Shown one piece after another: positions 1 to 32,109 of a stretch of 32,109 nucleotides of DNA (positions are counted from its first letter, which is position 1; every line of letters begins with the position of its first letter). Source of the stretch: an uncultured Methanosarcinales archaeon (GTDB lineage: Archaea; Nanobdellota; Nanobdellia; Woesearchaeales; BS150m-G63); the NCBI GenBank assembly GCA_964630685.1, contig CAZVVW010000003.1, positions 1 to 32,109 of the forward strand. The letters are read 5' to 3'. Under the pieces are notes generated by a model. That model was not told the origin of the DNA and did not search any database. It saw only the letters and a list, made by a program, of their open reading frames with translations. The position numbers and the translations under genes are program-made.

Positions 1-7
1 TCATTTT

Positions 8-1081
8 TTATTTTTTCTTGTTTTTATTTAATTTTTTTATTGTTTTGATTAATTCTTTTAGAGGGATTGTGCTTTTTATGGAGATTGGATTGAAGTGTGT
101 AAGTGATATTTGGTGTTTTTTGGATATTTCTTTGAAAAGTTCTTCTTTTTTAGGTATTGTTTTGAGTTTGTGTTGTTTTACAATTTGGTGAATGTTGAAA
201 AATCCAATTGTTTGTATTTTTGATTCTTCTGCGATTATTGAAAGAAATTGATGCAATTCTTTATTAGTTTCTTGGGTGTTTTTTAACATGTTTTCTGTTA
301 ATTTTAAATCCCATAATTGGCCTGCCCATAATGGGCCATAGTTGTTTATTATTTCATGCTGTTTTAGAATCTTGTTGGTTTTTTGTTTTGATTTTTCACA
401 CTCGAAGAATATTCTCATGTAATGATCTTTTGAATAGGAAAATATGGGGGTTAGTGCTTTTTCGTGTTGTGATGCTATTAGCTGTACTTTTCTGATTAGA
501 ATTCTTAAACCTAATTCGTGCATTATTGGGTTTGTTTGATGGGTTGCCCAGTATTTTCTTAAACAAGAATTAGGGTAAGTTCCGCATAAAGCTGATGTAT
601 CTGTTGCTGTTACTGCTAAGATGCTGTTTCTTGAAAGTCTTGTTATTGCTGAATTAAGAAAGGGATTGGGGGTACCAAAAGGGTCTATATCAATGTAATC
701 AAATCCTTTTGAGTTAAGTAAAAAAAGATTTGCGTCTGCTGTTGAAATGGTTGTGGTTTTTTGTGTTTTTGTTTTGAGTTTGTTTAGTTTTAGGTTTTCT
801 TTAATTAATTCTATTGCTTTTTCGGAATAATCGTTTAGATAGAGATGTTTTATCTTGTGTTTTTTTAGTTCTAAAAGAAATCTTATTCCTCTGATTCCTG
901 TTCCTGCTAATGGAAGAGCTATTTGAAGGTCTTTTTTTGGTAAACTGTTGATTAATAGAATTGAAATATCTCTATTTAGTTTCATTACTGGATTATAAAA
1001 TACTGGAAGCTTTTTTGAGATTTTTTCAGTTGTGGGTATGTTTAGGAGGGCTTTGCCTTCTTGAATTGTTTTTGATTTCAT
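8..1081 (-). CDS. trm1: tRNA (guanine26-N2)-dimethyltransferase Trm1
   Basis: VFYNPVMKLNRDISI, GTGIRGIR, DYIDIDPFGTP, VTATDTSALCG and ELGLRIL are Trm1 signature motifs. Confidence 0.95.
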   Translation of the reverse strand: MKSKTIQEGKALLNIPTTEKISKKLPVFYNPVMKLNRDISILLINSLPKKDLQIALPLAGTGIRGIRFLLELKKHKIKHLYLNDYSEKAIELIKENLKLNKLKTKTQKTTTISTADANLFLLNSKGFDYIDIDPFGTPNPFLNSAITRLSRNSILAVTATDTSALCGTYPNSCLRKYWATHQTNPIMHELGLRILIRKVQLIASQHEKALTPIFSYSKDHYMRIFFECEKSKQKTNKILKQHEIINNYGPLWAGQLWDLKLTENMLKNTQETNKELHQFLSIIAEESKIQTIGFFNIHQIVKQHKLKTIPKKEELFKEISKKHQISLTHFNPISIKSTIPLKELIKTIKKLNKNKKK

Positions 1082-1157
1082 AGAGAGAAAAAGAAAAAGA
1101 AAAAGGGCTTATAAGTTTATCTATATATTGCTTATATGTTGTAAATATTAGTTTTAT

Positions 1158-1505
1158 TTAGATAAAACTTATATACCTATATTTGCAGCTTTTTAGATTG
1201 TCATTAGTTGCACATACTCTTACAAGATGTTCTCCTTTTGGTATGTTGTAATTTTCAAAGAAATTGAATGTTGCCATTGTTTCTCCTGCATCTAAATTGA
1301 CTGAATTACTTGGAATGTAAATTCCTAATTCTGGTAAAAGTGCTGTAACTCTTAAATTTTCTAGATCCATAGTTCCTTGTCTATTAACCAAATTTGTATG
1401 GATTGAAAATTGGTCTAATGTGTCATATTCATTATACCTTATATGACCTACATAAAAACTTAGTAAAAATATGCTGATTATTAACGCAGTTAGCTCTTTT
1501 TTCAT
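1158..1505 (-). CDS. Small secreted or membrane-anchored protein, probable single Ig-like (CARDB-like) beta domain
   Basis: N-terminal basic+hydrophobic segment (MKKELTALIISIFLLSFYVG), then an alternating beta pattern (DLENLRVTALLPELG...NLDAGE...PKGEHLVRV); SD-like GGGGGT upstream; the fold is an inference. Confidence 0.5.
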   Translation of the reverse strand: MKKELTALIISIFLLSFYVGHIRYNEYDTLDQFSIHTNLVNRQGTMDLENLRVTALLPELGIYIPSNSVNLDAGETMATFNFFENYNIPKGEHLVRVCATNDNLKSCKYRYISFI

Positions 1506-1632
1506 TCTATTTACCCCCTAAATAATTGTGTTAACTAATTGTTACTATTTTATAATGCTAACTAATATAAAAGCTTTTATGTTTTATAGTGTATAAAAGT
1601 ATAAATATGGAGTAATGTTACCTTAAATTAAG

Positions 1633-2019
1633 ATGAAAATTTACATGACTATTTGTAGTAAGAAAAAGAGAGAACATCCCCCTCTTTTGCCTTCTGTGGA
1701 TAGATATATTAGTGATAGAATTAATAGGATTTACAATAAAAGTAGAGATGATAATGTTGATTTCAGGATTCTTTCGGGGAGATATGGTCTTGTTGGCCCC
1801 ATGGATTATATTATTAATTATGATAAATTACTAACTTCTGAAGGTGTTGATGAATTGATTGAGAAGGTTTCTAGTCAACTTAAATCTTATTCTGTAGATG
1901 ATGTGGTGTTTTTTGGAAGGGATTTTAAGAAGTTTCCTGAATTGGAACCTTATTATGCTGTTATTGAGAAAGCGAGTACTAAATCCAATGTCAATTTAAA
2001 TTATAAACTAATTAAATAA
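1633..2019 (+). CDS. DUF6884/YaaA-like small protein
   Basis: CSKKK, Y, ILSGRYGLV and YD motif series typical of DUF6884-like proteins; TATA-like TATAAATA about 25-30 bp upstream. Confidence 0.55.
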   Translation: MKIYMTICSKKKREHPPLLPSVDRYISDRINRIYNKSRDDNVDFRILSGRYGLVGPMDYIINYDKLLTSEGVDELIEKVSSQLKSYSVDDVVFFGRDFKKFPELEPYYAVIEKASTKSNVNLNYKLIK

Positions 2020-2078
2020 GGTTTTAAGGGATTTAAAGCACAATATTTAAAAATCGGGTGCTGTTTTCTAAGTTTAAT

Positions 2079-3836
2079 ATGATTCGAAAGCCCATTGTTG
2101 CCTTTTTAGGACATGTGGATAGTGGAAAGACAAGTTTACAAGATTTTATTAGAAAAAGCACAATGATTGAGCGTGAAGCTGGTTTAATCACCCAACATAT
2201 TGGCGCAAGTAGTGTCCCTATTGAAACAGTTAAAAGAATTTGTGGGGATCTGTTGAAAGGAATGAAACAAGAATTGAGTATTCCTGGATTATTATTTATT
2301 GATACTCCTGGTCACGAGGCTTTTACAAGTTTGCGTAAACGTGGAGGAAGTTTGGCTGATATTGCTATTCTTGTTGTAGATATTAATGAAGGATTTATGC
2401 CCCAAACTATTGAAAGTGTTAAGATTCTGATGGAGCAAAAGACTCCTTTTGTTGTTGCTGCGAATAAAATTGATTTGATTCCTGGGTGGCAAAGTGAGAA
2501 AGGTGGTGTACTGAGTAATTTAAATAAACAAGCAGATAATGTGAAAAATATTGTTGATACTAAAATTTATGAAATTCTTGGAAGTTTAAGTGAATTAAAA
2601 ATAAATAGTGAGAGGTTTGATAGGCTTGAAGATTATACAAAACAGGTTGCGATAGTGCCGGTGAGCGCTGAAACTGGGGAAGGGATTCCTGAATTATTAA
2701 TGGTGCTTGCTGGATTGACTCAAAAGTATATGGAATGGGCTTTAGAATGTGATAAAGAAGGTTTTGCTAAAGGAACTGTGCTTGAAATAAAAGAAGAAAA
2801 AGGGCTTGGAATTACTTTAGATGTGATTATTTATGATGGTTGTTTGAAAAAAGGAGATACTATTGTTATTGGAGGAATAAATGGCGCTATTGTTACAAAA
2901 GTCAAGACGCTGCTTGAGCCTGCTCCACTTAGCGAAATAAGAGATAAAAAGAGTGATTTTACTAATGTTGAGCTTGTTGCTGCGGCTGCAGGAGTTAAGG
3001 TTTCTGCTGTAGGGGTTGAAGGAGTTATTGCTGGAATGCCAATAAGATCTTGTGTTGTTGGAGAAGTTAAGAGAATTAAAGAAGAGGTTCAGCAAGAAGT
3101 TGAAGAAGTTATGGTTGAAACTGATAAAACAGGGGTTGTTATTAAAAGTGACACTCTTGGTTCTTTGGAAGCTTTGACTAAATTATTGAAAGGTGAAGGG
3201 GTTGTTGTTAGGAAGGCGAGTGTTGGAAACATAACTAAAAAAGATATCAGTGATGCTGACAGCAGTTATGAAGAAGATCCTTTGAAAGCAGTTATTCTTG
3301 GATTTAATGTTAAACTAGATGAAGGTGTTGAGGTTGGAAGAGTTAAAGTTGTTACTGATAATGTTATCTATAAGTTGATTGATGATTTTAAAGAATGGCA
3401 AGTGAATTATTTGAAAGAAATGGAAGCTAAAGAGCTTGGTGAGTTAATTATGCCTGCTAAAGTTGAATTGTTGAAAGGATATGTTTTCAGACAAAATAAT
3501 CCTGCTATTGTTGGAGTTCATATTTTGAAAGGAAAAGTAAAATCTGGCGCTAGTGTGATGAATCGTGAGGGAAAGGTTTTGAGTGAGATAAAGGGGATTC
3601 AAGCAGAACAAGAGAAGGTTAAAGAAGCTGAAAAAGGAAAACAAGTTGCTATTTCTTTGCCTGATGTAACTGTAGGCAGACAAGTAAATGAAGGAGATAT
3701 TCTTTATATTGCGATTCCTGAAAAAGATTTTAAGAAACTGAAAAAGCTCAAAAAGTATCTTAGTGCTGAAGATGTTGAGTTATTGAAAGAGATTGCTAAG
3801 ATTAAAAGAAAAAAGAACCCTGTTTGGGGTGTTTAG
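2079..3836 (+). CDS. infB: Translation initiation factor aIF5B (IF-2)
   Basis: RKPIVAFLGHVDSGKT, EAGLITQHIGA, DTPGHEAF, NKID, VFRQNNPAIVGV and NPVWG C-terminus; ATG at 2079 preferred over the GTG at 2058. Confidence 0.97.
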   Translation: MIRKPIVAFLGHVDSGKTSLQDFIRKSTMIEREAGLITQHIGASSVPIETVKRICGDLLKGMKQELSIPGLLFIDTPGHEAFTSLRKRGGSLADIAILVVDINEGFMPQTIESVKILMEQKTPFVVAANKIDLIPGWQSEKGGVLSNLNKQADNVKNIVDTKIYEILGSLSELKINSERFDRLEDYTKQVAIVPVSAETGEGIPELLMVLAGLTQKYMEWALECDKEGFAKGTVLEIKEEKGLGITLDVIIYDGCLKKGDTIVIGGINGAIVTKVKTLLEPAPLSEIRDKKSDFTNVELVAAAAGVKVSAVGVEGVIAGMPIRSCVVGEVKRIKEEVQQEVEEVMVETDKTGVVIKSDTLGSLEALTKLLKGEGVVVRKASVGNITKKDISDADSSYEEDPLKAVILGFNVKLDEGVEVGRVKVVTDNVIYKLIDDFKEWQVNYLKEMEAKELGELIMPAKVELLKGYVFRQNNPAIVGVHILKGKVKSGASVMNREGKVLSEIKGIQAEQEKVKEAEKGKQVAISLPDVTVGRQVNEGDILYIAIPEKDFKKLKKLKKYLSAEDVELLKEIAKIKRKKNPVWGV

Positions 3837-3896
3837 GGATTTATTTTAATAAAATCCATATAATTCTAGAAATATAATGTGGACATTAAGGCTTTA

Positions 3897-3990
3897 GTCT
3901 TCATTTGAAAAAGAGGATAAGAAGACTTAAAAATCGTCTTCATTTGAAAAAGAGGATAAGAAGACTTAAAAATCGTCTTCATTTGAAAAA
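3897..3990. repeat. 39-bp tandem repeat (GTCTTCATTTGAAAAAGAGGATAAGAAGACTTAAAAATC), at least 2.4 copies, running into the assembly gap
   Basis: Identical units at 3897-3935 and 3936-3974, partial unit at 3975-3990; sequence resumes after the gap in the same repeat phase (GAGGATAAG). Confidence 0.92.
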
Positions 3991-4090
3991 NNNNNNNNNN
4001 NNNNNNNNNNNNNNNNNNNNNNNNNNNNNNNNNNNNNNNNNNNNNNNNNNNNNNNNNNNNNNNNNNNNNNNNNNNNNNNNNNNNNNNNNN
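3991..4090. other. Assembly gap (100 N), probably an unresolved tandem-repeat copy number
   Basis: Run of 100 N flanked by in-phase repeat sequence. Confidence 0.95.
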
Positions 4091-4092
4091 GA

Positions 4093-4365
4093 GGATAAGC
4101 AGAAGAGGATGGAAGCAAACAAATACTTCTTAGTGAACTCAATTCTTCCTCAGTTTCGCGACCCTACAAGCACCAATGTTGATGATTAATGCTGCTCCAT
4201 TCCTGGCCTGACATGATTCTCAGGAACATTAATCCTGTAGGACAAAACATCAACGTAGGAATTAAGGCTAATAAGCAAAGTTTACACCTCTCCCCAACAT
4301 TCAGCCCCGCCATAAAGCCCATCTGCGGTAACAAGAGAGGGCTAACCCCCCAGCCTAGCTTATCC
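4093..4365 (-). ncRNA. ffs: Archaeal signal recognition particle (7S/SRP) RNA
   Basis: Minus strand: helix 1 GGATAAGC/GCTTATCC; Alu domain with TGTTA motif and AGCCC/GGGCT loop-loop complementarity; helix 8 CAGGCCA-GGAA-TGGAGCAGC (SRP54 site); TATA-like element about 23-30 bp upstream. Confidence 0.92.
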
Positions 4366-4387
4366 AAAGCAGAAAAAGGGTTTTTGA

Positions 4388-4426
4388 TTTAAAAAGATTA
4401 CTATTTTTTAGAGAAAACTTTATTAA
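4388..4426. promoter_or_regulatory. Divergent archaeal BRE/TATA promoters for the SRP RNA (-) and the MBL hydrolase (+)
   Basis: TTTTTAAA on minus at 4388-4395 and GAAAAC-TTTATTAA on plus at 4413-4426, at canonical spacing to the gene starts. Confidence 0.6.
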
Positions 4427-4457
4427 GTTCTACAATATTAATTATTTGGGGGTAAAG

Positions 4458-5270
4458 ATGAATCCAAAGATAATATTTCTAGGTACAGCTGGGGAAAGTT
4501 TAGTTTATGGTAAACAGATAAGGACTTCTGGAGGAATTGTGTTACAGATGGATAATCTGCAGTTTTTGATAGATCCTGGACCTGGTGCTGTTACCATGGC
4601 TGCTCATTTTGGGGTGAATCTAAGAGATAATTCTGCTATTTTTGTGAGTCATAATCACATCAACCACTGTAATGATGTTAATGCTGTTATTGGAGCAATG
4701 ACTTATGAAGGAATGGATAAAAAAGGGGTTTTGGTGACTAACAAGACTGCTTACAATGGGAATGAAGATATGGAACCAATGATTAATGGGTTTTCAAAAG
4801 GATTGGTTGAGAAAAGCATCATAGTTGAAAAAGGAGATAAATTGGGAGTGGGTGATGTGGAATTGAGAGTGCTTGATGCAAAACACGATGATAAAAATAC
4901 TGTAGGATTTAGGTTTTTTGGTTCTAGATTTAATGTTGTATATAGTGCTGACACTCAATATTTTAAAGAATTAGGAGAGGATTACAAAGGCTGTGATATT
5001 TTGATATTAAATGTGGTTAATCCTTTTGGAGTTAAAGGAAAACAATTATCTTCTGATGATGCTGTTAAAGTTATTAATAGGGTAAAACCTAAAGTTGTGA
5101 TAATTACTCATTTTGGAATTAAAATGTTGAAGGCAGATCCATTGTATGAAGCAAGAGAGATACAAAAACAAACTGGTGTTCACGTTATTGCAGCAAAAGA
5201 TGGAATGGTGATAAATCCTATTTCTTATTCTACGGGATTGAGGCAGAAAACCTTGAATATGTATAAATAG
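4458..5270 (+). CDS. MBL-fold metallo-hydrolase with putative C-terminal PIP box
   Basis: FLGTAG, IDPGPG, SHNHINH (HxHxDH variant), YSADT and THFG motifs; C-terminus QKTLNMY; ATG at 4458 follows GGGGGT. Confidence 0.85.
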   Translation: MNPKIIFLGTAGESLVYGKQIRTSGGIVLQMDNLQFLIDPGPGAVTMAAHFGVNLRDNSAIFVSHNHINHCNDVNAVIGAMTYEGMDKKGVLVTNKTAYNGNEDMEPMINGFSKGLVEKSIIVEKGDKLGVGDVELRVLDAKHDDKNTVGFRFFGSRFNVVYSADTQYFKELGEDYKGCDILILNVVNPFGVKGKQLSSDDAVKVINRVKPKVVIITHFGIKMLKADPLYEAREIQKQTGVHVIAAKDGMVINPISYSTGLRQKTLNMYK

Positions 5271-5282
5271 GTTTAAGAAAAT

Positions 5283-6425
5283 TTAGTCTTTACCTAAAAT
5301 TATTGATAATGTTTTTTTTATCTTATCTGCAGTATCTTTCCACATATAGTTTTCCAGAATAGTGTTTCTTGCGTTGTTCCCTATTAATTTTCTTAATTTT
5401 TTATCTGAGATTAACACTTCTAGTTTTTTAGATAATGCGTAATGATTTCTTCTTGGAAAATGGAATCCATTGTAATTTTCATCAATATAGTTTTTCATGT
5501 GGCCTATGGGTGTTGCGATTACAGGCAATCCTGTTGCCATTGCTTCCATTGTCGCTAAAGAGCTTGTTTCTGTAAGACTTGGCATCACATAAATATCCAT
5601 TGCATGGAGATAGTCTATGACGTTGTCTTTTGGACCTGTAAGAATCACGTTGCTTTTACTTTTTAGGTATTTTTTTATTTTTGGAATTCCTTCTCCAACA
5701 ATCAATAATTTGATGTTGTGTTTTTTATGTATTCTTAAGAAAGCTCTATAAAGGGTGTATAAATCTTTTTCTCTACCTATCCTTCCTGTGAATCCAATGA
5801 TTGTTGATGTTGGTAGGCCTAATTTCTTTTTTGCCCCTAGTTTATCTAGTGGAGGTCTAAAAGTTAAAGTGTCTATTCCCAAATGAACTACTGCTTTTTT
5901 TGCTTTTATTTTTTGCCAAGAGAGAATCTCTGCTGTGTCTAAAGAAGGCACCATTAAAAGGTCACACCTGTTATATAAAAACCTTGAAATTAATTTAGTT
6001 ATGAGGAATGCTATTTTTTTGGTTATAGGCCCTTTGCCAAGACTCTTGGATACTAATTCTGATTCTATTGAATGAGTGTATGCTGTTAGTGGTTTTTTGT
6101 AGATCTTTGAGAGAATAATTGCTGAAGATCCTATTGGGCCTATTGATTGGGTCCAAACTAGGTCTGCTTTTTGTATGTGTTTTTTTAGTGTAAAGAAGCT
6201 TGGCCTACTTGGCTGATAATCTCCAAGATAAAAATTATGAGTCTTTATTCTTACTAATTTTATGTTGTCTGGTTTTTTGAATTTACCTTTAAACTTTGGT
6301 GCCACAACAGTTATATCATATTCTTTGGTTAATGCTGGAATTATTTGTGAAAGAAATCTTGCTATTCCGTCCCATCTAGGAAGGAAATTATCTGTTGCAA
6401 TTAGTAACCTCTTTTTTTGAGTCAT
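5283..6425 (-). CDS. Glycosyltransferase family 4 (GT-B fold)
   Basis: TDNFLPRWDG N-terminus, GRIGREK, PSLTETSSLATMEAMATGLPVI (ExxxxxxxE motif). Confidence 0.92.
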   Translation of the reverse strand: MTQKKRLLIATDNFLPRWDGIARFLSQIIPALTKEYDITVVAPKFKGKFKKPDNIKLVRIKTHNFYLGDYQPSRPSFFTLKKHIQKADLVWTQSIGPIGSSAIILSKIYKKPLTAYTHSIESELVSKSLGKGPITKKIAFLITKLISRFLYNRCDLLMVPSLDTAEILSWQKIKAKKAVVHLGIDTLTFRPPLDKLGAKKKLGLPTSTIIGFTGRIGREKDLYTLYRAFLRIHKKHNIKLLIVGEGIPKIKKYLKSKSNVILTGPKDNVIDYLHAMDIYVMPSLTETSSLATMEAMATGLPVIATPIGHMKNYIDENYNGFHFPRRNHYALSKKLEVLISDKKLRKLIGNNARNTILENYMWKDTADKIKKTLSIILGKD

Positions 6426-6426
6426 T

Positions 6427-7071
6427 TTATCTTATTTTGTAAAACACCTCAGCATATTTGCAATTATGTTTTAAACCAAAATTCATTGCCTTGAAATAAA
6501 CTCCCCACATTAAAGAGAGCATTGACATCTTTTGACTTTTGAAGCATTTTAATGCTTTGATTTTGGTTTTGAATGTGTCTGATATATCAACTATTAGTTT
6601 AGGAGCACTTGTTCTTTTTATATTTAATGGATTCCAGACATCAAAAGTATAGACATCGCAATGAAACCTCATGGAATCAAATGCTTTTAGCACTAACCTT
6701 TTTGTTGATTTGTGGTCTGGATGCGGATCTGCAGTTGTGTGTGTGAATATTTTAATTGGTTTGTATTTTTTGATTAGTTCTTTTATTTTTTTATGAAGGT
6801 GGTGTTCTTTTGCTTCTTTTTGGAAATTTCCTTCTGTCAATCCAAAGAATACTGTTTCTTTTGCACCTATTAATTTATCTGCTTTAAGAGTTTCTTCTAC
6901 CCTCATTTTAATTGTAAATTTACTCTTAAACCAAGGATGGCTACTTTCACCATAAGAAAAAATAACTGTGACTATCTTTGTTCCTTGTTGAGCATACTTT
7001 GCTACTGTTCCACCTGCTCCGAAAATCTGATCGTCTGGATGTGCTCCGAAAACGAGTACTGTGTCAACCAT
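6427..7071 (-). CDS. PIG-L/LmbE family N-acetylglucosaminyl deacetylase
   Basis: AHPDD, R..E, HPDH, VDIS..K..AL..FKSQ and E.F motifs. Confidence 0.92.
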   Translation of the reverse strand: MVDTVLVFGAHPDDQIFGAGGTVAKYAQQGTKIVTVIFSYGESSHPWFKSKFTIKMRVEETLKADKLIGAKETVFFGLTEGNFQKEAKEHHLHKKIKELIKKYKPIKIFTHTTADPHPDHKSTKRLVLKAFDSMRFHCDVYTFDVWNPLNIKRTSAPKLIVDISDTFKTKIKALKCFKSQKMSMLSLMWGVYFKAMNFGLKHNCKYAEVFYKIR

Positions 7072-7120
7072 AATATGAAAATAGAATAAAGGAGTTAATT
7101 AAGTTTTCTATTAAATTACT

Positions 7121-8317
7121 TCATTTATCTTTTTTGTTTGGTTTGTGGTTTTTATAAAAAGAGGCCATTTTATTAGAATAATATTTTATTAATTTTTTAT
7201 TTTTTATTTTAATTTTTAATTGATCTTTTGATAGTAATTCTCTTTCGTGCATTCTTGAAAGGAAATCTCCTACAGACTCTTTTGCTTTTAATAATTTAGG
7301 ACTATACGACTCATATAATTTAATGTATGTTTTGTTTATCTTTTTTCGTAAATTTTTAAGATATATTGTGTCTGTTTTGGAAGATTCTAAACAATGAGCT
7401 ATTGCAGAATAATAAATGTCTTGTTCAAGAATAGGTATTGTTTTACTTAGTTCTTGTTTAAGATATTGTGATAAATCTTTTACTGCTTTACCTATATGTT
7501 CTTGAGATTCTGGATTTTCATTAAAAAAATCATTTAAACTTATTGGTTGTCCAACATGCATATAATTCACAATTGGATCTTTTCTAAAACTAAAAAAATC
7601 CTTAATTAAGTTAATCTTTTCTGCTTTTGATTTTCTATTTTTTGAAAAACGAACGTCTTCTGGAACTCTAGAATATGCCAACCCTATAGGTACAAATAAA
7701 ATATCCTCTATTTTTTGAGATGTTTTGTTTTCAAAATAGGTTTTTAAAATAAATCTAGTCATTCCTTTTTTAAAATTGCCTAAGTGCCCTGTTCTAGAAC
7801 GGGTTCCCTCTGGAAAATAGAGTAGTGATTGTCCTTCTTCTAGGTTTGTTTTGATATATGTTTGAAGAATATCAAAATAATCTGAGTCTTGTTTTGAACG
7901 TTTTAATTTAAATGCTCCACAAGATTTGAAAAGAAAATCTATTGCTTTATTGACGAATAGGTTATCTCCTGCAGCCATTAAAGGGTATGGAAAATTATTA
8001 TTGTAAAGTGATGTTCCTAATATTAATGAATCTAAATTAGAAATATGGTTAGGTATATAAATCACTGGTTTTTTTGGGTTTGAAATAATCCTTGGATTGG
8101 AATCTATATCCATAGAAACAAATGTTTTTAATAAAGGAAGTATTGGTTTATATATCCAAGAAACTATTTTTAACATTGGTTGTTTTGTTCTTGCTGCGAA
8201 ATCTTCTAATTGTTCTTTTTGGGAAAACATTTCTTCTATTGTTGGGTGTTCTCCCCTAGCTAATTGCTTTTCTTTGTAATTGATGAGTGTTTTGTTTAGT
8301 AATTCTTCCAGTTCCAT
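7121..8317 (-). CDS. Glycerol-3-phosphate/lysophospholipid acyltransferase (PlsB/PlsC, GPAT/DHAPAT-like)
   Basis: Block I NHISNLD (HxxxxD), AAGDNL, block II GAFKLKR, block III FPEGTRSRTG, block IV FVPIGLAY. Confidence 0.88.
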   Translation of the reverse strand: MELEELLNKTLINYKEKQLARGEHPTIEEMFSQKEQLEDFAARTKQPMLKIVSWIYKPILPLLKTFVSMDIDSNPRIISNPKKPVIYIPNHISNLDSLILGTSLYNNNFPYPLMAAGDNLFVNKAIDFLFKSCGAFKLKRSKQDSDYFDILQTYIKTNLEEGQSLLYFPEGTRSRTGHLGNFKKGMTRFILKTYFENKTSQKIEDILFVPIGLAYSRVPEDVRFSKNRKSKAEKINLIKDFFSFRKDPIVNYMHVGQPISLNDFFNENPESQEHIGKAVKDLSQYLKQELSKTIPILEQDIYYSAIAHCLESSKTDTIYLKNLRKKINKTYIKLYESYSPKLLKAKESVGDFLSRMHERELLSKDQLKIKIKNKKLIKYYSNKMASFYKNHKPNKKDK

Positions 8318-8448
8318 TTTAGAATAAATGATTGTGAATATGTTAATTTATTATTTTAATTGAAAGGTAAATATGGCATGGTTTGTTGTTAAAAAACAAG
8401 CAGATTTCATCTGCAAGCTTTTTAAAAATTTATGAAATTTTTAAAAAA

Positions 8449-8520
8449 TGCGCCGACCGGGATTTGAACCCGGATCGTCGGCTTGGAAGGCCGAAATCAT
8501 AGCCGTTAGACCATCGGCGC
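8449..8520 (-). tRNA. tRNA-Gly(TCC), CCA not encoded
   Basis: Cloverleaf: GCGCCGA/TCGGCGC acceptor, anticodon loop CTTCCAA, T-loop TTCAAAT, discriminator A. Confidence 0.96.
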
Positions 8521-8541
8521 AAAGACACTAGATTAGGGTAA

Positions 8542-9579
8542 TTAAAGTAGTTCCTTTATATTATTTACGAATTTTTCAAAGTCTTTTGTCTTTATACATG
8601 CTCCACAAGCGTGTTCGTGTCCGCCCCCATATCCTTCTACATCTTCTAGTGCTTTTTTAAGTATTTTTGCCACTTTTATATTGGATGCACGTAAACTACA
8701 TTTCATTTCATCAAATCTTTCTCTTGCTATTATTATCAACTTATCAGGATATTTGTAAAGTAATTCGTTACTTAGTTCTGAAGTAAAAGAAGTTTTATTT
8801 GGATCATAAGAATACAAAAGCACTTTACTTTTTGTTGCTTTTACTCCTGAAAGAATCTCTTGATATTCTTTATTTATTTTTTGATATCTTTTGTAAATAT
8901 ATTTTCCTTGAGATGTTGTTTGTTCTAAAATTTCTTCTGGACTTTTTATTCTTGTTAAAATCTTTACGCTGGTTAATGCATCTGAAGTTTTTCCTTTAAG
9001 AAGAAAATTAAATATTTTTGCTAATTCTCCTGTTTTTGTTTCAAAAAGAATTTTTTCTGGTTTTTTGTTATTTTTTTCCAAATATTTTTTAGGAAGTAGT
9101 TGAGGATATTTTTTTGCAAACTTATTTATGTATGGGGGCACAAACCAATCACCTATACATCCAACTGTTGCTATCCATAAATCTTGATCTGCTATTTGAT
9201 ATGCCCAAAAAGTTGTGGGCCTAGAATCTTTATCATCATGAATTCTAGGATTAAAATATTTTACTTTATATCTCTTTACTGGCTCATGATGGTCAAGCCA
9301 AATAACTGGAGTATTTATTTTATTAAGGAAATCTTGACTTACCATTGGTTTGTCTAGTATAAAAATTATGTCAGGAGAATAACTTTTTACATGTTTCACA
9401 TAGGCCTCAGTCATTTCTGGAGCTGTTTTAATTATCACTCCTTTTCCTTCTTTTAGTAATCTGTAAAGTAGTAAAAAAGAAGATAATCCATCTGCATCAT
9501 CGTCAAAGAAAAAAAGGGGCCTTACAGCTGACTCAATTTGTTCTCTTATGTATTCTATATCTTCTTGAGGTATTGCCAT
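8542..9579 (-). CDS. DHH/DHHA1 family phosphoesterase (RecJ/NrnA-like)
   Basis: DDDADG, LD, DHH, GDW, SLR and GGGHEHACG motifs. Confidence 0.88.
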   Translation of the reverse strand: MAIPQEDIEYIREQIESAVRPLFFFDDDADGLSSFLLLYRLLKEGKGVIIKTAPEMTEAYVKHVKSYSPDIIFILDKPMVSQDFLNKINTPVIWLDHHEPVKRYKVKYFNPRIHDDKDSRPTTFWAYQIADQDLWIATVGCIGDWFVPPYINKFAKKYPQLLPKKYLEKNNKKPEKILFETKTGELAKIFNFLLKGKTSDALTSVKILTRIKSPEEILEQTTSQGKYIYKRYQKINKEYQEILSGVKATKSKVLLYSYDPNKTSFTSELSNELLYKYPDKLIIIARERFDEMKCSLRASNIKVAKILKKALEDVEGYGGGHEHACGACIKTKDFEKFVNNIKELL

Positions 9580-9698
9580 ATTAAGTTAATGTTATGTAAA
9601 GATATAAAAGGTTTTAGTTTTTTAATTTTGTTAGAGAAGATAGAAAAATATAAATAATCAGTAGAGTTTGTTTACAAAAAAGATTGGTGGTGATTTTA

Positions 9699-11666
9699 AT
9701 GATGGAATATATAATTGGAGTAATTATAATTGGAGTAATTGGGGTTATTGCACTAATATTTGGATGGAGATTATCTTCCAAAATTAATAAAATTAAATTA
9801 AAACATGAGAGAGTGAAAGAACTTTGCGAAATTATTCATAAGGGTTCTATGACATTTCTAAATAGGGTTTATAGAATCTTAATATTTTTTGTTATTATTG
9901 TGGCTATTATACTCTATTATTTGATAAGTTGGCAGATGGCTCTTACTTTTGTTGTTGGAGCAATATTCTCTGCTGTTGCAGGGAATATAGGAATGCGAGT
10001 TGCTACATCTGCAAATGCGAGAACTGCTAATGCTTGTAAACGTAGTTTGAAAGATGGGTTAATGATTGCTTTTTCAAGTGGTACTGTGATGGGTATGTGC
10101 GTTACAGGACTTGGACTTCTTGGAGTTTTAGGATTATATCTTATTTTTAGAGATCCTAATATTATTTTTGGATTTGGATTTGGTGCTTCTAGCATTGCAT
10201 TATTCGCAAGGGTTGGGGGTGGAATATACACTAAAGCTGCAGATGTTGGTGCTGATTTAGTTGGGAAAGCTGAAGCTGGAATTCCAGAAGATGATCCAAG
10301 AAATCCTGCTGTTATTGCAGACAATGTAGGAGATAATGTAGGTGATGTTGCTGGAATGGGTGCTGATTTATTTGAAAGTTATGTGGATAGTATTATTGCT
10401 GCGATGGTGCTGGGTGTTTTGGTGATTGGTGCTGTCGGCGCCATTATTCCTCTTGGTTTGGCTGCAGTAGGTATTGTGGCTTCTATAATTGGCACTTTTT
10501 TTGTGAATGTTAAAGGAAAAGGAAAACCTAGCAATGCTTTGAATAAAGGAGTGTTTGGAAGTGCAGGAATTATGGCTGTGCTTGGATTCCTTTTTATCTG
10601 GTTTATGGCCGGAGATTTGGGTCTTTTTTATGCTGCTCTAGCTGGATTGATTGCTGGAGTGTTGATTGGATTGTCAACTGAATATTACACTTCAGTAAAT
10701 GGTAAACCTGTGAGAGGTATTGCTGAAGCTGCTAAAACTGGGGCTGCTACTGATATTATCAGTGGGTTAGCTGTTGGAATGAATAGTACTTTGATTCCTG
10801 TTTTATCTGTTTGTGGTGCAATTTTAGTTTCATATCATTTTGGTGGATTGTATGGAATAGCTATTGCTGCAGTAGGTATGTTAAGTACTTTGGGAATTAC
10901 ATTAGCTGCTGACACTTATGGCCCTGTTGCCGATAATGCTGCAGGTATAGCAGAGATGGCTGGGTTAGGAAAAACTGCTAGAAAAAGAGCAGAAGCTCTG
11001 GATGCTGTTGGAAATACAACTGCTGCGATTGGAAAAGGGTTTGCTATTGGTTCTGCTGCATTAACTGCATTAGCTTTATTTGCTAGCTATACTCAAGTTA
11101 CTGGGCTTAGTGTAATTAACATTACTAATCCTGCTGTTATAGTTGGATTATTTATTGGTGGAATGTTGCCTTTCTTGTTTTCTGCTTTAACTATGAGGGC
11201 TGTTGGTGAAGCTGCCCAACATATAGTTACAGAAGTAAGAAGACAATTTAGGGAGATTAAAGGCATTATGAAAGGAAAAGGAAAACCAGATTATATGAGA
11301 TGTGTGGATATCAGTACAAAAGCTGCTTTGAGGCATATGGTGATTCCTAGTTTGATTGCTATAATATCTCCTGTAATTATGGGGCTTTGGTTTGGTGCTG
11401 AAGCACTTGGAGGATTGCTTGCTGGAACTTTAGTGAGTGGATTTTTGTTAGCTGTGTTTATGGCAAATTCTGGGGGTGCTTGGGATAATGCTAAGAAATA
11501 TGTTGAGTCTGGGCATCTTGGTGGTAAGGGAAGTGATGTGCACAAAGCTACTATTGTAGGTGATACTGTAGGCGATCCTTTCAAAGACACTTCTGGCCCA
11601 AGTTTGAATATACTCATTAAATTGATGAGTATTGTTGCTTTGGTATTTGTGCCTTTATTTTTGTAA
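9699..11666 (+). CDS. hppA: Membrane-integral K+-dependent pyrophosphatase, probably Na+-translocating
   Basis: [59 protein letters not shown]; many TM helices; ATG at 9699/9702 after the GGTGGTGA SD. Confidence 0.96.
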
Positions 11667-11667
11667 A

Positions 11668-11732
11668 TTTTTCTTTTTTTGTTTTCTTTTGTTCTTTTTT
11701 ATTTTTCTTTTTTCTTTTTATTTGTTTAATTT
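11668..11732 (+). terminator. Long oligo-T tract, probable archaeal intrinsic terminator of hppA
   Basis: Repeated T4-T6 runs immediately after the stop codon. Confidence 0.55.
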
Positions 11733-11758
11733 TGTTACTGTTTAGTAGTTAAATAATA

Positions 11759-11772
11759 GAAAGATTTATAAA
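11759..11772 (+). promoter_or_regulatory. BRE/TATA promoter of the transglycosylase-response regulator pair (likely leaderless mRNA)
   Basis: GAAAGA-TTTATAAA ends about 22 bp before ATG 11795; no SD in between. Confidence 0.6.
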
Positions 11773-11794
11773 GGGTTATTGGCTATTTTCCCCT

Positions 11795-12754
11795 ATGAGG
11801 GGTAATAATCTTATAAAAATAACTAGATATGTTGATGATCATTATGAAGTCAGCTATATAGATAGAAAAAAGCCTAAATCAAACAGATTAAACAAGGCTG
11901 TGATAGGTGGGTTAGCTTTAGTTGTACTTGTAGCAGGAATAAGCACACTCAAAGGGAATAAGTATCAACCTGTTGAAACTAAACCAAGTATTGAAAATAT
12001 ATTTAAACAAGATTATAATTTAAATTTAGTTGAAGAAAAATCTATTAATTCTCTTGAATCTGCTATTGAAAGAAATGTTGATAGGCTTGTGGATAATGCT
12101 TATAATAAAAGAAGTGTTGGAAATGCTTTTTCTGAATTATCTAAATATGATGATTATTTGACTCGAGCCAGTGATGAGACTGGAATAGATAAAAATTTAC
12201 TTTATGCTGTTTTTGCTGCTGAATCCAAAGGAAAATTGAGGGCAAATTCTCGTGTTGGTGCAAAAGGTCCTGCTCAATTGATGAAAGGAACTGCAAAAGA
12301 AATGGGATTAAAGATAGATGATGTTGTTGATGAAAGATATGATCCTGGAAAATCTCTTATTGCGGGTGCTGAATATTTGAATAAATATAATCAATTTAAT
12401 GAAGATTATCTTATGTTAATTGCATATAATTATGGTCCAACTATAACTAATAAAATGGTTAAAAAGTATGGTAAAAGTTGGGACAATCTTAAAGGGCATC
12501 TTCCTACTGAAACCAGAAATTATGTTGTTAAAGTGTTAAGTAGGAAAAGATTATTGGATGAAGGGTTTGGATTCAATAAAAATATTTTATTTTCTGAGGA
12601 GTTAAGAAGTACTTCTAATTATACAATCCGAAAAGGAGATACCATCCATCAAATATCTAGAAAAAAAGGTAAAAGTGTTAAGGAAATAAAAGAAACTAAT
12701 CCACATATAAGAAATTATGATAAAATAAAACCTGGAATGATTTTGAAGGTGTAA
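11795..12754 (+). CDS. Membrane-anchored lytic transglycosylase (SLT/GH23) with C-terminal LysM domain (MltD-like)
   Basis: TM AVIGGLALVVLVAGI; catalytic AES, S..GAKGPAQLM, DERYDP, AYNYG, ETRNYV; LysM YTIRKGDTIHQIS...N...IKPGMILKV. Confidence 0.93.
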   Translation: MRGNNLIKITRYVDDHYEVSYIDRKKPKSNRLNKAVIGGLALVVLVAGISTLKGNKYQPVETKPSIENIFKQDYNLNLVEEKSINSLESAIERNVDRLVDNAYNKRSVGNAFSELSKYDDYLTRASDETGIDKNLLYAVFAAESKGKLRANSRVGAKGPAQLMKGTAKEMGLKIDDVVDERYDPGKSLIAGAEYLNKYNQFNEDYLMLIAYNYGPTITNKMVKKYGKSWDNLKGHLPTETRNYVVKVLSRKRLLDEGFGFNKNILFSEELRSTSNYTIRKGDTIHQISRKKGKSVKEIKETNPHIRNYDKIKPGMILKV

Positions 12755-12755
12755 A

Positions 12756-13115
12756 ATGGATAAAAAAATAATTATTGCAGAAGATGATTTTGGAATGAGA
12801 TGTAGATATTTAGAAGTCATGAAAGAGTTTCCTAATGTTGATGTTGATCAAGTAGGTGATGGTTCTGAATTGGTCAATATGGTTAAAGAAAACAATTATG
12901 ATTTAATAATTACTGATAACAGTATGCCTCACATGAATGGGTCTGAAGCTATTAAAAAAATAAGGGAATTTGATCCTAAAACTCCAATCTATATTATTAG
13001 TGGAGATAATTATTTAGGAATGTTTGTAGAAAAAATTGGTGCTAATGGTTTTATAGATAAAATGTATGGAGATAGTGGGTTAATTAAATTAATTGAAGAC
13101 TGTCTAAAAAAATAG
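12756..13115 (+). CDS. Single-domain response regulator (CheY-like receiver)
   Basis: IIIAEDD, DLIITDNSMP (phospho-Asp), NG, ISG, GANGFIDK. Confidence 0.92.
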   Translation: MDKKIIIAEDDFGMRCRYLEVMKEFPNVDVDQVGDGSELVNMVKENNYDLIITDNSMPHMNGSEAIKKIREFDPKTPIYIISGDNYLGMFVEKIGANGFIDKMYGDSGLIKLIEDCLKK

Positions 13116-13173
13116 TTTTCTCACTGGACATTTGTACGTAAACTTTTTTAATGACTGGTTCTTATTGTATCTT

Positions 13174-14382
13174 ATGAAGTGTTTGATGTGCAAAACTGTG
13201 GGTGTATTTGAAAGATGTTTGTGTGCTAGCTGTGCAAAGAAAGAAATTTTTAACAAAGTTAAAGATTTTAAAAAAGATTTTTTTGGTTCTGTGCCTAGTC
13301 CTTTTATTGGCCATTATAATTATCCCAATGTCAATGTTGGTGTATTAAGTTTACAGGATATTAGGGCAGATGCAAGTAGTTTTGATGCTCCGCGTGAGTG
13401 GGCTGCACTAAGTAAAAAGATTTATGATGTTCTTGATTATAGGTGTGCTTTAGTTAATGCTAGAAAAAAATCCAATGTTCATAAAATTGAAGATGTTGCT
13501 CGGTTAGTTGGAGTTGCTGCAAAACCTGTTGAAATGGAAATTGATTTAAAGAAAAAACCTGGTTTTGGATTAAATTTTAATTCTGAAGCGTCGCCTTATG
13601 GACCTAATGTAGAAGTTGAAAAAGCTAAGATAACTGAAAATGTTAAAATAGCTAGGGCTGTTGAGAAAGTGGGAGATGATTATGATTTGAAAGCAAATGA
13701 TGCTTTGAGTTATCTTTATAAAAAAGGATTTGATGAAAATTTTTTATCAAAAGTTTTGAGTGTTGGATCTGTTGGAGTTGGGAAAAATAGAAAACTCGTA
13801 CCAACAAGGTGGAGCATTACTGCTGTTGATGATTCTATGTCTAAAGGTGTCATTAGTGGGTTGAGAGATTTTAATGAAATAAATTATGATGTTTATTTTG
13901 GGGGTTATTTGGGTAATTACTATCTTGTCTGTTTTTTTCCTGGTGAGTGGAGCTTTGAATTGTTTGAAAGCTATGTAGAAAAAAAGGTTAATCCTTGGTC
14001 TGGGGAAGGGTTGAGATATGCTACTGATTATGAAAACGTCTTTGGAAGAAAAGAATATGCTAAAGAAACTGCTGGAGGATATTATGCTGCAAGGCTTCCT
14101 GTTGCTGAAAAGTTAAAAAGTTTGAAAAGAAAAGGCAGTGTTTTGGTGTTTAGGTTTATCACTGAAGAATACACTGTTCCGCTGGGAGTATGGGTTGTTA
14201 GGGAAGCTGTGAGAAAGGCTTTGGATAATAAACCACTCAATTTTGGAAATAAAATGCTTATGTTAAAATATGCTCAAATTCTTGTTAAGAAAAAATTTGG
14301 TGTTAATATAGAGGATATGGTTGGGAAAAGTGTTTTGTTAAAAGAAATGAAAACTCAAAAAAGATTGATGGCTTTTGTTTGA
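13174..14382 (+). CDS. nreA: Nre family archaeal DNA repair protein (PCNA-interacting)
   Basis: N-terminal Cys cluster, PSPFIGHYNYPNVNVG, RKLVPTRWSITAVD, AGGYYAARL, Y..PLGVWVVRE, C-terminal PIP QKRLMAF; ATG at 13174. Confidence 0.9.
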   Translation: MKCLMCKTVGVFERCLCASCAKKEIFNKVKDFKKDFFGSVPSPFIGHYNYPNVNVGVLSLQDIRADASSFDAPREWAALSKKIYDVLDYRCALVNARKKSNVHKIEDVARLVGVAAKPVEMEIDLKKKPGFGLNFNSEASPYGPNVEVEKAKITENVKIARAVEKVGDDYDLKANDALSYLYKKGFDENFLSKVLSVGSVGVGKNRKLVPTRWSITAVDDSMSKGVISGLRDFNEINYDVYFGGYLGNYYLVCFFPGEWSFELFESYVEKKVNPWSGEGLRYATDYENVFGRKEYAKETAGGYYAARLPVAEKLKSLKRKGSVLVFRFITEEYTVPLGVWVVREAVRKALDNKPLNFGNKMLMLKYAQILVKKKFGVNIEDMVGKSVLLKEMKTQKRLMAFV

Positions 14383-14387
14383 AATTT

Positions 14388-15737
14388 TTATTGTTTATTC
14401 TTATTTAATTTTTTTAAGATGCCTCTTGCGGCTATAACTCCTGTTGCTGCTGCTCCAACAATGTTTCCTGCTACACCTACTCCATCCCCTGCTACAAAGA
14501 AATTATCTATGGATGTTTCTAGGTTTTTGTCTGCCTCTAATTGTGTTGAGAAAAATTTAATTTCTGGACCATAAAGAAGAGTTGAGTCTGAAGCTATTCC
14601 TGGAATTACTTTGTTTAATTTTGTTAGTGCTTCAACAAGATTGAATATAATTCTGCTTGGAAGAGCCATTGCTAGGTCTCCAGGGGTTACATCTTTTAAT
14701 GTCGGAGTTATGTGACTTTTTTCTATTCTTTTCCAATTTGAACGCCTACATTTTTTCAAGTCTTTAAATCTTTGAATTATTGGTTTTCCTCCACCAATAG
14801 TTGTTGCAAGGTGAGCTATTGAGTTTCCATATTTAATTGTGTTATCTACTGGTTCGGTTAAATTTACTGTTGATAGTAATGCAAAATTAGTGTTTCTTGA
14901 TTTTTTATCCTTCATGCAATGACCATTTACGCAGACGAATCCGTCATAGGTTTCTTTTGCTACGAACCCCCCAGGATTTGTACAGAAAGTTCTTACAAAA
15001 TCATCATACTTATCTGTATAAATGAAGAAAGTTGGGTCCCAAATTACTTTAGTTATTTTTTCCATTATTGTAAAGGGCACTTCAACTCTTACTCCCACCT
15101 CTATACTTCTGTATGTGAAAGGGATGTTTAACTTAGATGCTAATTCTGTTGCCCAATGAGCTCCCACCCTTCCTGGTGCAAGAATGATATACTTTGCTTG
15201 TATTTCTCCTTTGGCTGTTTCTATTGATTTGAAATGATTGTTATCTTTAATTATGTTAGTTACTTCTGTTTCTAATAAAAAATCTACCCCTTGTTTTTTT
15301 AGGTGTTTTTGAAATTTTTGGATTATTCCTGGAAGTTTATCAGATCCAATGTGTTTTTGTTTTATTACCAAAAAATCCATATCTGCTTTTTTTGCCTTTG
15401 CAACTATTTCTTTCATTTCTGGTGTGCTTTTAGGATAAAAATCTTTAGATACCCCAAAATCCATAAATATTTTATCAATATAGTCTATTAGGGCTTGTGC
15501 TTTTTCTTTTGAAAGAAATTGATAAAGATTTGTTTTTCCTAATTTAGGAATAAGATTTAACTTTCCATCTGAGAATAATCCTGCACCACCAATTCCACAC
15601 ATAACTTCATTCCGAGGTCTATCTTTAATGGATTTACCTTTATCTACCACCAAAATTTTCAGTTTTTTCTTACTCAGTTCGTATGCTGCGAATAGGCCGG
15701 CCGGACCCCCACCTACAATAATTACATCATACCCCAT
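14388..15737 (-). CDS. FAD/NAD(P)-dependent oxidoreductase (COG2509-like)
   Basis: GGGPAG, GIGGAGLFSDGKL, KHIGSD, GVRVE, RTFCTNPGG, VNGH, AGDG. Confidence 0.88.
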   Translation of the reverse strand: MGYDVIIVGGGPAGLFAAYELSKKKLKILVVDKGKSIKDRPRNEVMCGIGGAGLFSDGKLNLIPKLGKTNLYQFLSKEKAQALIDYIDKIFMDFGVSKDFYPKSTPEMKEIVAKAKKADMDFLVIKQKHIGSDKLPGIIQKFQKHLKKQGVDFLLETEVTNIIKDNNHFKSIETAKGEIQAKYIILAPGRVGAHWATELASKLNIPFTYRSIEVGVRVEVPFTIMEKITKVIWDPTFFIYTDKYDDFVRTFCTNPGGFVAKETYDGFVCVNGHCMKDKKSRNTNFALLSTVNLTEPVDNTIKYGNSIAHLATTIGGGKPIIQRFKDLKKCRRSNWKRIEKSHITPTLKDVTPGDLAMALPSRIIFNLVEALTKLNKVIPGIASDSTLLYGPEIKFFSTQLEADKNLETSIDNFFVAGDGVGVAGNIVGAAATGVIAARGILKKLNKNKQ

Positions 15738-15848
15738 TTTTTAATCCCCCCAAATCTTAAGAATAATTATGTTGTATAGGAGGGGATATAAATATGTTTC
15801 TTTTTTATAAAAGATGCTTTTATTAGATAGAAAACTTGAAAATAAGAG

Positions 15849-15922
15849 GGCGATAACCGGGATTTGAACCCGGGCTAGGAGATCCACAGTCTCCTGTGCT
15901 GCCAGACTACACCATTATCGCC
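15849..15922 (-). tRNA. tRNA-His(GTG) with genomically encoded G-1
   Basis: G-1 + GCGATAA/TTATCGC acceptor, C discriminator, anticodon arm GGAGA-CTGTGGA-TCTCC, T-loop TTCAAAT. Confidence 0.96.
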
Positions 15923-15991
15923 ATATGAGAAGGAAATAAAATAAGGGTATTTAAAGTTTTTGAGTAATTGAGCATAAAAAATAAATTAAAT

Positions 15992-16756
15992 TCAGAAAAA
16001 ACCCAATCTATTCATTAAATTTTGAAAAAATCCTGGGCGAACACCTTCTTCATATCTTTTGCCAGTCAAAGTTGCTGCTAATTTCTTAAATTCGATTGAT
16101 GCTGGGGAATCGGGGAATGCATACACTAATGGGTGATTCATTTTTAATGAATTTTTAACTTGATTGTCTTCAGGTATTGCTGCTATAACATTTTTTCCTA
16201 AAATTAATTCTATATTTTTTATAGAAATTAAGTCTTGGTTGGTTGATTTATTTAGTATTACTCCTTTCACTTCAACATTGTTTTTTTCTGCTAATTTTAT
16301 TGTCTTCAATGCTTCTGTAACAGAAGGCATATCTGCGTTAGTGACAACTAATAGTTCATCTAACATGCTGAATATTGGGGCTACGTCGCTTGTTAATCCT
16401 GCAGCCATGTCTATAACTGTTAAATCTCCCATTTCTTGATCAAATAAAAGGTTGCTTAGTTTTCTTGGATTTAATTCGCCCAATTCATCTAAAGATATTG
16501 ATGCTGGCACTATTTTTAGTCCAGAAGGATGTTGATATGTTGCTTCTGTTAGATTATTTTTTCCATTTAATACGTCGTGAATGGTTATTGGCACTAATGG
16601 TGCTCCCAAATGTATTGCTATGTGAGGTGTTGCTAGGTTTGCATCTAACAAAATAGTGTCGTGTCCAAGATTATTTAGTGCCATTGCTAAGTTAATAGAT
16701 ACAGTGGTTTTTCCCACCCCCCCTTTTCCTGAAGCAATTCCAACGTATTTAGTCAT
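15992..16756 (-). CDS. minD: MinD/ParA family ATPase with C-terminal amphipathic membrane-targeting helix
   Basis: Deviant Walker A SGKGGVGKTT, DAN, IDMAAG, IPED; C-terminus GFFQNLMNRLGFF; alternative start at 16768. Confidence 0.88.
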   Translation of the reverse strand: MTKYVGIASGKGGVGKTTVSINLAMALNNLGHDTILLDANLATPHIAIHLGAPLVPITIHDVLNGKNNLTEATYQHPSGLKIVPASISLDELGELNPRKLSNLLFDQEMGDLTVIDMAAGLTSDVAPIFSMLDELLVVTNADMPSVTEALKTIKLAEKNNVEVKGVILNKSTNQDLISIKNIELILGKNVIAAIPEDNQVKNSLKMNHPLVYAFPDSPASIEFKKLAATLTGKRYEEGVRPGFFQNLMNRLGFF

Positions 16757-17225
16757 CTTCTTTACCATAAATTATTTCATTTACAAGTTCTATAAATCTT
16801 TTTGTTCTTGCATAATATTCATTAATTTCATCTAGATTTATTTCATATCCTTTGCCATCTATACTTGTAATCATTGCGACATGTCTTCGGTATTCTTTAA
16901 TTTTTGTATAATCTTCTGTTTTATTTAATTTTCTTAAAAGTAAAAAAAAGTCTATCATGTCCCTTAATTCTTCACTGAATTCTTCTCCAGTGTATAATCC
17001 CCTAACTAATTCTGCCCTCAATAGCATACTTTTAGGAAACTCTCCTATCTTTCCTTGTTCTACAGCAAACTTGAGTAGTGCTGTTGATCCAAAACCAAAA
17101 GTATTGACCATTCTTTGGAGAATATTTCTTATTACGTCCACTGTTCGAGTATATTTTAGACTAACATAAACAGAGTGATCTATCCTTTTCAATTCTTGTC
17201 TTGCATCATGTAAAGATTCTTTCAT
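16749..17225 (-). CDS. Hypothetical helical protein, possible HEPN-like fold
   Basis: Intact 158-aa ORF overlapping both neighbours; resembles the upstream ORF (DH motif, EYRR, C-terminal EY..RTK.FI). Confidence 0.6.
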   Translation of the reverse strand: MKESLHDARQELKRIDHSVYVSLKYTRTVDVIRNILQRMVNTFGFGSTALLKFAVEQGKIGEFPKSMLLRAELVRGLYTGEEFSEELRDMIDFFLLLRKLNKTEDYTKIKEYRRHVAMITSIDGKGYEINLDEINEYYARTKRFIELVNEIIYGKEDD

Positions 17226-17691
17226 TTTCAGATGTTATTTTTTCTATATCTTGTATAAATGATTTTGTTCTTGAAATATATTCTTTTATTTCTTTCAAAG
17301 ATATGCTCTTCATTCTGTAATTGGAAGAACATATTATAAATTTATCCTTTCTAGAGAATTCTACTGGTGAATTTTTGTGTTCTAATAAAAGATTATGTAA
17401 ATCTTTTATTAAAAAAATATAACTTTGATTTAAATTATGACGTTTTGCACAATTATCTTTTAATATTGAAAATTTTGAAGCGAAATTCTCTGAGAGGGAA
17501 GGAATTCTTTTAAACAATCTTTCATGATAGAGTAAAGAATTCATGCTATTAGTAAGGGAGAGAAAAATATTTCTCATAGCTGATAATAAAAGTTTGGGGT
17601 CTTTGACTAAATTATATGTAACAAAAACCATGTGGTCTGCTATATGTATATTTTTTTTCGATTCTGCTAGATATTCTTGAAACTTCTCCAT
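17206..17691 (-). CDS. Hypothetical helical protein, possible HEPN-like fold
   Basis: Intact 161-aa ORF with TATA-like TTTAAAAA upstream; ADH, EFSR and EYISRTKSFI resemble the adjacent ORF. Confidence 0.6.
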   Translation of the reverse strand: MEKFQEYLAESKKNIHIADHMVFVTYNLVKDPKLLLSAMRNIFLSLTNSMNSLLYHERLFKRIPSLSENFASKFSILKDNCAKRHNLNQSYIFLIKDLHNLLLEHKNSPVEFSRKDKFIICSSNYRMKSISLKEIKEYISRTKSFIQDIEKITSENERIFT

Positions 17692-17749
17692 AGCGATATA
17701 TAGTCTTAGAACTTTTTAAACTTTATGATAAAAAAGCAAAAAATAAGAA

Positions 17750-18088
17750 TTATTCTTGTAAATCTAAAATTGCTTTTGCGATATCTCCTTTTGCTTCTCT
17801 GAGTGCTTTTTCTGCATTTTCCTTTGAAACATTTGTTTGTTGAACCACAGTATCTATATCTTCTTCTGTAATGTCTGGTTCTGTGGATAAGGATATTTCT
17901 TCTGGTTCTCCAACTATCTGATAAGTTTGTTGACCCATCATATTCACTTTACTTACTTGTGGTTGTGAGAAAACTAGTTGTTTATCTTGAGTTTTAATTA
18001 TTACTTCTACTGCATCTATTTCCTGTTGTTGTATACCCATACGCTTCATCATACTCTGCATTTTCCGAGGATTCATTCCAGGCATCAT
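17750..18088 (-). CDS. nac: Archaeal nascent polypeptide-associated complex protein
   Basis: PGMNPRKMQSMMKRMGI, EVII, GQQTYQIVG and UBA-like EDI..V..Q...ALREAKGDIAKAI. Confidence 0.95.
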   Translation of the reverse strand: MMPGMNPRKMQSMMKRMGIQQQEIDAVEVIIKTQDKQLVFSQPQVSKVNMMGQQTYQIVGEPEEISLSTEPDITEEDIDTVVQQTNVSKENAEKALREAKGDIAKAILDLQE

Positions 18089-18089
18089 T

Positions 18090-18269
18090 TTAAGGCAATC
18101 CCAACAATTTAGTTCCTTGTGTATGTAAGATTATCTCTATAATTATTATTACAACTACAAATATAATTATATATCCAGGTTTAAACTCTATCTTACTCCT
18201 ATATTCGTCAAAGTAACGAACTAATCCTCCTTGTGAAGAGGGCATTGATATTTTATCTTGTTTTGACAT
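18090..18269 (-). CDS. secG: Preprotein translocase subunit Sec61beta (59 aa, absent from the ORF track)
   Basis: Manual translation MSKQDKISMPSSQGGLVRYFDEYRSKIEFKPGYIIIFVVVIIIIEIILHTQGTKLLGLP: GLVRYF.E..K..P followed by one TM helix. Confidence 0.92.
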   Translation of the reverse strand: MSKQDKISMPSSQGGLVRYFDEYRSKIEFKPGYIIIFVVVIIIIEIILHTQGTKLLGLP

Positions 18270-18307
18270 TTTTGATTGATTAATATGCGTCTATTTAAAA
18301 AGTTTAG

Positions 18308-18598
18308 GGTAAAGTAAGCCGCCTTCTGTTGGTTCTCTTTGAAAGAAAAAACCATCTTAACATTCTACTTTGCGCCTAAAAAGACTTGCACAAACCAGGG
18401 CTCGCCGTTTCAACTGTCCCAATGAAACGTCTGTTGGTTAACTCGCTTCTGTCACCAAAAGCTTCGCAAACATCATTCTACTCATTGGAAGTATCGTTTC
18501 TGAGCGGTTGCCATCCATTGCTGAATCTTGCTCCTGCAAGTGATTACGATAGTGGGCGGACTTTCCTCAGTAATATCTACCGATAGTTAAGCTTTACC
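18308..18598 (-). ncRNA. rnpB: Archaeal RNase P RNA
   Basis: Minus strand: P1 GGTAAAG/CTTTACC, CR-I GAGGAAAGTCCGCC, CR-II CAGAAAC, CR-III TGAAACGG, GTGCAAG, CR-V AACAGAAGGCGGCTTA; BRE/TATA GAAAAGCTTAAAAA at 18623-18636. Confidence 0.93.
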
Positions 18599-18635
18599 AC
18601 GAGAAAGGATAAATTTGGTGGGTTTTTAAGCTTTT

Positions 18636-18869
18636 CTACTTTTTTCTCTTTTTTAGCCTTTTTAGTTTTTTTAGTGCTGTTTGTATCCTTGAGTTTACTG
18701 CTACAAATCCCCAAAGAGAGAAAAACATAACTAATAAACCATCAACCACTTCAAACCACCTATTTCCATGTAACACGCTTACTAACCATAAGGCTAGTCC
18801 CAGAAAAAAATCTAATAAGTAGAGATTTGAAAGAGTTGTTAATTTTACTTTTATTCCTCTTTTTGTCAT
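18636..18869 (-). CDS. Small two-TM membrane protein of unknown function
   Basis: Two hydrophobic segments and a basic C-terminal tail; fills the space between rnpB and the THUMP gene. Confidence 0.55.
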   Translation of the reverse strand: MTKRGIKVKLTTLSNLYLLDFFLGLALWLVSVLHGNRWFEVVDGLLVMFFSLWGFVAVNSRIQTALKKLKRLKKRKK

Positions 18870-18895
18870 TTTAAGATTAATATTATTTTGATTAT

Positions 18896-20041
18896 TTAAG
18901 CTTTTTGTTGTTTTAATTGAAATAATAAGAAATATATCTCTTGTTTTCCTGCCATGACTTTTTGTTCTTTGATTAATTTGAAGTTTTGTTTTTGTGCTTG
19001 TATTTTTAGTTGATTTGGTTTTGTTGATACTAAAGCTATTTTTCCCTTTTTTGAAAGCACTAATTTTGATTGATAGAACAATTCATGGTAAATCTGGGGA
19101 AGTTCTTTTTGGTTGAATTTAGTTGGTTGTGGAGGGTAAGATGCTATTAAATCTATTTCTTTATCAAATTTAAGATCTAAATCTTCTAAATTTGTCTTTG
19201 AAAATTTTATTGATTTATTTATATTAGCTATTTTAGCATTTTTTTTTGCTGCTGTAATATTTTTTAATAAAAAGTCAAAGGCATTTATTTTAGGTTTTGA
19301 TTTTTTGGTTTTGTCCCACTTTTTGAATAATGGATCAAAATCTGTTTTTTTGAAAAGTTTTAATTTTAAAAAAGTGAAATCTGTTTTTTTGAAAAAGTTG
19401 GGTGAATAATTTGTGGAGTATAGTGCTGCTTCAATAGGTATTGTTGCTGATTTACAAAAGGGATCTAAAAGAGATTGTTCTTTTTTATAATCTGCGAATT
19501 TTAATAATGAATATGCAATTGTCCCTTTGATTCCTGAAGGGTGAATGAATATTTTATAATCTCTTTTGCTTAAATCAAAACCAGAAAAATCTATTCCAAA
19601 ATAGCAATCTTTGTTGTTTATGTATATATAAAAAATTATGTCAGGGTGATTTAAGTTTACTTTTGGTTGAATTTTTTCGCTTTTTAGATTTTTAAAAATA
19701 TAACTTCCGACTGTTTCTTCTATCTCTTTTGTTGAAAGTTCTTTATTGATTTTTTTGCATTTTACTGCAAAAGTTGTTTCTTTATCAAACCATTTTTTTA
19801 ATTGTAATTTGAGGATTGGTTTTTCTAACTCTTCAATTGAATTTAATGTGTATTTAAAAAGTAAAAGCATTACTTTATTGATGGATTGGGCCTTGTAGGC
19901 TAATTCACATAATTCTATTGGTTTTTTTATGTCGAATGTGATTGTTGATTTTTTTATTGTAGAGTCTAATTTCAGTATTTCTTTTATTTCTGAACTAGTG
20001 GTTTCTTCTAGACCTGAATTGGTTATTGCTATTGCTTTCAT
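18896..20041 (-). CDS. THUMP-domain RNA methyltransferase (Trm14/RlmL-like), with degenerate motifs
   Basis: GLEE...EI, THUMP TFAV..K, VNLNHPD, GIDFSG.DLSKRDY, LLDPFCKSATIPIEAA. Confidence 0.82.
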   Translation of the reverse strand: MKAIAITNSGLEETTSSEIKEILKLDSTIKKSTITFDIKKPIELCELAYKAQSINKVMLLLFKYTLNSIEELEKPILKLQLKKWFDKETTFAVKCKKINKELSTKEIEETVGSYIFKNLKSEKIQPKVNLNHPDIIFYIYINNKDCYFGIDFSGFDLSKRDYKIFIHPSGIKGTIAYSLLKFADYKKEQSLLDPFCKSATIPIEAALYSTNYSPNFFKKTDFTFLKLKLFKKTDFDPLFKKWDKTKKSKPKINAFDFLLKNITAAKKNAKIANINKSIKFSKTNLEDLDLKFDKEIDLIASYPPQPTKFNQKELPQIYHELFYQSKLVLSKKGKIALVSTKPNQLKIQAQKQNFKLIKEQKVMAGKQEIYFLLFQLKQQKA

Positions 20042-20081
20042 GAGTGTTAAGAATTAGTTTAGTTTTATAAAGATTCGCTAA

Positions 20082-22529
20082 CTATCCCACTATTTTAGCT
20101 GCTGAGACTACTCTATCTCCTTTTTTCAACCTCATTAATCTAACTCCCTGAGTGTTTCTGCCTATTTGAGAAATTCCGTTTGTTGGAGTTCTTATAGTGA
20201 TTCCTTTTTGACTAATGAACATCATTTCATCATTATCTGTTACAGAAGAAATTGCAACTACTTTTCCATTTCTTTCACTGCATTTAATGTTAATAATTCC
20301 TGAAGTTCCTCTATGAGTTATCCTATAATTTGAAATTAGAGTTCTTTTCCCATATCCATTTCGAGTTATTGTTAATATGCTTTTTTTATCTTCAGCAACA
20401 ACCATTCCAATCAACTCATCTTTTTCTTTAAGTTTGATTCCTTTCACCCCTGTAGCAGTTCTTCCCATTACTCTTACTTCTGCTTCTTTGAATCTTACTG
20501 ATTTTCCATTTTTGGTTGCTAATATTACTTGTTGAGAATTATTTGTTAATTTGACTCCAACTAAAGAATCATTTTCCCTTAAATTTAATGCTATGATTCC
20601 GTTCTTTCTTGGTTTGGAATATGCTGAGAGTTTTGTTTTCTTAATAATTCCATTTTTGGTTGCCATAACTATATTTCTAGAATCATCAAATTTCCTTACA
20701 GGTATATATGAAGTAATCTTTTCTCCTTTTTGTAATCCCAAAATATTAACAATAGGTAATCCTTTTGATGCTCTTGCTGCATCAGGAAATTTATATATTT
20801 TTGACCAATAAACTTTTCCCAAATCTGTAAAGAATAAAATATATGAATGCGTATTTGCTATAAATAAATCTTCAATAAAATCTTCTTCTTTTGTTGTTGC
20901 TGCTATTACTCCCTTACCCCCTCTTTTTTGTCCCCTGTATTCATCTACAGAAGTTCTTTTGATATATCCGGCATTAGTTATTGTAACTACAACTTCTTGT
21001 GGTTTGATTAAATCTTCTTCATCTAAAAGTTCATCTCCTCCCTCTAATATTTCTGTTTTTCTTTCATCACCATATTTTTCAATTAATTCTTTTAATTCTT
21101 TTTTGATAATATTCCTTATTTTTTGGTTGCTTTCTAAAATTTCTTTTAGATTTTTGATAAGATTTAGTTTTTCTTTTAATTCATCTATTATTTTATTTTG
21201 TTCTAAAGAAGTTAATCTCTGTAATTTCATATCTAATACTGCTTGTGATTGTTTTTGTGTTAACTTAAATGTATTTTGAAGAGCTTGGTTTGCTACATCT
21301 GGCGATTTGCTTTTTTTGATAATTGTTATTGCTTGATCAAGATGATCTAAAGCTATTTTTAATCCTTCTAAAATATGTGCCCTTTCTTCAGCAATTCGTA
21401 AATCATATTTTGTTCTTTTTGTTACTACATCTATTCTATGTTCTATGTATTTTTGTAATATTTGTTTAAGATTTAATAATTTAGGAACGTTTTCAACCAG
21501 GGCAAGGAGATTTATTCCAAAAGTTGTCTGTAATGCTGTGTGCTTGTATAATTTATTTAACACTACTTCTGAATTGGCGCCTGATTTTAATCCAATTACT
21601 ACTCTGATTCCTTCCCTATCTGATTCGTCTCTTAATTCTGAAATTTCTTTTAGTTTTTTATCTTTAACTAATCCTGCAATATTAATCAATAAAGAAGATT
21701 TATTTACTTGATAAGGAATTTCTGTAACAATAATTTTTGATCTATTTTTAGTTTCTTCTATATGTGTTTTTGCTCTTAATCTTATTTTTCCTTTTCCTGT
21801 TTCGTATGCTCTTTTTATTCCACTAACCCTTGTAAGTGATGCAGAGGTTGGAAAATCTGGACCTTTAATGTGTTGCATTAAATCTATTATTTTTGCATCA
21901 GGATTATCTATCAAATGAATTATTGCGTTTGAAACTTCTGTAAGGTTGTGTGGAGGGATATTAGTTGCCATTCCAACTGCTATTCCCGAAGAACCGTTGA
22001 TCAATAGATTTGGTAATTTTGATGGAAGGACTTTTGGTTCTTTTAGACTATCATCAAAATTAGGGGTAAATTTTACTGTTTCTTTATCTATATCTGAAAG
22101 CATTTCTGTTGAGATTTTGCTTAATTTTACTTCTGTATACCTCATAGCTGCAGCATTATCACCATCTATACTTCCAAAATTTCCTTGTCCCCTAACTAAT
22201 GGGTATCTTAAAGAAAAATCTTGGACCATACGTACCATTGAATCATAAACTGCTGTGTCGCCGTGTGGATGATATTTACCCAAAACTTCCCCCACAATTC
22301 TTGCAGATTTTTTAAATGATTTTGTATTAATTATACCCATATCATGCATTGCGTATAAAATTCTACGATGAACTGGTTTTAATCCGTCTTTTACGTCTGG
22401 TAATGCTCTTCCAACTATCACAGACATAGAATAATCTAGATAAGATGATTTCATTTCATCTTCTATTAATCTTGGAATTATTTTTTCCACTATTTTTTCT
22501 TCTTCTGTTAGGATTTCCTTTTTAGTCAT
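20082..22529 (-). CDS. gyrA: DNA gyrase subunit A
   Basis: [22 protein letters not shown], catalytic [15 protein letters not shown], GyrA-box QKRGGKG, beta-pinwheel repeats. Confidence 0.97.
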
Positions 22530-22761
22530 TTTGCACTAATTTGTAAGGTGTTGCGTAATAATTACAAAGTTTTTTTGGCCCCTCAGGAGATTCCATATCT
22601 TTAACTTCTAATGCATAATTATCTGCAATTTTAAGCATCTGACCTATTCTATATGTTCCAGAATCTGTAGTAAGTTGCACAATTATTGGCTGACATTTAC
22701 TTTCATTTAAACTTTTAACAATGTCTTCAATTGTTTCTGGTTTTAATTCTAATTCTTCCAT
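22522..22761 (-). CDS. Hypothetical protein overlapping the gyrA start
   Basis: 79-aa ORF with GGGTGA SD upstream; 8-bp overlap with gyrA. Confidence 0.5.
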
Positions 22762-22812
22762 GTTTATTCACCCATAGATTATTCCCCTTTTTTAATAAAT
22801 GATCTTGATAAT

Positions 22813-23490
22813 TTATTCCCTTTTATCTTTTTGAAATTCTTCGACGGGCTCTTCCATTTCTGGTTGTTCTTCTGTTGGTTGTCCTTCTTGTGTTTGTCTT
22901 TGTGCCCTTAATTTTTCTTCTGTTTCTTTGTTTATCTGTTCTACTTGTTTTATCTGTTCTTCCATATTTTTTTCTTTTTCTTCTATTGCTTGTTCGACTT
23001 CTTCGAAATTCTTAAAGGTTTCTTTAACTTTATCTTCTGGTAAATCAAAATAATTAAAGAATTTTTGAGTTAATTTTAATTCGTATGTTCTGCCTTTTTT
23101 TATTTTTTCTAAAAACTGCATTTCTTGTAACTGTTTTATATGTTCATAAGCTTTATTTGAACGAATTTTTATTAATTCGGATTGAAGAATGGGGTATTTG
23201 AATGCGAGAATTGCAAGGGTTTCTGTAACTGATTTATTTAATTCAGTATCAATTGAGAGATTTCTTACCAAATGCATGTATCTTTCCCTTACAGTTAGTT
23301 TCCAAACATCTTTTTCTGATACTAACATCATAGAAGATTCTTTTTGTTCATAATCTTGTTGTAACTCTTTGAGTTTTGCTTCAATTATCTTAGCATTATT
23401 TATTTTACAAAGCTTTGATAGGTCTTCTAGAGTAATCTTTTTTCCAATTGAAAAGAGTATTGCCTCTAGTTTATTTTTTAAGTCTTCCAT
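22813..23490 (-). CDS. scpB: SMC-Scp complex subunit ScpB
   Basis: LEAILF, ETLAILAFKYPILQSELIKIR, HIKQL...FL, GRT...T.KF..YF; acidic tail. Confidence 0.9.
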   Translation of the reverse strand: MEDLKNKLEAILFSIGKKITLEDLSKLCKINNAKIIEAKLKELQQDYEQKESSMMLVSEKDVWKLTVRERYMHLVRNLSIDTELNKSVTETLAILAFKYPILQSELIKIRSNKAYEHIKQLQEMQFLEKIKKGRTYELKLTQKFFNYFDLPEDKVKETFKNFEEVEQAIEEKEKNMEEQIKQVEQINKETEEKLRAQRQTQEGQPTEEQPEMEEPVEEFQKDKRE

Positions 23491-23493
23491 TTT

Positions 23494-24078
23494 TTAGTTT
23501 AAACTATAAGTCTTTTTTTGTTTCTTTACTTTCTTTTCTTTAATTAGTACTTCCATGAATTTTTTTAATTCTTTTTCTGGAACTCCCGTGTTCTTTGAGA
23601 GTTCTGTTAGTTCCTTTTCTTTATCTTTTAGTGCAAGATGTATTAAATTTCTTAAGAATATTGCGCTATTTTTTTTCAATACTTTATTTTCTTGCCCAAA
23701 ATTTTTAGCTAACATATCTATCTTATGTAATCTTGCTTGAAGGTCGTTAAGTATATCTGAAAAATCGTTAGAACTATAATTTAAATTGGAAGGTTCAATT
23801 ATTTCAACACTTGAAGGCATATAATCAAAACAAAATTCCACTATTCTTTTAGTGTCTTTCATTAAGGTTTCTAATTCTACAAACATTGTAAAAAGCCCAT
23901 CTTTTTCTTCTGGTTCTACATAATCTTCTTTGATTATCTCTATTGTTTTATCTTTTTTCAATAATTCAATATATTCTTTTAGTGTTTTTTCTAGGTGTTC
24001 TTTTGGTTTTCCGAGCATTTCTATTATGAAATTACAGTGTATCCATCCTTCGTTGATTTTTTGTTTAATTTTATCCAT
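23494..24078 (-). CDS. Conserved-looking hypothetical protein (possible ferredoxin-like N-domain plus C-terminal HTH-like segment)
   Basis: IEMLGKPKEH, F.ELE, FDYMPSSVEIIEP, LNDLQARLH; ATG at 24078 after AGAGGA; ends 3 bp before scpB. Confidence 0.6.
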   Translation of the reverse strand: MDKIKQKINEGWIHCNFIIEMLGKPKEHLEKTLKEYIELLKKDKTIEIIKEDYVEPEEKDGLFTMFVELETLMKDTKRIVEFCFDYMPSSVEIIEPSNLNYSSNDFSDILNDLQARLHKIDMLAKNFGQENKVLKKNSAIFLRNLIHLALKDKEKELTELSKNTGVPEKELKKFMEVLIKEKKVKKQKKTYSLN

Positions 24079-24175
24079 TTTATCCTCTATAATTTGTAAA
24101 TTATCGGGCTTTAAAAAGGTTTCGTAAAACATATAAATAAAGGTGGTGAACTATGGTTTGTGAGGGTGTAAACTA

Positions 24176-24901
24176 ATGGATGAATGGATAATTAGTGAGA
24201 ATTATATGGAATTTGAAGGGATAAATCTATTTGTAATGGTAGATGAAGAAAGGGGAAATTACGAGATGTCTATCATCATGCCTTTTTTAGATAATATAAA
24301 TTATCTTCTTCAATTAGGCAGAAAATTTTGGGATGCTGAATTTACGTTTCACGAGTCTAATAATTTTTATTATCTTAAAGATAAAGAAAATAATTATGTT
24401 ATAGATAGAAATACTAAATGTGCAAATTTAACATTTTCTAGAGAAGATCGTAAAGGATTTTTGTTAGAAGAAGATATTGAAGAATTATTTGATTCTTATC
24501 GTAAAGTTAAAGAAATGGTGAAGATAAGTGATCATGATTTTAATGGATTAGATGATTATCTTCTTAATTTTGGTTATGATGATTTAATTAAAGGAAAAAC
24601 AGATAACCTCTCTTATGAAAGAGGTTTTGAATCCCAATTTAAATTACAAAAAGAGTATGTTGAGGGGGCTGAAAGGGATATTTTTGCGGAGATAGATAGA
24701 ATTATGAAAACTCCATTAACTTATGAGGAAACAATTGATTTTATGCTTGAGGGGATTAGTGAATTGAAAAAAAATGTTAAAAAAGGGAATAATAAAGGTA
24801 TTGAATATTCTAAACAAAGAATAGAACATTATGCTAAAAAATTAGATTATGAATCAACAGAAATGTTAGAGAAAATTATTAATAAAAAAAGATTGAATTA
24901 A
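24176..24901 (+). CDS. Hypothetical acidic protein
   Basis: Intact 241-aa ORF, GAGGGTG SD, no recognisable motif. Confidence 0.6.
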   Translation: MDEWIISENYMEFEGINLFVMVDEERGNYEMSIIMPFLDNINYLLQLGRKFWDAEFTFHESNNFYYLKDKENNYVIDRNTKCANLTFSREDRKGFLLEEDIEELFDSYRKVKEMVKISDHDFNGLDDYLLNFGYDDLIKGKTDNLSYERGFESQFKLQKEYVEGAERDIFAEIDRIMKTPLTYEETIDFMLEGISELKKNVKKGNNKGIEYSKQRIEHYAKKLDYESTEMLEKIINKKRLN

Positions 24902-25024
24902 ACTACTAAATAACCATAAAGTTTATAAATAAGACCTGACTTTTTCCACTTACAAGGCCCGAGTTCAAATTATTGAGCGATTATAGGGTTCATATATACT
25001 ATGAATTCTGAGCTTTGAATTTTA

Positions 25025-25531
25025 ATGGCAGAAGAAAAACTTAAAGAAAACAAAGAATCGAAAACCCTTGATCCAAAACAAGATATAAAATATTTTGTAA
25101 GGATTGCTAACACAGACTTAGTTGGTGGTAAACCAATCTATTTGTCTCTACGTAAAATTAAGGGAGTCAATTTTATGTTTGCAAATGCTGCTTGTGCTAT
25201 TGCAGGGGTACCTAAAGATAAAAAAGCAGGCACTTTATCTGAGCAAGAAATAAAAAAACTTGAAGAATTTTTAACTAATCCGTTAAAATTTAATTTACCT
25301 TCTTGGTTATTAAATAGACAAAAAGATTATGATACTGGAATTGATAAACATCTTTTAACTTCTGATCTTGATTTTACTAAAGAATTTGATATTAGGAGAT
25401 TAAAAAAAATAAAATCCAATCGTGGATTAAGACATGCATGGGGATTGCCTTTAAGGGGACAAAAAACCAAATCAAATTTTAGAAGAAATAAGAAAAAGGC
25501 ATCATTAGGTGTTAAAAGAAAGAAAAAATAA
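25025..25531 (+). CDS. rps13: 30S ribosomal protein uS13
   Basis: VRIANTDL.G, IKGV, PSWLLNRQKD, RGLRHAWGLPLRGQKTKSN. Confidence 0.97.
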   Translation: MAEEKLKENKESKTLDPKQDIKYFVRIANTDLVGGKPIYLSLRKIKGVNFMFANAACAIAGVPKDKKAGTLSEQEIKKLEEFLTNPLKFNLPSWLLNRQKDYDTGIDKHLLTSDLDFTKEFDIRRLKKIKSNRGLRHAWGLPLRGQKTKSNFRRNKKKASLGVKRKKK

Positions 25532-25542
25532 GGTAACTTAAA

Positions 25543-26124
25543 ATGGGAGATCCAAAAAAACGAAGAAAAAAATTCTCAGCACCATCTAAAAAATGGGAAA
25601 AGGCCAGAATTGATGAAGAAAAAGAATTAATTAGAGAATTTGGATTAAAAAATAAAAAAGAAATTTGGAAAATGGAGGCAAAATTGAGAAATTTTGCGAG
25701 ACAGGCAAAAAGATTAGTGGCATTAAAAACAGATCAAGCAGAAAAAGAAAAAGAACAATTACTTATTAAATTAAAATCATTATCATTATTAGCTGGTACA
25801 GCAAAATTAGAAAATATATTAGATCTTCAGTTAAAAGATTTACTTAATAGACGATTACAAACTGTAGTATTTAAAAAAGGTTTGGCTAGATCAATTAATT
25901 CTGCAAGACAATTAATTACTCATGGCCACATTTTGGTGGATAATGTAATAATTACTGTTCCTTCTTATGAGGTACTTGCAAAAGAAGAACCCATGATAAC
26001 TTTTAGTTCTGGTTCTGCTTTTTCAAATGATCAACATCCGGAAAGACTTGTTACTAAAAAAGGACCAAAACCTATTAAGAAAAAAACAGAAGAAGAAAAT
26101 TATAAAAGGGGGCGTAGAAAATGA
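25543..26124 (+). CDS. rps4: 30S ribosomal protein uS4
   Basis: [19 protein letters not shown]...[14 protein letters not shown]. Confidence 0.97.
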
Positions 26125-26558
26125 AACCTCAACACTCTAAACCATCGCACCAAACATATAGAAAACAAGAAGGTATAAGGTGGGGAATTGCCCACATCTA
26201 TGCATCTTATAATAATACTATAATCCATATTACAGATATTACTGGAACAGAAACAATTACAAAGGCTTCTGGTGGAATGGTTGTTAAAGCAGATCATTTA
26301 GGAGCATCTCCCACTGCTGCAATGATTGCTGCAAAAAGGGTGGCAGAAATTGTAAGAGATAAAGGAATTCAAGGACTTCATATTAAAATAAAAGCACCTG
26401 GAGGACATAATGGCCCAAATAATCCAGGACCTGGAGCTCAAGCAGCAATAAGAGCTTTATCTAGAATGGGATTAAAAATTGGAATTATAGATGAGGTTAC
26501 ACCTATACCTCATGATGGTTGTAGAAAAAAAGGAGGGAGACGAGGAAGAAGAGTCTAA
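26121..26558 (+). CDS. rps11: 30S ribosomal protein uS11
   Basis: [47 protein letters not shown]. Confidence 0.97.
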
Positions 26559-26598
26559 AGGCAAAAAAGTCTTAGAAATTTCATTTTTCCTCAAAAAA

Positions 26599-27393
26599 AT
26601 GAAAATAAATATAATAAAACAAGATAAAAAACAAAATAAAATTTCATTTATTTTGGAAAATACCACTCCAGCATTTGCTAATTTAATTAGGCGAACAATT
26701 ATTGGAGATGTGCCTTCAATAGCTATAGAAGATGTTGAATTTAAATACAATGATTCTATTTTGTATGATGAAATGGTTGCACTCCGTCTTGGATTGATAC
26801 CTTTGACCACTGATTTAAAGACTTATAATTTTCCAGAAGATTGTAAATGTAAAGGTAAGGGGTGTGCTAGGTGTTCGGTTATTTTGAGTTTGAAAGTAAA
26901 GGGGCCTAAGACTGTTTATGCTTCTGATTTAACATCAAAAGATCCAAAAATAAAACCGGTTTTTCCTGAAACTCCAATTGTTAAATTACTAAAAGGGCAA
27001 AAATTAGAAATAATTGCAACTGCTGTATTGGGGAAAGGAAAAAATCATATTAAATGGGGATCTGGAACTGCATTTTATCAATATAAACCAATCATAGAAG
27101 TAAAGAATTGTGCAAATGAAAAAGTTGCAGAAGTTTGTCCTAAAAAGGTATTCCAATTCAAAAATAATAAAATTGTGATTAATAAAGATAAATTACTTGA
27201 TTGTCACTTATGTGGAGCATGTACTGATGAATGTCAAGATGGTTCAATTAAAGTTAAAGGAGATAAAAATAATTTGCTTTTCAGTGTTGAATCATGGGGT
27301 CAACTTCCAATTAAAGAAATGTTAACTAAAGCATCAGAGATAATTGATAATCGATTAGACAAACTCGGTGATAAACTCAAAAAAGCAAAATAA
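26599..27393 (+). CDS. rpoD: DNA-directed RNA polymerase subunit D (Rpo3)
   Basis: FANLIRR, AIEDV, LYDE..ALRLGLIPL, CKCKGKGCARC, PIVKL..GQ, VESWGQL; true ATG at 26599. Confidence 0.95.
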   Translation: MKINIIKQDKKQNKISFILENTTPAFANLIRRTIIGDVPSIAIEDVEFKYNDSILYDEMVALRLGLIPLTTDLKTYNFPEDCKCKGKGCARCSVILSLKVKGPKTVYASDLTSKDPKIKPVFPETPIVKLLKGQKLEIIATAVLGKGKNHIKWGSGTAFYQYKPIIEVKNCANEKVAEVCPKKVFQFKNNKIVINKDKLLDCHLCGACTDECQDGSIKVKGDKNNLLFSVESWGQLPIKEMLTKASEIIDNRLDKLGDKLKKAK

Positions 27394-27400
27394 TTGTTTT

Positions 27401-27486
27401 GCGAGGGTGTCAGAGTTTGGTCAAATGACTAAGGTTGAGGGCCTTAGGCCTTAGTGGCTGCGCGGGTTCAAATCCCGTCCCTCGCA
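27401..27486 (+). tRNA. tRNA-Leu(GAG)
   Basis: GCGAGGG/CCCTCGC acceptor, anticodon arm TAAGG-TTGAGGG-CCTTA, long variable arm, TTCAAAT; conserved position between rpoD and rpl18e. Confidence 0.95.
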
Positions 27487-27497
27487 TTAATATTACT

Positions 27498-27848
27498 ATG
27501 AAGAAAACAGGACCAAGTAATGAGGAACTGAGAAACCTAATACAGGACTTAAAGCAGTTATCACTAGATCAAAAAGTGCCTTTATGGAAAAGGATTGCAA
27601 AAGACCTGGAGAAATCAACAAGGCAACGTAGAATTATTAATATCTCTAAAATAAATCGTTTTTCTAAAGCAAACGAAACTATTATAGTTCCTGGAAAAGT
27701 TCTCGGTACTGGAGATATAAATCATAATATTACAGTGGCCGCATGGCAGTTTTCTGAATCAGCTAAAGATAAAATAAAAAACCTTTTGACTATAAGGGAA
27801 GTGATGAAAACAAACCCAAAAGGGAAAAAATTAAGGATTTTAGGATAA
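27498..27848 (+). CDS. rpl18e: 50S ribosomal protein eL18
   Basis: LWKRIAKDL, INISKINR, VPGKVLGTG, VAAWQFSESA; ATG at 27498 (the ORF-track start lies inside the tRNA). Confidence 0.96.
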   Translation: MKKTGPSNEELRNLIQDLKQLSLDQKVPLWKRIAKDLEKSTRQRRIINISKINRFSKANETIIVPGKVLGTGDINHNITVAAWQFSESAKDKIKNLLTIREVMKTNPKGKKLRILG

Positions 27849-27849
27849 A

Positions 27850-28266
27850 ATGATAATCGACGCAAAAAACTTGATAATTGGAAGATTTGCAACAGTGGTT
27901 GCAAAGAAAGCAATATTGGGTGAAAAAATAGATGTAATAAACTGTGAAAAAGCTGTTGTTAGTGGTAAAAAAAGTGATGTGCTTGCTAAATATAGGGCAA
28001 GAAGTATTAGAGGTTCTTCTACTAAAGGGCCTTTTATTCCAAAAATTCCTGAAAGATTTATAAAAAGAGCTATCAGGGGAATGTTACCTTACAAAAAACC
28101 CCATGGAAGAGCAGCATTTGAAAGAGTGATATGTCATAGAGGGGTTCCAACAGAATTAGAAGGTAAAAAAGCTGAAACAATAAAAAAAGCAGAATTTTCA
28201 AAATTACCAACATTAAATTATGTAACAGTTGAAGAGATATGTAAATACCTTGGAGGCAAAATATGA
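27850..28266 (+). CDS. rpl13: 50S ribosomal protein uL13
   Basis: IIDAK...GR, INCEKAVVSG, GPF.P, IRGMLP. Confidence 0.96.
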   Translation: MIIDAKNLIIGRFATVVAKKAILGEKIDVINCEKAVVSGKKSDVLAKYRARSIRGSSTKGPFIPKIPERFIKRAIRGMLPYKKPHGRAAFERVICHRGVPTELEGKKAETIKKAEFSKLPTLNYVTVEEICKYLGGKI

Positions 28267-28658
28267 AACATATTCATGTATCTGGAAAAAGAAAAAGAGC
28301 AATTGCAAGAGCTACACTTAAAGAAGGTAGTGGGAAAATCAAGATCAATAAATTGTCTTTGGGTGTATTCCAAACAAAAATAGCAAGACTAAGATTAAAA
28401 GAACCTCTTGTTTTAGCAGGAGATGTTGCACATAAAGTAGATATTGAGATTAAAGTGATTGGTGGCGGAGCGGCAGGCCAAGTGGAAGCTGTTAGATTAG
28501 TTATTGGAAAAGCACTTGCTAAATATGATTCAAAATTAGAAGAAATATTTTCAAAGTATGATAAACATTTATTAGTTGCAGACGTAAGGAGAAAAGAACC
28601 TAGTAAACCAAATAGGCACGGTAAAGCACGTTCAAAAAGACAAAAATCATACAGGTGA
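28263..28658 (+). CDS. rps9: 30S ribosomal protein uS9
   Basis: SGKRKRAIAR, V.GGG..GQ, YD..LLVAD.RRKE, ARSKRQKSYR. Confidence 0.97.
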   Translation: MKHIHVSGKRKRAIARATLKEGSGKIKINKLSLGVFQTKIARLRLKEPLVLAGDVAHKVDIEIKVIGGGAAGQVEAVRLVIGKALAKYDSKLEEIFSKYDKHLLVADVRRKEPSKPNRHGKARSKRQKSYR

Positions 28659-28689
28659 TTGAGAAAAAAATTAGGGAGGCCCATTAAAA

Positions 28690-28887
28690 ATGATGATACC
28701 ATTAAGATGTTATAGTTGCGGAAAACCAATCGCACACCTTTGGGAAGAATTTGTTAAAAGAGTTGAAAAAGGTGAAGATAGAAAAAAGGTGATGGATGAA
28801 CTAGGACTTGAGAGATACTGTTGTAGAACCCAATTCATGGGACATGTTGAATTAATTGATGATATCGCTCCTTTTAAGAAATTCTAG
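28690..28887 (+). CDS. rpoN: DNA-directed RNA polymerase subunit N (Rpo10)
   Basis: MIPLRCYSCGK...LGLERYCCR; SD GGGAGG. Confidence 0.96.
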   Translation: MMIPLRCYSCGKPIAHLWEEFVKRVEKGEDRKKVMDELGLERYCCRTQFMGHVELIDDIAPFKKF

Positions 28888-28973
28888 ATAAATATTTCTT
28901 TAAGTTTTTATGCTTTCGCTAATCATAAAAATCAAAACTTTAATAAATCTCTCCCCGCTAAAGATTCTTCATA

Positions 28974-31628
28974 ATGGTGAACTTCAAGAAAATAGCTGAT
29001 AAGTGGCAAAAAGAGTGGGATAAAAAGAAGATATTCTGCTCAAAGTTATCTAAGAATAAAAAGAAGTTCTATTGTTTAGAGATGTTTCCATATCCTACTG
29101 CAAAATTACACATGGGCCATGTTAGGAATTATTCTATTGGTGACTCTATCGCTAGATACAAAAGGATGAAGGGGTTTAATGTGCTCTACCCAATGGGTTA
29201 TGACTCTTTTGGTATTCCAGCAGAAAATGCTGCAATCAAATCAGGAGCAGACCCTAAAAAATGGACTGAATCAAACATCATCCAGATCCAACAACAACAA
29301 AAACAATTAGGGCTGAGCTATGACTGGGATAGAGAAATAGCAACTCATACAGAAGAGTATTACAAGTTCAACCAATTATTTTTCAGTGAAATGTTCAAAA
29401 AAGGATTAGCATACAGAAAACATTCTCCAATTAATTTTTGTTCAAAATGTCAAACTGTTTTAGCAAACGAACAAGTAGAAAATGAAAAATGCTGGAGGTG
29501 TGGGACAGATGTTGAGCAAAAACACCTTGAGCAGTGGTTTTTAAGAATCACAGAATATGCAGACCAATTGTTGGAAGATACTTCTAAATTAGAAGATTGG
29601 CCAGAAAAAGTAAAGATTATGCAGAAAAATTGGATAGGAAAATCTTATGGTACTGAAATCTTTTTTAAAATAAAAGATTCAGATAAAATTATATCAACCT
29701 TCACGACAAGACCAGACACAATCTATGGATTAACATATCTTGTCTTTGCACCAGAACATCCTTTAGTATTAGAATTAGTAAAAAATACAAAATACGAAAA
29801 AGAAACTAAAGAATTCATAAAACAAGTAAAAAGAGAATCCGTAATTGATAGAATGGATGAATCTAAACCTAAAAAAGGCATGTTTATTGGAAAATATTTC
29901 ATAAATCCTGTAAATAACGAAGAGTTACCAATATGGATCTCTAATTATGCTTTAGCAAATTATGGAACTGGAGCTGTAATGGCTGTTCCAACTCATGATC
30001 AAAGAGATTTTGAATTCGCAAAAAAATACAAATTACCATTAAAAGTTGTAATAACTTCTCCAGATTATACTCTTGACCCAAAAAAGATGGTAAGAGCATA
30101 TACTGATGAAGGGGTAATGATTAATTCAGGAAATTTTGATGGAGAAAATAACAATGACTCAATAAACTCCATTTCAGATTTCTTAGAAAAAAAAAGTTGG
30201 GGAAAAAGAACAGTGAATTACAAACTCAGAGATTGGTTAATTTCTAGACAAAGATATTGGGGAACGCCAATTCCGATAATTTACTGTGATAATTGTGGGC
30301 CTGTATTGGTTCCAAAAAAAGATTTACCTATAACCCTTCCTAAAAATCCAAAAATAACTGGTCAAGGAAACCCATTAGATAAAATCCCCTCATTCATTAA
30401 CACTAGATGTCCTAAATGTAAAGGGAAGGCGAAAAGAGAGACAGATACAATGGATACTTTCTTTGATTCCTCTTGGTATTTTTTAAGATATTGTTCTCCT
30501 AAAAATAATAAACTTCCTTTTGATAAAAAAGAAGCAAACTATTGGCTTCCTGTGGACCAATACATAGGGGGAATAGAACATGCTATTCTTCATCTGCTCT
30601 ATGCAAGATTTTTTACTAAAACTCTTAGAGATTTAGGGTATGTTGATGTAGATGAGCCATTCAAAAAATTGCTTACTCAAGGAATGGTGCTTAAAGATGG
30701 TATCAAAATGTCTAAATCTTATGGGAATGTTGTTGACCCTGGAAAGATTATAGAAGAATATGGTCCAGATACTGCAAGATTATACATGCTTTTTGTTGCA
30801 CTGCCAGAAAAAGAATTAGAATGGAGCGACAAAGGTGTTGGTGGATGTTTTAGGTTCTTGAAAAGATTGTATTCTTTGACTGAATTTCCTAAATCTGAGA
30901 GCAATCTCAAAGATAGTTATATGCTCAGTAAAACACATAGTTTAATCAAAAAAACAACAGAATTATTTGATAAATATCAGTTTAGTATAGCTATCTCTCT
31001 AATGATGGAATATACTGGTGCTTTGATAAAAAATAAAAGCAATATTTCGACTAAAATTTACAAAGAATCTTTGAGTGCTCTTTGTTTACTATTATCTCCA
31101 TTTATACCTCATGTTACAGAAGAGGTTTGGAGTAAACTTATGAATAAGAGTCTTATTTCTGCAGAAAAATGGCCTAAATATAATGCTAAAAAAATAAATC
31201 CAGAATTTGAAGCGGCAGAACAGATAATATCTCAAGCTACAAAAGATATCAATTCAATTAAAGAATTGATTAAAACTAAACCTAAAAATGCAGTGATTAT
31301 AATTTCAGAAGAATGGAAGTATTCTTTATTCAAAAAAATCCAGAAGAAGTTGGATAAAACAAGAAATCTTGGAGAAATTATTGAGGCTGTTATAGATAAA
31401 AAACATCAAAAAGAGATTCCTAAAATAGTTCAATCAATATTAAAGGACCTTACAAAAATTCCTGAAAATATTCTTGACCAAAAAAGAGAGTTAAAAACCC
31501 TTCAAGAATCTAAATCAGAAATAGAAAAAGAAACTAACTTAAAGATAGAAATCATAATTGCAGAAAAGAGCGAGGAACAAAAAGCAAAATCTGCAACACC
31601 TCATAAACCATCAATACTACTTCAATAA
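28974..31628 (+). CDS. leuS: Leucine--tRNA ligase (bacterial-type core, archaeal-type C-terminal domain)
   Basis: MFPYP..LHMGH, PAENAA, CP1 [46 protein letters not shown]-terminus W K...A.P.KPSI. Confidence 0.96.
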
Positions 31629-31629
31629 A

Positions 31630-32109
31630 ATGATTGATTATAACAAAATAGGATTTAAATGTGGTATAGAGATTCATCAACAACTCGATACACATAAATT
31701 ATTCTGTAATTGTCCATCCGAAATAAGAAAAGATGAGCCTGATTTTATAATAAAAAGATATCTCAGGGCGAGTGCAGGTGAAACTGGAGAAGTGGATATT
31801 GCTGCGAAACATGAACAAAAAAAAGCAAAGCAGTTTATCTATCAAGGTTATGATGATACTACTTGTCTTGTAGAAACAGATGATGAGCCTCCTCGTGCGC
31901 CAAACCAAGAGGCGTTGTTGATTGCGTTACAGGTAGCTGAACTTCTTGACGCTAAGATTGTAGATAAGATTCAATTTATGAGGAAGGTGGTGATTGATGG
32001 CTCAAATACTTCTGGTTTTCAAAGAACTGCGCTAGTGGCGAGAGATGGAAAACTAAAATTAAACAATAAAGTGATAAACATTCCAGTGATTTGTTTAGAA
32101 GAAGATGCG
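31630..32109 (+). CDS. gatE: Glu-tRNA(Gln) amidotransferase subunit GatE (5' part, runs off the window)
   Basis: Manual translation MIDYNKIGFKCGIEIHQQLDTHKLFCNCP...GETGEVDIAA...CLVETDDEPP...MRKVVIDGSNTSGFQRT...CLEEDA. Confidence 0.94.
   Translation, partial: MIDYNKIGFKCGIEIHQQLDTHKLFCNCPSEIRKDEPDFIIKRYLRASAGETGEVDIAAKHEQKKAKQFIYQGYDDTTCLVETDDEPPRAPNQEALLIALQVAELLDAKIVDKIQFMRKVVIDGSNTSGFQRTALVARDGKLKLNNKVINIPVICLEEDA

Follow-up and report, generated by a model that had tools for sequence, protein, structure and literature searches.

A native SLT-LysM gene of a Woesearchaeota-like archaeon encodes a predicted surface-tethered, MltD-like lytic transglycosylase

Introduction

Lytic transglycosylases of the SLT type cleave MurNAc-GlcNAc bonds, and archaea do not make murein. 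The locus described here raises two questions: whether its gene for such an enzyme belongs to the archaeal genome in which it was assembled, and what the enzyme would act upon. The DNA analyzed is a stretch of 32,109 nucleotides (hereafter, the window), and the gene in question, referred to as the SLT-LysM gene, lies on its forward strand. To our knowledge, no DPANN archaeon with a bacterial host has been cultivated, and we know of no bacterial partner of any Woesearchaeote. PMC11868695 describes it as unconfirmed whether Woesearchaeia live freely or depend on an archaeal or a bacterial host.

Results

Domain architecture and catalytic motifs

The following features of the gene were assigned from its translation, profile matches, and a structural model.

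11795..12754, plus strand: SLT-LysM coding sequence, ATG start, 319 aa plus stop
12047..12589, plus strand: lysozyme-like catalytic domain, residues 85-265, including additional helices on its N-terminal side (Pfam SLT, AF2, Foldseek)
12221-12223, plus strand: codon of the predicted catalytic Glu143 (motif and alignment with 8rhe)
12620..12751, plus strand: single LysM domain, residues 276-319 (Pfam LysM; beta-alpha-alpha-beta in the model)

A first-pass annotation of this DNA had described complete GH23/SLT motifs and a C-terminal LysM domain, and had proposed a search with the Pfam profiles. Both domains of the open reading frame scored above the cut-offs. The SLT profile (PF01464) matched residues 121-227 with 79.1 bits (E 2.4e-22; cut-off 21.3), covering positions 2-110 of its 117, and the LysM profile (PF01476) matched residues 276-319 with 39.6 bits (E 5.1e-10; cut-off 20.9). 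There is one LysM, and the protein terminates at it. The translation contains all the described motifs, namely A-E143-S144, G158-P-A-Q161-L-M, A210-Y-N-Y-G214, and E239-T-R-N-Y243-V. In a family alignment of 30 sequences, E143, N212, and G214 were invariant (30/30), and S144, G158, Q161, Y211, E239, and T240 were at least 90% conserved. The combination of E-S, G-x-x-Q, A-Y-N-x-G, and a downstream Tyr is the family-1 lytic-transglycosylase motif set of the Blackburn and Clarke classification. These matches support the assignment of the protein to the GH23/SLT lytic transglycosylases, with the catalytic Glu of the domain intact and a LysM domain joined to it. Its predicted functions are murein cleavage, yielding a 1,6-anhydroMurNAc product, and glycan binding by the LysM.

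Predicted fold and comparison with MltD

The AF2 model had a mean pLDDT of 86.5 and a pTM of 0.73, with residues 85-319 above 93. The catalytic domain is predicted to adopt a lysozyme-like, all-helical fold, in which extra N-terminal helices (87-100 and 102-129) precede the start of the Pfam SLT match at residue 121. The modeled LysM has the beta-alpha-alpha-beta order (strand 275-277, helices 284-291 and 295-301, strand 316-318). The six best PDB matches from Foldseek were all Pseudomonas aeruginosa MltD (8rhe, 8rhf, and 8rhi; E 1e-8 to 6e-8). Against 8rhe and 8rhi, the model aligned over 240-244 columns with an rmsd of 3.7-3.9 Å and a TM(target) of 0.65-0.66, while the rmsd was 12-15 Å against the MltD chains with a mobile LysM2. 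As 240-244 columns exceed the 191-residue catalytic domain, LysM1 is co-aligned, and in the model the LysM appears packed on the catalytic domain as in MltDcat-LysM1. A total of 53 PDB matches had E<=1e-3, and those listed were Slt, Slt70, MltC, MltD, MltE, MltF, and T7 gp16.

The best PDB match by sequence was also 8rhe (E 2.2e-9), and E143 fell on the Glu of its ES motif. Provided that the chain of 338 residues consists of the construct 76-393 and 20 residues of tag, this Glu is the catalytic Glu144 of PMC11327851. An extra N-terminal helical region that extends the cleft is a hallmark of family 1D, and the cleft of P. aeruginosa MltD binds chitotetraose, which was used as a substrate mimic that is not turned over (PMC11327851). 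The modeled archaeal protein appears to share with MltD (8RHE/8RHF/8RHI) several hallmarks described in the same paper: the extra helices, the packed LysM, a catalytic Glu within an ES motif, and a membrane anchor from which the protein extends by a long, flexible tether.

The two proteins nevertheless differ in several respects. They are only approximately 20-22% identical; the archaeal protein has a transmembrane signal-anchor where MltD has a lipobox Cys, it has one LysM where P. aeruginosa MltD has four, and its host has no murein of its own. E. coli MltD has two LysM domains. The NCBIfam MltD equivalog NF008050 gave 51.5 bits, far under its cut-off of 508, and thus the protein is MltD-like in architecture and not an MltD ortholog.

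N-terminal tail, membrane anchor, and topology

The region upstream of the catalytic domain was divided into three segments.

11795..11893, plus strand: basic tail, predicted cytoplasmic, residues 1-33; beta-hairpin predicted for residues 6-23 (charge count, AF2)
11894..11953, plus strand: single predicted transmembrane (signal-anchor) helix, residues 34-53 (Kyte-Doolittle, AF2)
11954..12046, plus strand: low-confidence linker (tether), residues 54-84 (AF2 pLDDT, dN/dS)

The only hydrophobic peak above 1.6 (Kyte-Doolittle, 19-residue window) was at residues 34-53, with a value of 2.09, and the AF2 model has a helix at residues 31-51. Six K/R were counted in the 15 residues preceding this segment versus three after it, and residues 1-34 contained nine K/R versus four D/E. 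The N-terminal basic stretch and membrane anchor of the first-pass annotation were thus recovered as one transmembrane segment with a positive-inside bias. The protein contains no Cys and hence no lipobox Cys. It is predicted from these features to be membrane-tethered with its N-terminus inside and its C-terminus outside. The hairpin of the tail consists of strands 6-13 and 16-23 (pLDDT block means of 67/92/69 in AF2), and a segment resembling it was restricted to the closest relatives in the 30-sequence alignment. Residues 55-83 of the tether had a pLDDT below 50.

Genomic context and evidence of native residence

The flanks of the gene had been called archaeal in the first-pass annotation, and this was borne out. 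The features around the gene include the following.

4093-4365: archaeal SRP RNA, 137 bits
18308-18598: archaeal RNase P RNA, 139 bits
12756..13115, plus strand: stand-alone CheY-like receiver, 119 aa (Pfam Response_reg, E 1.5e-20)
13132..14382, plus strand: archaeal Nre gene (Nre_N/Nre_C), likely start at M15, position 13174

The window also encodes three tRNAs, aIF5B, NAC, Trm1, and ribosomal protein genes in archaeal order. An ortholog 75% identical to the SLT-LysM protein, named 'transglycosylase SLT domain-containing protein [Candidatus Woesearchaeota archaeon]' by NCBI, was found in a Woesearchaeota MAG (L001) that is fully syntenic with the window from PIG-L to the RNase P RNA. A second archaeal MAG (L002), which carries the bin label 'Methanosarcinales', encodes a 41% identical protein directly upstream of nre, and nre is the conserved downstream neighbor of the SLT-LysM gene in 3/3 archaeal loci. 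The identical SLT-LysM protein was recorded on five contigs.

Divergence of the gene follows that of its neighbors: the identity to L001 was 75% for SLT-LysM and 87-88% for Nre and H+-PPase, and that to L002 was 41% for SLT-LysM and 46% for Nre. Its GC content (0.294) and GC3 (0.157) were compared with those of 30 window genes (0.308±0.034 and 0.195±0.036, respectively), and its codon-usage distance ranked 15 of 30. The dN/dS against L001 was 0.18 for the catalytic domain and 0.17 for the LysM, compared with 0.47 for residues 1-84 (tail, transmembrane segment, and linker) and 0.10 for Nre and PPase. The gene is a long-standing resident under purifying selection. Gene order in L001, adjacency to nre in L002, typical composition and codon usage, and the dN/dS values together uphold the earlier reading of a native gene, and they support its belonging to a Woesearchaeota-like genome and not to an assembly chimera.

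The receiver reading frame begins 1 nt past the SLT-LysM stop codon, and the two genes are probably co-transcribed. This arrangement is kept in L001 and absent in L002. The receiver is 51% identical to its L001 ortholog and retains D10, D54, S82, and K102. At a distance of 3.5-6.5 kb upstream of the SLT-LysM gene is a cluster encoding a GT4 glycosyltransferase, a GlcNAc deacetylase of the PIG-L type, and an acyltransferase, all syntenic in L001. This cluster is on the opposite strand, and a tRNA, a DHH gene, and the H+-PPase gene stand between it and the SLT-LysM gene.

Upstream promoter-like block

A conserved block precedes the start codon.

11742..11788, plus strand: invariant upstream block with archaeal promoter-like BRE/TATA elements (identity to L001)
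11758-11764, plus strand: BRE-like purine-rich AGAAAGA (sequence reading)
11765-11772, plus strand: TATA-like TTTATAAA, 23-30 nt upstream of the ATG (sequence reading)

The BRE/TATA pair noted in the first-pass annotation was found upstream of the ATG inside this block, which matches L001 at 47 of 47 positions. In six further intergenic regions, all syntenic and 50 nt or longer, the longest run identical to L001 was 22 nt or less, and the synonymous sites of the SLT-LysM gene itself differed from those of L001 at pS 0.44. The block may act as a promoter. As the TATA-like element is centered approximately 26-27 nt ahead of the first nucleotide of the start codon, the mRNA would be leaderless or nearly so. 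A scan for sigma-70 promoters and intrinsic terminators, which is not informative in an archaeal genome, gave 7 promoter sites against 10.0±3.5 in shuffled sequences and no terminators.

Relatives and phylogeny

A pattern-based locus scan from a 10-sequence alignment confirmed 159 relatives; among the loci of the best 80, 2 had archaeal and 78 had bacterial titles, and these counts are not a measure of archaeal prevalence. Single-sequence searches contributed few further named relatives. The archaeal SLT-LysM genes compared here come from three loci, namely the window, L001, and L002.

The first-pass annotation had proposed a phylogeny to distinguish an archaeal clade from a recent transfer. 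An MltD-like clade was supported (SH-aLRT 98) in FastTree with 227 domain rows and IQ-TREE with 70 rows. The latter was a quick tree of 3 archaeal rows and 19 rows drawn from the 78 bacterial loci, completed by 38 short and 10 other representatives; 31 of its 67 inner branches were unresolved, and L002 fell outside the clade of the window. A constrained tree that kept the 3 archaeal rows apart from the 19 labeled bacterial rows was not rejected (p-AU 0.756), and its lnL was 18.6 better than that of the free quick tree. Neither archaeal monophyly nor a donor was recovered from the 227-row or the 70-row tree, whose backbone was unresolved.

A phage origin was also considered and rejected, as 0 of 225 matching phage records reached a coverage of 80% and every one of them was below 60% identity. 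The search for longer or fused relatives returned 3 matches with E<=1e-5 among 4,559 candidates, none of them close, which is weak evidence; the best was a Flavobacterium protein with 35% identity over 50% of the query.

Discussion

Proposed mechanism

The explanation that we favor, at a probability of roughly 60%, is that the protein belongs to the MltD type of lytic transglycosylases (family 1D, GH23), is anchored in the membrane in type-II orientation, faces outward, and acts on the bacterial wall. The flexible tether of approximately 30 residues would position the helical catalytic domain a few nanometers above the archaeal membrane, where the LysM and the extended cleft could bind a GlcNAc-MurNAc glycan strand. 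Glu143, as the single acid/base residue, would protonate the MurNAc-(1,4)-GlcNAc bond, and the C6-OH of MurNAc would close the 1,6-anhydro ring, so that bacterial peptidoglycan would be cut without water. In this way the enzyme may open the wall at a local site or hold on to it, which would serve attachment, access to the membrane of the partner, or feeding. Because murein is absent from the archaeon and the enzyme is predicted to stay on the archaeal surface, its substrate would be the wall of a contacted bacterium or wall fragments that arrive at the cell, and a bacterial host or prey would be implied. Among the points that count against this explanation, the tether gives a short reach, an S-layer, if present, could block access of the enzyme to the wall, and the protein has a single LysM, compared with two to four in bacterial MltD.

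Alternative explanations

The same enzyme may serve another ecology, in which free peptidoglycan debris or nearby bacteria are scavenged or antagonized for nutrition (GlcNAc/anhMurNAc-peptides) or competition, with no specific host or stable attachment. We consider this possible but unlikely. The enzymology would be supported by the same evidence as above, nothing in the window indicates a host, archaeal peptidoglycan hydrolases are treated as weapons in PMC12352652, and a predatory or 'vampiristic' recycling role was proposed in Vigneron 2022 (PMC9723730). However, the protein has one transmembrane segment and is predicted to remain anchored with no sign of release, which suits contact better than diffusion, and no muropeptide transporter or anhMurNAc-catabolic gene was found among the 31 ORFs of the 32 kb window. 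It is more doubtful that the substrate is something other than murein, such as chitin or chito-oligosaccharides, a surface glycan of the archaeon itself, or the pseudomurein of a methanogen partner. GH23 includes chitinases, and the GT4, PIG-L-type deacetylase, and acyltransferase genes upstream could be related to a glycan of this kind; they are, however, separated from the SLT-LysM gene by the intervening genes and lie on the other strand. LysM can bind chitin and pseudomurein according to PMC12352652 (citing Visweswaran 2012), and chitotetraose fits the groove of P. aeruginosa MltD, where it was only a mimic that is not turned over (PMC11327851). Both the motif set and the predicted fold are those of the family-1 lytic transglycosylases, in which one Glu alone is catalytic, and the backbone and linkage of pseudomurein differ from those of murein, as PMC12352652 states.

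The gene would be an artefact or a passenger if the assembly were chimeric, if the stretch were a bacterial contaminant, or if the gene had been acquired horizontally in recent times and perhaps had no function; this explanation is close to refuted. The family is overwhelmingly bacterial by the 78 of 80 loci from the best 80 of 159 relatives, and the nearest Atlas clusters were 100% bacterial with scores of 0.88 that serve as leads only. Against this stand the same gene order in another assembly (L001), the adjacency to nre in L002, the typical composition and codon usage, a dN/dS of 0.17-0.18 in the functional domains, the conserved native promoter-like block, and a next gene that begins 1 nt past the stop codon. 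A further proposal, to which we give little credence although more than to an artefact, retains the bacterial wall as the target and adds a switch: the CheY-like receiver would act on the cytoplasmic N-terminal hairpin or on the promoter-like block, and the enzyme, an old, vertically inherited Woesearchaeal surface module, would be not constitutive, cutting only upon contact with a bacterium. The tail hairpin and the receiver are both present in the window and L001, and neither is present in L002, a pairing that is barely more than an anecdote, as it comes from a pair of genomes that are close relatives and a third that is distant. If true, the module would work as a regulated 'can-opener' and would offer, for the first time, a concrete molecular handle for tracing bacterial hosts of DPANN archaea.

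Comparison with published wall-cutting enzymes

GH25 lysozyme transfer was reportedly described by Metcalf in 2014. T7 gp16 was among both the sequence and the fold matches, and its N-terminal domain, like the lytic transglycosylases of phages and secretion systems, uses an SLT domain that locally breaches the wall of another cell; unlike those enzymes, the SLT-LysM gene is flanked by housekeeping genes without virion or secretion-system genes.

The first-pass annotation had also called archaeal peptidoglycan hydrolases rare and little studied in DPANN, which was overstated. In PMC8204110, PMC9723730, and PMC10936187, murein-like lytic transglycosylases of Woesearchaeota/Pacearchaeota are already proposed to bind and degrade bacterial walls in an episymbiont or a predator, and PMC8204110 (Castelle 2021) cites Rinke 2013 and Castelle 2015. 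Family fam00969 (Castelle 2021), the AR20 protein (Castelle 2015), and GH23 (Vigneron 2022) resemble our protein in lineage, catalytic domain class, and proposed role. Members of fam00969, compared here by their description there and the shared Pfam domain, are large multi-domain proteins of up to 3,000 aa, whereas the SLT-LysM protein has 319 aa with SLT and one LysM.

According to Strock 2025 (PMC12352652), modular peptidoglycan hydrolases occur in 175 of 3,706 archaeal genomes and are 'particularly prominent' in Nanoarchaeota, and the survey list (S10 table) has SLT as a catalytic and LysM as a binding domain. Those archaeal hydrolases share with ours the bacterial-type catalytic and wall-binding domains and a predicted export signal, but the proteins described there as assayed were secreted haloarchaeal M23-type enzymes and not SLT-LysM. 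We found no description of the small SLT-LysM form in Woesearchaeota/DPANN in the open-access papers searched.

Significance

The bacterial-wall inference for Woesearchaeota/Pacearchaeota is not a new idea, having been published in Castelle 2021, Vigneron 2022, and Strock 2025. What is new is small, namely the 47-nt invariant, putative promoter block and the translationally coupled CheY-like receiver. With an ectodomain of approximately 235 residues, a confident model, and closeness to a crystallized enzyme for which there is an inhibitor, bulgecin A, the protein is a more practical candidate for a first biochemical test than the 3,000-aa proteins. It suits the view, already in print, that archaea of this kind attack bacteria or attach themselves to them and, as a native, selectively maintained, and presumably surface-tethered enzyme that is predicted to cleave murein, it would be one of the few gene-level clues to a physical engagement between DPANN archaea and bacteria.

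Domain architecture and topology of the SLT-LysM protein

The gene and its domains were delimited as follows.

11795..12754 (+), SLT-LysM coding sequence, ATG start, 319 residues
Residues 121-227, SLT domain PF01464, Pfam 79.1 bits (gathering score 21.3), E 2.4e-22
Residues 276-319, at the extreme C-terminus, single LysM domain PF01476, Pfam 39.6 bits (gathering score 20.9), E 5.1e-10

Both Pfam HMMs were matched above their gathering scores, which confirmed the SLT/LysM identity proposed by the first-pass annotation, and the GH23/SLT motifs that it had listed were found in the translation (A-E143-S, G158-P-A-Q161-L-M, A210-Y-N-Y-G214, and E239-T-R-N-Y243-V). In an alignment of the 30 closest relatives, E143, N212, and G214 were invariant, and S144, G158, Q161, Y211, E239, and T240 were conserved at 90% or more.

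The basic stretch and transmembrane anchor noted earlier were also recovered: a Kyte-Doolittle scan gave one hydrophobic peak (residues 34-53, 2.09), with six K/R among the 15 residues that precede the segment versus three after it, and the protein contains no cysteine. Because of this single peak, the K/R bias, and the lack of cysteine, the pattern is that of a predicted N-in/C-out signal anchor and not of a lipoprotein; cleavage behind the hydrophobic segment is possible. The N-terminal hydrophobic segment was common to the aligned closest relatives. A β-hairpin was predicted by AlphaFold2 in the cytoplasmic tail (window 11810-11863, residues 6-23, block pLDDT up to 92), and a similar segment was seen in the closest relatives (P0002-P0005 and P0028), not in L002/P0023, L002 being a distant archaeal MAG contig.

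Predicted fold and comparison with MltD

The AlphaFold2 model, built on the 30-sequence alignment, had a mean pLDDT of 86.5 and a pTM of 0.73, with residues 85-319 above 93 and residues 55-83 forming a disordered linker. The top six Foldseek matches in the PDB were all Pseudomonas aeruginosa MltD (8rhe, 8rhf, and 8rhi; E 1e-8 to 6e-8), which was also the best PDB match by sequence. Superposition on 8rhe/8rhi covered 240-244 columns at 3.7-3.9 Å with a TM(target) of 0.65-0.66; the rmsd was 12-15 Å against MltD chains containing the mobile second LysM. The next matches were Slt, MltF, Slt70, MltE, MltC, and T7 gp16.

Family 1D is described as marked by additional helices at the N-terminus and by packing of a LysM against the catalytic domain, and P. 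aeruginosa MltD is described as having a long tether to its membrane anchor and Glu144 as the catalytic residue (PMC11327851). Both hallmarks are present in our model, and E143 aligns to Glu144 provided that the 338-residue chain represents the 76-393 construct plus a 20-residue tag. The protein differs from MltD in its anchor (a TM helix versus a lipobox Cys), in its number of LysM domains (one versus four in P. aeruginosa MltD), and in its score against the NCBIfam MltD equivalog (51.5 bits versus a cut-off of 508). As the hallmarks are shared but these three features differ, the modelled protein is MltD-like in architecture, probably also in mechanism, and is not an MltD ortholog.

Archaeal context and native status of the gene

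The archaeal flanks described in the first-pass annotation were borne out on both sides of the gene by the following features, together with aIF5B and NAC.

4093-4365, archaeal SRP RNA, full-length match above the Rfam gathering score
Two genes downstream of SLT-LysM, archaeal Nre gene (Nre_N E 5e-69, Nre_C E 9e-31)
18308-18598, archaeal RNase P RNA, full-length match above the Rfam gathering score

The window also carries Trm1, the gene rows S13-S4-S11-RpoD and L13-S9, and three tRNAs. The Nre gene probably starts 3' of its listed TTG (window 13132-13173), the L001 ortholog aligning from M15 (13174).

A scan in which each species was represented by a single genome recovered L001, a Woesearchaeota MAG contig, and its synteny with the window runs from the PIG-L deacetylase gene to the RNase P RNA. 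The common order is PIG-L deacetylase, acyltransferase, tRNA-Gly, DHH, H+-PPase, SLT-LysM, receiver, Nre, FAD oxidoreductase, tRNA-His, ParA-like, NAC, and RNase P RNA. On L002 (5788-7937, GC 0.35-0.42), labelled Methanosarcinales archaeon, the SLT-LysM gene (41% identity; SLT E 3e-30, LysM E 1e-10) adjoins nre on its upstream side, directly upstream as in the window; beyond this pair the genes are other ones and the receiver is absent. Either the bin label of L002 is wrong or the family extends past Woesearchaeota.

The SLT-LysM gene diverges in step with its neighbours, with identities of 75% to L001 (Nre 87%, PPase 88%) and 41% to L002 (Nre 46%). Its composition is ordinary for the window (GC 0.294, GC3 0.157, codon-usage distance rank 15 of 30). 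Nei-Gojobori dN/dS against L001 was 0.18 in the catalytic portion, 0.17 in the LysM, and 0.47 in the tail, TM, and linker, compared with 0.10 for Nre and PPase, at a dS of 0.6-0.8, which is high and not saturated. Owing to the L001 synteny, the nre adjacency in L002, the neighbour-like divergence, the ordinary composition, and the dN/dS values, neither a chimera nor a recent import is likely, and an artefactual locus is very unlikely. The first-pass annotation was therefore right to treat the gene as native: it belongs to an archaeon and is under selection there. The nearest named protein (75% identity) is a 'transglycosylase SLT domain-containing protein [Candidatus Woesearchaeota archaeon]', and an identical SLT-LysM protein is on record from five contigs.

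Promoter region and receiver gene

The sequence TTTATAAA lies at 11765-11772, with AGAAAGA just 5' of it. At the usual archaeal TATA-to-start spacing, a TATA centre this near the ATG gives a leaderless transcript; since the centre of TTTATAAA is 26-27 nt 5' of the A of the ATG, a leaderless SLT-LysM transcript is predicted. All 47 consecutive positions of the non-coding block 11742-11788, which takes in the BRE/TATA and approximately 20 nt on either side, are the same in L001. The longest identical run was at most 22 in six other syntenic intergenic regions (at least 50 nt), whose overall identity to L001 was 72-86%. This conservation supports the native-looking BRE/TATA promoter read from the sequence, and as the conserved stretch exceeds what BRE and TATA require, it hints that the block may hold an additional regulator binding site. 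Scanning for sigma-70 promoters, which says little about an archaeal sequence, gave 7 sites versus 10.0+/-3.5 in shuffles, and intrinsic terminators numbered 0.

A stand-alone CheY-like receiver of 119 aa (12756-13115, +) begins 1 nt past the SLT-LysM stop codon. The receiver, present in this arrangement in L001 and absent in L002, is 51% identical to its L001 ortholog (dN/dS 0.41) and keeps the phospho-acceptor residues D10, D54, S82, and K102. Judged from sequence, it is translationally coupled to the SLT-LysM gene and fast-evolving. The 31 window ORFs scanned yielded no histidine kinase domain.

Relatives and phylogeny

Of the 20,131 proteins that an exhaustive representative-protein search retrieved at E<=1e-3, 3,140 passed E<=1e-10 and 29 passed E<=1e-30. 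The top relatives were nearly all 260-440 residues long and aligned continuously between the helical region and the LysM. Among the best 80 of 159 confirmed relatives at genome loci, two had archaeal and 78 bacterial titles, the latter at 24-41% identity over the best segment and mostly over the SLT domain alone. None of the 225 matching phage records had at least 80% protein coverage, and none reached 60% identity. A search of 4,559 candidates, which is weak evidence, found no long fused form. The nearest Atlas clusters were bacterial SLT+LysM families (0.85-0.88), which serve as leads only.

For phylogeny, the SLT domain was cut out; its HMM matched 230 of 238 proteins, of which 227 were kept. 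The IQ-TREE analysis used 70 rows (three archaeal, 38 short representatives, 19 of the 78 bacterial loci, and 10 other representatives). An MltD-like clade of 58 rows (SH-aLRT 98) held the three archaeal rows, the 38 short representatives, and classical multi-LysM bacterial MltDs. In the backbone, 31 of 67 branches were open, and L002 was placed outside the 14-row group of the window. A tree parting the three archaeal from the 19 labelled bacterial rows was not rejected by the AU test (p-AU 0.756) and scored 18.6 lnL above the free quick search. These comparisons allow a single archaeal origin of the gene and do not demonstrate it.

Other features of the window

Further genes were recorded along the window.

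5283-8317 (-), syntenic cluster of GT4 glycosyltransferase, PIG-L-type GlcNAc deacetylase, and PlsB/PlsC-like acyltransferase
20082-22529 (-), DNA gyrase subunit A, 815 aa, adjoining ScpB
27400-27487 (+), tRNA-Leu(GAG), ARAGORN call
28974-31628 (+), leucyl-tRNA synthetase of bacterial type within the archaeal contig
1158-1505, 16749-17225, 17206-17691, 23494-24132, and 24176-24901, five ORFs (115-241 aa) lacking a match in both Pfam (E<=1e-5) and NCBIfam (E<=1e-3)

The cluster members all score under the NCBIfam equivalog cut-offs, the PIG-L and acyltransferase genes also occur in L001, and the cluster may serve bacterial-type glycolipid or lipid chemistry. Gyrase A matched DNA_topoisoIV (E 2e-165) and six GyrA C-terminal blades; some archaea possess bacterial-type gyrase. 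The synthetase scored 1004.8 bits with NCBIfam leuS_bact (cut-off 548.4) and 284 with leuS_arch (cut-off 648.5). The overlapping ORF pair at 16749-17691 is syntenic in L001, 5' of the ParA-like gene. The Rfam gathering-threshold table contains only the other two tRNAs, and a 137-aa ORF (27435-27848) overlapping the tRNA-Leu(GAG) call is probably spurious.

Proposed function and significance

The basic tail would remain cytoplasmic and the helix of residues 34-53 would anchor the protein, the approximately 30-residue linker giving the catalytic/LysM unit a reach of perhaps 10 nm. The enzyme would bind GlcNAc-MurNAc strands and cut them by the lytic-transglycosylase route, with Glu143 yielding a 1,6-anhydroMurNAc product. 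As the producer has no murein, the target would be the wall of another cell or wall debris, and because the enzyme is tethered, action at cell-cell contact would be favoured. The same enzyme could serve scavenging or antagonism with no specific host, which we consider a minority prospect. A non-murein GlcNAc polymer as the substrate is still less probable, even though chito-oligosaccharides are described as accepted by LysM and the MltD groove (PMC12352652, PMC11327851). The earlier reading of a surface tool against bacterial walls, implying a bacterial host or prey, thus stands in part: the transglycosylase motifs and modelled fold, the predicted outward topology, and the native archaeal gene hold, and a bacterial host or prey is a hypothesis.

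A bacterial-wall interpretation is not new. For large extracellular proteins of up to about 3,000 aa with a lytic-transglycosylase domain in Woesearchaeota or Pacearchaeota, Castelle et al. 2021 suggest that bacterial walls are bound and degraded and that the hosts are bacteria, with reference to Rinke 2013 and Castelle 2015 (PMC8204110). Vigneron et al. 2022 described GH23 enzymes in five and four further Woesearchaeota MAGs and proposed predation (PMC9723730), and the observation of murein-like transglycosylases is repeated in PMC10936187. Of the 3,706 archaeal genomes that Strock et al. 2025 surveyed for binding-plus-catalytic architectures, with SLT and LysM on their lists, 175 had such architectures, Nanoarchaeota being prominent, and the study showed haloarchaeal enzymes to kill bacteria (PMC12352652). 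In the open-access papers covered by full-text search, no description was found of the small, TM-anchored, single-LysM, MltD-like form with a conserved position beside nre. Compact and well modelled, the SLT-LysM protein is a practical candidate with which to put the 'DPANN on bacteria' hypothesis to its first enzymatic test.
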